Of a DNA stretch of 64,000 bases, positions 1-64,000 are shown piece after piece. The position numbers were made by a program, and so were the translations under genes. The DNA comes from Terriglobales bacterium (GTDB taxonomy: Bacteria; Acidobacteriota; Terriglobia; Terriglobales; Acidobacteriaceae): assembly GCA_035487355.1 (NCBI GenBank), contig DATHMF010000106.1, positions 37,173-101,172 on the forward strand, written 5' to 3'. Positions within the stretch are counted from its first letter, which is position 1, and every line of letters starts with the position of its first letter. The notes below the pieces were generated by a model that did no database searches, was not told the origin of the DNA, and was given only the letters and a program-made list of their open reading frames with translations.

Positions 1-234
1 TTTGTTGAGTAGGCCTTTGACTTTAACGACATTGTCCTGATCGAAGGCATTGATCATGTCGGCGACGTTGTCCCAGGCCTTGGCTTCAAGCGATCCGCTG
101 CGGTCAGCCAGCGAGAGCGCAAGGTAAGGCTCTCCGTTTTTCTTGGCCTTGACCTGTTTGGCAGTGACGATGAACGAAGACGTAATGTTCTGGTTCTCGT
201 GGGCAGCGCAATCGCGAATGTAAAAATCTTTCAT
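1..234 (-). CDS. N-terminal 78 codons of an OB-fold / HD-domain protein (YhaM-like 3'-5' exoribonuclease family). The gene runs off the window start.
   Basis: Hand translation of the minus strand from ATG at 234-232 gives MKDFYIRDCAAHENQNITSSFIVTAKQVKAKKNGEPYLALSLADRSGSLEAKAWDNVADMINAFDQDNVVKVKGLLNK. It stays open to base 1 and is absent from the ORF track because no stop lies in the window. The L.L.D.SG.LEAK.W pattern is typical of OB-fold N-termini in this family. Confidence 0.55.
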   Translation of the reverse strand, partial: MKDFYIRDCAAHENQNITSSFIVTAKQVKAKKNGEPYLALSLADRSGSLEAKAWDNVADMINAFDQDNVVKVKGLLNK

Positions 235-284
235 ACGAAAACACACAAAAGGGTGATTGGAAGGAACTGTGGATGAGGGTATCA

Positions 285-333
285 CGAAAAGCAGCTCCCG
301 GTTCCGGGTTACCCGTAACCGGAAGAGCTGCTT
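285..333 (-). terminator. Rho-independent terminator after the SurA-like gene
   Basis: AAGCAGCTC (289-297) pairs perfectly with GAGCTGCTT (325-333), and the inner arms CCGGTT/AACCGG also pair. On the minus strand the stem is followed by TTTTCG. It sits 13 nt after the stop at 346-348. Confidence 0.7.
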
Positions 334-345
334 AGCGTTCAGTTC

Positions 346-1458
346 TTAGAAGATCCCCATTTTTTTCTTCTTCTTCGGCGCCTTTGCCGTCTCGGCAACA
401 GGGGCGGTATAGATGGGCTTGGTTTGGTTAGGGCTGGCGCCCGAATCCACATAGCCTTGCTTGATATCAATGTAAGCCTCTTCACGCAGCTTGGTCAGAT
501 AGGCGCGCAAAGCGGGCTGGATTTTTTGCAGGTAAAGTGTCTCCTGAATATCCGGCGCCGCATCCTTGAGAGGCACCACGCCAGCCTGGGTATGCTCGGT
601 GACTTTCAGGATGATGAAGCCCTGCTTGGTACGGATGACGTCAGTCATATCTCCGGCATTCATGGCGAAGGTCTTGTTCTCGAGCTCCGGCGCCAGCATG
701 CCGCGCTTGAAGTAGCCCAGGTCACCGCCCTGGGCGGCAGTGGGACCGTTAGAAGATTTCTGTGCCACCTCATCAAACTTTGCTCCACCCTTGATTTGGG
801 CCAGCAGGTCGTTGGCTTTTTGTTCGGCAGCGGTCAACTGGTCGGGGGTAGGAGGAATTTCCTCCTGCTTCTTTGTATCGTCGGCGCTCACATGGGGTGT
901 GGGGGCAACCAGGATCTCGCTCAGGCGGACCTGCTCGGGTTGATCAAAGTCTTTCTGATGGTCGGTGTAGAACTGCTTGATTTCGGTCTCGGTGATCTGG
1001 ACCCTGGAACCGACCTCGTGGCCAATCACCTGTTGGGTAACGATCTGGTTGCGCATGTTCTGCTTGAAATCTTCCCAATCCACGCCTTGCTGCTCAGCGG
1101 CCTTCTGCAGGTCTTCAATCGTTTCCAGGTGCATCTGCTTGCGCATTTCATCCAGGCGCTTGATCACATCGGTATCGGCGGTAATCCCCAGGTCTTTCCC
1201 TTTTTGCACCAGAAGGGCCTGATCAATCAGGTCGCGCAAGACGTCTTTCTCCTTCGCGGCCAGCATCTGCTCGGCCTGCGCCCCATACTTGTCTTTGAAT
1301 TCATTCTGGACCTGGGTATGGCTGCGCTGGAATTCAGAGCGGGTGATGATTTCGTCGTTAACGCGGGCAACAACCTCCTGAATCACCGTATCGGCAATCA
1401 GCGGCACGGCGGCCAGTAAGGTGACAATAGAAGCAAATGCGAGAAAACGTAGTTTCAT
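346..1458 (-). CDS. SurA-like periplasmic chaperone / PpiC-type peptidyl-prolyl isomerase
   Basis: ORF 346..1473, with the likely start at MKLRFLAFASIVTLLAA (signal peptide). The N-terminus is SurA-like (VVARVNDEIITRSEF). A parvulin-like segment follows (GGDLGYFKRGMLAPELE...DVIRTKQGFIILKV). Confidence 0.85.
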   Translation of the reverse strand: MKLRFLAFASIVTLLAAVPLIADTVIQEVVARVNDEIITRSEFQRSHTQVQNEFKDKYGAQAEQMLAAKEKDVLRDLIDQALLVQKGKDLGITADTDVIKRLDEMRKQMHLETIEDLQKAAEQQGVDWEDFKQNMRNQIVTQQVIGHEVGSRVQITETEIKQFYTDHQKDFDQPEQVRLSEILVAPTPHVSADDTKKQEEIPPTPDQLTAAEQKANDLLAQIKGGAKFDEVAQKSSNGPTAAQGGDLGYFKRGMLAPELENKTFAMNAGDMTDVIRTKQGFIILKVTEHTQAGVVPLKDAAPDIQETLYLQKIQPALRAYLTKLREEAYIDIKQGYVDSGASPNQTKPIYTAPVAETAKAPKKKKKMGIF

Positions 1459-2104
1459 GAAAGACCCAATCATTTAGCCTGAATTTAGGCAGATATGGTT
1501 TTGGATATTGTACCGCTAAAGAGCAGTTTCCAGTTCTCAGTTGCCAGTTCGAGTGGATGGATAGATAAATCCTCTCAAAGGCGGGCCGAAAAGACACCCC
1601 ATAAAAACGCGCCCCTTGCTCGCCGAACAAGTAGTACCCTCCCCCCATTACTCGGAGTAGTTCATACCATGATAAGTCTATACGATTCAATTACATACGG
1701 ACGAGGCGGAGTAGTGTGTCTGATATGTACTTTGCCTTAACTCCCGGTATCCCCGATCCCTCTCAGCGCCTTTTCCAGGCACAAGAACTGGTGAAACCGA
1801 GAACTGGCACTGGGGACTGTTGTTGCGAATCTTCAAAGACCCAGAGGCCAAAGCCCCGGGCATTCTTGAATGCCAGGACTAATGATGCCCTAGAAGCCTC
1901 GGGAGTTGAAGGGTTTGATACCACCCTGGTGCCAGGGTCAGAGTGTGATCGGGTCATTGAGTCATTAAATACATTGGGTGATTCAGGTTCTTGAAGAAGA
2001 ACGGTATGAAATAATCAAGGCTGAAACCGTCGACGGCATAGAAACACTCACTAGTTCATTTTTCGGGAAGTGGCGGGATTGATGGAATACCTGTGATTTG
2101 AATC

Positions 2105-2144
2105 GAAAAAAGACGTAGAGACGTAGCAAGCTACGTCTCTACGT
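2105..2144 (-). terminator. Rho-independent terminator after the phosphoesterase gene
   Basis: A perfect 15-bp inverted repeat, ACGTAGAGACGTAGC (2113-2127) / GCTACGTCTCTACGT (2130-2144). On the minus strand it is followed by CTTTTTTC (complement of 2105-2112). It sits 17 nt after the stop at 2162-2164. Confidence 0.75.
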
Positions 2145-2161
2145 GTGAACATCGTTTCCGG

Positions 2162-3601
2162 CTAATCGTTATCAGGCGGCTCAGGCGGTCTCTTATCATT
2201 CAGGAAGAAACTGGGCCCCAAGGGCGCCGCGATCTTATTAAAAGGCCGCGGCGTCTGGCTGAAGTTAAAAAAGCCCGAAAGATCGCCGTTGGCGCGTGAG
2301 TCGGCAAAACCCAGCGCGCCTTCGCGGATGTTGAAGACCCCCTGGATAAATTTCAGAATGCTGCCGAAGTCGTGCGGGTTAACGTTATTGATGTACCCTT
2401 TCGGTGTATAGGTTGAGACCACGATCAACGGCACGCGGAAACCGTACTGGTAATCGCCCGGATTGCCCGCCAGGATCTGAGGTTTTTGATGGTCATACCA
2501 TCCGCCCCAGTCGTCCCAGGAAATCACAATGGCTGTATCGGACCAATAACCTTTTCCCTGTTCGCATGTGGTATCAGTCCCAATGGCATTGACGATAGAA
2601 GCCACCCACGAAGGGCCTCCGACCGTGTTGGGGCTTCCGGGATGATCGGAATTCTGTCCGATGGGGATGACCCAGCTCACCTGGGGAAGCTTGCAGCCGG
2701 TGATGTCGCTTAGAACATGGGCTGGTGTGAGGTCTACGTTCTTGATCCAATCTGGACCCGTACAAGTTCCTCCCGTAGGCATATTGGGTTGGCAGATGTG
2801 ATTGATTGCATCGGGGGCCGTCCAAATGGAGCCTGCTCCGGGGGCGTAGTATTTCCAGGAGACTCCGGCTGTATCCAGCAGGTCTGCCATGGTCTGGTGC
2901 TCGAAACATGGATAGATTTTCTGGTTCTCGCCGCTGGGCGTGATCAGTTCGACGGTTGTGCCGGCGAGTGCTATGCATCCTGCCGGCCCTTTTGTTCCGC
3001 TCATGTTCTCTGAAGCATAGATACCGGCGGGGTCATCGGAGGCCTTCGGAGCAGAGGTCCCGCCGAAGAGAAATTGATGGGCGGGGAAGCTGGGTCCCTG
3101 GTTGGTTTGGAACATATAGTTCGCCCAACCGTATTGGGTGGCCAACTCCAGGTAAGGATTCAAAATGCCGGTCGAGTTATCAACAAACTTAAACTGCGGC
3201 TTGGCGGGGCAGGTGCCGGAGCAGGGAATATCGCCGGCGCCATCCATCTTGCCACCGTCGTACATTTTAATGAAGGCAGTGTGGGCGTGGCTGAGATCAT
3301 AAGTATTTCCCAGCGCAACCGGCCCCGGCTGCGTCACACCGGTAGTTGAATGCTTGTCGAGCCAGTTGCTCGTCTCGATGTTGTATTGGGTTGCGCTTGG
3401 GGTTGTGTTGCATGAGCTGGCTGTACCAAAAGGTGGGCTGCACAAACCCTGAAAAAGATTGTCGGGCGTGCGATTCTCCTGGAATATCACGACCACGTGC
3501 TTAATCGGATTGGGGAACTGAATACTCTGGGCCTGCGCAAGCATGGTTCCAAGCCAGGTGAGTACGAGTAAGAGAAATAAACCCTGGGGGGTGCGTTTCA
3601 T
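2162..3601 (-). CDS. Secreted phosphoesterase-family protein (phospholipase C / acid phosphatase AcpA-like, PF04185-type)
   Basis: The likely start is MKRTPQGLFLLLVLTWLGTMLAQAQS (signal peptide), with GGAGG 5 nt upstream. VVVIFQENRTPDNLF and ISWDDWGGWYDH are characteristic of the phosphoesterase family. Confidence 0.8.
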   Translation of the reverse strand: MKRTPQGLFLLLVLTWLGTMLAQAQSIQFPNPIKHVVVIFQENRTPDNLFQGLCSPPFGTASSCNTTPSATQYNIETSNWLDKHSTTGVTQPGPVALGNTYDLSHAHTAFIKMYDGGKMDGAGDIPCSGTCPAKPQFKFVDNSTGILNPYLELATQYGWANYMFQTNQGPSFPAHQFLFGGTSAPKASDDPAGIYASENMSGTKGPAGCIALAGTTVELITPSGENQKIYPCFEHQTMADLLDTAGVSWKYYAPGAGSIWTAPDAINHICQPNMPTGGTCTGPDWIKNVDLTPAHVLSDITGCKLPQVSWVIPIGQNSDHPGSPNTVGGPSWVASIVNAIGTDTTCEQGKGYWSDTAIVISWDDWGGWYDHQKPQILAGNPGDYQYGFRVPLIVVSTYTPKGYINNVNPHDFGSILKFIQGVFNIREGALGFADSRANGDLSGFFNFSQTPRPFNKIAAPLGPSFFLNDKRPPEPPDND

Positions 3602-3817
3602 TTTTTCCTCCGTGGAATGTTTGTTAAACAGAGATGAAAAAGAAGCCTCTCGAAATGCGGTAGAGGTTACCGAACCTTGCTTCAGCAACTCTCCTTCGAG
3701 GAACCTAACATCTAGCTAGTGGTGTTTAACCCGGAGTTTCAGGATTTGACTCGGTGAGGGTGGGATTTTCACAATTGGCATGGACCGAAATGAAACTGCT
3801 TGGGAGTCTTACACATC

Positions 3818-3896
3818 CTCCGGGATCCTTCGCCTCGGCCCAGGATGACAGACTAGAAACCGATCCGCGCAAATCCGCGTTCATCCGCGGCGAAAA
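3818..3896. repeat. Two short interspersed repeat units
   Basis: The reverse complement of 3818-3850 reads TGTCATCCTGGGCCGAGGCGAAGGATCCCGGAG, the same family as the copies at 12086 and 13338. The stretch 3862-3896, GATCCGCGCAAATCCGCGTTCATCCGCGGCGAAAA, resembles the GATGAACRCGGAT units near 51560, 53020 and 53390. Confidence 0.7.
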
Positions 3897-3904
3897 ATCT
3901 CGGG

Positions 3905-5554
3905 CTACTGCTGCTTTTTCTTGCCGCCGAAGAGCCCCTGGAACAATCCTCCTACGCCTTTGGCGGGATTGGTAATCATATTCCCCAGGCTCTTTCCCAT
4001 ATCGGGAAGGAAAACCGGCTGCGAGGTTGTCCCCTGGACCAGGAAGGGGATTTGTCCTTTCGTGCGGAACAGGCCGCCCATGAAGCCGGACCCGTCATTG
4101 GTTTTGGCCAGCATGTGGAAGTCCAGGGCATTGTTAGGACTAATGACGCCATTGCCGGTGATGGTCCCAAACTGCGGCAGAATGAGCTGCACGTTATCAG
4201 CCTGAATTCCGTCTGGGGCTACGCGCAGATTGGAGCTGAAGGTTTGAATGATTGTGTCACGGCCACCGCTGGCTCCGTTCAGTGTGCTCGCGATGCCTGA
4301 CGCCATGCTGAATCCCGCCAGGCGTGCATTGGCGATATTGAGCGGCCCGGTGGTCACCAGATGGTCCAGCGGCCCATCCATGGATAGATTTGCGCTGATC
4401 GTGCCTCCCTGCAACGACGATCCTGCCGGCAGGTTGACGCCGAAAGCGGGCAGCATGCCCTGGACCTGCGGCAGAGGCATGTTACTGCCGTTCAGCTTCA
4501 TGTGCACAATCGTGCTGTCGCCCTGGGTCTGGTAGTTGCCGGCGAGTTTCATTGCGGTATTGCCCGTATGGATATCGCCGCGGGTCAGCGTACCGAATTG
4601 CCGCTTCAGGTCGTACTGGCTGGTGTAATCGAATGTGACCGGCTGGCGCGCCGGGCCGCCACTGCGCACCAAACGCAGTTTCTCTCCCCTGGCCTTGCCT
4701 TCGGTCTTGACCGTCTTCCCATCGGAGTGCACCGTACCCTGATAATCCAGAGTTCCGGCCAATCCCGAAGAGCTGCCCACGAAACCGGTTGAGGCCAGAT
4801 CCATGTGGGTTACCAGTAGATTGAGCTCGAGCGGGGTCTCGGCCATGTCAATGCGGCTTAGTGGACCGGCGGTGCCATCCATCTGCAGCTTGCCGCCGCC
4901 CGGCGTGTTGGCGCTAAAGCTGAATGGAATGGTGTTGTCGTAGCCGATGTTGGAAGCCTTTAATTCCACGCTGTCGTAAACGTGCTGCCGCGACGGATTA
5001 GCGACACTGGAGACAACAACCCGCCCGTCAGAGATGCGCAGTGTAGCAATGGAAAGACTTCCTGCCGCGGCCTCTGGAGTAGGGGATTCAAACGGTGGTG
5101 CGTCTTTGCGAGCGTGCCCCCGCTGGTTACGCGACTCTGCCTTTGGCGGGCTTGCGCCCAGGCTGGAGAAATTCCATTTGCCTCCGCTGCCGCGCACCAG
5201 ATGCAGTTCGGGTTCACGCAAGGTAACCGAGTTGGCGTGCAGGGAGTGCGAGAAGATCAGCGGCAAGAGTTCAACTCCTACATCCAGCGATTTGGCTTTA
5301 AGAAACGGCTGCAGGCTGTAGTTGGGGTCATCAGCAATGCTGATGTCTTTGGCGCTGATGCCGCCGGCGATCAGGGAAAGCTCCAAGTCGCCGATGACCA
5401 CCCGGCGTCCTAAACTTGACTGCAAGTGTTCTTCGATGGTGGGGCGAAACTGGTTGACGTTGAATAAATAAGGAAAGATTAAGATCGGAATTACGATACC
5501 GAGAAGAACTGCCCCGGTAATCACCAGGCCCTTGTGCTTTTTCATGGCCAACAC
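3905..5554 (-). CDS. AsmA-family outer-membrane biogenesis protein
   Basis: There is an N-terminal TM anchor (KGLVITGAVLLGIVIPILIF). It is followed by FRPTIEEHLQSSLGRRVVIGDLELSL, typical of the AsmA N-domain, and then a long beta-rich repetitive body. Confidence 0.8.
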   Translation of the reverse strand: MLAMKKHKGLVITGAVLLGIVIPILIFPYLFNVNQFRPTIEEHLQSSLGRRVVIGDLELSLIAGGISAKDISIADDPNYSLQPFLKAKSLDVGVELLPLIFSHSLHANSVTLREPELHLVRGSGGKWNFSSLGASPPKAESRNQRGHARKDAPPFESPTPEAAAGSLSIATLRISDGRVVVSSVANPSRQHVYDSVELKASNIGYDNTIPFSFSANTPGGGKLQMDGTAGPLSRIDMAETPLELNLLVTHMDLASTGFVGSSSGLAGTLDYQGTVHSDGKTVKTEGKARGEKLRLVRSGGPARQPVTFDYTSQYDLKRQFGTLTRGDIHTGNTAMKLAGNYQTQGDSTIVHMKLNGSNMPLPQVQGMLPAFGVNLPAGSSLQGGTISANLSMDGPLDHLVTTGPLNIANARLAGFSMASGIASTLNGASGGRDTIIQTFSSNLRVAPDGIQADNVQLILPQFGTITGNGVISPNNALDFHMLAKTNDGSGFMGGLFRTKGQIPFLVQGTTSQPVFLPDMGKSLGNMITNPAKGVGGLFQGLFGGKKKQQ

Positions 5555-5653
5555 CGAATTGCGCTCGCTGCCGCAAAAGCGCTTACTTTAGAACTGGATT
5601 TGAGCCCATGCTATCACTCGAGGCAAGCGCGAGCAACGTTACCACCGTACCTG

Positions 5654-6493
5654 TCAATTGCTGCTACCGTTGGTTGCCGCCAGCGCTGACTCAGCCGAGC
5701 GCATGATGGAGAGGGCCGTAATGTCATTTTGCCCAGGAGTGTTTTTGGTGAACTCCTGCACGGTGTTGAGAACGCCGTTGCACAATTCGTTGGCGTTATT
5801 AAATTGCGCGGCTGCAAGACTCTGGCGGAGGCGCTCTACTCCGAACTCTTTTTGGCCGTTACGGCTCTCCACCAGCCCTTTGCTTACCACCAGCAGGGCG
5901 GCAGAAGGCTCCAGCACTGACATTTGCGCATCATGGGTGGAGTGCGAAAACAGGCCTAGCGGCAATCCGCTGGCCCCGAGCGGCGTGATGCCCTCGCGGT
6001 CTTTCAGAAGCCCAGGGGTGTGTCCTGCATTGATGTAAAAGAGAGTACCCAGGTCCTCTTCATAGCAGCCAAGAAATGCCGGCGCATAGCGTACGCCATT
6101 GGCGAGCTGTATGAGATTACGGTTCAACAGGATAGTGAGATCGCTGAGGGCGTCAGCCTCATTCAGGGGCGAACCTTCAAAGAGCTTGATGCCTTCCGTG
6201 CGAAAGATCTGCTGCAAACTGGCGGCGATATCCAGGGCCTCCTCGCGTTTACCGGCAATATCGAGCAGGAAGAAGACCACGCGTCCGTGGACGGCCTGGA
6301 AATCGAAAAAGTCTCCCCCGACCCGCGCGCCCCGATAAAGCGCGGCCACACTGGCAGTTTGCAGGGTCGGTGCCTGGGTGGCCTCTGGCCTGCGAAGAGA
6401 CCTCTGCATAACAACTTGGCGAAAAGGCAGCTTCATAAATTTCGGGGGACGGGAGGAAGATCTAAAAAATAGCACAACTGGAGGGAAAATCAA
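5654..6493 (-). CDS. Stand-alone PP2C/SpoIIE-type serine phosphatase domain protein
   Basis: Motifs seen are GARVGGDFFDF...LLDIAGKREEAL...YINAGHTPGLL...LLVVSKGLVE...NDITALSI. No sensor domain is present. The true start may be the internal MQRS (about 6409). Confidence 0.75.
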   Translation of the reverse strand: MIFPPVVLFFRSSSRPPKFMKLPFRQVVMQRSLRRPEATQAPTLQTASVAALYRGARVGGDFFDFQAVHGRVVFFLLDIAGKREEALDIAASLQQIFRTEGIKLFEGSPLNEADALSDLTILLNRNLIQLANGVRYAPAFLGCYEEDLGTLFYINAGHTPGLLKDREGITPLGASGLPLGLFSHSTHDAQMSVLEPSAALLVVSKGLVESRNGQKEFGVERLRQSLAAAQFNNANELCNGVLNTVQEFTKNTPGQNDITALSIMRSAESALAATNGSSN

Positions 6494-6662
6494 TCCCTAA
6501 TTTTGGGACAAATCTGTGAAATTTTGTTGAATTGACTTTTACCTGTGATTGTTGGCTGAAGCGCTTTTTACCGGGGGCTGCTGGTTCCCGCTTTTTCTGC
6601 ATGTTTTCAATGACTTGCGGGCTGCCGGCGGTCTGTCACCTCCCACAGCTATGGATCGCAAC

Positions 6663-8075
6663 CTAATTTCCATAGTGCTTCTTCAGGTAGTCAGTGAGGC
6701 CTTCTTCCACATCGGAATAGCCGCCATGAATGGTGCTGCGCATGGCAGCTTCGGTGGAAGAGCCGTCGCCCAGGCGCTGCAAGATGCGCTGGATATCGCT
6801 CATCCCGTAGGTATCGCGGATGTACTCCACTGCGGCCAACCCCTCGTAATAGGCCATGTACGCCTGGCCGCTGGAGAAGTCCATCCATGAGCCTTCCAGC
6901 TCGCTGAGCGGAATCTGGCGGTGTTCCGCATAGACATGCGTGAGCTGCCCGCCCACGGAAGAAGCGCTCTTCGGCTCGAGCGCCTGGGCAATGCCTTCGT
7001 TGAGCCATTGCGGGCAGCGTCCGTGGGTAATCTGGTTGATGAAGGCGTGCGTCAGTTCGTGTTTCAGCACGCGGGAAAGCTCTGAGGTGACGCCGGTAAG
7101 TCCATCCACGGGGATACGCAGTTTGCCGTCGTACACCGCCCCCGACCAGCCGGGCGACTGGGTCACGTCAAAAAACGACTGGGTGGTATAGAGCGAAACC
7201 GAGATGGTCTGGCGGGGCGCAACTCCCAGCTCTCCTACCAGGTCTTTGTAATGGGATTCGAGCGTATCCAGAATCTCTCTGCGCAACACGTCGGTAGTTT
7301 GTTTGCCCTCGTAGTGCAGCGCGAAGTGGCCGCTATCGGCTTCAGAAAAATCACTTTCTGCATTTTTCTCGCGCTGCGCCTTATCCAACATGGCCTGCAC
7401 GTTGGGATCGGGCCGCAGCTTCAATGAGCGCTGCCAGGCGCGAATGGCTTCTTCAGTGTGGTCGGTCTTGAAATAAGCCGCTCCCAGCAGGTTCCAGGCA
7501 TCGGCAGAGTTGGGCTCAAGCCGTGTGGCGCGCTCGGCATACTGAATGGCCTCCTGCCCGCGGTTCAGGGAAAGCAGTGTAGCCACATAAAGATGCAGCA
7601 TGGCCGGGTTATCAGGAGCGTAATGCAAGCCGCGCAGCAGATAACCGAGCGCCAAGTCGCGATTGCCGTTATTGTATTCAAAGCGGCCAGCCACATAGAA
7701 AGCGGCAGCGACCAGCTCGACATTTCCATTGGATTCGATCTCGTTGAGGGCCACCGGATCAATATGGCCGTCGCGAAAAAGCTTGGTTTGGACTTCACCG
7801 GAGCGGCTGATATCTTCAACCGGGGCCGCGATCGTAATGTCCTCTTTCGTCGAGTGGCTTGAGTGTATGGGGGCGCCGCCAGAATCAATGCGGGCTACCC
7901 AGGTTTTGGGGATAGCATAGGTATCGTCGCCGACCTGGTATTCCACCTTGCCGTTTTTTTCGTGGGTGCTATCGGCAAAAATGGAACGTCCATTCTTAAG
8001 GTGGATGGTATCGGCCTGCGCGCTCATCCACGCGACGCAGCAAAAGGCGGTTACAATGACTTTCTTATTGAGCAC
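6663..8075 (-). CDS. Secreted TPR-repeat protein with a C-terminal MA-clan (HExxH) peptidase-like domain
   Basis: TPR-like helices are present (ALGYLLRGLHYAPDNPAMLHLYVATLL, AERATRLEPNSADAWNLLGAAYF). They are followed by VLKHELTHAFINQ...WLNEGIAQALE. I place the start at GTG 8075 (VLNKKVIVTAFCCVAWMSAQA signal), because the full ORF (to 8120) would abut the divergent gene. Confidence 0.75.
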   Translation of the reverse strand: MLNKKVIVTAFCCVAWMSAQADTIHLKNGRSIFADSTHEKNGKVEYQVGDDTYAIPKTWVARIDSGGAPIHSSHSTKEDITIAAPVEDISRSGEVQTKLFRDGHIDPVALNEIESNGNVELVAAAFYVAGRFEYNNGNRDLALGYLLRGLHYAPDNPAMLHLYVATLLSLNRGQEAIQYAERATRLEPNSADAWNLLGAAYFKTDHTEEAIRAWQRSLKLRPDPNVQAMLDKAQREKNAESDFSEADSGHFALHYEGKQTTDVLRREILDTLESHYKDLVGELGVAPRQTISVSLYTTQSFFDVTQSPGWSGAVYDGKLRIPVDGLTGVTSELSRVLKHELTHAFINQITHGRCPQWLNEGIAQALEPKSASSVGGQLTHVYAEHRQIPLSELEGSWMDFSSGQAYMAYYEGLAAVEYIRDTYGMSDIQRILQRLGDGSSTEAAMRSTIHGGYSDVEEGLTDYLKKHYGN

Positions 8076-8119
8076 GCATACAAATTTTAGCAAAATACAC
8101 TCCTCGGGGCCTATAACCA

Positions 8120-10687
8120 ATGGTCATGACCAGGGTTGGTACTATCGCTAGATTCGGCTGGGCGGCTGTGCTTATGGCGGCCATGGCAGCCGCACAGACA
8201 GCGTCTGTGCCCCAGATTGCATTCGAAACCACATCCCAAGCCGTGCCCCAGCCGGCCAATACTACTTCTACTTCGCCCGAGATGGCCCTCTACCGCCAGT
8301 TGCGTAGTGTCGCCCTAGATGGCAAAAAAGTCTTTCATATTCGCGATGCTGACCTGGACCGTGAAGATATTCATATCTCCCTGACCGAAGGCACTATTGC
8401 CTTCACCCAGGAGGTGGATGGCCACGTGACCGGGGCGTTTTTTGAGGGCGAGGGCGAGATGCTGCTGGTTCCACCTAGCCAGGCAGAGCGCGCCTCGCTC
8501 GCCTTGTTTACCCATGCCGCTGTTCTGGAAGAAAAATTTTCTACTGCGTATTTCCGCTTCAACGATGCTACTTATGACGAATTGCGCAGCGGCCTGCGCC
8601 CTATTCCGGCCGAGGAGATGCAGGACTTCCTCACCCGATGGGATTCCCTGGCGCAAAGCATGGCTGATGCCGACGCCTTGCGCTTGCTCCTGGCGATGAC
8701 GAATACCAAGTCTGCCCGGATCTTTCATGCTCGGGTGGCGGGCTTGAGGATGGGCACGTTTGATGTGAACCTGGATACCAGCTTTATCGAGCAGATTAAT
8801 GTGGCCCAGACCAGCGATTCGGAAGACGGGACCCGCTATTACGATTTGTGGACCGCGTTCCCCATGCGTTCGGCCCGTAAAGAAGCTGAAGAAGGGCACA
8901 AAGAAGACCTGCATGGGTTCTTTGACACTCCCCACTATAAGATCAAGACGCATATTCTGCCTACGCATGAGCTCGAGTCCGAGGCCAGCTTGCAATTGCA
9001 TTCCAACCGCGAGGGATTGCGCGCACTTCCCTTTGAACTCTCGCGATTCTTGCAGCTCAAGTCGGTAGAGCTGAATGGAGCCGCCGCTGAATTTATCCAA
9101 AATGAAGCCGTTCCCGGGTCGCAGCTTGCGCGCCGGGGCAACGATATATTTGTGGTCCTGCTGCCCCACGCCTTGCACGCGGGCGAAGATGCCGAACTGA
9201 AGTTTGTTTACAGCGGTTCGGTGCTCTCTGAGGCCGGCGGCGGATTGATGTATCTGGGGGCGCGCGGCATCTGGTATCCCAATCAGGGGCCGGCCATGGC
9301 TACTTACGATATGGAGTTCCGCTATCCAACTTCCTGGACCCTGGTTGCCAGCGGCCATCGCACATCGCAGCAGAACGTCGGCGGCGAGCAGGTATCGCAA
9401 TGGGTATCGGACCGGCCTGTGCCCCTCGCGGGCTTCAATCTTGGCCAGTTTGTGAGCAGCTCAACTCACGTGGGGGCAACTCTGGTGGAAACCTATGCGG
9501 CCCGTGGCGTGGAGGAGCGTCTGCAGCACGCGCTTACCACGCACCAGGATGTGGAGCACGTAGATCCCCGCACCAAAAAAATTGTCGTCGAATCTTTGAC
9601 TTCAATTCCAATTCTCAACCCTTCGGAGCAGGTCAAACCCCTGACCGAGCGTGCCGCCGAGACCATCAATTTCATCTCTTCGCGCCTTGGTCCCTTTCCA
9701 TTCCCATCCCTCGCGCTGACCCAGGTGCCGGGGAGCAGCAGCCAGGGCTGGCCGGGATTGGTTTATCTTTCCAGCTATGCATTTCTGGGTCCTGCCGTGT
9801 GGGACCAATCTCTGGCGCGCTCCAGCGAATTCAATCACATCATGTACGACAAATTAATGCCCGCCCATGAAATCGCGCATCAATGGTGGGGCGACAAAGT
9901 TCTCTGGGAAACCTACCGCGATGAATGGATGATGGAAGCCCTCGCCAACTATTTCGCCCTGCTGGAGCTGCAGTCAACCAGTCCGGAAAAATTTAAAGTC
10001 GCGATGGAAGCCTACCGCCGTATGCTGCTGGAAAAAAACAAAGAAGGAATGGAATACAAAGATGCCGGAGCGGTAACTCTGGGCGTTCGGCTGGCGTCGT
10101 CCAAATTTCCCGATGGCTACGATAAAGTGCTCTACGGACGCGGCACCTGGCTCATTCACATGTTGCGCATGATGCTGCGCGAGTCTGCCGCGCGCCAGCC
10201 CGGACGGACCAAAGCAGGCGCAGCCTCTTCTGCTGCCACCGGCGATGAACTCTTCTTCCAGGTTATGCGCAATCTTCAACAGCAATATGCCAGCTCCAGG
10301 TTTTCCACCCAGGACCTTCAGAGCGGCTTTGAAAAAGTAATGCCCGACAATCTCTCTTACGAGAACAAAAAATCGCTCGACTGGTTCTTTTCCAACTGGG
10401 TCAACGGTACAGCCATTCCCAAATTAGAGGCGACAGAGGTCCGCATAACGCGCAAAGCCAATGGCAGCGGCGTTGTGGTGACCGGAACGCTGTTGCAGAG
10501 CGAGACCCCGAAGGACTTCGTGACCTCGGTGCCGATCTATGGCGCCTTCGCCGCCGCCAATCAGGAGCCGGTTTTCCTGGGACGCGTCTTCGCCGATGGC
10601 GAGGAAAGCAACTTCCGCTTCGAAGCCCCGGCGGATGTCACCCACGTGCTGGTTGATCCATACCAGAGCGTGCTGCGGCGGCCGTAA
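8120..10687 (+). CDS. Secreted M1-family (gluzincin) aminopeptidase-like metallopeptidase
   Basis: Signal-like N-terminus (AAVLMAAMAAAQTAS). The motif HEIAHQWWGDKVLWETYRDEWMMEALANYF matches HExxH-x18-E. Confidence 0.85.
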   Translation: MVMTRVGTIARFGWAAVLMAAMAAAQTASVPQIAFETTSQAVPQPANTTSTSPEMALYRQLRSVALDGKKVFHIRDADLDREDIHISLTEGTIAFTQEVDGHVTGAFFEGEGEMLLVPPSQAERASLALFTHAAVLEEKFSTAYFRFNDATYDELRSGLRPIPAEEMQDFLTRWDSLAQSMADADALRLLLAMTNTKSARIFHARVAGLRMGTFDVNLDTSFIEQINVAQTSDSEDGTRYYDLWTAFPMRSARKEAEEGHKEDLHGFFDTPHYKIKTHILPTHELESEASLQLHSNREGLRALPFELSRFLQLKSVELNGAAAEFIQNEAVPGSQLARRGNDIFVVLLPHALHAGEDAELKFVYSGSVLSEAGGGLMYLGARGIWYPNQGPAMATYDMEFRYPTSWTLVASGHRTSQQNVGGEQVSQWVSDRPVPLAGFNLGQFVSSSTHVGATLVETYAARGVEERLQHALTTHQDVEHVDPRTKKIVVESLTSIPILNPSEQVKPLTERAAETINFISSRLGPFPFPSLALTQVPGSSSQGWPGLVYLSSYAFLGPAVWDQSLARSSEFNHIMYDKLMPAHEIAHQWWGDKVLWETYRDEWMMEALANYFALLELQSTSPEKFKVAMEAYRRMLLEKNKEGMEYKDAGAVTLGVRLASSKFPDGYDKVLYGRGTWLIHMLRMMLRESAARQPGRTKAGAASSAATGDELFFQVMRNLQQQYASSRFSTQDLQSGFEKVMPDNLSYENKKSLDWFFSNWVNGTAIPKLEATEVRITRKANGSGVVVTGTLLQSETPKDFVTSVPIYGAFAAANQEPVFLGRVFADGEESNFRFEAPADVTHVLVDPYQSVLRRP

Positions 10688-10709
10688 ACCTAAGCCGCTC
10701 GGTTTTCTT

Positions 10710-10823
10710 GTCATTCCGACGCGGAGCGGAGGAATCCCTATTGCGCCGAAAACCTTTAAGCTCTGCTCTCTTAAACTCTTGAAGACTATAGGGATTCCTC
10801 GTCGCTGCGCTCCTCGGAATGAC
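10710..10823. repeat. Inverted pair of GTCATTCCGA...GAGGAATCCCTA repeat units (REP/MITE-like), likely also acting as a terminator
   Basis: The left unit (10710-10740) is GTCATTCCGACGCGGAGCGGAGGAATCCCTA. The reverse complement of the right unit (10789-10823) is GTCATTCCGAGGAGCGCAGCGACGAGGAATCCCTA. The pair starts 23 nt after the M1 peptidase stop. Confidence 0.75.
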
Positions 10824-10954
10824 AATTGAATCATCAAGACAAAAACTAACCGCTCTAACCCCGAAATGAAGCCTGACCGCCTATGAATAACCAACCCTCG
10901 CAGGCACTCCGGCATCTAATTTCTCACTTCAAAAATCAGGGCAGGAGGCGGACT

Positions 10955-12022
10955 ATGCGCAAGATGGCGATCACCTCGGTCATCGTGGCATTGGCATTAG
11001 CCAACCCCAGCTTGCCTGGGGCAGCTTCTCCCCAGAGCGATAACACCCAAGACAAAGACACCACCCTTCACAGTCAGGTTGACCTGGTTTCCGTTTACTT
11101 CACGGTTCGCGATGAGAAGAAGCATCTGGCCGGCGAGCTTGGGCAAGATCACTTCCGCGTGTTTGAAGACGGCCGGGAGCAGCCCATCAAGTTCTTTGCC
11201 AACCACAGCGATGTCGTGCTCAACGTCGGCATGCTGCTCGATACCGGAACCAACATGGCATGGATGCTGAACGAAGAAGCCGACGCTTCTACCATGTTCC
11301 TGAAGCGTGTGGTCAGGCCGAATGACCTGGGATTCGTGGTGAGCTACCACGCGCGGGTAGATACCATCCAGTTGCCAACCTCCGACACTGCGTTACTGCA
11401 GGAAAAAATTAACGACATCCGCCGCGAGGGCAGCGCGGTCGGAATCCCCGATGAAACGCCGCCTCCGTCGATGCCGTTGCCCAATCCTACCGGCCCCCTG
11501 GGACAGCGCTACGATGAGCGCCGCGAAGCCCACCTCTACGATGCCATCTATGCCTCGACCAACCGCTTCCTGGCGAGAGAAGTTGGACGCAAGGCCGTAG
11601 TCATCGTGGCGCTCTCCGATGATTCCAAGAGCGAAACCACGCTCGAAGAAGCACTGGAAAGATTGCTGCAAAACGACGTGATTGCCTACGTGCTGCAGAT
11701 TTATGATCCGCCGCGCGAATCCAGCCGCTTTGATCACTGCGACGTGCGCCATACCTACGAGAAAGACAAGTACGGAGATTACATGCTGAAGAAGCTGGCC
11801 GAAGCCACCGGCGGACGCATGCTCGAAGTGCACGGCATTGATAAGTTGGAAACCGCGCTCGACGAAATCGCGCAAGAGCTGCACCAGCAATACAGCCTGG
11901 GCTACTACCCGGCCAACCCCACCAAGGACGGGAAATTCCGCAAGATACAGATCACCGCCCAGGACCACGGCTATCGCGTCTTCGCCCGCAAAGGCTATTA
12001 CGCGCATCAGCCGGAGCACTGA
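10955..12022 (+). CDS. VWA domain protein of the VWFA-related acidobacterial type (TIGR03436-like)
   Basis: ATG at 10955 is preceded by AGGAGG with a 6-nt spacer, and a signal peptide follows (MRKMAITSVIVALALANPSLPGAAS). VDLVSVYFTVRDEKKHLAGELGQDHFRVFEDGREQPIKFF and the C-terminal QQYSLGYYPANPTKDGKFRKIQI are hallmark segments as I recall the family. Confidence 0.8.
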   Translation: MRKMAITSVIVALALANPSLPGAASPQSDNTQDKDTTLHSQVDLVSVYFTVRDEKKHLAGELGQDHFRVFEDGREQPIKFFANHSDVVLNVGMLLDTGTNMAWMLNEEADASTMFLKRVVRPNDLGFVVSYHARVDTIQLPTSDTALLQEKINDIRREGSAVGIPDETPPPSMPLPNPTGPLGQRYDERREAHLYDAIYASTNRFLAREVGRKAVVIVALSDDSKSETTLEEALERLLQNDVIAYVLQIYDPPRESSRFDHCDVRHTYEKDKYGDYMLKKLAEATGGRMLEVHGIDKLETALDEIAQELHQQYSLGYYPANPTKDGKFRKIQITAQDHGYRVFARKGYYAHQPEH

Positions 12023-12085
12023 GGTCTGCAAAAAAAACTCGCGGTGGTGTAAGACGATCAGGACACGATGATCCCCGCCTTATGA

Positions 12086-12190
12086 GTGTCATCCTGAGCG
12101 GAGTCCGAGCGACGTAGGAGCGAGGAAGGAGTCGAAGGACCCCGAGAATCTATCACTCACCATGTGGTGTCAAGGCATTCTTACGAGTGC
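12086..12190 (+). repeat. Interspersed repeat, GTGTCATCCTGAGCGG...GTCGAAGGACCCCGAG family, with an AAGGCATTCT tail
   Basis: It shares both termini and the tail motif with the copy at 13338-13424 in the same orientation. A shorter reverse copy lies at 3818-3850. Confidence 0.75.
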
Positions 12191-12308
12191 GCTCACATCT
12201 TCATTTCCGCAACCTCCCAAAGCGTGCTCTCCACGGTACTCCGACCTAACATTGTCACTCCGAAGCTCATTCCACCTGTGATACGATAATCTTCCTCTGG
12301 AGCCCAAA

Positions 12309-12530
12309 ATGGAAAACCGATGCGAATGTTACCGCGCCATGGGGGACGCAACCGGGGAAAAAGCAATCGTGTGTAATGCGCCGGGAGAGTATTGTCCGAC
12401 GTGCGGCATGACCGTCTGTGCCGAATGCCACCCTGACATAGCCACCAGTGATTGCGTGACTGCCGCCAAGAAATCGCCGGCCCGCGCAGGCAACACCTTG
12501 AAGCAACCAGCCAAACGCTGGCAGGCTTAG
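12309..12530 (+). CDS. Small cysteine-rich protein (73 aa), possibly zinc-ribbon-like
   Basis: GGAG lies 6 nt upstream of the ATG. The sequence is MENRCECYRAMGDATGEKAIVCNAPGEYCPTCGMTVCAECHPDIATSDC..., with a CxxC-x4-CxxC core and a basic tail. It ends 30 nt before the DUF72 gene. Three overlapping antisense ORFs make the coding call uncertain. Confidence 0.4.
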   Translation: MENRCECYRAMGDATGEKAIVCNAPGEYCPTCGMTVCAECHPDIATSDCVTAAKKSPARAGNTLKQPAKRWQA

Positions 12531-12560
12531 GAAACAACAACCGGGGCGGCTGCGATCCAT

Positions 12561-13277
12561 ATGGCTGGGAAACTTTACGCAGGCACCTCAGGATGGACGT
12601 ACCCTAGCTGGAAGCCGAAGTTCTATCCCGCCAAACTGGCCGCCGCAAAATTTCTTCAGTACTACGCAACCCGCCTCAACACCGTCGAAGTCAATTACAC
12701 CTTCCGTCACTATGCCAGTGAAAAGACCCAGAACAACTGGCTCAGTGTCATCCCGCCAGAATTCAAGTTTTCCATCAAAGCCCACCAGAACATAACCCAC
12801 CTCAAACGCCTGCGTGACGCCACCGAACTCGCACAGGGCTTTTTAAACTCGTTGCAACCGCTGACCGAAGCCGGCAGAGTGGGTATGGTCCTGTTTCAGC
12901 TCCCGCCGTTTCTGAAAGCCGACGCCGGACTGCTGGAAGAGTTTCTGACCGGCCTGCCCAAATCGGGACGCCTCAGCTTCGAGTTCCGCCACGCTTCCTG
13001 GTTCGCCGACCCGATCTACACCTTGCTGCAAAAATTTAACGCCGCCCTGTGCATAGCAGAAAGCGAAAAACTCGAAACCCCCGACGTTGCCACCGCCGAT
13101 TTCTGCTATTACCGCCTGCGCAAGGGCGAATACTCCAAAAAAGAACGCGAGAAGCAGTCCGAGCAATTCAGCCGGCACCTGGGAAAAAACCGCGACGTCT
13201 TCGTGTACTTCAAACATGAAGAGACCCCCGACGGCGCGCTCTACGCTGAAGAGCTGCTGGCGCAGTATAAGAGCTAA
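12561..13277 (+). CDS. DUF72 (YecE-like) family protein
   Basis: The N-terminus YAGTSGWTYPSWKPKFYP and the later FEFRHASWF...VFVYFKHE are typical of DUF72. Confidence 0.85.
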   Translation: MAGKLYAGTSGWTYPSWKPKFYPAKLAAAKFLQYYATRLNTVEVNYTFRHYASEKTQNNWLSVIPPEFKFSIKAHQNITHLKRLRDATELAQGFLNSLQPLTEAGRVGMVLFQLPPFLKADAGLLEEFLTGLPKSGRLSFEFRHASWFADPIYTLLQKFNAALCIAESEKLETPDVATADFCYYRLRKGEYSKKEREKQSEQFSRHLGKNRDVFVYFKHEETPDGALYAEELLAQYKS

Positions 13278-13337
13278 GACCTGCTGTCATTTCTTTTTTA
13301 GCGTGTCGTCTTTAGGGCTCGTCCATCCTCTTTAGGC

Positions 13338-13424
13338 GTGTCATCCTGAGCGGAGCCGCGCTTCGCGGCGAAGTCGAAGGACCCCGAGGGTATGTGGGTC
13401 GCCCATGCAGCCGAAAGGCATTCT
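13338..13424 (+). repeat. Second same-orientation copy of the GTGTCATCCTGAGCGG...GTCGAAGGACCCCGAG repeat
   Basis: The copy reads GTGTCATCCTGAGCGGAGCCGCGCTTCGCGGCGAAGTCGAAGGACCCCGAG, followed by a tail ending AAAGGCATTCT. Compare the copy at 12086-12190. Confidence 0.75.
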
Positions 13425-14231
13425 CTCGAAGCGCTCCGCTGGCGCTGCGCGTTGGCCTGCGGCAGCAAGGAATTGGTTTTCGATTGATCTGTATCTCACG
13501 TAGGGGGTACTTGCTGAGTAGTCCCGTTTCAATGTTAAGCCATTGAAAGTAAATGAAATGCAACGAAATACAATCACACTAGCAGGTAGTTCAATAGTCA
13601 ATTGCCAGAAAAAGCAGTGCGAAATCAGTCGGTTTCATCCGCAAGTGCATCCACCGGGCAACGAATTTTCAAAGAACGGATTTGTTCTAAGGGCTTCGCG
13701 GTAACCGCTCTGCTCTTCGCGCGCCTCAGCGCTTACCTATGATAGCCGTCAATTCCTCGAAAACGAACGGTTTGATACCCCTTTGATATCACTTCTCAGC
13801 AAGGCAGCAGTAAGCCATGTGAAATCAAAACCCATACACGCGCCTGGAGCTGTCCCGACCCGGCTTGCCGTGGAGAACTTGGAGCTGCGCCGATGGTACC
13901 ACTGTGATATCAAACTCTCGATTTCCCTGGAGTTGTGGCCTATCATTCTCCTGGCATTCAAGAATGCTGGGGGAGACCCCTGTCTTTGAAAACTGAATAT
14001 TCCGCCCGAGAATGACGCAGATATCCCTTGTTCTCGCTGCCAAACCATTAACTAATGAGTACCTATTTTGGACTACTGAGCACATTATTGCTAGTGGTGG
14101 TCAGTGGCAGTTTATGTCGTTTGCTTGCAATGACTTAACACGGCATGGACTACTCTAAGTAGTGGGGGAGGGGGGCACGAATTACAACGCGGGCCAAATA
14201 TTACCAGAAAGGCAACAAGGCCAAACCAAAT

Positions 14232-16754
14232 CTAACTTCTTCCCTGCGTCCGCAGCACAGGTTCGAGCTTAGCCAGCGCATCTTCGAGTCCTTGCTTCAG
14301 GGTGAGCACCGGGGCAAAGAGGTCGCCTACCCGCGAAAAACGCTCGATGGCGTTTCCGATATGGAATTGAGCGGGCGTGAGGTCTCTGGTGAGTTCCGTC
14401 CAGGCCAGCGGCGTGGCTACTGGAGCGCCGGGATAGGCGCGCAGCACATAGGGTGCCGCGATGTTCTTCCACGATGAGATCTGAAGATAGTCAAAGTACA
14501 CCTTGCCTCTCTCGCGCTTGGAGACCGTCCTTGGCGTGGTGAACAGGTCTGTCCTCTCATGCGCCACCAGGCGGGCGAGGATCTCGGCGAAGGTCCGCAC
14601 CTGGTCGTAGGTATAGCGCGGCTCAAGCGGGACGTAGATGTGCAGACCGTCTCCGCCGGTGGTCTTGGGGAAACCTTGCAGGCCAAAAATATCGAGCTTC
14701 TGCCGTACCAGGAGCGCGGCTTCAACGATGCGGTCGAAGCCGCAATGGACGGGGTCAAGATCAATCAGCATGAAATCGGGGTTGTCGAGTGAAGTAATCC
14801 GGCTCATGAATGGGTTCTGGTCGATGCAGCCCAGATTGGCGAGGTAGAGCAGGCTTCGCCGGTCGTTGGCGACTACATAGTTTATGGGGTCAGAATCAGG
14901 CTCTGACGATATGGGCACGGTCAGCAGCCAGGAAGGAAAGCTGGGGGGAGCGTCTTTCTGGAAGAAATATTTTCCCTCGATCCCATTGGGATAGCGCTTC
15001 AATGAGAGCGCCCGGTCGTGCAGATGCGGAAGAATAAGGTCTGCGACGGCGTCGTAGTAATTAATCACGTCGCGCTTGGTGTATCCCTCTTTGGGATAGA
15101 AGACTTTGTTCAGGTTGGTGAACTTGAGGCTCTTGCCTTCGATGTTAAGCATGACTTCGGCGACCTTGGGCGGCAAGAGCCTGCGCTGCACTGGAGCTGT
15201 AACGGAGTCGTCACCAGCAATGGCTTGGGGTTCCTGCTCGCGAACGCAGTCGCGAGGATCAATATCGTTGCGCAGGCCGACAAAAACCGGCGCGCGCAGC
15301 CGGCCGTCGTTGGTCCATGAGCCGAAGCGCACGGCGCAGACCAGTTCGGGCGAGACCCACGTGGTTTCGCCGATGATCTTCGGTTCTTCCCCAAATGGGC
15401 ATGATTTGATGATGAGCGGCTGCAGCAGCTCATAGGTCTGCTTGAGAAGCTGCTGGTCAAACCCGGAGCCGGCATTGCCCACGTAAACCAGCTTGTTTTT
15501 GTCATAGACTCCGAGCGCGAGCGAGCCAAAGTACTCGCGCTCTCCGCTGGTCATGCCGCAGATGACAAAATCCTGTTGGGTGACGAGTTTGATTTTGAGC
15601 CAGGTGTTGCTGCGTTTGGATTCATAGCGGCTGGCGGCGTGCTTGGCGACAATACCTTCCAGCTCATGCTCCCGGGCGAATTGCAACAGAGGTTTGCCGT
15701 TGCCGGCATAGTGCTCGGAGTAGCGCACGGTCGCGTTGGGACGAATGATGGTCTGCAGGATGCGCTTGCGTTCGGCGAGCGGCGAGTTGCGCAGGTCGTA
15801 TCCGTTGAAATAGAGCAGGTCGAAGACAAAGTAATTGACCGGCCGGCTCTTGGCCAGTTGAGCGACCGCGCTGGCGACCGAGCCGATGCGCGGCTGCAGC
15901 AGGGCAAAGCTGGGATGCCCCTGGCTATCGAGCGCGACGACTTCGCCATCGAGAATCGCGGTCTGGGCGGCAACGTGCTTCTGCATTCCCGCGAGTTCAG
16001 GATATTGCCTTTCGATGCTGGTACTTTTTCGCGAGGTCATTCGAACGGCGTCAGGGGTGAGAAAAGCTACGGCGCGGACCCCATCCCACTTAAGCTCAAA
16101 AAGCCAGTCTGGCCCCTGCGGCAAATGGGTCTCTGGGGTAGCCAGCATAGGAATAATTTCATCCGGCATTTCGGAGCTCGCCGCTCCGGGGATCGCCGCC
16201 GGGTCTATGGTTGCGGCTACCACGCTGCTGATGTCGTCTTCGGCGTTCCATCCGGGTTTGGCGGCAAAGTCTTTTTTCTTGAGCAGCAGCCATTCGTTGC
16301 CCTTGCCCCGGTTTTTCATGCGGACAAGCCCAAACAAGCCCATAAGCTTGTGGCCGTGGAGCTGGAACTTAAGGTCTCCGCGATCCATTTGCTGCTCGAA
16401 AGATTCGTCGCCGACCAGCTCGTAAGTCCCACAGTCCCAGACAGTTACGCTGCCCGCGCCATAGTTGCCCTCGGGGATTGTGCCCTCAAAGTTGCCGTAG
16501 TCTATGGGGTGGTCTTCCACCAGCACAGCCAGGCGCTTTTCACCGGGGTCGAGCGTAGGCCCTTTCGGCACCGCCCAGGACTTCAGCGCTCCACCGGCTT
16601 CGAGGCGCAAGTCATAGTGGAGCCGCCGGGCGCTGTGGCGCTGAATAAAGAACCGCGCCCCCTGGGATGCGGCTGGTTTAGGCGGGGGCTCCGGGGTCTT
16701 TTCAAAGGACCGTTTTCGACGGTATTCATCTAGTGTCATGCGATTGAAATGCAT
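14232..16754 (-). CDS. ligD: Multidomain ATP-dependent DNA ligase LigD (phosphoesterase - ligase - polymerase/primase)
   Basis: The N-terminal PE domain is seen as FFIQRHSARRLHYDLRLE. Ligase motif I is ELKWDGVRA. The C-terminal LigD polymerase domain shows PNGIEGKYFFQKD, MLIDLDP and GGDGLHIYVPL. The alternative start MTLDEY lies at 16739. Confidence 0.92.
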   Translation of the reverse strand: MHFNRMTLDEYRRKRSFEKTPEPPPKPAASQGARFFIQRHSARRLHYDLRLEAGGALKSWAVPKGPTLDPGEKRLAVLVEDHPIDYGNFEGTIPEGNYGAGSVTVWDCGTYELVGDESFEQQMDRGDLKFQLHGHKLMGLFGLVRMKNRGKGNEWLLLKKKDFAAKPGWNAEDDISSVVAATIDPAAIPGAASSEMPDEIIPMLATPETHLPQGPDWLFELKWDGVRAVAFLTPDAVRMTSRKSTSIERQYPELAGMQKHVAAQTAILDGEVVALDSQGHPSFALLQPRIGSVASAVAQLAKSRPVNYFVFDLLYFNGYDLRNSPLAERKRILQTIIRPNATVRYSEHYAGNGKPLLQFAREHELEGIVAKHAASRYESKRSNTWLKIKLVTQQDFVICGMTSGEREYFGSLALGVYDKNKLVYVGNAGSGFDQQLLKQTYELLQPLIIKSCPFGEEPKIIGETTWVSPELVCAVRFGSWTNDGRLRAPVFVGLRNDIDPRDCVREQEPQAIAGDDSVTAPVQRRLLPPKVAEVMLNIEGKSLKFTNLNKVFYPKEGYTKRDVINYYDAVADLILPHLHDRALSLKRYPNGIEGKYFFQKDAPPSFPSWLLTVPISSEPDSDPINYVVANDRRSLLYLANLGCIDQNPFMSRITSLDNPDFMLIDLDPVHCGFDRIVEAALLVRQKLDIFGLQGFPKTTGGDGLHIYVPLEPRYTYDQVRTFAEILARLVAHERTDLFTTPRTVSKRERGKVYFDYLQISSWKNIAAPYVLRAYPGAPVATPLAWTELTRDLTPAQFHIGNAIERFSRVGDLFAPVLTLKQGLEDALAKLEPVLRTQGRS

Positions 16755-16818
16755 CTATTAACTGATGTAGCCTATTTATCCCCCGCCCTGAAGGCCCTGA
16801 TTTAGGAGGTTTTACAAC

Positions 16819-17682
16819 ATGGCATCCACGGTATGGAAAGGACACCTTACCTTCGGGCTGGTGTCGCTTCCCGTAAAATTGTACAGCGCTGCCCGCAGTG
16901 AAACCGTAAGTTTTAACCAGCTCCACAAAAGCGACCACTCCCGCGTCAAACAGGTCCTGTATTGCCAGGTGGAAGACAAGCCTGTACCGCGCACCGAATT
17001 GGTGAAGGGCTACGAGTACGAGAAAGACAAGTACGTGGTCATTGACGAAGAAGATATCAAGAAGGTTGCTCCGAAGACCGCCAAGACCATGGAGATCCTG
17101 GAATTCGTCAAAGAACAAGAGGTCGATCCTGTCTTCTTCGAGAGCTCTTATTACCTCGCGCCCGATGAAGCCGGCGAGAAGCCTTACGCCCTGTTGTTTG
17201 AAGCGCTGCGCCGCTCCGGTTACATAGCCCTGGCCAAGATTGCCATGCACAACCGCGAGCACATCGTCATGCTGAGACCGGGAAAATACGGGATCCTGAT
17301 GCACACCATGTATTACAAAGATGAAGTGCGGCAGACGGAAGAGTTCCGCACCGACATTTCGCTGGTGAAAGACAAAGAGCTCGAACTGGCTACTTCGCTC
17401 ATTGATTCACTCACCGCAAGTTTTGAGCCGGAGAAATACAAGGACACCTACCGCGAAAATCTGAAAGGCCTGATTGCCGCCAAGGTCGCCGGCAAGGAAA
17501 CCGTTGAAGCTCCCGCCCCGCAACACCTGGCGCCGGTGGTGGATATTTTAGAGGCACTCAAGATGAGCATTGCCGAAGCCAAGAAACCAGTGCGATCGGC
17601 AAGCGGACGGACGGCGCCGGTGGAGATGCCTCAAGCCGAGGCTGGTTCCAAAAAAGGAAAGAAGACGCCGGCAGTCGGCTGA
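16819..17682 (+). CDS. ku: Ku DNA end-binding protein (NHEJ)
   Basis: AGGAGG lies 9 nt upstream of the ATG. The N-terminus STVWKGHLTFGLVSLPVKLYSA is canonical bacterial Ku, and the tail is Lys-rich. The gene is divergent from ligD. Confidence 0.92.
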   Translation: MASTVWKGHLTFGLVSLPVKLYSAARSETVSFNQLHKSDHSRVKQVLYCQVEDKPVPRTELVKGYEYEKDKYVVIDEEDIKKVAPKTAKTMEILEFVKEQEVDPVFFESSYYLAPDEAGEKPYALLFEALRRSGYIALAKIAMHNREHIVMLRPGKYGILMHTMYYKDEVRQTEEFRTDISLVKDKELELATSLIDSLTASFEPEKYKDTYRENLKGLIAAKVAGKETVEAPAPQHLAPVVDILEALKMSIAEAKKPVRSASGRTAPVEMPQAEAGSKKGKKTPAVG

Positions 17683-17688
17683 TCGAAT

Positions 17689-18462
17689 TTGATAGACTGC
17701 TGCATGCATTTTTTTACCCTGGCCCTGTTGCATTCACCGCGAATCGTTTTGCCTGAAGGTTTCACTCCCAGCCTGCAGATCTTGCTGCGCTGGATCCATC
17801 TGATCGCCGGCATCACCTGGGTGGGATTGCTCTACTTCTTCAACCTGGTCAACATTCCATTCATGAAAGAGATTGACGGCCCGACCCGATCCAAGGTCGT
17901 GCCTACGTTGATGCCGCGGGCGCTGTGGTGGTTCCGCTGGGCTTCGGTGGTGACCGTTCTCGCCGGGATCTGGTATTGGATGATGATCGTCGGCGCCGAT
18001 GCGCGTAATGCCCACACCAGCGGCGGGCCGGCCATTGGAACATTCTTCACAATCTGGACTGTAGCCTTCGCCATTGAAATGGGGGTACTCATGGCCCCGG
18101 TCGAGGCCCTGAAGAAAGGCCCGGTGTTGGGCACAATCGTTGGCGTTACGGTGACGGCAGCAGCGTATCTTTATCTGGCGCTGAACTCTCATGGGTGGGA
18201 GAGTAACCATCTGCTCTCCATCGGAATCGGCGGCGGAATTGGCTGGTTCATGTTGCTCAACGTCTGGGGGCTGCTGTGGCGGGCCCAGAAGAAGATCATC
18301 CGCTGGACCAACGAGAGCATTGCCAATCAAACCGCCATGCCGGCCGAAGCCGCGAAGCTGGCACGCCTCAGCTTTTTGGTCTCGCGGACCAATTTTGTTC
18401 TCACTTTTCCGATGTTGTTTTTCATGGCGGCGGCAAGTCATTATCCAATCTTCGGAGCATGA
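17689..18462 (+). CDS. Polytopic membrane protein, possibly related to the N-terminal membrane domain of urate hydroxylase PuuD (Urate_ox_N-like)
   Basis: It has about 6 hydrophobic helices. LLRWIHLIAGITWVGLLYFFNLVN resembles the conserved first helix of that family, from memory only. It starts 7 nt after the ku stop. Confidence 0.55.
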   Translation: MIDCCMHFFTLALLHSPRIVLPEGFTPSLQILLRWIHLIAGITWVGLLYFFNLVNIPFMKEIDGPTRSKVVPTLMPRALWWFRWASVVTVLAGIWYWMMIVGADARNAHTSGGPAIGTFFTIWTVAFAIEMGVLMAPVEALKKGPVLGTIVGVTVTAAAYLYLALNSHGWESNHLLSIGIGGGIGWFMLLNVWGLLWRAQKKIIRWTNESIANQTAMPAEAAKLARLSFLVSRTNFVLTFPMLFFMAAASHYPIFGA

Positions 18463-18533
18463 CGAATGTTCCTATTCCCGGATTCCGAGGCTCCCACCAC
18501 GCGTGCAGCGCGCGTAAAAAGCTTTAAAACCGA

Positions 18534-19505
18534 ATGCACCTGAAGCACCTCAAGCCCGTAATCACTCTCATGCTGATCACTCCGTTCCTAACGGAGGTGC
18601 TCACGACCAACGTGAGCATTACCACCATGCTGCACCCGAAGGTGCTGCTGGCGATGTTGACCATTGGTTATGGTTTCGCAGTATTGGTGTTGCGCGAACT
18701 CGCGATCAGGATGAAAGCAGGCGCGGCCAGCATGGTTCTGCTGGGGTTGATTTATGGGATGTATAACGAAGGGCTCATCGCGAAGACTTTTCTGCGCGTG
18801 CACGGAGTACCCATCAACAAGTTCGATGGCTATGGGCTGTACGGCGGAGTAGAGACGGCCTGGGCCATCTCCATCACTACGTGGCATGCCTTCTTCGCAT
18901 TCCTGTTTCCGATTGTGATTGTGTACAGTCTTTATCCGCGCGAAAGAGAAGAGCGCTGGCTGAATGGAACAGTGCTCGCAGTACTGGCTGCCATCACGCT
19001 ATTGATCAGCGGCCTTGTGTTTTTCGGCAAAGGCGACCATGGAGCAGGAATTGCAGGAACGCCCGGGCAATATCTTGCAATGGCTGCAGTCTCGGCGATG
19101 CTGTACCTGCTTGCAAGACGATGCTCCAAAATGGGAAACATAGTTCCTGAGGAACCTCACTCGCTCACACCAGCCATCGGGGGTTTTTGCTTGTGGCTGG
19201 CCGTGATCCTGGTTCCGACCTTGCTGGCTGCAGCCAAGATACCGATGGTGCTCTATGTTGCGTACTTTGGCGTGCTGGCATGGTATTTCTTTCGGCGCGT
19301 TGCCAAAAGCGGTGATATCGCACTCGGTAGCCTGCGCACCTTCGCTTTCGGAGGGCAGATTGCAGTAGCACTCTTCGCGCTGGTGGGGGCTTACAAGCAC
19401 CACAGCGTGGAGTCGGTTGTTTCCAGCTCCATCTTCATTATCGGCCTGGGCTATCTTCTTTTTCGACAAAGGCGTGGGGTTTCAGACAAAGCCCCCTGTT
19501 CGTAA
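18534..19505 (+). CDS. Polytopic membrane protein of unknown function
   Basis: 323 aa with about 8-9 hydrophobic segments. I recognise no motif. Confidence 0.6.
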   Translation: MHLKHLKPVITLMLITPFLTEVLTTNVSITTMLHPKVLLAMLTIGYGFAVLVLRELAIRMKAGAASMVLLGLIYGMYNEGLIAKTFLRVHGVPINKFDGYGLYGGVETAWAISITTWHAFFAFLFPIVIVYSLYPREREERWLNGTVLAVLAAITLLISGLVFFGKGDHGAGIAGTPGQYLAMAAVSAMLYLLARRCSKMGNIVPEEPHSLTPAIGGFCLWLAVILVPTLLAAAKIPMVLYVAYFGVLAWYFFRRVAKSGDIALGSLRTFAFGGQIAVALFALVGAYKHHSVESVVSSSIFIIGLGYLLFRQRRGVSDKAPCS

Positions 19506-19803
19506 ACAAACTGGCCACGCCAGCAAACCTCCGCGGCAGTCCGGCATCTAACTGTACACCTCGATTCAAAGTGCCCGAAGAGGTGGGATAAGCACAACAC
19601 GCCGATTGTGTTGGGAATCCCTACCCACGGGGGCCGTTCTGACTTGGCCGCGAATTGTTTCTTCCCTGTTGAGGGCGGCCATGACCACGGTTATCACGTC
19701 TTTGCAACGCAAAGATGATTAGGCTATTTCACTAATCCGTTGAGGAGTTGCGGCGATGTTGGTACGTGTGTGTTGGTCTTAAATTACCGTCCAAGGAGGA
19801 CAT

Positions 19804-20085
19804 ATGAACTGGAAGCTGTTGAGTTTCATGGGCTCACTCGTGATCGCAATTGTCGTACTCGCTCTGGCCTTCTCCACGCGGTCGAAGGCACAAACGGTTA
19901 CTCATGCTCCTGTCGCGTATGCGTACAAGGTCGAGCACATGAACAAGAACGCCAAAGATATGGATCGTATACTTAGCGACGATGGGAAAGAGGGATGGCG
20001 GGTTTGGCGTGTCGAGGCTGTCGGTACCTACCATAACGATCTTGTCTTCTTAATGGAGAGACCGGTAAACTCATCCACCAACTGA
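19804..20085 (+). CDS. Small membrane-anchored/secreted protein, DUF4177-like
   Basis: A strong SD (AAGGAGGA) lies 3 nt upstream. A signal/anchor (LLSFMGSLVIAIVVLALAF) is followed by YAYKVEHM...LSDDGKEGWRVWRVE...LVFLMERP, which resembles the DUF4177 pattern. Confidence 0.65.
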   Translation: MNWKLLSFMGSLVIAIVVLALAFSTRSKAQTVTHAPVAYAYKVEHMNKNAKDMDRILSDDGKEGWRVWRVEAVGTYHNDLVFLMERPVNSSTN

Positions 20086-20163
20086 GTTAAAAACTGAGTG
20101 TAACGCCGCCCGGTACGGCAGCATTCCGCTATAATGAAGGCTCAGCTTGTCCCGCCAGATTGC

Positions 20164-20256
20164 GGAGAGGTGGCCGAGTGGCTGAAGGCGGCGGTTTGCT
20201 AAACCGTTATACGGTCAAAAGCTGTATCGGGGGTTCGAATCCCCCCCTCTCCGCCA
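20164..20256 (+). tRNA. tRNA-Ser, anticodon GCU
   Basis: The acceptor stem pairs GGAGAGG with CCTCTCC. The anticodon loop is TTGCTAA. There is a long variable arm (TATACGGTCAAAAGCTGTATC), a T-arm GGGGGTTCGAATCCCCC, a discriminator G and an encoded CCA. Confidence 0.93.
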
Positions 20257-20289
20257 GATTCCCTTACAAGTCTTTGTTGTGAGAGGTCC

Positions 20290-20353
20290 CTCGCTTGCGC
20301 TCGGGATTTCGCCTGCAGGCTCCCGCTCCGCTCACGCTTGCAAGCGGCTCAAG
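20290..20353 (+). repeat. Interspersed repeat (GGATTTCGCCWGCAGGCTCCCGCTMCGCTCAC family)
   Basis: It is closely similar to 63214-63280 in the same orientation. Confidence 0.7.
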
Positions 20354-20458
20354 TTTGAATCCCCCCATGAAATGATGTAGAGTCACCACTTCTATTCAGA
20401 AAGGCAGCTTGCTAAGTTCCAACTCTGCTTTCATGCAGAGCCGGCCCAGAGCCCACAT

Positions 20459-21505
20459 ATGAAGAAGACCAAAAAGAACCGCCTTGCAAATGGAGTGGTT
20501 TCACTTCAAGACTTGGCAGAGCATGTGGGTTTGACCAAAGGAACGATATCTGCCGTTCTCAATGACTCACCGTCGGCCAGGACAATTCCCCAGCGCACCA
20601 AGCAGCGGATTTTCGCTGCCGCCCAAGAGCTGAACTACCGGCCTAATTTTTTTGCCCGCACTTTGCGCAGCGGGCGGACGTTCACCATCGGCGTGATTAC
20701 TGAGGAAATTGGCGACGCCTATGGCGGCATGGTCATCAGCGGTATCGAAGCCTTTCTCAGCCAGCACAAATATTTTTTCTTAACGGTAGCCCACCGCCAC
20801 GATCCTCACTGGCTGCAGCAGTATTTGGGTATTCTGCTGGCCCGGGGTGTGGAAGGTCTTATCACCGTAGACACAAGCCTCAAGGAAACCTTGCCCATAC
20901 CTGCGGTTGCCGTCGCTGGACATCGCCGCGTGAAAGGAGTTACCAACATCGTTCTGGACCACGCGCAAGCGGCACACCTGGCGCTGAATCATCTGGTGGA
21001 GCTAGGACATCGCGACATTGCCTTTCTTCGTGGGCAATCCTTCAGCTCGGACTCGGAAGACCGCTGGCGCTCCATTTGCGATGTCGCGCAGGAGCTGAAA
21101 ATCAAAATTCGGCCGGCACTGGCAGCGCAGCTTGACTCTGGCGAACCGTCTCCGCAGGTTGGGTATCGGCTCATCAAGGACTTGCTCTCGCGAGGACATA
21201 AATTCACCGCCCTGTTCGCTTACAACGATACCTCCGCTATCGGCGCTATCCGCGCCATTCGCGAGGCAGGGCTGCGTGTGCCTGAAGATATTTCTGTAGT
21301 GGGTTTTGACGATATCCGCGACGCTGCCTACCATCTCCCCAGCCTTACCACGGTTCGCCAGCCTCTTCGCAAGATGGGAGAGATTGCGGCACAAACGCTG
21401 GTGGAACGGATCGAAGGCCGCAAAGACTATCCTGACCAGATTGCTATTGAACCATCGCTGATTGTGCGCGAATCGACCGCTAAAGCAACTCCTCGTTCCG
21501 GCTAA
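20459..21505 (+). CDS. LacI-family transcriptional regulator
   Basis: The N-terminal HTH reads LQDLAEHVGLTKGTISAVLND, followed by AAQELNYRPNFFARTLR and a periplasmic-binding-fold body (SVVGFDDI). Confidence 0.9.
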   Translation: MKKTKKNRLANGVVSLQDLAEHVGLTKGTISAVLNDSPSARTIPQRTKQRIFAAAQELNYRPNFFARTLRSGRTFTIGVITEEIGDAYGGMVISGIEAFLSQHKYFFLTVAHRHDPHWLQQYLGILLARGVEGLITVDTSLKETLPIPAVAVAGHRRVKGVTNIVLDHAQAAHLALNHLVELGHRDIAFLRGQSFSSDSEDRWRSICDVAQELKIKIRPALAAQLDSGEPSPQVGYRLIKDLLSRGHKFTALFAYNDTSAIGAIRAIREAGLRVPEDISVVGFDDIRDAAYHLPSLTTVRQPLRKMGEIAAQTLVERIEGRKDYPDQIAIEPSLIVRESTAKATPRSG

Positions 21506-21591
21506 AGTCTTCTTATACAAAAATGGATTTATAGGCCATAATCACCCGGTTCGTTCAAGCTCAATATTCCGGTAGCAAAACGGAGGGGTGC

Positions 21592-23040
21592 ATGAGCACA
21601 GCGGTTAACACAATCTCATTCACGAAGGAGCAACCGGCAGTCGAGAAAATCTCGTTTAGGGAAAAAGTCGGATACGGGCTGGGCGATACGGCTTCGAACT
21701 TCTACTGGCAGATGTTTCTGAATTTCCTCCTGTTCTTTTACACTGACATCTTCGGGATCACGGCAGCGGCGGCGGGAACAATGTTTCTTGTGGTTCGAAC
21801 CTGGGACACGGGAATTGACCCGCTCATGGGGGTGATGGCCGATCGTACACACACGCGCTGGGGCCACTATCGCCCCTACCTGCTCTGGGGGGCGCTGCCC
21901 TTGGCCGTTATCGGCGTGCTCTTGTTCACCACTCCGAATCTGAGCGCGCATGGCAAGCTCATTTACGCCTACGTCACCTACAGTCTCATCATGGTGGCTT
22001 ACAGCTTCATCAACATACCGTACTCGGCGCTGATGGGTGTGATTTCACCCAACTCGCTGGAGCGCACCAGCGTCTCCAGCTATCGCTTTGTGCTCGCCTA
22101 TGGCGGGCTGTTCCTGGTGCAGGGGCTCACCCTGCCTATGGTGAAGTTCTTCGGTCGCGGCAATGATCAAAGGGGATTTCAGATGGCCATGGTGGTCTAT
22201 GGCATCCTGGCGGGTGCCCTCTTCCTGGTTACCTTCGCCACCACTCGCGAGCGCGTGCAGCCGGTCCAGCAAAAGACCAGCGCCATGAAAGACGACCTCA
22301 AGGACCTGATGCGGAACTTGCCATGGATTATGGTCTGCTTTATTGGCCTGTTTGCCGTTTGTTATTTCTCCATTCGCATGGGCGCGATCCTTTACTACTT
22401 TAAGTACTACGTTGGCAGCTATCATTTCGAGCACCGCGTCGCGGGTCACTCCTTCAACTATAGATTCGACAGTGGAAGCATGGCTTCCCTCTTTATGGCT
22501 CTGGGGACGGTGGGCGTCATCTCGGGCGCGGCCATGGCTCGTCCTCTAGCGCAGCTCTTGGGCGGCAAGAGACGGGCTTACATTCTCCTCATGACCACCG
22601 CGAGTGTTCTCACCGCCCTGTTTTATTTCATTCCCCGAGAGCAGATCATCCTGATCTTTGTAGTTCATTTGCTGATTTCGACATTGTTCGCGCCGACCTC
22701 GCCCTTGCTCTGGGCTTTTTACGCAGACACTGCCGACCACTCGGAGTGGAAGACAGGCCGAAGAGCCACCGGATTGGTATTCTCGGCAGCATCATTCTCC
22801 CAAAAACTCGGTTGGGTGATCGGCGGCACCCTGGCCGGGTGGCTGCTGGCCTATTTTGGGTTCCACGCTAACGTAATCCAAACCAACCAGGTGCAAACCG
22901 GGATTCGCTCCATGATGAGCTTCATCCCTGCGGTGGCTGGTTTTCTCTCTGCAGCCGCTGTTCTGTTTTACAAGCTCGACGATTCTTTCATGGTGAAAAT
23001 CGAACAGGAGCTGAAACAACGCAAAGGAGAGCAGCGTTGA
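21592..23040 (+). CDS. Glycoside-pentoside-hexuronide (GPH):cation symporter family transporter (MFS-like)
   Basis: KVGYGLGDTASNFYWQMFLNFLLFFYTDIFGI and DRTHTRWGHYRPYLLWGALP are classic MelB/YicJ-type motifs. About 12 TM segments. Confidence 0.88.
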   Translation: MSTAVNTISFTKEQPAVEKISFREKVGYGLGDTASNFYWQMFLNFLLFFYTDIFGITAAAAGTMFLVVRTWDTGIDPLMGVMADRTHTRWGHYRPYLLWGALPLAVIGVLLFTTPNLSAHGKLIYAYVTYSLIMVAYSFINIPYSALMGVISPNSLERTSVSSYRFVLAYGGLFLVQGLTLPMVKFFGRGNDQRGFQMAMVVYGILAGALFLVTFATTRERVQPVQQKTSAMKDDLKDLMRNLPWIMVCFIGLFAVCYFSIRMGAILYYFKYYVGSYHFEHRVAGHSFNYRFDSGSMASLFMALGTVGVISGAAMARPLAQLLGGKRRAYILLMTTASVLTALFYFIPREQIILIFVVHLLISTLFAPTSPLLWAFYADTADHSEWKTGRRATGLVFSAASFSQKLGWVIGGTLAGWLLAYFGFHANVIQTNQVQTGIRSMMSFIPAVAGFLSAAAVLFYKLDDSFMVKIEQELKQRKGEQR

Positions 23041-23161
23041 GCTCTTTAGACCGCTCAAGTTTGGTGGTAACCCGTTCTCAAATTGGGACTTTTGCCGCCA
23101 TTCCTCGTCGCGCATGGAATACTGCACCCTCACAGTTTCTTGCCGACAGATCAATATTCTC

Positions 23162-23190
23162 TTGACATCGTTCCTCAACCGTGGCTAAAT
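23162..23190 (+). promoter_or_regulatory. Candidate sigma70-type promoter for the GH81 gene
   Basis: A perfect TTGACA (23162-23167) is followed by a 17-nt spacer and CTAAAT (23185-23190), about 130 nt upstream of ATG 23322. The -10 element is weak and there is no experimental support. Confidence 0.3.
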
Positions 23191-23321
23191 ATCGCCGTTT
23201 TGCAAACGCCTCTACAAAATCGATAATGTAGTCGGTTTTGCTAAGCCTTACCAGATTTGACAGCAAGTGCCCGGCGCAAGATGCCCAGCATTTAAGCAAA
23301 CTCAATCTTAGGAGATTGGCC

Positions 23322-26300
23322 ATGGGATCACCTGTTCGTTTCAGATTGCAGGGCACGTTTCGATATTTCCTCTGCATGAATCTCTTGTTGTTTTCGGTAT
23401 CTCTTTGCGCCCAGACGGTGCAGGTCGGTGCGGGAAGTTACACCACAGCCTTACCTGCCGGCGCAACCGCTCCCTCGAACCAGATCTTCAGCAGTGTTGC
23501 CGGCCCCAAGCCCACGCACAGGTTTTGGACGGCAAAAAACTGGTATGCCGATAACATCATCAACGGCGGTGTTACCTTCGGCGGAGGCGGAGGCGGTCCC
23601 TTCGTCATGTTTCCGCAACCGTTGGGTATGCAGACCACACCCACGGGATTATTGCTGGGTTTCGACGCCACCGTCACAAATGGAGGCACGTTCTTTTTCC
23701 AGCCCTTTGAAGGCGACCTCACTCTTGGGGTAACCGGCTTAAATGCCGGCAGCGTCAACGTAAGTGGCTACAGCGATTGGACGGTAGATTTCAATTTCGG
23801 TCCGATGACAACGCGAGTCGGACGCGGTATGCCGTTTGTTTACGTTACGACCAACGGCAGCAATCCCACGATCACATTTGCCGGGCAGCCTACCGTATTT
23901 GCGAATAATGGCAACATCCTGGGCGTCAGCATAGCCAATAACAACTACGGTCTTTTTTGTCCGAGCGGTGGAAGCTGGAGCGGAATCGGCGGCACCGTGC
24001 TCACCTGCAATCTCCCGGGCGGACACAATTATTTTTCCCTGGCACTTTTGCCCAATGCCGGCGCTCTGAGCACATATTCTCAGTTTGCATTTTCCTTCCC
24101 GGTAAATACTCAAGTGGCCTGGAACTATAACCCGAACACCAGCCAGGTAAGCACCACTTACACAGTAAGTACGCAAGCAAAAGAGGGGGGCCAGACTGGT
24201 TTCCTCATGGCTCTATATCCGCATCAGTACACTGCGTTGCAGGGCAGCGCCATTAATACCAGCTTTACGTATCCTTCAAGCCGGGGCACGCTCAAGGTTC
24301 TGCAGGGCACCGCGTTTACCACGACGGATATCTTCCACGGCATTCTGCCCTTCTTGCCCAATACGGGAAATTTCAGCGATGCTACGCTTACTTCGTTGGT
24401 TGACACGGTTGCTAACGAACCCAACCACTTTACCGTCAGCCAAAGCGGAGGCGGCACCAATACCTACGACATTGGCAAAGACCTGGCCCGGGTCGCCCAC
24501 CTGCTCCCCATTGCCAAGGTTGCCGGCGATACTAACGCTGCCAGTAGTTTGCAGACCAGTCTGCAAAACGAATTGCAGAACTGGTTCAACGGCGCCGCCA
24601 ATCATCAGAACACCAGCGTGTTCTACTACGACGGCAACTGGGGAACTCTCATCGGATATCCCGGCGCCTTCGGGAGCGACGTGGCATTGAACGACCACCA
24701 TTTTCATTACGGATACTGGATTCACTCCGCAGCCATCGTTGGTTTGCTGAACCCTACCTGGATTCAATCGAACAATTGGGGTGGAATGGTCAACCTGCTG
24801 GGCCGTGATATCGCTACGCCTGTGCGCAATGACGCCATGTTTCCGTTCCTGCGCCACTTCGATGTCTACGGCGGGCATTCGTGGGCTTCGGGCCAGGCGC
24901 CTTTCGGCGATGGACTCAATCAAGAATCCAGTTCTGAAGCCATGAATGCCTGGACCGGCTTGATCTTGTTTGCGACCGAAACCGGCAACACCCAGCTTCG
25001 GGATGCTGCCATCTGGATGTACACGCAAGAAACCAACGGCATCTTCGATTATTGGTTCAATGACGGTCCGGTGTCCACGTTCCCTCCGGGATTCACCCGG
25101 ACGGAAATCGCCAATGTATTTGACGGTAAATCAGACACGGGAACATTTTTTAGCGGGCAAATCGAACTGGAACATGGAATCGAGTTTCTGCCATTTCACG
25201 GGGGCTCGCTCTATCTGGGCCGCGACCCAGCTTACATCCAAAGGAATTTAGCGGAAATCAAAAACCTTGATCCGAATGCCTTTGCTGCAGGCAGCGTAAA
25301 TTGGCCCGATCTGATCGAAGAATATCAAGCTCTGTCTGATCCAAATACAGCGCTTAGCGAGTTCAATAACACTTCGTTTGTCTTCGATGGCGAAAGTAAG
25401 GCCCACGAATACTACTGGATCACTCAATTGCAAAAGCTGGGCCAATCGGATGAAGCGGTAACCGCCAATACGCCGCTCTATCACGTGTTCAAGAACCCCG
25501 CCACCGGCGCAGTCACCCATGCCGCATTTAATCCTGGAACAAGCGCGATCACGGTGAACTTCTCTGACGGAGCCAGTCTCTCCGTTCCTCCGGGAAGTAT
25601 GCGAAGCGAGTTCGGCACTACGACGATCGGCTCCGGTGGTACCAGTAGCGCAGATTTCTCGTTGTCGGCAGCGCCGGCATCGCAAAGTGTGACCGCCGGG
25701 AGTAGCGCCAGTTACACAATCACGGTTGGCGCGCTTAACGGCTTCAGCAGCAGCGTGGCTCTCACAGCCAGTGGCCTGCCTACGGGTGCAACCGCCAGCT
25801 TTACTCCGGCTTCGGTGAACGGTTCGGGCTCATCCACGCTTGCAGTTTCCACCAGCAGCACGACTCCAGCGGGCAGTTTCACGCTGACCATCACGGGAAC
25901 TAGCGGTAGCCTGACGCATACGGCGATGGTGACACTGATTGTCAATCCAGTACAAGGCCAGTGTCTGACCTCAGGGACCACCTGGCAGAACACGACGCTG
26001 CCGGTCGAGACCGGGAGCTTTACGGTCACCTTCGATGCCACGCCTTCGCGCTCTTCGGCCACATCGCCTATCAATAGCGTGATCGCGCTTTCCAATGGAG
26101 CACAGACCGCCTTCACGGGTTTTGCCACCCTGGTGGCGTTTAACGCCAATGGCATCCAGGCACGCAATGGCGGAACGTTCACAGCGGCCTCGGTCATTCC
26201 CTACACCGGGGGAGTGGCCTATCACTTCCGCGAGGTTATCAACGTTCCGGCACACACGTATTCGATCTTTGTGACAGCACCCGGCGGCGCGGAGCAGACA

Positions 26301-32235: not shown

Positions 32236-33249
32236 ATGAAATCCATCATCGCAATCCTTCTCTTTCCTGCCATTGCCTGCGCGCAGTCCGTAACCGGCGA
32301 GCCCCGGGTGGTGCGTTACCAGCTCAAACCCAGCGAGCTTAAATATACCTATGCGGCGTCGTATGCTCCAGTCGCGCGGCTGAAATCCGGCGACATTCTG
32401 GAAACTAATACCGTGGATTGCTTCGGCAATGCTATCCAGAAGCCGGGAGACACGTTGAGCATGGCTAAGGGAGATAATCCGCTCACCGGTCCTTTTTTTA
32501 TTGAGGGCGCAGAGCCGGGAGACACTCTGGCCATCAAGATCCTCTCTCTTGAAGTGGACGGCAATCAGGGAGTCGGCGCGCTGGCGCCTGGCTTTGGCGC
32601 CATCAACTCCACCAACTACACGCCCATGCTGAATCCTCCGATCAAAGAAAAGATCTGGTTCTATCCCATCGACCACGCCGGCAACACCGCAACCTTTCAG
32701 GCGCTGGATTCCAAGTACACGGTGAAGATTCCGCTGCATCCTTTCTTCGGCTGCATTGGCGTGGCTCCTGCGGGAGGCGAAGCCCGCAGCTCCGTGGTTC
32801 CCGAAGCTTTTGGCGGCAACATGGATTCCCCCGAAGCCAGCGTGGGCAACACCGTCTACTTTCCTGTGAACGTCTCCGGAGCAATGTTGTTTCTGGGCGA
32901 CGGTCATGCCGCCATGGGCGACGGCGAGGTCGCGGGCACGGCCATTGAAGTGCCGCTGCGCTCGCGCGTGCAGGTGCGCGTGATCAAAGGCCAGACTATC
33001 AATTGGCCGCGCTTTGAGAATGACGACTACATCATGACCGTCGGTGCCTACCGTCCGCTGGACGATGCTTTGCGTATCGCTTTTACCGAGCTGGTCGGTT
33101 GGATCCACAAAGACTACGGGCTCTCTGAGATGGATGCTTACGAGCTGCTGTCAAAAGTTGCCGAGATCCACCTGAACGAGATGGTTGATCCCAACTACGT
33201 TGTCGTGGCCAAAATCAATAAGAAGTTTTTGCCAAATCCGGCGAAGTAA
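32236..33249 (+). CDS. Secreted acetamidase/formamidase-family protein (FmdA_AmdA), paralog 1
   Basis: Signal peptide MKSIIAILLFPAIACAQS. Family segments are NPLTGPFFIEGAEPGDTLAIKI, HPFFGCIGVAP, GGNMD and LFLGDGHAAMGDGEV. Confidence 0.85.
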   Translation: MKSIIAILLFPAIACAQSVTGEPRVVRYQLKPSELKYTYAASYAPVARLKSGDILETNTVDCFGNAIQKPGDTLSMAKGDNPLTGPFFIEGAEPGDTLAIKILSLEVDGNQGVGALAPGFGAINSTNYTPMLNPPIKEKIWFYPIDHAGNTATFQALDSKYTVKIPLHPFFGCIGVAPAGGEARSSVVPEAFGGNMDSPEASVGNTVYFPVNVSGAMLFLGDGHAAMGDGEVAGTAIEVPLRSRVQVRVIKGQTINWPRFENDDYIMTVGAYRPLDDALRIAFTELVGWIHKDYGLSEMDAYELLSKVAEIHLNEMVDPNYVVVAKINKKFLPNPAK

Positions 33250-33332
33250 AAGTTGATCGAGGTCTTGCCGAATGAAGTCTTATCGGAAGACGGTTCCACA
33301 ACATTTTTAACCCTAAAAAATTTGGGAGGCAC

Positions 33333-34388
33333 ATGCGTCAAACTATCCTTCTCGCTTTTCTGCTGGCATCTTCGGTTTTCTTGTTTGCGCAGTCGCAACC
33401 GCCGGCATCTTCTTCCAGCACTCCTTCCGGTACTCCGCAAACCTTCAAGCTGTCAGCCACTCCCAAAACTGTCGCCTGGGGATACTACGACGCTGCGGCC
33501 CCGCCGGTGCTGCATATCCACTCGGGCGACACCGTGGTGTTTGACACACTCCTCACCAACAGCCCAACCGGGCTGGAGCGGGCAGGAGTGCCCCCAGAAC
33601 AAGTACAGCAGAACCTGCGCGATATTTATAAAGAGGTCACCAACAAAGGACCGGGCGGACACATTCTCAACGGTCCGGTTTACGTTGAAGAAGCCGAACC
33701 GGGCGATACCCTGGAGGTACGCATCCAGAAGATCGAGTTGGCCATTCCATATGCCTACAACGGATTCGGCCCTAATCGCGGATTTCTGCCGGAAGATTTT
33801 CCCTATCGCAAGATAAAGATCATTCCTTTGGACAAGGAGCGCATGGTAGCGACATTCGCTCCGGGAATCGAGATCCCGCTGCATCCCTTTTTCGGCAGCA
33901 TGGGCGTGGCTCCGCCGGAATCCTTCGGACGCATTGACAGCGCTCCGCCGGGAGTCCACGCCGGCAACATGGACAACAAAGAACTGGTGGCAGGGACCAC
34001 GCTTTACCTCCCTGTGCACGCGCGCGGGGCGCTGTTTGAAGTAGGCGATGGCCACGCGGGACAGGGCAACGGCGAAGTGGATATCACAGCCATGGAGACG
34101 TCGCTCGTAGGCACGCTGCAGTTCATCGTGCACAAGGGGACCAACCAGAAATATCCGCGCGCAGAAACGCCTACGCATTACATCAGCATGGGGTTCCACC
34201 AGGAGCTATACGAAGCTACCCGCATCGCCGTGCGCGAGATGATTGATTTTCTGATGGCTGAAAAACATCTCAGTCACGATGATGCTTACATGCTGACCAG
34301 TGTGGCAGGTGACGTTGACATCACCGAATTGGTTGATGGCAACAAGGGTGTACACGTCATGATGCCCAAAGCGCTCTTTACAAAATAG
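33333..34388 (+). CDS. Secreted acetamidase/formamidase-family protein, paralog 2
   Basis: Signal peptide MRQTILLAFLLASSVFLFAQS. Family segments are HILNGPVYVEEAEPGDTLEVRI, HPFFGSMGVAP, AGNMD and LFEVGDGHAGQGNGEV. Confidence 0.85.
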   Translation: MRQTILLAFLLASSVFLFAQSQPPASSSSTPSGTPQTFKLSATPKTVAWGYYDAAAPPVLHIHSGDTVVFDTLLTNSPTGLERAGVPPEQVQQNLRDIYKEVTNKGPGGHILNGPVYVEEAEPGDTLEVRIQKIELAIPYAYNGFGPNRGFLPEDFPYRKIKIIPLDKERMVATFAPGIEIPLHPFFGSMGVAPPESFGRIDSAPPGVHAGNMDNKELVAGTTLYLPVHARGALFEVGDGHAGQGNGEVDITAMETSLVGTLQFIVHKGTNQKYPRAETPTHYISMGFHQELYEATRIAVREMIDFLMAEKHLSHDDAYMLTSVAGDVDITELVDGNKGVHVMMPKALFTK

Positions 34389-34463
34389 GGGGAATAAAAG
34401 CGTCCGCTGCGCCGAAGCGTACTCCGAGGATTTCGTATCCGTCTCCCTGTTTGCTGGGCTCCG

Positions 34464-36326
34464 CTATGGAGTAGGCGCAATAGGCTTAATGATCTCATCC
34501 AGCAAATTCGGTTGTGCGTCGTTCCGAACCAGGTGAGGATAGCGAATGCCATCATGATAGTTCACCTGAAACGTGCTGTAATATTCCCCATTTTCCACCA
34601 GCAGGGCAATCGGCTGCTGGCTGTTGACGGAACGGCGTAGGGCGGTGCGCATCACGTCCTTGGAATACTTGCGCCCATTCACTCCTAGCAGCTTCATTCC
34701 CGCGCCCACGCCCGCGGCATAAGCTGGAGACCCTGGAATCACATCCAGCAGTTCGCCCTCTTTGGAAATAATCATTCCTAGAGAGAAGCTCAGGTCAAGG
34801 TTTTCGCTGACTTTTTGGCGGGCTTCCATGGTCGTATTTTTTTCTTCCGTATAGACCAGCTTCCAGCCCCCATTCTCGATGCCGCCCAGCGGCGCATAAG
34901 CAGACTTTGAATCCAGCCGCTGGCGCAGAAATCCCGCCCAGTCATAGGGAGTCACCTGATTGAGCGCAGCCACAACATCCTCGAACTTGTACGGTACGAC
35001 AGTGGGCGGGCCGCTTTGGCCACCGTAGAAGAGGCGGCAGAAATCATTGAGTGATTTCTGCGAGTGCGTCTGCTGGCGGATGAGCGTATCCACTTCCAGC
35101 CAGATCAGGAAACCCTCAGGATAGTAGTCGGCAGAGCGCCGCCAATTCTGCCATTCAGGCACAGAGCCATACAGAATTTGCACGGATGTCGCCGTATCCT
35201 GCAAAGGACGCCACGTGCGCCCAGCGCGATGATCCAGCATGGCCGCGGTGTAGGCTGCGCTCTCCCGCCATTGTTCCGGCGAGCGTAATCCGATGCGCGC
35301 TGACAGAATGTCCCCAAGGTAATCCGTAAGCCCCTCGTAAACCCACAGCAGGTCGCCTTTCATCGGCTCCTGGTAGTTGGGAGTGACCAGCCCGGCCGGG
35401 CGGCGATACTTGCCGTTCCACGAGTGCACAAATTCGTGCGGAAGCAGATCGGCTTCAAGGTTGTGCCGGTCTGGATCGCTGAAGTTTTCTTCCGAAGCGC
35501 CGTTGTCGCTGGATTCGTGGTGCTCCAATCCATGATGCGCGGTCTGGTCGCTGAGCGTCAGCAGAAAGTGGTATTTCTCGTAATGGCGTGCGCCAAAAAG
35601 TTTCGCGGTCTCTGCCACCAGTTGCTTGTAGCTGGCCAGGTCTTTGTCCGTGATCTCGACCGAGGCTTCGCTCTCGCCCACCATATCAATCACGTGCAGA
35701 GGCGTTTCACCCGGCTTGCTGAGCTGAACCTGGCGGTAAATCGCTCCCGCGATCAGCGGAGAATCCACCAACCGGGTGAGTGAAACCTGCAGAAAATCCA
35801 CGGAACTGCCAGACTGCTCAAGCGGCGTGAGCGCAGTGCCGAACTTCCAGCCATCGGGCAGCAGAATTGAGGCTGCCACCTGAACGTCATCGGTAGCTGC
35901 TCCCTGCGGATACAGCACCACCTGATTCCAGAGCAGGTCAAGCACCTTGGAGGAAGCCGCTGAGTTCTTGCCGTTGTAAGTCACGGTGTCGTACGCAGCT
36001 TCCACTTCGCGGACACCGGCAGGCACCTGCAGATGGAAGGCATACATATCCACCAGATCGCGCTGCCATTCCAATTCCTGACCTTTCGCCTTGATGTGAA
36101 GTCCCATCAGGTTCTGGATGGGCCCGGTTGGGCGGTGGTTCCCGGGAATCCATTTGGGATAGACCAACGTTACGTCTCCGGCATTGACCGGGATGGTTAT
36201 GGTGGAATGCAGAATGTTGCGCGGAGCGTCCGTGGCATCAACCTTCAGGCGTTCAGTGATCGTGTTCTGCCCGGCGGCGAGGGACGCGCACAAAAGCAGA
36301 ACGGCCCCGAAATAGCGGTTTCTCAT
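34464..36326 (-). CDS. M61-family metallopeptidase (glycyl aminopeptidase-like) with a C-terminal PDZ domain
   Basis: Signal peptide. The motif HEFVHSWNGKYRRP matches the HExxH context of M61. A PDZ-like segment reads VIPGSPAYAAGVGAGMKLLGVNG. Confidence 0.85.
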   Translation of the reverse strand: MRNRYFGAVLLLCASLAAGQNTITERLKVDATDAPRNILHSTITIPVNAGDVTLVYPKWIPGNHRPTGPIQNLMGLHIKAKGQELEWQRDLVDMYAFHLQVPAGVREVEAAYDTVTYNGKNSAASSKVLDLLWNQVVLYPQGAATDDVQVAASILLPDGWKFGTALTPLEQSGSSVDFLQVSLTRLVDSPLIAGAIYRQVQLSKPGETPLHVIDMVGESEASVEITDKDLASYKQLVAETAKLFGARHYEKYHFLLTLSDQTAHHGLEHHESSDNGASEENFSDPDRHNLEADLLPHEFVHSWNGKYRRPAGLVTPNYQEPMKGDLLWVYEGLTDYLGDILSARIGLRSPEQWRESAAYTAAMLDHRAGRTWRPLQDTATSVQILYGSVPEWQNWRRSADYYPEGFLIWLEVDTLIRQQTHSQKSLNDFCRLFYGGQSGPPTVVPYKFEDVVAALNQVTPYDWAGFLRQRLDSKSAYAPLGGIENGGWKLVYTEEKNTTMEARQKVSENLDLSFSLGMIISKEGELLDVIPGSPAYAAGVGAGMKLLGVNGRKYSKDVMRTALRRSVNSQQPIALLVENGEYYSTFQVNYHDGIRYPHLVRNDAQPNLLDEIIKPIAPTP

Positions 36327-36521
36327 ATTTTCTCCAGGTGGTCTGTCTGACTCACACGTTCCAGAGTCTCCAAGTATGTGAAACCAGTAATGCTACTCGT
36401 TTGGCGGAATGCAGTAAAATCTGCCGGCGCGGCGCGGGGCGACCAGCGAAGAAAATTTCTACCTGAATCTTTTGTTAGGAGTAGGCTACAGGTGCGATAA
36501 TTTCGCAAGAGGATACGATCC

Positions 36522-37082
36522 ATGAATCGAAGAACTGCTCTCCTCGCACTGTGGATGCTGGTGCTCGCCGCTTTGCCAGTCGGCCGGCTGTCGGCACAAG
36601 CTGACAAGAAAGACGTTCCGGAACCGTCAATCAAGGTCGGGGATGAAGCTCCCGATTTTACCTTGGTCGATCAGAACGGTAACAAGATCACGCTCAGCAG
36701 CTTTCGCGGCAAGAAGAACGTTGCGCTCGCGTTTTACATCTTCGCCTTCACCGGTGGTTGAACCAAACAGATGCAGAACTTCCAGCAGAACCTCGAAAAG
36801 CTGGAAGCTGCAGACACCCAAGTCTTGGGTGTGAGCATGGATAGCCCTTTCAGCAATAAGGCGTGGGCAGACCAGATCAAAATAACTTTTCCGCTATTGA
36901 GTGATTGGGGAGGAGAAACCGTTCGCAAGTATGGTGTCTATAACCCCAAATACAAAGCTGCGCGCCGCGTAAATTACGTGATTGACAAACAAGGCAAAGT
37001 CATTGAAATGCAAGTGGACAGCGAGGCCATTGATCCCACGAAGATCGTGACCCTCTGTGAGCGCAGAACGCATAAGCAATAA
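36522..37082 (+). CDS. Secreted PrxQ/BCP-type peroxiredoxin with in-frame UGA (36759-36761) at the peroxidatic Cys position; probable selenoprotein
   Basis: Track ORFs 36522..36761 and 36771..37082 are in the same frame and separated only by TGA ACC AAA CAG. The joined sequence ...VALAFYIFAFTGG[U]TKQMQNF...VLGVSMDSPFSNKAW...FPLLSDWGGE...YGV matches FYP..FT.GCT.E peroxiredoxin architecture. A signal peptide is present at the N-terminus. Confidence 0.75.
36773..36811 (+). promoter_or_regulatory. Candidate bacterial SECIS element
   Basis: The hairpin is GCAG-AA-CTTCCAGC [13-nt loop AGAACCTCGAAAA] GCTGGAAG-CTGC. That gives 12 paired positions with an AA bulge, starting 12 nt after the UGA. Confidence 0.55.
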
Positions 37083-37132
37083 ACGCGAGAGCCGAGTAGC
37101 GAAGCCCTGAGCGCAAACCAAGGAACAGCGTT

Positions 37133-37226
37133 GCGGAGTCCTTAGAAACGGGTGAGCGAAAAGTGAGCGCCGTACAGCGCGAACTTTTCGCGAGGGCGCA
37201 GCGGCTTGCCGCGGAGCCCTTAGAAA
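37133..37226 (+). repeat. Interspersed repeat of about 95 nt, copy A (GCGGAGYCCTYAGA..AAACGGGTGAG..AAAAGTGAGCGCCGT..GCGCGAACTTTTCGCGAGGGC..GCGGAGCCCT)
   Basis: It is near-identical in blocks to 39213-39317 in the same orientation. It contains the internal imperfect palindrome GCGAAAAGTGAGCGC / GCGCGAACTTTTCGC. Its 3' end supplies the TAA stop (37220-37222, minus strand) of the adjacent gene. Confidence 0.8.
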
Positions 37227-38842
37227 GATGCCGCTGGAATAATCTTAAGTTGAATACTCCGGCTGCTATTCTCCTCCAGGCTCACCAGCTCCCCCTGGTC
37301 TTCGAAGCGTTTCAGGAACTCCGGGTCCTGATATGCACCGGTATCTATTCCTTGCCAGGCAAACAGTTTGTAGTCTCCCGGAGTAATGCCTTCCAGGCTG
37401 AAGCCGCCCGCTGAATTTGTGGTTGTGCTCTTGTAAAGATCGCCTCGCTGGCGCTGTGCCGGAACCAGCACAACCAGGGCGCCGCCGCTGGGCAGTTGCT
37501 TATCGTTCACGACTACACCCGAAACCTGCGCGGCTGCGGTGCTCACGAGAATGCTAAATGCACCGCCAGCACCACGGGTAAGGTCAATTTCCGATGGAAA
37601 AAACTCCTGTTCGCCGACGCGCACCGATTTCACGTAGCTGTTCCGGGGCAGGCCGCTCACGGAGAGCACGTAAGTGTTCGGTACGACGTTGGTGATTGAG
37701 AATGCGCCGTCCCTGCCTACCGGGCTGGCCTCTGCCCCACCTTCATCATGCGACTGCAGAGCCACGCCTATGTGGGAGAGGTCCAACGCACTCTGCCCGT
37801 CTACGCGCACGTGGCCATACAGGTCCACTCCTGGGCTGAGTGCCAGCGCAATATCCGGCACTCCGGCACCGGTCACGGCAAGTTGCTGCCTCGCGGAAAG
37901 CGGCCGGGACCCGCCAAAAGCGCTGGCCGCCAGTACGTATGTGCCCGGAGCGACGCCGTGGATTTCAAATTTGCCGGTTTCGTCATGGTACTCCGCATCC
38001 TGCCGGATAAACTTGAGCGGAAGAGTGGAATCACGCGGCACCAGCGAGACCCTGACGGAATTGCCAGCAGGTGGATTCAGGATGGTTCCACTGATGGTGA
38101 CCCGGCGCGCCTTGGTAGCCATAATATCAATATTGCTGAGCGTGCTGCCCGCGGTCAGTTCCAGAGGCGTGGCGTTGCCCAGGTCGGTTGCATCCTGGTA
38201 ATAAATCAACCCAGAATCTTCGTCCGTTGGCTGCGTGCCTGCCGGCATGAAACTGGGGATCGTGGCGGCAATGTAGTATCGCCCTGCCGGCAGGTCGTAG
38301 AGCCGGTACTCGCCCAAATCATTGGTCTTTATCTTGCCGAGTCTTTCAATTTCGCGCTTACCGTTCGAGAAGAACGAGCGAATGGCAGAGACAATCGCAT
38401 CCGGCACGGCATCGCCATCAGCGTCGAGTACCCGGCCTGCGATCACACCCAACGGAACCACTTTCACCGTGAGGTCGAGCTTTTGCTCGCTCGCCAGGCT
38501 AAAGACGGTGCCGAGCCCGCTGGCCCCCGGCGCTCCATATTGTGTGTAAGCAAATCCACTCCGTTGTACTGCTAAACGATAGTTGCCGGGTGCGACGGCA
38601 TCGAATGAGAAATGGCCATCCGCATCGGTGTTGGCAACAAAAGATGGTGCGGCGTCTTCGTCGGTTTCACTGGCCTCCGCCTTGCTCAGCGCCACGTGGG
38701 CCTTCTTAACGGGCTCGCCCGTGGTCGCGTTCAGTACCCGGCCAGTCACGACCGCCTTTTTGGGCGGATCCGCGCTCTGTGCGAGTGAATAGGGCAGCGC
38801 AAGCGACAGTAATGAAAGATAAAAAAATAATCTAAGTTTCAT
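37220..38842 (-). CDS. Secreted carboxypeptidase-regulatory-like (CarboxypepD_reg / prealbumin-fold) repeat protein
   Basis: The start is at MKLRLFFYLSLLSLALPYSLAQ. Repeated units of the type VTGRVLNATTGEPVKKAHVAL...PGNYRLAVQRSGF, IAGRVLDADGDAV and VSGVVVNDKQLP...PGDYKLFAW are present. Confidence 0.8.
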   Translation of the reverse strand: MKLRLFFYLSLLSLALPYSLAQSADPPKKAVVTGRVLNATTGEPVKKAHVALSKAEASETDEDAAPSFVANTDADGHFSFDAVAPGNYRLAVQRSGFAYTQYGAPGASGLGTVFSLASEQKLDLTVKVVPLGVIAGRVLDADGDAVPDAIVSAIRSFFSNGKREIERLGKIKTNDLGEYRLYDLPAGRYYIAATIPSFMPAGTQPTDEDSGLIYYQDATDLGNATPLELTAGSTLSNIDIMATKARRVTISGTILNPPAGNSVRVSLVPRDSTLPLKFIRQDAEYHDETGKFEIHGVAPGTYVLAASAFGGSRPLSARQQLAVTGAGVPDIALALSPGVDLYGHVRVDGQSALDLSHIGVALQSHDEGGAEASPVGRDGAFSITNVVPNTYVLSVSGLPRNSYVKSVRVGEQEFFPSEIDLTRGAGGAFSILVSTAAAQVSGVVVNDKQLPSGGALVVLVPAQRQRGDLYKSTTTNSAGGFSLEGITPGDYKLFAWQGIDTGAYQDPEFLKRFEDQGELVSLEENSSRSIQLKIIPAASF

Positions 38843-39212
38843 GATCGGGTATTGAATCTCTATTATTTTAGCCTCGCGAGTCGGAGTCCGCAGCAATCCC
38901 GGTGTTGGTTTGATGCAGTAAAGAGGACGTAGCAGCCCTGTTTTGACTGAAGAAAATCACATTTAAATTGCACAGCTAGTTCCATAAACAGTTTTCGGAA
39001 GGGCACGGCTGCTAGCCTATGGCTTTAGCCATGGGTGAGCGAAGCGAAGAGTGCCATTTAGAGCCTTTAAAAATGCGGACTTTAGCACCTGAAGTTTTTC
39101 AAAATTCACCACAGAGATCACATCCCGCAAGTTTCTTGAATCGTTGGTTCTAAAAAAACGCCCGGGGCCGTCGGCCACGGCCCCGGCGCGCGGGCATAGA
39201 AGCCTGATGTCG

Positions 39213-39317
39213 GCGGAGCCCTCAGAGAAACGGGTGAGTAAAAAGTGAGCGCCGTGCTGCGCGAACTTTTCGCGAGGGCACAGCAGCCCTCCTTTGGCTG
39301 CGGAGCCCTCCAATAGA
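39213..39317 (+). repeat. Interspersed repeat of about 95-105 nt, copy B
   Basis: See copy A. A third partial unit (GGGTGAGCGAAGCGAAGAGTGCC) lies at 39033-39055. Confidence 0.8.
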
Positions 39318-39441
39318 AGCCGAAAACCAAGTGGGTGAAAACGAGCCGCCAGGGTTCCTTACTCCACGAACCCTGAAAAACTAAGGAGGCGCGCGGTACA
39401 ACGTGATCACCCACCTCGGATGCGCTACAACTCCAGTGACA

Positions 39442-40029
39442 CTACCGGTTGCACTTGTTGCCCGTTGTAAAGATCCGCGAAGTGTTGACCGGCAAACCCG
39501 CAGGAGGGTCAACGATAATGTGGACATTGGTCAGCGTCAGCTTATCTTCGCAAGCGGTTACTTTGCCGCCGGCGCCGCTCTTGGGTCCTTCCATCCATCC
39601 ATCAAACTCGTTGATTCCGGCCTTCAGCTCGCCGTCGCAGCCCACTCCCTGAACGGGAATGCCGCCTGGACCTGAACTGGTGCAGTCATCTTCCATAATG
39701 AAGTAATCCTGGATCGGAGCGGGAATGTAGATTTTCTTTCCCGGCTTCATCACGTTCTGCACCTGCGGAGCTACGGCGAAGGTGATTGGATCTTGAAATG
39801 TACCCTTTCCGCCTGCGCCAGAGTGGATTACCGGATGAGCAATCGCTCTGCCCGGAGGAGAGTTATCAACCTGGGAGTACCACGTCAATAAATCCAAGGT
39901 GAAAGGTCCCTTTGAAGGGATGGCTTTTGCTTTTTTGTTGGCCGCTAGCGCGGACGAAACGAAGAGAACCACAGTAATGGCGCTGACCGTGAGCAGCGCC
40001 GCAAGTATACGTCGAGAGGCTGAGTGCAT
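39442..40029 (-). CDS. Secreted hypothetical protein (195 aa)
   Basis: Signal peptide RRILAALLTVSAITVVLFVSSALA. The mature part has Cys pairs and motifs GTFQDPITFA and YIPAPIQDYFIMEDDC. A double-psi-barrel/3D-like fold is only a guess. Confidence 0.6.
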   Translation of the reverse strand: MHSASRRILAALLTVSAITVVLFVSSALAANKKAKAIPSKGPFTLDLLTWYSQVDNSPPGRAIAHPVIHSGAGGKGTFQDPITFAVAPQVQNVMKPGKKIYIPAPIQDYFIMEDDCTSSGPGGIPVQGVGCDGELKAGINEFDGWMEGPKSGAGGKVTACEDKLTLTNVHIIVDPPAGLPVNTSRIFTTGNKCNR

Positions 40030-40086
40030 TCGAAGCTCCTTAGTCTTTTCCGAATTTCACTTCTGATTGCGATTTCACATTCTCTG

Positions 40087-40125
40087 GAACGTTTCATTTA
40101 GTAAAACGTTTAATTGAAACGTTTT
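40087..40125. promoter_or_regulatory. Three closely spaced AACGTT-core palindromes (candidate operator cluster)
   Basis: The units are GAACGTTTC (40087-40095), AAAACGTTT (40103-40111) and GAAACGTTTT (40116-40125). They lie 58-96 nt upstream of the start at 40029. Confidence 0.35.
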
Positions 40126-40230
40126 AATGTGGGCATAAGTATCCCTCAGATTTTTTCTTTGTCAAGAAAAAAAATTAACAGAACGCTAACAATAATGAAC
40201 CGTGATTTCATTGAAGCGTACTCAGGGGAA

Positions 40231-40971
40231 TCAGGAGGATTGCGCCGGCGCGGAAGCCGCCGCTTTCGCTCGAGCCCGCTCAACGGTGGCGTAGATGGCC
40301 CAGCCCAGGAGGACAACGCCCATGGGAAGCACCGTAAATTGCGATGCAATGAAAGTTGCCAGGCGGAAGCGGATGTCATCAGGCATGTGGGCCGCTCCTG
40401 AAACGAAAAGCGACAGCAGCGAGGCCAGCACTCCAATCATCAAGCCGCCTGCGTTAATCAGGCTGACGCGCCAGCCAGCGCGCAGTCCATACACCAGCAG
40501 GTTCAGCAATGACCCTGCTCCCAGCCATATCACTACAATGAGAAGTGCGCGGGTAACGTCAGATTCCGGCATCTCCATCTCCGGCATAATCATTTTCATG
40601 GCGATAAAAAAGCTGAGTGAAGCGGCGGGAGCTACAACAGTGATAGCTGTCCAGAGGGCGGGGAGCAGGTGGCACAAAAAGGCTTTCGCAGTCAGGCCAG
40701 CAGTCGAAGCATTCGCCACTTGGGCTTTGCGAATTTCTCGTGGAACAAAATAGAACCAAAGTGCCAGCGCCGCAAAGAAAAGGCCGATCGTGCTGATGGC
40801 TGGAGCGGCTTCCGTAAATGAGATGATGATCTCAAACGGACACCAGATCGCTAACAAGACCTTGAAGGTACTCCAGCCGCTTTGAAAAGCTTGCGGCCCA
40901 AGCAAAGCCGAAGGATTGCGCAAAGAGTAAGGATTGGCCATTGTCTGTCGTCCTGTGAAAAGTTTTATCAC
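40231..40971 (-). CDS. Polytopic membrane protein, unknown function (third gene of an orphan operon)
   Basis: It has about 6 hydrophobic helices. Its ATG overlaps the upstream stop (ATGA, 40968-40971). An alternative start is at 40941 (MANPYS). Confidence 0.6.
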   Translation of the reverse strand: MIKLFTGRQTMANPYSLRNPSALLGPQAFQSGWSTFKVLLAIWCPFEIIISFTEAAPAISTIGLFFAALALWFYFVPREIRKAQVANASTAGLTAKAFLCHLLPALWTAITVVAPAASLSFFIAMKMIMPEMEMPESDVTRALLIVVIWLGAGSLLNLLVYGLRAGWRVSLINAGGLMIGVLASLLSLFVSGAAHMPDDIRFRLATFIASQFTVLPMGVVLLGWAIYATVERARAKAAASAPAQSS

Positions 40972-41861
40972 GCTTGATTTTTTGCCCAGGAGATTCGGTA
41001 AAGATGTCCTGTTTTTTGGTCAAGCACCAACAGTCCGTCTGGTGCCATCCGCAGCGTTCCGCCCAGGCCAATCACCAGGGGGAAAGCCACTCCCCCGCGC
41101 AGCTGATAGACCATGTTCTGTGACGCAAAGAAAGTGTCATCTCCCTGGGTGGCAAGACCAACAATCCGGTCATTGGCTTCGGGAAGATCGAGCAGCATGA
41201 GAGGACGCGCGGCTCCCGCCTGGAGAAACAATGAACTATCCACAGCGAAGAAATGCCTTTGCGGGCTGCCGGCCGCCGTCTCTACGCCCTCGGTAGGACC
41301 GAGCAGTGGCTCCAGCGTTCCTTCTTCAGGGACGAGGGAGTAAAGGCTGCTCTCTCCATTGCTCGTCAGTAAAAGCTGCTCCTCGTCTTCGCTGGGCAAA
41401 ATCCTGCTGACTGGCACAGGCAGAGGGCCCACATCGTGAAGGGTGTCATCGGCCCAAAAGGCCAGGTGCCCTTCCGTTGTCTGCACGGCCAGGGCCCCTT
41501 TCACGAAAGTGAAAGACTGTACATCGTCAGCCAGTTTTTCGCCGTTGCTGGGATCGTAGAGCGCGTTGCCAGTGCGAACCACTATGTTCCCATCCCGGGA
41601 AACATCAAAATCCTGGATCTCCGTTGAAGGCAGGCTGCCGCTCCAGGGGTAAACAGCGACCGTGACTCCGGGAGCAGTGGTAAATGATGCCTCCTCTCCG
41701 TAATTTTTCTGCTGCTGCTGATTGTGGCTCCAGACCAGCCAGGTGGTCCCTCCCACTACGATCGCGATGCCGATGCTCCAGGCAGAAATTTTCATCAGCA
41801 GGCGGAGGGGCTTTGCGATTTCCGGCGGCGGCGGCGTGAGATCTGGAGCAGCAGAGGCCAT
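40968..41861 (-). CDS. Single-pass membrane-anchored protein with a beta-rich extracytoplasmic domain, unknown function
   Basis: The N-terminal anchor is LLMKISAWSIGIAIVVGGTTWLVW. A 250-aa region of short beta-like segments follows (GNIVVRTGNALYD, GALAVQTTEGHLAFWAD, SSLYSLVPEEG, QNMVYQLRGG, GHLYRISW). It starts 2 nt after the upstream stop. Confidence 0.6.
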   Translation of the reverse strand: MASAAPDLTPPPPEIAKPLRLLMKISAWSIGIAIVVGGTTWLVWSHNQQQQKNYGEEASFTTAPGVTVAVYPWSGSLPSTEIQDFDVSRDGNIVVRTGNALYDPSNGEKLADDVQSFTFVKGALAVQTTEGHLAFWADDTLHDVGPLPVPVSRILPSEDEEQLLLTSNGESSLYSLVPEEGTLEPLLGPTEGVETAAGSPQRHFFAVDSSLFLQAGAARPLMLLDLPEANDRIVGLATQGDDTFFASQNMVYQLRGGVAFPLVIGLGGTLRMAPDGLLVLDQKTGHLYRISWAKNQA

Positions 41862-41863
41862 GG

Positions 41864-43234
41864 TCAGTGGCTTTCCGCCTTTCTGTCCAGGGCTTTTTTT
41901 CTCTGCTCCTGGACGCCTTCTGCGCTTCCTTTAAGCAGCAGTTCCGTGCCTTTGTTTGCTCCCGCTTCAATATCAATGGAGATGGCCTTCTTGAAAACCT
42001 GGTAACCGGCCTTACCGATGGTCTGTTTATCTGCGACTGAAAGATGGCGCATGATGTCGCCTGCAATGTGCTCCACTTTTTGCGAGGCGTAATGCCCCGC
42101 GGTAGCGGCCAGTCCCTCCAGCAGCGTGTTCTCGCTGCTCACCGCTTGCCATGTGAACTCGGCCTGTCCTATAGGCATGTCATTCCCGGTCTCCTGCTCC
42201 ATGTGCCGCAAGGCGTCGTAGGAAGGATCTCCGGGTTGGAGGTGGCCCTGTTCCTTGAGCCGCTTCAGCGCAAGCGCGTAATCCCCGATTAAAAGAATGT
42301 TGCGGCTGATCTCTTTGGTGCGCTCATCCACGCCCGCAGTGATAACGTCGGCCGCCGTCATGGCGATGCCGGGAGCTTCTGTGCTGACGACGAATTTCTT
42401 GAAGGCGCCGGCGGCAAATTCCTGCCCCAGACCTTTGAATGCCTTGTTTGGGTCTTGCTGGTTCCCTGGCCCGGGTTTTGTTCCGCTGACAGGAATGATT
42501 TGTGCTAAAACCTTCGCGCGCGTAGCCGCTTCTTCACATTTGCTGGTAAAAGTTGCCTGGTCCTGCTCCAGATTGGTTCTTGTTTCTTCCAGCACTGTGC
42601 GCCGGGAAGCCAGTGGACCTACTTCATCATCAAGAGCGGATTTTTCTTCATCCAGCTCCTTGTATCGTTTTTCTATTTTGTTCTGACGTTCTTCGAGCTG
42701 GCGCGCTTCTGCATCCAGTTGGTTCTTCTCAGCATTGTAAGCCGCGCAGACGCCAGGGTTATCCGGGGGATAAACACATTGGTTTGCCTGGTGCCTCCCA
42801 AATCGCTCGTTGAAATCCACAATTTGCTTTTGCAGGCTTTCGTTCTCTTCGTTCAGATCTTTGTATTTACCCTCGAGAGTATCCTGGCGGGTTTTTAGCC
42901 AATTCTCCGAATGGGAGAGCAGATCTTCGTCTCCTTGAAGCGCCACGGCGCGGGAATCGAGCTTGCTGCTCTCGTCGCTCAGCTCCTCCGACTGCTTGGT
43001 CAAGGCCCTGAGTTCCTCCCCTATTTCCGGAGGCAAATTGTCAACCGTCCACCCATCTCCGAACTTCTGCGGAAGCAGGGCTTTGGCATTTTCGAATTCC
43101 GTGGAAAAATTTTGAAAGCACTCTCCTGCCGTTGAAGTATCTGCGGCGCAAAGCGGGAGAAGACATCCTGCCAGCCCCAACAGGAGAAGCAATTTCGTAA
43201 TTCGCAGGCAGATCATGAGGAGAACCCTTGTCAT
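41864..43234 (-). CDS. Secreted/lipoprotein-like coiled-coil protein, unknown function (first gene of the operon)
   Basis: The hydrophobic N-terminus has a lipobox-like LAGC. A long Glu/Lys/Gln-rich coiled coil (EELSDESSKLD...NEENESLQKQIVDFNER...QLEERQNKIEKRYKELDEEKSALDDE) is followed by a 200-aa globular C-terminal region. Confidence 0.6.
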   Translation of the reverse strand: MTRVLLMICLRITKLLLLLGLAGCLLPLCAADTSTAGECFQNFSTEFENAKALLPQKFGDGWTVDNLPPEIGEELRALTKQSEELSDESSKLDSRAVALQGDEDLLSHSENWLKTRQDTLEGKYKDLNEENESLQKQIVDFNERFGRHQANQCVYPPDNPGVCAAYNAEKNQLDAEARQLEERQNKIEKRYKELDEEKSALDDEVGPLASRRTVLEETRTNLEQDQATFTSKCEEAATRAKVLAQIIPVSGTKPGPGNQQDPNKAFKGLGQEFAAGAFKKFVVSTEAPGIAMTAADVITAGVDERTKEISRNILLIGDYALALKRLKEQGHLQPGDPSYDALRHMEQETGNDMPIGQAEFTWQAVSSENTLLEGLAATAGHYASQKVEHIAGDIMRHLSVADKQTIGKAGYQVFKKAISIDIEAGANKGTELLLKGSAEGVQEQRKKALDRKAESH

Positions 43235-43468
43235 GATGACGGGGCACGGGCCTCGCCAATTCTGGTCTAGCTGCCCGGCTTGGGCCTTTGACTCCCAAGT
43301 CCGAGACTACGAAAACTTATGGAAAACGAGAAAAGAGTGGACGCAGTTTATGTCCAAGACCACGCCATGTCAAGCACACCAAAAAATTACCCAAATTATT
43401 GGATTCTAGAGCTGGACCGGTTTAGGAATTTCCCATTGTGGTAAACAATAATCTTTGTCTCCAAACCT

Positions 43469-43996
43469 TTACTGCGACTCTGATGCAGAATCGGATTTCC
43501 GAAGAGCAGGTGATATCTCTTCTTTCACGATGCGGGCTTCTTCCCGAAGGGTAACAACCGCAAGCCGGGTCTCCTGCACCAGCAAGACTGAGCCTGTGGA
43601 TAATCCAACGAATCCAACGATGCCTGCGCCCAAACTGAAGAAAGCAATCAACTGAAAAGGAAGGCCGTGACTCGTCGAAGCCAGGCTTGCACCAAAAACT
43701 GCAACCAGACTCGCAGCGGCAAATGCGCCCACTGCCATATAAAAGAATGTCATGCCACGCACCAGCCTGTCGGCCCGCTTTTCCAGGCGGCCCAACTGGC
43801 GCAAATACATCTCGTTCAAGGGTGTGTCGGTGGAATCTTTACGCAACTCGTCGGCGAGCTGCCGGGTGCGGTCAACCACACGCGCCAGACGATTACCAGT
43901 ACCCAACGCAAGCACCGAAGCCGCGTTGGTAAACACCGCCGGAGCTGCAATGAAAGTGAGGATGGCCAGCGGGCTGTCGCTGATGGGAGTAACCAT
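43469..43996 (-). CDS. DUF2721 family membrane protein
   Basis: AILTFIAAPAVFTNAASVLALGTGNRLARVVDRTRQL, followed by two further TM helices, fits DUF2721. Confidence 0.75.
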   Translation of the reverse strand: MVTPISDSPLAILTFIAAPAVFTNAASVLALGTGNRLARVVDRTRQLADELRKDSTDTPLNEMYLRQLGRLEKRADRLVRGMTFFYMAVGAFAAASLVAVFGASLASTSHGLPFQLIAFFSLGAGIVGFVGLSTGSVLLVQETRLAVVTLREEARIVKEEISPALRKSDSASESQ

Positions 43997-44147
43997 GGGT
44001 GCTTATTTTACGCTGAGCAACCGAATCCATGCATGGTGCTTTCTGATCAACCGAACTGCGCAGAGCCAATGGTATTTCGCGTTGCGAAACAAAACCTTCG
44101 CGCGCTCTTTTGCCCTGTAATCTTTATGGTGTTAAGATTCGCAAGCC

Positions 44148-45950
44148 ATGATACCCAATTTCCGCACATTGCTCTGCGTTATTATGTTTTCTATCGTAAG
44201 CTGGGCGCAAAGTCCGGCGCCGCTTGTTCAAAACATCTTTCATCGCAACACCGTCTCGCTGAACGGCGACTGGCACTACATCGTTGATTCGCACGATATA
44301 GGTGTAGGCCGGCACTACTATCTCAACGCCCGACCCGGAACATCTACCGCTGTGGTGGAATACGATTTCGCTGTTTCCCCGACTTTGCAAGTCCCCGGCG
44401 ACTGGAATTCGCAACACCCCGAGCTGCTCTTGTACGAGGGCACGGTGTGGTATGAAAAATCTTTTGTTTACCATCCCCAGCCTAATCGCAGCACGTTGCT
44501 CTATATCGGCGCGGCCAACTATCGCGCCCACGTCTGGATCAACGGCCAATCTCTTTGTGAACACGAAGGCGGCTTCACTCCCTTTAATTGCGATGCCACG
44601 CCGTTGCTCAAAGACGGTGAGAATGTCGCGATCATCTCGGTCAACGATACCCGCCATACCGATGATGTCCCGGCGCTGGCTCCCGACTGGTGGAATTATG
44701 GCGGCATCACCCGTGATGTGATGCTGGTCGAAGTGCCGCAGACGTTCATTACCGACTATGCAGTCCAGTTGGAGCGCGGCAGCACAAACCACATCGCAGG
44801 ATGGGTCCGCATTGCAGGTGCGCCGGCATCGCAGAAAATTACGGTCCGCATTCCCGAATTGGACCTAACACAAACTGCAACTGCAGGCGATGACGGTATC
44901 GCGCACCTCGCCTTCGATGCTCCCAAACTGCAGCTTTGGTCTCCCGAGAACCCGAAGCTCTACAAAGTTGAGATTGCCTCTGATGCCGACCGCGTCAGTG
45001 ACGAGATCGGCTTCCGCAGTATCGAAGTTCGCGGCACCGAGATTCTGCTCAACGGCCATCCCATATTTCTGCGCGGCATTGATACACACGAAGAAGCGCC
45101 GAACCGATCCGGCCGCGCCCACGGCGATGACGACGCGCAAATCATGCTGGGTTGGGTGCGCGACCTGGGCTGCAACTTTGTGCGTCTGGCACACTACCCC
45201 TACGACGAGCACATCATCCGCATGGCCGATCGCCTCGGATTTATGCTGTGGGAAGAGGTCCCGGTCTACCAGACCATTGATTGGAGCACCCCCGCCGTCC
45301 TCAATAAAGCCAAACAACAGCTCACCGAGCTAATTACCCGCGACCGCAACCGCGGCGCCGTGATCATGTGGTCGGTGACCAATGAATCGCGGGCAACGCC
45401 CGAGCGCAATGCCTTTGTCCGCGAACTAATTAAGACCGCGCGTTCGCTCGATTCCACTCGGCTGGTCACTGCCGCCACGAATCAATTCACCCGGCCCGAT
45501 CCCCACACCCTCGTGCTGAACGATCCTATCGTTGACGATCTCGATGTCTGGGGCATCAATGAGTATGTTGGCTGGTATTACGGTGTGCCTGCAGACCTCG
45601 ACACCATGAAATGGTCTGTGCCTGACAACAAGCCTATGATCGTCAGCGAATTTGGCGGCGAAGCCAAGCAAAGCATGCACGGCCCGATTGACCAACGCTG
45701 GGCAGAGGAGAACCAGGAAGAAATTTATAAGCACCAGATCACCGCGCTGCAAAAGATTCCGTTTCTGCGTGGCATGACGCCGTGGGTGCTCAAGGACTTC
45801 CGCTCGCCGAACCGCCAACTGCCGGTCTTGCAGGACGGATACAACCGCAAAGGGCTTATCTCCGACAGCGGCCAGCGCAAGAAAGCGTTCTACGTGCTGC
45901 AGCAGTTCTACCAGGGCATGGCCGCACAAGCTGCATCTGTCGGGAAGTAG
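44148..45950 (+). CDS. Glycoside hydrolase family 2 (beta-glucuronidase/beta-galactosidase-like)
   Basis: The sugar-binding domain shows WYEKSF...ANYRAHVWINGQSLCEHEGGFTPF. The TIM barrel shows GCNFVRLAHYPYDEH and MWSVTNES (acid/base region). Signal-like N-terminus. Confidence 0.85.
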   Translation: MIPNFRTLLCVIMFSIVSWAQSPAPLVQNIFHRNTVSLNGDWHYIVDSHDIGVGRHYYLNARPGTSTAVVEYDFAVSPTLQVPGDWNSQHPELLLYEGTVWYEKSFVYHPQPNRSTLLYIGAANYRAHVWINGQSLCEHEGGFTPFNCDATPLLKDGENVAIISVNDTRHTDDVPALAPDWWNYGGITRDVMLVEVPQTFITDYAVQLERGSTNHIAGWVRIAGAPASQKITVRIPELDLTQTATAGDDGIAHLAFDAPKLQLWSPENPKLYKVEIASDADRVSDEIGFRSIEVRGTEILLNGHPIFLRGIDTHEEAPNRSGRAHGDDDAQIMLGWVRDLGCNFVRLAHYPYDEHIIRMADRLGFMLWEEVPVYQTIDWSTPAVLNKAKQQLTELITRDRNRGAVIMWSVTNESRATPERNAFVRELIKTARSLDSTRLVTAATNQFTRPDPHTLVLNDPIVDDLDVWGINEYVGWYYGVPADLDTMKWSVPDNKPMIVSEFGGEAKQSMHGPIDQRWAEENQEEIYKHQITALQKIPFLRGMTPWVLKDFRSPNRQLPVLQDGYNRKGLISDSGQRKKAFYVLQQFYQGMAAQAASVGK

Positions 45951-45956
45951 TTCTCC

Positions 45957-46634
45957 ATGGCAGCTTCAGAAACTGAGGAGATCTTCACCCAGATCTATCG
46001 CACGAATGCCTGGCGTGATGCTGAATCCCGCTCCGGACCGGGATCTACTGTCTTTCGTACTCGTCTGTTGCGCCCTCGGCTGACCGAACTGGTGCACAAA
46101 TTGGGAATACGCTCGCTGTTGGATGTGCCCTGCGGTGATTTCAACTGGATGCGCCTGACGGAGCTGTCTTCGGTTGAATACATCGGTGCCGACATTGTTC
46201 CCGATTTGATAAGCATGAATAATTCATTGCATGCGCGACCGGGCCGCAGCTTCATTCAACTCGATATGATTCGCGGGCCTCTGCCCAAGGTGGATTTGAT
46301 CCTGTGCCGCGACGGCATCGTCCACTTATCTTTTGCCGATATCGCTGTGGCGCTGTGCACGATTCGGCAAAGTGCCTCGAACTATCTTCTGATCACTACG
46401 TTTACCGCTCACGGCGGCAATGATGACGCCCCCACAGGAGGCTGGCGGCCATTGAATCTGGATATCGCGCCCTTTAGCTTTCCCGCTCCCTTGCTCACTC
46501 TCGCCGATGGACCGCGCCCGGATGGCACATATCCCGACAAAATACTGGCTCTTTACCGCATCGCCGATCTGCCCGACCGAACTTGCGTCATGCAATCACA
46601 TTCAGGGGAAAAAGCGTCAGGAGCAACGACATAA
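45957..46634 (+). CDS. Class I SAM-dependent methyltransferase
   Basis: The motif-I-like segment is SLLDVPCGDFNWM, followed by YIGADIV and LILCRDGIVHL. It starts 6 nt after the GH2 stop. Confidence 0.7.
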   Translation: MAASETEEIFTQIYRTNAWRDAESRSGPGSTVFRTRLLRPRLTELVHKLGIRSLLDVPCGDFNWMRLTELSSVEYIGADIVPDLISMNNSLHARPGRSFIQLDMIRGPLPKVDLILCRDGIVHLSFADIAVALCTIRQSASNYLLITTFTAHGGNDDAPTGGWRPLNLDIAPFSFPAPLLTLADGPRPDGTYPDKILALYRIADLPDRTCVMQSHSGEKASGATT

Positions 46635-46653
46635 CCAGCAAAGGTCGCACATT

Positions 46654-47274
46654 TTACGTTCGTGCTTCTGGTACTGCGCGCTCACTCGCCTCTGCCGTGA
46701 ACATGCTAGCGGGAGAGAAGCCTAAAGGTCCCGCCAGCAGCCTGCTGGGGAATGTTGCCTGCGCTGTGTTGTACTGCCGCACCGACTCGTTGTAGAACTG
46801 CCGAGCATAGGCGATGCGGTTCTCGGTTGAGCTGAGTTGCTCCTGCAGCAATTGGAAGTTCTGTGCCGCACGCAAGTCAGGATATTTCTCGCTGCGAACC
46901 AGCAGATTGCCGATAGCACTGGTCAGCAACATTTCGGCGGGGATGCGCGCGCCGGGATCTGTGCCCGAAGCCATAACTTGAGAGCGGGCGCGGGTCACAT
47001 CTTCAAGGGTCTCGCGCTCATGCTGCATGTAGCCGCGCACTGCCTCGACCAGATTGGGAACCAGATCGTGACGGCGCTTGAGCTGAATACCAATATCTGA
47101 CCAGGCATTCTGCACCCGGTTGCGCATTCTCACCAGGCGGTTGTAGACGATGATTGGGACAAACAACACCAGCGCCGCATCCAGAACAGCGAAGACAAGA
47201 ATTAGATAGCCGATCTCTGTGTTCCCCCAACGCTTTGAGTTCGCTCCTACGAGCTGAATGCTCTCATCATCCAT
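46654..47274 (-). CDS. LemA family protein
   Basis: An N-terminal TM helix is followed by YNRLVRMRNRVQNAWSDIGIQLKRRHDLVPNLVEAVRGYMQHERETLEDVTRAR, the canonical LemA core. The start at 47274 overlaps the upstream stop by 8 nt. Confidence 0.88.
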   Translation of the reverse strand: MDDESIQLVGANSKRWGNTEIGYLILVFAVLDAALVLFVPIIVYNRLVRMRNRVQNAWSDIGIQLKRRHDLVPNLVEAVRGYMQHERETLEDVTRARSQVMASGTDPGARIPAEMLLTSAIGNLLVRSEKYPDLRAAQNFQLLQEQLSSTENRIAYARQFYNESVRQYNTAQATFPSRLLAGPLGFSPASMFTAEASERAVPEART

Positions 47275-49132
47275 GCCAAAGAAGCCAATGGATCGCGGCC
47301 AGCCAGAGCGCAACCAAAACCAGGTTCAGCCCGACCATCATGGCGATGACCACCAGCATCATCGCTGCTGCGGCCAGCAACAGAGGTCCAACAATCAGCC
47401 ATAACACGACCATTACGGTGATCGCAGTTTTCGATGTTTTGACGTGGGCCTCGGGGCTGTAGCCCGCTCCCATGCGCTCCAGGCGTTTCAAGCGGCGCTT
47501 CAGCGGCGGATGAAACGACAAGAAGCTTTGCGCCTGCAGGCCGCTTGTCCCATGTTTGGTTTCATTGCGCTGCACTTCACTTTCCTGGGCGTTGAGCACC
47601 CGCAATCGCGCGATGGCGGCCTTATCACCCTGGCGCGCTGCGGCAATATCGGCGACATCTGGCATGTTGGCGGTCACCTGTCCGCCTCTCGCCATGGCCA
47701 TGGCGCGTCCGAAGGTGACCAGCCGGCCCATGGCCAGCGTGTCACCGCGCATCGCGGCGCGGCGTGTAGCTTCTACTTCTGTGCGTAACCGCTCGTAGTC
47801 AGCCGGAGCGGTGCCGGCCGAGGCTGCATCGCCGCTTTCCGTCCATGCGCGAGCGGCTACTTTCATCGCCTCCGGCCCGGGTTGTGCTGTCGCGAGGCTG
47901 GTATCGCCCTTGGGTTCAACTGCAAATAGATGCGTCGCCCAGGCGCCTCCTGGGACTGCCGTCGTATCCTGGCTCAAGCACTGCAGGGCGCGCGCCAGGG
48001 CATCGGGATTGCGCATCAGCGCCACGGCGCTGGCGTCGGCAAGATATCTTCGCGTACGCCACAGCATGGCCATGCACGGGCCCAGCAGCACCGTGAGAAA
48101 AAACCACAACGTAATCTCGACCGCGGCATTGGTAAAAAAAACGGGGAGGAAAACGAAGCTCAGGATGCTGCGCAACACCGACTTCTTGTTTTGCAGTCTG
48201 TCGAAGAAACGATCAATGTTGTGCGAACCGGTGTCCAGGCTTCCGGTAAGCAGCGCGGCCACAGCTTCTGCCTCGGCAACTCTGGCCGTATCGTTCGAGG
48301 ACCTGATGAATCCATAGCGCAGGATTCGCCACAGCGTTCCCCGCGACTGCCGTCCAAAAGGAGCGTTGATCAGCGTCACCAGCAGTCCGCAGGTTTCAAA
48401 GACGCTGGTCACGGTGAAGGCGATGCGCAAGTCGCCGTTACCGATGGAACCAATAAGATGCGCCAGCAGAGCTTCCAGCTCGTCGCGGCTCAGGTCATCG
48501 AGCAGCCGCCGCGAGACCACGATCTGCGCATCCTGGGGTGAGGTGCCGAAGGCGGCAGCGTTGGCTCCGGCCGAATCCACAAGCATCACGTGCGGTGTAG
48601 GCAGGCCGGCGGCAATGGACATCTCTTCCACTACGTTGACCATCTGCACCTCTTTGAGGTCGTTGGCGTTGGGCTCGCGCGCCTTGAGGCTGGCCAGCGT
48701 GCCACCCACACCGCCGCGACGAAAGAGCGCCTGCACTCCCAGCCACAGCACAAAGGTGATGATCATCCCCGGCGCCAGCATCACCACCAGGCCGATGGCC
48801 AGGGATTGCTGGTCCAGGGTTCCGCGGTGGTTGATGAAGTAATCAGCGACGTTAAAAACCAGATGAGCCAGGCCATTCATATTGGCCCAGAATGCCGGGG
48901 GAAGCGGCGAGAAGTAGTTATTAATGATGTCAGCAATGATTAGAGTGACGGCGTAGAACAGGGGGGTCAGCACCAGCGTGAGCGGGATACCCATGATCAG
49001 GGCCGCCACGAAACACAAAACCGACATCCGCCACGTAGCGGTGCGGTTGCGCTTTTGCGCCTTATTAAAGGTCTCGCGGTCGCTCGGCCCAATCTGACGC
49101 GCGTCGCCCGCCGCCTCGGGTGCAGAATTCAT
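47267..49132 (-). CDS. M48 (HtpX/Ste24)-like integral membrane protein with a degenerate active site (predicted pseudo-protease)
   Basis: M48 architecture: MSIAAGLPTPHVMLVDSAGANAAAFG...VVSRRLLDDLSRDELEALLAHLIGSIGNGDL, then TM helices, then RRYLADASAVALMRNPDALARALQCL. HExxH is replaced by HLIGS (48446-48460), and the third-ligand Glu context REY.AD reads RRYLAD. I place the start at MNSAPE (49132); the ORF is open to 49294. Confidence 0.7.
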   Translation of the reverse strand: MNSAPEAAGDARQIGPSDRETFNKAQKRNRTATWRMSVLCFVAALIMGIPLTLVLTPLFYAVTLIIADIINNYFSPLPPAFWANMNGLAHLVFNVADYFINHRGTLDQQSLAIGLVVMLAPGMIITFVLWLGVQALFRRGGVGGTLASLKAREPNANDLKEVQMVNVVEEMSIAAGLPTPHVMLVDSAGANAAAFGTSPQDAQIVVSRRLLDDLSRDELEALLAHLIGSIGNGDLRIAFTVTSVFETCGLLVTLINAPFGRQSRGTLWRILRYGFIRSSNDTARVAEAEAVAALLTGSLDTGSHNIDRFFDRLQNKKSVLRSILSFVFLPVFFTNAAVEITLWFFLTVLLGPCMAMLWRTRRYLADASAVALMRNPDALARALQCLSQDTTAVPGGAWATHLFAVEPKGDTSLATAQPGPEAMKVAARAWTESGDAASAGTAPADYERLRTEVEATRRAAMRGDTLAMGRLVTFGRAMAMARGGQVTANMPDVADIAAARQGDKAAIARLRVLNAQESEVQRNETKHGTSGLQAQSFLSFHPPLKRRLKRLERMGAGYSPEAHVKTSKTAITVMVVLWLIVGPLLLAAAAMMLVVIAMMVGLNLVLVALWLAAIHWLLWHG

Positions 49133-49385
49133 GTGCGAGGAGCTTAGCACCTGGGTTGGAAAGAGGACAAGATTACTTGAACCACACCGTACAAGTTCTA
49201 TGCAGCCGAAAGGCACTCCCCCCTGCCCCCCATTACTTCGAGTAGTCCATGGCGGGTTAAAAGACAGCTCCAAGCTCCCAGTTCCCAGCTCCAAGAAAGG
49301 CCGCTCAGCATGACAAACTAAGTCGCAAAACGTTTACCCCCGCTTTTGCTAAACTTATCGGTCGCGCCACTCGCCTGGACCAACT

Positions 49386-50426
49386 ATGTCTGCCCCTGAC
49401 TCCCGCTTTCTACGTGCCTGCAAGCAGCTCTCTGTGGATGCAACCCCCATCTGGCTGATGCGGCAGGCGGGGCGCTACATGGCTGAGTACCGTGCGGTGC
49501 GCAAGCGGCACTCGCTGCTTGAGATCTGCAAGGACCCGGCGCTGGCGGCCGAGGTTACCATCACCGCTGCGGAAAAACTCGGAGTTGACGCCGCGATCAT
49601 CTTTGCCGATCTGCTGCTGCCGCTTGAGGTCATGGGGCTCGATTTTCACTTCAGCGCAGGCGAAGGTCCAGTGATTTCCCAGCCCTTGCGCAGCGCTGAG
49701 GCCATCGCGCAACTGCGCACCGACCGGGCGGCTGACCTGGGTTATGTCGCCGATGCGGTGCGGGGCGTGGCCACGCACTTCGGAGCGCGGTTGCCGGTCA
49801 TCGGATTCTGCGGCGCTCCTTTCACTCTCGCCAGCTACATGATTGAGGGCGGCGGGTCGCGGCACTATATCCATACTAAGAAGATGATGTACTCTTCGCC
49901 CGCGGCGTGGAGTGAGCTCATGCGCAAGCTGGTGGCGGTGCTGAGCGAATACGCCGCCGAGCAGGCCAGGGCCGGGGCTGACGCGCTGCAGGTCTTTGAC
50001 AGTTGGGTGGGATGCCTGTCGCCGCAGGATTACCGCAAGTTTGTGCTGCCGCAGACTAAAATTCTGGTGCAGAATTTGCGGCGTACGGGCGTGCCGGTAA
50101 TTTATTTCGGCACCGACACAACCACGCTGCTTGAAGCCATGCAGGAGACCGGGGCCGACGTCATCGGCCTCGACTGGCGCATCCCATTAGATGAAGGCTG
50201 GCAGAAGCTGGGCCATCCGAGCGCGGTGCAGGGAAATTTGGATCCGGTCACGCTGTTTGCTGATTGGAAAACGGTGCGCGAAGGCGCGGAAGATATCCTG
50301 CGGCGGGCGAACGGGCGCGCCGGGCACATCTTTAATTTAGGCCACGGCATTCTGCCGGAAACGCCGGTGGAAAATGTGCGGGCCCTGGTTGAGTTTGTGC
50401 ATGAGCACTCGGCGAAGGAAGTTTAA
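49386..50426 (+). CDS. hemE: Uroporphyrinogen decarboxylase
   Basis: PIWLMRQAGRYMAEYR, IIFADLLLPLE and the C-terminal GHIFNLGHGI are canonical HemE motifs. Confidence 0.93.
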   Translation: MSAPDSRFLRACKQLSVDATPIWLMRQAGRYMAEYRAVRKRHSLLEICKDPALAAEVTITAAEKLGVDAAIIFADLLLPLEVMGLDFHFSAGEGPVISQPLRSAEAIAQLRTDRAADLGYVADAVRGVATHFGARLPVIGFCGAPFTLASYMIEGGGSRHYIHTKKMMYSSPAAWSELMRKLVAVLSEYAAEQARAGADALQVFDSWVGCLSPQDYRKFVLPQTKILVQNLRRTGVPVIYFGTDTTTLLEAMQETGADVIGLDWRIPLDEGWQKLGHPSAVQGNLDPVTLFADWKTVREGAEDILRRANGRAGHIFNLGHGILPETPVENVRALVEFVHEHSAKEV

Positions 50427-50565
50427 CCACAAAGGACACGAAGGAAAAGCGGGGAGTTAGTGTTAATTCGTGACCAGCAGCGGGAACTAAACCCGGCAAA
50501 ATCCGTGACAAATCTCCTTGTTTTTCCCTTTGTGTCCTTTGTGGTTAAACTTTTGTGGTTAAACT
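50423..50565. repeat. Inverted pair of ACCACAAAGGRCACRAAGGRAAAA repeat units, plus a partial third unit and a GATGAAC-family unit
   Basis: The left arm is TTAACCACAAAGGACACGAAGGAAAAG (50423-50449). The right arm is CTTGTTTTTCCCTTTGTGTCCTTTGTGGTTAA (50517-50548). A partial duplicate TTTTGTGGTTAAAC follows. The hemE TAA (50424-50426) lies in the left arm. Confidence 0.8.
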
Positions 50566-50580
50566 TTTTAGGAGACACCC

Positions 50581-51510
50581 ATGCCTGAAAAAGAAGCTGT
50601 CCTGCTCCTCGCTCACGGCAGCCCCGAAAAGGCCGAAGACGTGCCCGCCTTTATGATGAACATCACCGGCGGGCGTCCGGTTTCGCCTGAAACCATGCAG
50701 GAAGTCGCGCATCGCTATGACCTGATTGGCCGCTCACCGCTGCTCGATCACACTCGCGCCCAGGCCCAGGGTCTGCAGCGCGAACTTGGCCTGCCGGTTT
50801 ATGTTGGGATGCGCAACTGGCATCCTTATATAGCGGAAGCGGTGCAGCAGATGCTGCGCGATGGCGTCACCCGCGCCGCCGCCATCTGCCTTGCCCCCCA
50901 CAACTCGCGCACCAGCGTGGGACTCTACAAGAAGAGCGCCTTTGCCGAAGCCGGAGACAAGATCAAGCTCGAGTTCGTGGAGTCGTGGCATGATCATCCC
51001 TTGCTCATCCAGGCCTTTGTGGAAAAGCTGGAACCCGCCTGGGAGCATATGTGGGAGTACACGCACAGCAAAGTCCCGGTGATCTTCACGGCGCACAGCG
51101 TTCCGCGGCGCACCATCGAGGCCGGCGATCCTTACGAGGCCCAGGCCAAAAAGACCGCTGCACTGGTCGCCGCGCGCCTTCCCGAGATCAAACCATGGAA
51201 ATTTGCCTTCCAGAGCCAGGGTATGTCGGGCGGGGAGTGGATCGGCCCCACGGTCATTGATACCATGCTGGAACTCGAGGCTGGCGGCCACCGCGCCATG
51301 CTGATTCAGCCGGTGGGCTTTGTCTGCGACCATGTGGAAGTGCTGTATGACATTGATATCGGCTTCCAGCAGTTTGCCCATGAGCAGGGCATCAAGCTGG
51401 AGCGCACCGAATCGCTAAACGCCTCGCCCACCTTCGCTGCGGCCCTCGCCGACTTGGCCCGCAAGGCGCTGGCGCAAACGGCATCTTCGCTGAGCCGAGT
51501 TAAAAGTTAA
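50581..51510 (+). CDS. hemH: Ferrochelatase (proto- or coproporphyrin ferrochelatase)
   Basis: LLLAHGSPE, SPLLDHTRAQA, VYVGMRNWHPYI, IFTAHSVP and FVCDHVEVLYDID are ferrochelatase motifs. Confidence 0.92.
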   Translation: MPEKEAVLLLAHGSPEKAEDVPAFMMNITGGRPVSPETMQEVAHRYDLIGRSPLLDHTRAQAQGLQRELGLPVYVGMRNWHPYIAEAVQQMLRDGVTRAAAICLAPHNSRTSVGLYKKSAFAEAGDKIKLEFVESWHDHPLLIQAFVEKLEPAWEHMWEYTHSKVPVIFTAHSVPRRTIEAGDPYEAQAKKTAALVAARLPEIKPWKFAFQSQGMSGGEWIGPTVIDTMLELEAGGHRAMLIQPVGFVCDHVEVLYDIDIGFQQFAHEQGIKLERTESLNASPTFAAALADLARKALAQTASSLSRVKS

Positions 51511-51590
51511 CCACAAAGGGCACAAAGGGAAAAACAAGGAATTTTCGCCACGGATTGACACGATGAACACGGACTAAAACGAACAAGGGA
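51507..51590. repeat. ACCACAAAGGGCACAAAGGGAAAAACAAGG unit followed by a CGCCACGGATTGACACGATGAACACGGAC unit
   Basis: It belongs to the same families as 50423, 53007 and 53044. The hemH TAA (51508-51510) is inside the unit. Confidence 0.8.
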
Positions 51591-53027
51591 TTGAAAGGAC
51601 ATAGCAGTTTGAAGAGAATCGCCATCATCGGCGGGGGCATTTCAGGTTTGAGCGCGGCCTACTACCTTGAAAAGGCCCGCCGCAACGGGGCCCGACTCGA
51701 GTGGCGTCTCTTTGAAGAAAAATCCCGGCTGGGCGGCATTGTGGGCAGCGAATATCTCAGCGGCTGCGTGATTGAAACCGGGGCCGACTCTTTTCTCTCG
51801 GAAAAGCCCTGGGCCTTTGAGCTCTGCCGCGAGCTGGGCCTGGAAAGCCAGCTCATCGGCTCGAACGACGCCCTGCGCAAAACCTTTGTGCTGCTGGGGG
51901 GCAAGCTGGTGCCACTGCCCGAGGGGTTGCAATTTATCGTCCCCACCTCGCTCGATCACGTGATGAGTTCTGAGCTGTTCTCGGAAGAGGGCAAGCGCAT
52001 CATCGCCCAAGAAGTAAACCTACAACCGAGAAAGAATAACGGTGATGAGAGTGTGGCATCGTTTGTCGGCCGCCATTTCGGCGAAGAAGTCGTCGAGCGG
52101 CTCGCTGCCCCCATGCTCGCCGGGGTTTACGGAGGCCGCGCGGCCACGCTCAGCATGCGCACCATCATGCCGCGCTTCCTGCAGATGGAAGAAGAGCACG
52201 GCAGCCTGATCCGGGCTTTGCAGTTGACGGGGCAATCCTCCGCCAAAAAACAGAGTTCGCAGCCCATCTTTACTACGCTGAAAAACGGCATGCAGCAGTT
52301 GCTCGATGCGATGAGCGCCCAGCTCGATTCGGCTGCGGTTCACACGCAATGCACGATAAGCGATGTGACTCAATCCCAAAAAGGGAACGAATGCAAGTGG
52401 AACTTGCGAAGCGCAACTCTCTCTGAAGAATTTGACGTTCTGATCTTCGCCCTTCCCGCGCACTCGGCCGCTCGGTTCCTGCAGGATTGCTGCCCGGAGC
52501 TGGCGCAGGAGCTGCTTAAGATTTCTTATTCGTCGTCATTGATCGTTACTCTTGCATTCCCAAAATGGGAATTAGAAAAACAGGGGATCCGCCCCGAAGG
52601 TTTTGGATTTCTCGTTCCCGCCTCAGAGAAGAGCCGCCTGCTCGCCTGTACTTTTGTGGGCAACAAATTTAATCACCGCGTTGCCGATGATCTTGTTGTG
52701 CTGCGCGGGGTTTTGGGTGGCGCGCGTGACGAAGCGGCGCTGGCGCTCTCTGACCAGGAAGCTGTGGCTCTGGTTCAGCGCGAGTTTGCAGAGATTCTCG
52801 GTATTCACAGCCGGCCCGCCTTTGCCCGTGTGTTCCGCTGGTCGTATTCCATGCCGCAGTATGACGTCGGGCACCTGGAGCGCGTCGCTCGCATTGAAGT
52901 TCTGCGCGGAATCCTACCTGGGCTTTACCTCATCGGCAATGCTTATCGCGGAGTTGGAGTGCCAGATTGCATCCGCGAGGGTCGGGATGCTGCAGGAAAG
53001 ATTTTAGCCACGGATTTTCGCGGATGA
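51591..53027 (+). CDS. hemY: FAD-dependent protoporphyrinogen/coproporphyrinogen III oxidase (HemY type)
   Basis: Dinucleotide fold RIAIIGGGISGLSAAYYL. LFEEKSRLGG, VPQYDVGH-like SMPQYDVGHLERV and LIGNAYRGVGVPDCI are also present. The start is TTG 51591, or TTG 51609 (MKRIAIIGGG). Confidence 0.88.
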   Translation: MKGHSSLKRIAIIGGGISGLSAAYYLEKARRNGARLEWRLFEEKSRLGGIVGSEYLSGCVIETGADSFLSEKPWAFELCRELGLESQLIGSNDALRKTFVLLGGKLVPLPEGLQFIVPTSLDHVMSSELFSEEGKRIIAQEVNLQPRKNNGDESVASFVGRHFGEEVVERLAAPMLAGVYGGRAATLSMRTIMPRFLQMEEEHGSLIRALQLTGQSSAKKQSSQPIFTTLKNGMQQLLDAMSAQLDSAAVHTQCTISDVTQSQKGNECKWNLRSATLSEEFDVLIFALPAHSAARFLQDCCPELAQELLKISYSSSLIVTLAFPKWELEKQGIRPEGFGFLVPASEKSRLLACTFVGNKFNHRVADDLVVLRGVLGGARDEAALALSDQEAVALVQREFAEILGIHSRPAFARVFRWSYSMPQYDVGHLERVARIEVLRGILPGLYLIGNAYRGVGVPDCIREGRDAAGKILATDFRG

Positions 53028-53110
53028 ACACGGATTAAAAAGCTTGACCACAAAGGGCACAAAGGAAAAAACAAAGAATAGATTTACGCAGATGAACGCA
53101 GATTGGCAAA
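53007..53110. repeat. GCCACGGATTTTCGCGGATGAACACGGAT unit, ACCACAAAGGGCACAAAGGAAAAAACAAAG unit, and a CGCAGATGAACGCAGAT unit
   Basis: The hemY TGA (53025-53027) lies inside the first unit, and the last residues ATDFRG are encoded by it. Confidence 0.8.
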
Positions 53111-53343
53111 AGGGCTAGTCTCGTAATTGGCACGGATAAATGCAGGTAGGGCAGTTAACTAAAAGTGTTCCTCGCGGAACACTTTTTGGTGAGACCAAGC
53201 TTGTACTTTCGTAACGGATGCTGTCTAAAGTAATCGCTCATAACTTACCACAATATATAGTGTCCCGATTGCAGATGTAAAAAGCATGCAACAAGCGCAT
53301 CGTTTTGAGCCATGGATGAATGATGGATATGGATCAAGACAGA

Positions 53344-53404
53344 TTTTGTTTTTCTCTGTGTCTCCGTGGTGAATATTGATATTGATCCATGTTCATCCGT
53401 GGCC
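53344..53404. repeat. Reverse-orientation copies of the same two repeat families
   Basis: The reverse complement of 53344-53373 is TTCACCACGGAGACACAGAGAAAAACAAAA. The reverse complement of 53385-53404 is GCCACGGATGAACATGGATC. The block abuts the M28 peptidase stop (53408-53410). Confidence 0.65.
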
Positions 53405-53407
53405 AAT

Positions 53408-55324
53408 TTACTTCGTAGCCACTACTTTTTGTATGGCCAGGATTCCCACCAGCTTATCCACCCAATCTTGGTCAATATCGGTTAGGAATTCGGCGCTGAG
53501 CATGTCGGCGATTTCGCTGGTGGCGCGGTGGCCATCCATCAGGTTCACGGTTTCAAAGGCCAGCAGCTCGAAGGTCGGCTTGGTAGGCAGGCCCTCGGAG
53601 GCATCGGGGAAGCGCGCCTCCTGTGCTTCGACCCACTTCTTATCGTCGCCTTCGAGAGCGCTGAAGACAGATTTATCCAGGGGCAGCAACGCCAGCCGGT
53701 GCGGGCCGGCTCCGCCGCCGCGCTGTGGTTTGCGCTTGCCCGAGGCTGAAGTATGGGTAAAGGCCCCCAAGTCGCGGTAAAAGTTGAGCTTCTGCACGGT
53801 GCTGTCGCCCTCGACCTGGAACCAGCTATCGAGCACGCGGGCGGATTTTTCCTCTCCGCCATCGCCAATCCACCAGGCTGCGGCAGAGGCCAGCGTACCC
53901 ACGCGAAGCAGCTCGCTGGCATCGGTTTTATCAATGGTGTCTTCGCTGGTGTGGTGGGTCCAGTCAGGATCGTGTCCCAGCATGGTCGAAGGTATGCCAA
54001 GTCCCAGAAATACATCGTGGTCGCTCCCCTGGACGTAGTTGACCATCTCCGGCAGCCAATAGTTGTGCGTGCCGGTGGGCGCGTAGAGATTGGCCTCGCG
54101 GGTTTGCTGCATCACATCCGTCATGAGGGCATTCAAGAAAGACGAAACCGAATCGGGCGTGCGGGTGATGTAAAAGCGTGAGTTGGTTTTGACGGTGTCT
54201 TCGCCGACCATATCCATATTCAGGTTGGCGATCACACAGGGTCCTTTGGAGGGATCGGATTTGCCCTTGGCGCGGGGGTCATCCCAGGGGCCGCAGCGGC
54301 GTGCCTCAGGATGGCTGGCAACATAGGCCAGCGTGCCGTAATACTCCGGCACCCACATGAAATGAACGGTATTAGTGGGCGTGGGAACCTTCCCGCTGGC
54401 GATCAAGGTGTTGAGGGTGCGGGCCATCTCCATCATGGCTCCGTCGCCAGAGGCGTTGTCGTTGGCGCTCCACTTAGGATGGTCGAGGTGCGCCGTAACC
54501 AATATTTCACGGTCGCGCTGCGTTCCCCGGATGTAGGCATGCACCAGCGTGAGCTTACCCGAGCCCAGCGAGGCATCAATCTTGCCGTGCACAACTACCG
54601 CGCCTTCTTGCATGAGTTGCTTGAGCGTGTCGTACTGGTTGCGCGAAATCTGGAAGCTGCCGCGGGTGCGGTCGAGCTCATCGGCCTGGGTCCACAGGCC
54701 GTTGTAGCGCACCATGTCGGGATGGTCCGGGCGGTCGTCGGCCGCGGGATAAATCACCGCGCCCACGGCGCCATGCTTGAGCACAGCCTGGCGGACGACG
54801 TTGGCGGCGTATCCATAAGCCAAGGCAACTTTGCCCTTTACGTCTTTGCCGGAATAGTCGGAATCCTTGGTGCCGGCGCCTACATCCACCAGCTCGCCCT
54901 TCCAGTCGCCGCCTTTGGAGTAGGTGGAAACGCACATAGGCACATCGCTGAAGCGGCACAGCCGGATCGGTGTGAAATTCTTTGCTCCGGCGGCGCTTTC
55001 TACCCAAAGCTCGCCAGAGTGGATCTCCCAGCCCATGGGCGAGGTAAAGGTGCCGTACTTGGTCTTGCCGTCCGAGGGCAATTGCTCGATGCTGGCCTCG
55101 AGGCCTGCGGCCTTCAGCTTGGGCAGGACGACGTCCTTGGCGACGCTCTCCATCATGGGACTGGCCTGGATGCGGTGGTACTGAACGATGTTGCGCACGT
55201 TCTCCTGCGCGGCCTCGCCGGAGTACTCGTTGGCGATGGCATTAAAGACATCCTGTTTGACCAGATGCTGCCCCCAGGCCGGCAAGGCGAGGCAGAAAAG
55301 CAATAAAAATTTGTGGATTCGCAT
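53408..55324 (-). CDS. Secreted M28-family aminopeptidase with a PA domain and a C-terminal extension
   Basis: Signal peptide MRIHKFLLLFCLALPAWGQ. ILVTAHLDHPKWSANDNASGDGAMMEMARTL and the later GSDHDVF are M28 zinc-ligand contexts. Confidence 0.85.
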   Translation of the reverse strand: MRIHKFLLLFCLALPAWGQHLVKQDVFNAIANEYSGEAAQENVRNIVQYHRIQASPMMESVAKDVVLPKLKAAGLEASIEQLPSDGKTKYGTFTSPMGWEIHSGELWVESAAGAKNFTPIRLCRFSDVPMCVSTYSKGGDWKGELVDVGAGTKDSDYSGKDVKGKVALAYGYAANVVRQAVLKHGAVGAVIYPAADDRPDHPDMVRYNGLWTQADELDRTRGSFQISRNQYDTLKQLMQEGAVVVHGKIDASLGSGKLTLVHAYIRGTQRDREILVTAHLDHPKWSANDNASGDGAMMEMARTLNTLIASGKVPTPTNTVHFMWVPEYYGTLAYVASHPEARRCGPWDDPRAKGKSDPSKGPCVIANLNMDMVGEDTVKTNSRFYITRTPDSVSSFLNALMTDVMQQTREANLYAPTGTHNYWLPEMVNYVQGSDHDVFLGLGIPSTMLGHDPDWTHHTSEDTIDKTDASELLRVGTLASAAAWWIGDGGEEKSARVLDSWFQVEGDSTVQKLNFYRDLGAFTHTSASGKRKPQRGGGAGPHRLALLPLDKSVFSALEGDDKKWVEAQEARFPDASEGLPTKPTFELLAFETVNLMDGHRATSEIADMLSAEFLTDIDQDWVDKLVGILAIQKVVATK

Positions 55325-55437
55325 GCGAGACAGGTTACCTAAAAATGAGTCTTGCCGCTAGTAACAATAGTTACATCAGGGGACCAACGGGAGTCATGGC
55401 TGGTCTGGGGCTGCGGAATAGCCGCTTAACTCTGGTT

Positions 55438-55932
55438 TTAGGTCGCATCCGGCCAGCTCCAGGGCGGCGGTGGCAGGCTGGAACGGCGAGGCTTGGGGCG
55501 TACAGTTGAAGGCGGCTTCTTCAGGGCTTGCAATATGCGCTCGGAGGTTATTCCACGCTGGGTCAGTAGCTCAGCCGCCACTGAAGATGTTTGCGACAAC
55601 AAACCCAATAGTAGATGTTCGGTGCCGATGTGCTGGTCGGAAAGCTGGTCGGCCTGTTTAGCTGCGTAGCTTAGTATTTTCTTGCATTCCGGGCTTAACG
55701 GTAAATCTATGCTCGTAGAAACTTTTTTCTCGCTTTTACTATGCGATTCAATTGCCGAGCGAATGTTTACTGCATCCTCCGGGGTAAGCAAGGCATATAT
55801 AAGAGTCTTGTCTTCCTGCATGAGCCCAAGCAGCAGATGTTCGGTTTCGATGTACGGCGATCCGAACTTGCTGGCCTCGTGGCGGGCGAAGTAGATCGTG
55901 CGGCGAGCTTTTTCCGTATAACGCTCGAACAT
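55438..55932 (-). CDS. Stand-alone Clp N-terminal (Clp_N repeat) domain protein
   Basis: MFERYTEKARRTIYFARHEASKFGSPYIETEHLLLGLM and a second repeat HIGTEHLLLGLL are present. There is no AAA+ module, and the tail is Pro/Arg-rich. Confidence 0.8.
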   Translation of the reverse strand: MFERYTEKARRTIYFARHEASKFGSPYIETEHLLLGLMQEDKTLIYALLTPEDAVNIRSAIESHSKSEKKVSTSIDLPLSPECKKILSYAAKQADQLSDQHIGTEHLLLGLLSQTSSVAAELLTQRGITSERILQALKKPPSTVRPKPRRSSLPPPPWSWPDAT

Positions 55933-56080
55933 AACAATGATTCTAGACCCGTTTTGGGGTGCGATTGGGGCAAAAGTTATCCTTGGAGAGAATGAGTGGG
56001 CAAGATGCCCACTCGACAGCCGGCGAGACGCCGGCGCTACTAAAACGTTCTCTTATTGATTTTGTGTACAATCCGGCAAG

Positions 56081-57691
56081 ATGGCAACCACGCCTGCTCC
56101 ACCCAGGTTTTCCTTCAGTACTGCCCTGCGCTGGCTGCGTCCTTCGCATGAGCATACGGCGTTCTCGGCCACGCTGCTGCTGATGGCGGCGGTGATGCTT
56201 TCGCGAATCATCGGTTATCTGCGCGAAGCCTATATTGCCTACGCCTTTGGCGCCGGCCCGCAGACCGATGCCTACGTCGCCGCGTTCACCATTCCAGATT
56301 GGCTTAACTATTTGGTGGCCGGCGGAACGGCCTCCATCACATTTATCTCAATATTCAGCCGCTATGTCTCCGAGAAGCGGGAAGCCGATGCGCAAAAGGC
56401 ATTTTCGGTAGTTATCACAGTAATGACGGCGGTGCTGGGCATAGGCATCGCTTTGACCGAAATCTTTACGCCGCAGGTCCTGCATCTTTATTTTGACAAG
56501 TTCACGCCGCAACAGCTTGCCTTATGCACTTATCTGACGCGGATCCTGCTGCCGACCCAGGTTTTTTTCTACGTAGGCGGCGTGGTATCAGCGGTCCTGC
56601 TTTCACGCCGCATGTTTCTGCTACCGGCACTCGGGGGTATTTTTTATAACGTATTTATCATCCTGGGTGGAGTGCTGCTCGCTTCCCGCTTTGGGATCGC
56701 TTCACTGGCTTACGGGGCTCTGGCCGGAGGCATTGTTGGTCCTTTCTTAATCAATGCAATTGGGGCCAGACGCGTGGGCATGCGTTATCAGCCGTCGTTT
56801 GAGATCAGCAACCCCGGGTTCCGCGAGTGGGTGCGGCTTTCGATTCCGCTCATGCTGGGGGTCTCGCTGGTCGCCGCCGATGAGTGGATCATGCGCTACT
56901 TTGCCTCCGGCCTTGCCGGTGACATCACCCGCCTCAACTATGCCAAGCGCCTGTTCGCTGTTCCCATTGCCGTGCTTGGCCAGGCCTCGGGACAAGCCTC
57001 GCTGCCGTTTTTTGCGCGCCTGTTCGGCGAGAAAAAAATGATCGAGTTCGCCGGCATTGTGAATAACTCGGTACATCGCGTGGCCGCGGCGTCACTGCTG
57101 GCCAGCTCCTGGATGATGGCAGCAGCACTGCCCCTGGTAGACCTGGTTTACCGCCGGGGCAAATTCAACTGGGCTGATTCGCAGCAGACTGCAATCTTTT
57201 TTTTCTGGTTCGCGCTCTCGCTGGCGCTGTGGTCGGCGCAGGCGCTCTATGCCCGCGCCTTCTACGCCGCAGGCGACACCTTTACACCCATGCTGGCTGG
57301 AACCATTATTACTGCGGCTTCGTTGCCCATGTATTCGGCCCTCTTCCATGCCCATCTTGCAACTGGGCTGACCATCGCCTCTGATATCGGCATCTTCGCT
57401 AATACTGCTGCGCTGGCGATACTGCTGCACCGCAAGAATCTGGTCAGCTTGAGCGATATGAAGTGGCGTGAGATGAGTAAAGCCCTGCTGGTTTCAGCGA
57501 TCGCCGGAGCAGCCAGTTATTTTGTAAGCCGGACCATTAATTTGAATGGAAGCCGCATGGCCGATATTAAGGCGCTCGCCTTAGTTTCCCTTACCTGGGC
57601 TGGAACCGTTGCCGCCGGACTGTGGATTACACGCTCTGAATTGCTCAGTCAGTTGCGCCGGAGAGTAGCAAGTCCGAAGCCAGAAGCCTGA
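56081..57691 (+). CDS. murJ: Lipid II flippase MurJ (MviN family)
   Basis: MLSRIIGYLREAYIAYAFGAGPQTDAYVAAFTIPDWL and RLFAVPIAVLGQASGQASLPFFARL are present, with about 14 TM segments. Confidence 0.9.
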   Translation: MATTPAPPRFSFSTALRWLRPSHEHTAFSATLLLMAAVMLSRIIGYLREAYIAYAFGAGPQTDAYVAAFTIPDWLNYLVAGGTASITFISIFSRYVSEKREADAQKAFSVVITVMTAVLGIGIALTEIFTPQVLHLYFDKFTPQQLALCTYLTRILLPTQVFFYVGGVVSAVLLSRRMFLLPALGGIFYNVFIILGGVLLASRFGIASLAYGALAGGIVGPFLINAIGARRVGMRYQPSFEISNPGFREWVRLSIPLMLGVSLVAADEWIMRYFASGLAGDITRLNYAKRLFAVPIAVLGQASGQASLPFFARLFGEKKMIEFAGIVNNSVHRVAAASLLASSWMMAAALPLVDLVYRRGKFNWADSQQTAIFFFWFALSLALWSAQALYARAFYAAGDTFTPMLAGTIITAASLPMYSALFHAHLATGLTIASDIGIFANTAALAILLHRKNLVSLSDMKWREMSKALLVSAIAGAASYFVSRTINLNGSRMADIKALALVSLTWAGTVAAGLWITRSELLSQLRRRVASPKPEA

Positions 57692-58131
57692 GGTTAGAAT
57701 TCCTGCTAAAATCCCGAAAAATAGCTCTTTTCAGAGAGCAAATTCCCATTTCTGAAAGTGCCATTTTGGAACTAGACCGGCTAATTTATTAGTGTTGAGA
57801 CTATTTTTTGTGTTCGGACCTAACGGATATTCCGAGGGAGCCTATGTCCAAAATGTGCAAAACTTCAACGGTTTTCAGCGCCTTGTAGAGTGTTTTTAGT
57901 ACATTGGCCGAAATCTCGGCTTTCGCTTTTAAGTCATTAAGCCAGAGTTGTTTACAAGATGCTACAAAGTTGATGCAACACAGGTAAGTCGCTGAATTAA
58001 CACTGCCTTAATTTTCTTTACATGCGGAATTCCACAGGCTTTTCCACAGAGCTTTGGATAAATCAGACCCCGATTTTTGCCCCCTGCCCGCTGGTTTCAT
58101 AGACCTAACTTGCAGGGGGCCTTTGGTTTAC

Positions 58132-58158
58132 GGAAGCCCTATTAGGGTTAGGGCTTCC
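58132..58158 (-). terminator. Hairpin 26 nt downstream of the TonB-like gene (weak terminator candidate)
   Basis: GGAAGCCCT (58132-58140) pairs with AGGGCTTCC (58150-58158). No U-run follows. Confidence 0.35.
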
Positions 58159-58183
58159 TGTCAGTCTCATTTCGTGCACATGC

Positions 58184-58894
58184 CTACCGATCCAAGATGA
58201 AATTGACGGTGATCTCTGTTTCTACCTCAATCGGCTGGCCATTGAGTATGTAGGGGCGAAAGAGCCACTGGCTCACAGCGTCGAGAGCGGCCTTATCAAG
58301 CAGGGGATGCCCGGAGACCACCTGTAATTTTTCGATGGTGCCCTGGCGGCTGATGATGGCATGCAAAACCACCGATCCTTGTATGCGTGCCGTGTGAGCT
58401 ATAGGTGGGTAGAGAGGTTCTACACGGCGGATAATCTGTCCTGGGTCGATGTGTGAAATGGGCAGTGGCTTCGGAGGCTTGGCCAAGATTACCTCTGATG
58501 GAGCCCCTCCGCCAAATACAGCATCGGGAACACCCGGGCCCGGGCCATTTCCACAACCCAGCGTGCAGATGTTTGGAGTGCCCTCGATATCAGGGTCACG
58601 GTTTAGTTTATGCGAAAATCCGCTAGATTGGTTGACCTGAATTACAGGGGCCACTCTTCCAGAATCTGCATTCCCAGATGGCGGATGACCACCGGTAGAC
58701 GTCGGTGCGCCACTAAAAGGTGGTAGCAGCACAGGCGTTTGCAGCAGCCGTGCCGAAATTGCATTTGTGCGCAGCAACGGCAGAACAATCAGAAACGCCA
58801 TCAGGACGATCTGAATACTGGTGGAAACCAGGGTTGTCCATCCCCGCCGTTTTGCGAGATGGTGGGTTGATTCTATGAGACTGTCTTCAAACAT
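58184..58894 (-). CDS. TonB-family energy transducer (C-terminal TonB domain)
   Basis: There is an N-terminal TM anchor and a Pro-rich linker. The C-terminus reads EPLYPPIAHTARIQGSVVLHAIISRQGTIEKLQVVSGHPLLDKAALDAVSQWLFRPYILNGQPIE. Confidence 0.85.
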   Translation of the reverse strand: MFEDSLIESTHHLAKRRGWTTLVSTSIQIVLMAFLIVLPLLRTNAISARLLQTPVLLPPFSGAPTSTGGHPPSGNADSGRVAPVIQVNQSSGFSHKLNRDPDIEGTPNICTLGCGNGPGPGVPDAVFGGGAPSEVILAKPPKPLPISHIDPGQIIRRVEPLYPPIAHTARIQGSVVLHAIISRQGTIEKLQVVSGHPLLDKAALDAVSQWLFRPYILNGQPIEVETEITVNFILDR

Positions 58895-59040
58895 GGCTTT
58901 CTCTCCTTGCGTGGTATTGACACCAGAGAGGAAGGCCGTGGAGGGCGGCTCAAGAAAAATAAAGGTGGAACAAAAAGATGCTGATCGGTGTCAGTTTTGA
59001 GAGTAGACAAACTGATTCAATTTTCAACATCAGCACACAA

Positions 59041-59073
59041 AAACTTCAGGCCGCACGTGGCGGCCTGAAGTTT
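59041..59073 (-). terminator. Rho-independent terminator after skp
   Basis: A perfect 14-bp stem, AAACTTCAGGCCGC / GCGGCCTGAAGTTT, with a 5-nt loop. The minus-strand stem runs into TTTTTGTGTG. It sits 17 nt after the stop at 59091. Confidence 0.8.
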
Positions 59074-59090
59074 GCGAACTTGAGAACCTC

Positions 59091-59717
59091 TTAGTGAGAG
59101 GTAGAGGGTGGCTTGGTTGTCGGAGCCGTAGCGGAGGCCGGCTTCGGCGCAGGAGGAGCCGGTACACCCGAGGTGACATTGTAGGCATCCACGATGGCCT
59201 TGGTGATGTTGGTGGATTGTGCCGCCCACAGCACCGGGGTCTGAGGGCTGGATACATCTACAATCACTCCGAACCCGTTGTCCTTGGCATATTTATCGAG
59301 CGTGGCATAGACCTTGTTGCCCAGGGTTTTGAGGATATCGTTCTTCTGCGACTCGAAGTCGCTTTGCGCATCTTCATAGACACGCTGCAGGTTCTTCTTC
59401 TTGGTATCGAGCTGCTTGGCCAGGTTGGCGCGGGCATCTTCGTTCAGCTTCTCGCCCTGGGTATCGAACTGTTTCTGCAGATCATCCACTTCTTTGCTCA
59501 AACCTTGCAGCTCGGTCTGCTTGGGTTGGAATTTGGTAGTGAGATTGTTGAATTCGCGCTGGCCTTCGTTGGTAGCCAGGATGGCGGTTTGAATATCAAT
59601 CACGCCGATTTTGGTGCTGCTACCACCAGGGGCCGCGGCAGTGCCGCCCTGCGCGAAAAGTGATGCTGACGCCAACAGGGTCAGCATAAGAAATGCTGCT
59701 TGATACGTGCGTTTCAT
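59091..59717 (-). CDS. skp: OmpH/Skp-family periplasmic chaperone
   Basis: A signal peptide is followed by KIGVIDIQTAILATNEGQ...LQKQFDTQGEKLNEDARANLAKQLDTKKKNLQR, typical of Skp. The gene lies downstream of bamA. Confidence 0.85.
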   Translation of the reverse strand: MKRTYQAAFLMLTLLASASLFAQGGTAAAPGGSSTKIGVIDIQTAILATNEGQREFNNLTTKFQPKQTELQGLSKEVDDLQKQFDTQGEKLNEDARANLAKQLDTKKKNLQRVYEDAQSDFESQKNDILKTLGNKVYATLDKYAKDNGFGVIVDVSSPQTPVLWAAQSTNITKAIVDAYNVTSGVPAPPAPKPASATAPTTKPPSTSH

Positions 59718-60050
59718 TCGGTGTTTGCTACTCCTTAGGAATTCTGATCTTGATGTTACCGGGGGCCGGAAAGCGATCCTGGGGATGCACCCTGTGCCCC
59801 TTCACGCGGGCTGTGCGCGACCACACACACACTACGCCGGTCCTCGGCGGTGGGCTGTGCAGATTAGGATTATAGCAACTCTCCGGCTTCCCAGTCACTA
59901 CAACCAGGCCCCTTTTTATTGTAAAGAGTGTGTCCGACGAATGGCGCCCGGTGCTGGGAAAGCAGACTTTTAAGAGGCAATCAAGCGTGCAAGCCGGCCC
60001 CGAAGGAAAGTCGTGCCCCCTCTACAAAACTGCAGCAACGACCGGCTTGC

Positions 60051-62858
60051 TTAGAAGGTTGTGCTGACGGTGAAGCGAAAGGTCTTGCGCGGGTCAGCCA
60101 ACTTGTAATTGGGCGAAAAGGCCGCCAAAGAGTTCAGATATGTAAAATCGCCGGCCGCACCGGGAGGGAACATGTCGCGAGTAATCTGATTGGGTGTGTG
60201 CGTGAAGGTATCCATCGCCAGCGGATTAATAGCGTAGTAAATGCGGAAGGGCTGATTGATGATGGGCATCAGCACTTGCAGCTCCAATCCAGTGGACATG
60301 CGAGGCGTGAAGTTTGTTCCTGACACCGGCTTCAGGTCGGGAGAGAACGACGGTAGGACCCTGCCCTGGCAATTGAAGTTGACATCGAAGGTAGCGCAGC
60401 CGAAAGCGGTGGTGTTCAAATTATTGAGCTGGCTGGTGCTGAGGCGCAACTGCGATTGGCGGGCGATGAAATCAACGCCTGTATCCATAAAGGCGGCAAT
60501 AGCCACGGGACCCACGATGGGAACGCGGTATTCCAAATTGGTTACCAGGCTGGTATCGCCTCCGGGAAAGGTAATGCGCTGAATGGGAACCGTGATAAGC
60601 ACATTGCCACGAAGAGGATTGCTGGGATCAACCGGGACCGGCGTGCCATCGGGATTCGTCAGCGCGACGGTCGCCTTGTCGGGCAGGAATACAACCGGCG
60701 AAATTGCGCGGACGTCAAAGCCGCGAAGGTCGGTATCGCCGCCCAGGTAGAAGCGCTCGAGCGGCGGCGCCACAAGACCGCCGTACCCGCTAATAAATGA
60801 TGCCTGGACGCGGTAGCCGATCACATTGCGATGATGGTTGACCGAAACAAATCGCTTATATTCCATCACCGGACGCACGGAGCGCACGTTGCCGCCCAAT
60901 CCGGAAACTTCCAGGCCGGCAAATATGCTATGGCCTGAGCTTGGCCGCTGGTAATTGTCAATCGTGCTGACCGAGAACGTAGGAACGATCTTGCTGGTGA
61001 TCACGCCTTTTAACGCATCCGGTCCTGAAATGTTGCGGAATGCCAACGAGTCGAAGTATTGCTTGGAGGCATCGCTGAATGTTTGGATGCTGGAATTTTC
61101 GAGCGTATAGCTGATGCCCAAGCGCTTCAAAGAGCGCCGCAAAGGATAGCTCAACGAGGTACTGAAACCGGTTGTGGACTGAGTGAAATTCTGCAGGGTA
61201 TTCAGGACGGTGGTGGGCAGGTTGAGCTGCTGTCCGAGTTGAATTGATGTCTGCTTGGCCTGATCAAACTGGTAACGTTGCGAGTAAACGCTGAAGCTAA
61301 GCTGCAGCGGCCGGTCGAAAAGATAAGGTTGGGTAAAACCGAACTGCACATTACGTTCGCGGTTGCCGATATTGGCCGATATGGAGAGGGTTTCACCCAA
61401 TCCAAAAAGGTTGTTGGTTTCGTAGTTCACGCCAACGAATCCGCCCGCCAGACCGCTCACGCCGCCGGTCAATCCAATGCTGTTTTTGCCTTTCTCTTTC
61501 AGCTTCAGCGTGATATCAATGGTGCCGTCTTTTTCGTTCTTTTTGATTTCGGCATCCTGCTCGGCCTTGATCTGCTCGAAGTATCCAAGCTGGTTCAGGC
61601 GCAGGATACCGAACTCCCACGCCCGCTGGTTGTAAACCTGACCCTCTTCCAGGGGCAGCTCACGGCGAATCACTTTGTCGCGCGTGGTGGTGTTGCCCTG
61701 GAATTCAATGCGGCGCACATAGAACTGCTTGCCTTCATCAATATCAATGATAAGAGAGAGAAGTTTTTTGTCCTCGTCAATTTTTGTATCCGGCACCGGG
61801 GTAAAGTTGATGTATCCCAGGTCGCCATAAGCCTTGCGCATGTTCTCGATTCCCTTATGTACGCTCTCTGTATTAAAAATGTCTCCATCTTGCATAGGGA
61901 AGAGACCGCGCAGAGCCTTGGTGTTGGTAACCGCTTTATTGCCAGTGAAAGTAATACTGCCCAGACGATAGCGATCACCCTCTTCAATGGGCAGGGTGAT
62001 ATCCACTGCCTTACCCGGCCCGTGCTTGATTAAAGGTATGTTCAACAGGCCGCCTTTGGTGTCGCGCATTTTGGTTTGCGGGTCTCCCACTAGAGCCTTG
62101 AAATAACCCTTCACCTGGTAAGCCTGGCGGACCCGTTCGGCATCTTCTTCCAGCTTGCTGGAATCGAAGGTGCGCGCCATAAGATTTTCCAAAATAATCG
62201 AGCGCGGAATGCCGATGGGCTTCAAATTCTTCATCGCAGCGCGCAGCTCGCGGTCTTTGATGTGCTTGTTGCCGGTAAAGCGAATGGTCCCCACTTTGAC
62301 CTTGGGGCCCTCTTTGACCACAAAGGTCACGCCTACGGCCGAAGGCGGAATAGGATGCACCTCGGTGCGGATCGTGGCGAACTGATGTCCGTGCTCGGCC
62401 AGAAGCTCTTTGATAGTGACTTCCGCTTTTTTCACCTTGGTGGGGTCATACTGGTTCTCCACGGAAAGGCCTACTTTGGCCTGCTTGAAGCGATCAAGCA
62501 CATCGCTTTGGGAAACAGAGCTCAGGCCTTTGTATTCAATGGTGCGAATGGTGGGTTTTTCTCTTACGTAGATATGAAGGATCCAGCCTTTAGGGCTCTC
62601 CTCGCGTTCGAAACGGACATCGTCAAAATATCCCGTGTTCCACAGGGAGTTGAAGTCACGCTCCAGCGTTCCTTCATCGTAAACGTCACCTTCACGGGTA
62701 GCCAGACGGGCCTTAATGGTCTCGATAGGAATGCGGCGCTGGCCGTGAATCTGGATGCTCTGCACCAAGCCGGTTTCCTGCGCTCCGGCCATATGACCGA
62801 TCAGCGCCACCAGGGACAACAATGCTGCTGCGGCCCGTGCCATTCCATTTCTTCGCAT
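60051..62858 (-). CDS. bamA: Outer membrane protein assembly factor BamA
   Basis: Signal peptide. Five POTRA-like units are present (IQIHGQRRIPIETIKARL, IRTIEYKGLSSVSQSDV, VGTIRFTGNKHIKDREL, LGSITFTGNKAVTNTKAL, VRRIEFQGNTTTRDKVIRREL). A C-terminal Omp85 barrel follows (RFYLGGDTDLRGF). Confidence 0.93.
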   Translation of the reverse strand: MRRNGMARAAAALLSLVALIGHMAGAQETGLVQSIQIHGQRRIPIETIKARLATREGDVYDEGTLERDFNSLWNTGYFDDVRFEREESPKGWILHIYVREKPTIRTIEYKGLSSVSQSDVLDRFKQAKVGLSVENQYDPTKVKKAEVTIKELLAEHGHQFATIRTEVHPIPPSAVGVTFVVKEGPKVKVGTIRFTGNKHIKDRELRAAMKNLKPIGIPRSIILENLMARTFDSSKLEEDAERVRQAYQVKGYFKALVGDPQTKMRDTKGGLLNIPLIKHGPGKAVDITLPIEEGDRYRLGSITFTGNKAVTNTKALRGLFPMQDGDIFNTESVHKGIENMRKAYGDLGYINFTPVPDTKIDEDKKLLSLIIDIDEGKQFYVRRIEFQGNTTTRDKVIRRELPLEEGQVYNQRAWEFGILRLNQLGYFEQIKAEQDAEIKKNEKDGTIDITLKLKEKGKNSIGLTGGVSGLAGGFVGVNYETNNLFGLGETLSISANIGNRERNVQFGFTQPYLFDRPLQLSFSVYSQRYQFDQAKQTSIQLGQQLNLPTTVLNTLQNFTQSTTGFSTSLSYPLRRSLKRLGISYTLENSSIQTFSDASKQYFDSLAFRNISGPDALKGVITSKIVPTFSVSTIDNYQRPSSGHSIFAGLEVSGLGGNVRSVRPVMEYKRFVSVNHHRNVIGYRVQASFISGYGGLVAPPLERFYLGGDTDLRGFDVRAISPVVFLPDKATVALTNPDGTPVPVDPSNPLRGNVLITVPIQRITFPGGDTSLVTNLEYRVPIVGPVAIAAFMDTGVDFIARQSQLRLSTSQLNNLNTTAFGCATFDVNFNCQGRVLPSFSPDLKPVSGTNFTPRMSTGLELQVLMPIINQPFRIYYAINPLAMDTFTHTPNQITRDMFPPGAAGDFTYLNSLAAFSPNYKLADPRKTFRFTVSTTF

Positions 62859-63213
62859 AATCGAATTTTTGCGGCATGCTCTGCAAACCGCAGCAATTAC
62901 AGGACTTTTTAAAAGAAGGCCAGAAATATGAGGACCTCGACGTGGTATCAGGAAACGGTCATTATAAAGCAGATAGGTAGCCTAGGGCTACAACTTTGGT
63001 AACCGGGAGCCCCGTTCCTGTCCATCGTTAGACGCTAAAAAGTGGCCAAAGAGCTATTAATGCAAACGTAAAGAGTTTGATACCCAAGGCTTACCCCAGC
63101 GCTTCGCGCTGGGCTAAACTCTCCGTCGCGCCTACAGCACTTGAGAACATGGAAGAAAGCAAGATACAGCAAGACTTAAACAAGACTTAAAAAGGTATAG
63201 CGCAGATACTTTC

Positions 63214-63280
63214 GGCTCGCTTCACTCAGGATTTCGCCAGCAGGCTCCCGCTACGCTCACTCCTGCTCAACGGCTCAACA
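63214..63280 (+). repeat. Second copy of the GGATTTCGCCWGCAGGCTCCCGCTMCGCTCAC repeat
   Basis: Compare 20290-20353. On the minus strand it encodes the last 18 codons and the stop of the adjacent oxidoreductase ORF. Confidence 0.7.
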
Positions 63281-64000
63281 TCCACCAGCGTGGAGTAGAA
63301 GGTGGCGCCGCCACCGATATCCGTCAGCCGCTCGGAGGTGAGCACATTGATGCTCGTGGCATTGGGAGAGAGTTTGGCCCAATTCAGCCGGGTGGCAACC
63401 ACGCCCTGCTGGGTCTGGCCGTTTACATGTGCCTTCAACACCACAGAACCGCGGTCATTGAATACCCTTATCTTGTCGCCCTCACGGATGCCCCGCGCCT
63501 TGGCGTCCTCCACATGGATTTCCAGCAGTTCGGTCTGCTCCATGGCCTGAATCGACGGCAGATTGCTGAAGGTAGTGTTTAAAAAATTATCGGCTTTGCG
63601 CGAGAGCAGCTCCAAAGGATATTTCTTGGCGTGCTCGGTGTGCCGCGATTCGGTTGGCGGCACGAAGCGCACCACTGGATCCAAGCCTGTCTTGGCCAGG
63701 GATTCGCTATAAAGTTCGGCCTTGCCGCTGGCTGTAGGAAAATTTCCGTGGGCAAAGGGAAGAAATGGCCCATCCCCCAGCTTGAGACGGATGTGGCCTT
63801 CCTGCTCGAGGCGCGCGCGGTCAATCCCTTGCAGCCATGGGTTTTCACTCTGAAGCGCGACATCTATCATCTGGTCTGCGGTTTCATTGAAGCAGGGATC
63901 AACTTTCTCAAAACCGAAGCGGTGCGCCAGATCGCGGAACATATCCACGTTGCTGCGGCACTCGCCCAGTGGAGCTATGGCCTGGTGGGAGATTTGCAGG
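63226..64000 (-). CDS. C-terminal part of a molybdopterin (DMSO-reductase family) oxidoreductase; the gene continues past the window end
   Basis: The molybdopterin dinucleotide-binding beta-barrel segment reads LLEIHVEDAKARGIREGDKIRVFNDRGSVVLKAHVNGQTQQGVVA. The minus-strand frame stays open beyond the listed Met at 63948 to base 64000. Confidence 0.75.
   Translation of the reverse strand, partial: LQISHQAIAPLGECRSNVDMFRDLAHRFGFEKVDPCFNETADQMIDVALQSENPWLQGIDRARLEQEGHIRLKLGDGPFLPFAHGNFPTASGKAELYSESLAKTGLDPVVRFVPPTESRHTEHAKKYPLELLSRKADNFLNTTFSNLPSIQAMEQTELLEIHVEDAKARGIREGDKIRVFNDRGSVVLKAHVNGQTQQGVVATRLNWAKLSPNATSINVLTSERLTDIGGGATFYSTLVDVEPLSRSERSGSLLAKS

Follow-up and report, generated by a model that had tools for sequence, protein, structure and literature searches.

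A probable UGA-encoded selenocysteine peroxiredoxin of the AhpE/BCP type with a predicted signal peptide in a Terriglobales genome

The region between positions 36522 and 37082 of the window, i.e., the complete 64-kb stretch of DNA analysed here, very probably represents a single functional gene that specifies an exported AhpE/BCP-like peroxiredoxin with a peroxidatic selenocysteine (Sec), the codon for which would be a UGA decoded with the aid of a SECIS element. The evidence comprises the conservation of the UGA codon and of the coding sequence on either side of it, RNA structures that are maintained directly downstream, and the similarity of the deduced protein to peroxiredoxins of known structure.

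Reading frame, codon 80 and coding constraint

Direct reading of the forward strand gives one frame of 186 codons, which starts with an ATG at 36522, ends with a TAA at 37080-37082 and contains a sole in-frame TGA at 36759-36761; the ORFs 36522..36761 (79 aa) and 36771..37082 (103 aa) both lie in this frame. The TGA is embedded in the context FYIFAFTGG-[TGA]-TKQMQ, which places it at the T-x-x-C position of peroxiredoxins. The 186-aa read-through product, whichever residue is put at the TGA, matches the Pfam AhpC-TSA profile (PF00578) with 131 bits against a cut-off of 26 (E 3e-38), its residues 39-162 corresponding to profile positions 1-123 of 124. This match crosses the TGA, and therefore neither the 79-aa nor the 103-aa ORF represents the whole domain. 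A preliminary description of this DNA had proposed that the two ORFs share a single frame with the TGA alone between them, that the TGA falls in a peroxiredoxin active-site context, and that each half is an incomplete fold; all three statements were borne out by re-reading of the frame and by the Pfam domain that spans the TGA.

A TGA is present at codon 80 in all 135 related loci in which this site is readable, at amino-acid identities of 43-90%; it is found in 52/52 Terriglobia genome loci (62-90% identity) and in 76/76 readable metagenome loci (43-74% identity). Other homologues carry Cys in the same column, either as true Cys codons (TGC/TGT; loci L068, L069, L070 and L071 copy 1) or as seen in the proteins P0002, P0005, P0008, P0010, P0040 and P0079, and the Cys/Sec alternation that the preliminary description had suggested looking for is thus observed. 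The catalytic residue that this UGA specifies is almost certainly selenocysteine. Exactly one in-frame stop occurs in each of the 53 unique genes of a codon alignment, in which the part before the TGA has a mean amino-acid identity of 0.81 and the part after it one of 0.80, while variable sites follow the order third > first > second codon position on both sides, with 65, 53 and 99 variable sites at the first, second and third position, respectively, downstream of the TGA. The additional disabling mutations that would have spoken for gene decay were therefore not encountered in these 53 genes, and the earlier view that a selenoprotein is likelier than a pseudogene is upheld by the conserved TGA and the equal coding constraint on its two sides. 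Genome-wide reassignment of UGA was also considered and was rejected: TGA is the ordinary stop of 4 of the 21 confident, Pfam-supported genes of the window, and the genetic code is therefore not reassigned.

In public databases this gene is generally not represented as one protein, and the same applies to the large family of soil Acidobacteria to which it belongs. A protein search yielded hundreds of proteins of 103 aa, with identities of 76-99%, which all begin with the Met right after the stop, together with a few ‘full-length’ entries that have W or C at the critical column; reading of the corresponding DNA established that the W entries contain a TGA that was translated under a different code. 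Division of the gene into fragments of 79 aa and 103 aa by public gene callers was also seen in the assemblies checked, and fragmented or mistranslated entries account for all of the best 120 database matches. The identical gene sequence was found in independent assemblies.

The gene stands by itself, flanked by an M61 peptidase gene (divergent) and a CarboxypepD_reg gene (convergent). No conserved neighbour, redox partner or operon was found across lineages, the neighbours varying from one lineage to another (leuCD, acyl-CoA synthetase, deformylase, M61 peptidase). The sigma-70-like promoter listed in Table 1 was the single match of a consensus scan for which 0.5 matches are expected in shuffled sequences.

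As judged by inspection and a hydrophobicity heuristic, the N-terminal sequence MNRRTALLALWMLVLAALPVGRLSAQA|DKK is arranged as n-h-c/AxA in the manner of a Sec-type signal peptide, and of the 123 family members in which the 5' end is complete, 122 have a hydrophobic extension that resembles a signal peptide. The signal peptide claimed in the preliminary description is thus supported, and the protein is predicted to be exported, its presumed location being the periplasm. The counterpart of R148/R149 (Table 1) in AhpE and archaeal Prx, as seen in the alignment, is the ...RRxxFvID... segment. A Cys occurs within the last 14 residues of 129 of 130 family members, at +99 from the Sec position in 109 of them, and Cys179 may accordingly act as the resolving residue. 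At position -7, which is Pro in the canonical PxxxTxxC/U motif, the 130 unique Sec forms have I (74), V (55) or L (1) and never Pro, while the Cys homologue P0040 has Pro at this position; the missing Pro is a departure in motif and not in fold.

Table 1. Coordinates of the gene and of observed or predicted features (window positions)
Feature	Position	Strand	Evidence and remarks
Sigma-70-like promoter match, TTGTTA, 18-nt spacer, TG-GATAAT	36472..36501	+	Consensus scan, 9/12 matches; weak
Shine-Dalgarno-like GAGGA, 8 nt before ATG	36509..36513	+	Sequence reading; putative
Probable complete selenoprotein gene, UGA read as Sec at codon 80	36522..37082	+	Signal peptide followed by AhpE/BCP-like peroxiredoxin domain; 186 codons plus TAA
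Predicted Sec-type signal peptide, MNRRTALLALWMLVLAALPVGRLSAQA	36522..36602	+	Inspection; putative cleavage after AQA
Thr77 codon of TxxU active-site motif	36750..36752	+	T at -3 in 128/130 unique members, S in 2
UGA, proposed selenocysteine codon, residue 80, peroxidatic position	36759..36761	+	TGA conserved; TGC/TGT in Cys homologues
SECIS-like hairpin 1	36772..36812	+	Minimum-free-energy structure, covariation, synonymous-site suppression, recoding test
Second conserved hairpin, ACACCCAA-GUC-UUGGGUGU	36814..36832	+	Directly after hairpin 1; covariation, RNAalifold
Arg148-Arg149 codons, conserved catalytic Arg of peroxiredoxins	36963..36968	+	Invariant in 18-sequence alignment
Cys179 codon (TGT), conserved C-terminal Cys, candidate resolving residue	37056..37058	+	Family conservation

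RNA structures downstream of the UGA

The preliminary description had placed a bulged hairpin at 36773-36811, after the TGA, and had regarded it as a SECIS candidate. This hairpin (hairpin 1; GCAG-AA-CTTCCAGC / GCTGGAAG-CTGC), the first nucleotide of which is the twelfth after the TGA, is present and corresponds to the minimum-free-energy structure. Its lower stem pairs 36772/3-36776 with 36808-36811/2 and is followed by an AA bulge (36777-36778), an upper stem of 8 bp (36779-36786 with 36800-36807) and an apical loop of 13 nt (36787-36799), giving a distance of 11 nt from UGA to stem and of 25 nt from UGA to loop. The 76-nt segment that was folded has an energy of -25.9 kcal/mol, as compared to -16.3 ± 3.2 kcal/mol for dinucleotide shuffles (z = -2.98; 2/200).

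Since the Phe-Gln and Leu-Glu codons provide part of the hairpin free of charge (FQ = TTCCAG is complementary to LE = CTGGAA, so that the protein sequence itself favours part of the pairing), tests that control for the protein sequence were employed. Synonymous recoding of the window sequence with the codon usage of the family yielded -8.6 ± 3.1 kcal/mol as against -18.2 kcal/mol for the native hairpin, an energy that was reached in 0.2% of 2000 recodings (p = 0.002), and the structure is therefore more than a chance product or a by-product of the amino-acid sequence. In the 53-gene alignment, the ten codons of the stem have a normalised synonymous-codon entropy of 0.23, versus 0.74 for the remaining 85 conserved codons (Mann-Whitney p = 1.6e-6). 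The codon for Leu in the 3' arm, for instance, is invariably CTG (53/53 genes), whereas five codons are in use for the Leu of the loop.

Covariation is in agreement with these results. Across 104 unique sequences, 92% of the cells of hairpin 1 are paired, and eight pairs exhibit double (compensatory) changes, much of the hairpin covariation being clade-structured and reflecting few independent events; the covariation score exceeds that of 500/500 column shuffles, and a control in which the 3' partner was slid by 1-3 nt left only 26-45% paired. The upper stem, which is also predicted by RNAalifold, is paired at approximately 98% in the same 104 sequences and includes the compensatory changes UA>CG and CG>GC. 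Pairing of the lower stem is limited to roughly two thirds of the sequences, alternative GGC/GCC pairings taking its place in others, and the G in the loop is not universal, as CAA variants exist. A permissive Rfam scan of 36700-36900 returned no match to the hairpin at E <= 10. Hairpin 1 is under RNA-level selection, as is evident from the suppression of synonymous variation and from covariation, and its candidacy as a SECIS element is thereby strengthened.

It had also been suggested that the hairpin should be conserved only in UGA-containing copies, and this expectation was met in part. The fold energy of nucleotides 12-76 is -27.9 ± 2.5 kcal/mol in the Sec forms (n = 104), and three of the four close Cys forms fold much more weakly (-12.3, -16.7 and -17.4 kcal/mol), whereas the fourth, L068, keeps the full structure (-28.3 kcal/mol), which would fit a recent change from Sec to Cys.

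The second hairpin (hairpin 2; Table 1), the loop of which lies approximately 60 nt from the UGA, is predicted by RNAalifold and is paired in 99.6% of cells across 104 sequences. Its pair 63/67 is represented by GC in 68, AU in 29 and GU in 5 cases, and G-U intermediates were found in a larger sequence set. The facing Gln and Leu codons covary at synonymous sites, the combinations CAG+CTG and CAA+TTG being observed in 28 and 25 of 53 genes, respectively, and mixed combinations in none. We know of no accessory hairpin of this kind described for bacterial SECIS elements.

A more divergent group of sequences, here designated subfamily B (L127-L151, ...LAFTGG-U-TKELKAYQADIAKFE), has kept the UGA and lacks hairpin 2. 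Its own hairpin, GGCGUAUCA-GGC-UGAUAUCGCC, differs from hairpin 1 and starts 14 nt after the UGA; compensatory changes occur in 5/9 pairs, and 0/500 shuffles reach the observed score. The loop is 3 nt (GGC) in subfamily B and 13 nt, starting with AGAA, in subfamily A. A SECIS element would be expected to behave in this way, with two unlike hairpins retained at one and the same distance from the UGA.

Decoding of the UGA and alternative explanations

According to the proposed mechanism, the UGA at 36759-36761 would not be read as a stop in translation, and the mRNA hairpin 36772-36812, which begins 11 nt downstream, would constitute a bacterial SECIS element that recruits SelB.GTP.Sec-tRNA(Sec) to the ribosome, resulting in Sec insertion. 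We infer, on the basis of the sequence, that this process depends on SelB and that selenium is incorporated at the UGA. The 186-residue precursor would then be exported by means of its N-terminal signal peptide, the U80 selenolate, positioned by Thr77 and Arg148, would attack peroxide to form a selenenic acid, and the latter would probably be resolved by Cys179 (through a selenenylsulfide) or by an external thiol reductant.

Of the genes expected for this process, selA, selB, selD and tRNA-Sec were not detected in the 64-kb window (Pfam on the 30 largest ORFs, ARAGORN, Rfam), nor was Sec machinery found in the fetched flanks, ARAGORN returning no tRNA-Sec on 154 fetched loci. A search with Solibacter SelA (from the supplement of PMC1794560) returned, among the matches listed (at least 120), only Bryobacteraceae-like proteins, all at least 72% identical to the query. 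Few of these matches carry a taxon label, the labels being Bryobacteraceae and Acidobacteriia. Acidobacteria were credited with three selenoprotein families in 2006 (PMC1794560, Table 2), and the Acidobacteriaceae isolate Occallatibacter riparius appears among the listed Sec users (PMC12013277, Table 2, Data S1), its selenoproteins being AhpD-like, deiodinase-like and FdhA; the peroxiredoxin type of the window is absent from that list (PMC12013277). The selenoproteins of Solibacter that could be resolved from the literature are two FdhA proteins. A literature search for the window peroxiredoxin family in Acidobacteria or soil found nothing.

The failure to find Sec machinery in the window or the fetched flanks leaves room for decoding of the UGA as Cys, Ser or Trp, either by a suppressor-type tRNA, such as the acidobacterial allo-tRNAs or a selC*-like tRNA-Cys(UCA), or by near-cognate read-through stimulated by the downstream hairpins. 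Allo-tRNAs with nonsense-suppressor potential are indeed located largely on acidobacterial contigs, and selC* tRNA-Cys(UCA) can read a selenoprotein UGA as Cys, but selC* has not been reported from Acidobacteria (PMC5389517), while the Acidobacteriaceae include Sec users (PMC12013277). Moreover, a free suppressor tRNA needs no position-specific, covarying hairpin at the classical SECIS distance, let alone two different hairpins with an identical offset in two subfamilies; where TGA is a normal stop, as it is in the window, general suppression would do harm, and a peroxiredoxin with Ser or Trp as its peroxidatic residue would be inactive. Decoding by a residue other than Sec is consequently considered improbable.

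The remaining two alternatives take the TGA as a genuine stop. The division of the gene by public gene callers into 79-aa and 103-aa fragments might speak for a nonsense mutation that has inactivated an ordinary Cys-peroxiredoxin, or for a sequencing error, yet the same TGA recurs in 135 independent loci down to 43% identity, further stops or frameshifts are absent, purifying selection is equal on both sides, and the identical sequence was recovered in independent assemblies. The conservation of the TGA, the presence of one stop only and the coding pattern on both sides thus exclude a pseudogene or an assembly error for practical purposes, the residual probability being negligible. Termination at the UGA with re-initiation at the ATG at 36771, so that two polypeptides assemble into a peroxiredoxin-like fold, might be suggested by the location of this ATG 9 nt after the TGA and by a weak GGTGG 13 nt upstream of the ATG. 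However, the assembled protein would be devoid of any peroxidatic residue, the Met is also conserved in the uninterrupted Cys forms, being part of helix alpha2, and in subfamily B the corresponding codon specifies Leu (CTN or TTG) and is mostly no start codon, while the UGA is still conserved; a split gene is for these reasons scarcely credible. SECIS-directed insertion of Sec into one continuous protein is therefore the explanation that we favour.

Relationship to known peroxiredoxins and selenoproteins

The best NCBIfam match of the protein is Bcp (NF006960), at 85.5 bits and thus below the cut-off of 140, and among the PDB sequences the closest ones are archaeal Prx (2ywn/4g2e) and M. tuberculosis AhpE (E 1e-26 to 1e-28). 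An AF2 model was made for P0005, the closest true Cys homologue (60% identity to the window protein). This model (pLDDT 87.8) consists of an N-terminal helix, a low-confidence linker and then the domain, with the conserved C-terminal Cys in the last helix, and it matches AhpE and Sulfolobus Bcp1 with TM 0.86-0.91 and rmsd 1.6-2.0 Å. As judged from the modelled homologue, the window protein is an AhpE/BCP-like peroxiredoxin with a predicted thioredoxin-like Prx fold. PrxU, with which it had been compared in the preliminary description, is not its nearest relative, as the PrxU equivalog model (NF040737) scores 73 bits against a cut-off of 270.

The similarity to AhpE (Rv2238c, M. tuberculosis) extends from sequence (E ~2e-26) to structure, AhpE being the best structural match of the P0005 model (TM 0.86-0.89, rmsd 1.6-2.0 Å, 33% identity), and the unusual ...LAFTG-x-C motif is shared. 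AhpE is a cytosolic, mycoredoxin/mycothiol-dependent 1-Cys enzyme that has Cys at the active site, retains the Pro (FFPLAFTGIC) and is without a resolving Cys, whereas the window protein is predicted to be exported, has UGA/Sec, lacks the Pro and possesses the conserved C-terminal Cys. We know of no mycothiol production in Acidobacteria.

That Sec may stand in place of the peroxidatic Cys in a peroxiredoxin is a principle known from PrxU since 2001. The PrxU of Eubacterium (Peptoclostridium) acidaminophilum is likewise a Sec peroxiredoxin, and in a comparison with a PrxU-type sequence (PMC12013277, Data S1) the Sec aligns with U80, but identity is 34%, and PrxU, a protein of ~230 aa in which the motif is FTFVU, is cytoplasmic and typical-2-Cys/AhpC-like. 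The TxxU peroxiredoxin (PF00578) is an accepted prokaryotic selenoprotein family (PMC13188914; PMC1794560, Table 1), with which the window family has in common a stem-loop after the UGA and the existence of Cys homologues. Its Bcp-type representative from Geobacter (WP_011365628.1) shares the AhpC/TSA fold and a peroxidatic Sec in T-x-x-U-T-K-E/Q, with the Sec columns aligned, yet it is only 35% identical over 104 residues, and the window family differs by its signal peptide, its C-terminal Cys and the I/V/L that takes the place of the Pro of PxxxTxxU. The catalogued Sec-Prx are furthermore from anaerobic Deltaproteobacteria or Clostridia, whereas the window family is from aerobic soil Terriglobia.

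The fdhF SECIS of E. coli is a hairpin within the coding sequence that starts at a distance of ~11 nt from the UGA and contains a bulge of unpaired nucleotides as well as an apical loop. Hairpin 1 agrees with this geometry, as generally described, in position and general form, but differs in sequence and loop, and subfamily A adds the second, covarying hairpin.

Since Sec-peroxiredoxins of the TxxU type are established, the finding is incremental rather than surprising. What is new is an AhpE/BCP-like, apparently signal-peptide-bearing clade that lacks the Pro and is nearly fixed for the putative Sec in soil Terriglobia, together with two alternative putative SECIS architectures and an extra conserved hairpin. 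It is a more tentative proposition, and one that we consider rather unlikely to hold in full, that these sequences represent a large uncatalogued clade of exported selenoperoxidases, nearly Sec-fixed in aerobic soil Terriglobia, with a Pro-less active site and with hairpin 2 as a functional SECIS accessory. If true, one of the most abundant bacterial groups in soil would possess a periplasmic defence against peroxide that depends on selenium. Use of Sec is linked mainly to anaerobes, and a Sec-fixed, signal-peptide-bearing peroxiredoxin across aerobic soil Acidobacteria would tie soil selenium to periplasmic oxidative-stress defence. The two naturally diverged, putative SECIS solutions for one codon, plus hairpin 2, offer material for defining the recognition properties of acidobacterial SelB. 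With regard to annotation, the hundreds of public entries that are 79-aa or 103-aa fragments, or that carry a spurious catalytic Trp, would be restored to a full enzyme by recognition of the Sec codon.

Active site and second hairpin of the peroxiredoxin gene

In all of the 130 unique Sec forms (TGA at the catalytic codon), the canonical Pro position of the PxxxTxxC/U motif is occupied by Ile, Val or Leu, while P0040, a public protein entry representing one Cys homologue, retains Pro. A second hairpin lies directly 3' of the SECIS-like hairpin; its pairing is maintained at 99.6% across 104 relatives, with CAA/UUG and CAG/CUG covarying at synonymous sites. The divergent subfamily, which keeps the UGA, lacks this second hairpin.

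Paralogous copies, binning and public annotation

Tandem peroxiredoxin paralogues are present at two of the related loci. L071 (104-1009) has a Cys copy (TGC) and, immediately after it, a Sec copy (TGA) whose hairpin is intact, and L128 carries two TGA copies, with sites 463 and 1133 spaced by 670 nt. Several MAGs contain two copies each (L004/L005, L031/L032). The contigs that carry the ~70% identical copies at L006 and L018 were assigned by binning to Candidatus Udaeobacter (Verrucomicrobiota) and Candidatus Limnocylindria (Chloroflexota), reflecting either mis-binned acidobacterial contigs or horizontal transfer.

JGI gene calls (public proteins P0001, P0003, P0007, P0009, P0017 and P0020; loci L065-L067) used an alternative code on short contigs and so read the catalytic TGA as Trp. 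The resulting peroxiredoxins are 'full-length' but have a false W in the active site, and 'mycoredoxin-dependent peroxiredoxin' is the name given to some of them.

Other features of the window

The window contains no tRNA-Sec, its only tRNA gene being tRNA-Ser(GCT). LigD is a non-homologous end-joining ligase. Within the inverted repeat, a scan called a terminator-like site on the - strand only (37180-37167).

Coordinates of features in the window
Feature	Position	Strand	Remark
LigD, full	14232-16754	-	three domains: 3'-phosphoesterase, ATP-dependent ligase, primase-polymerase
tRNA-Ser(GCT)	20164-20256		sole tRNA gene
Acetamidase/formamidase (FmdA_AmdA) family genes	32200-33249 and 33333-34388	+	adjacent paralogous pair
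Codon at the canonical Pro position, peroxiredoxin gene	36738-36740	+	codon 73, ATC
Second hairpin	36814-36832		
Inverted repeat GCGAAAAGT...ACTTTTCGC	37159-37194		between convergent peroxiredoxin and CarboxypepD_reg genes
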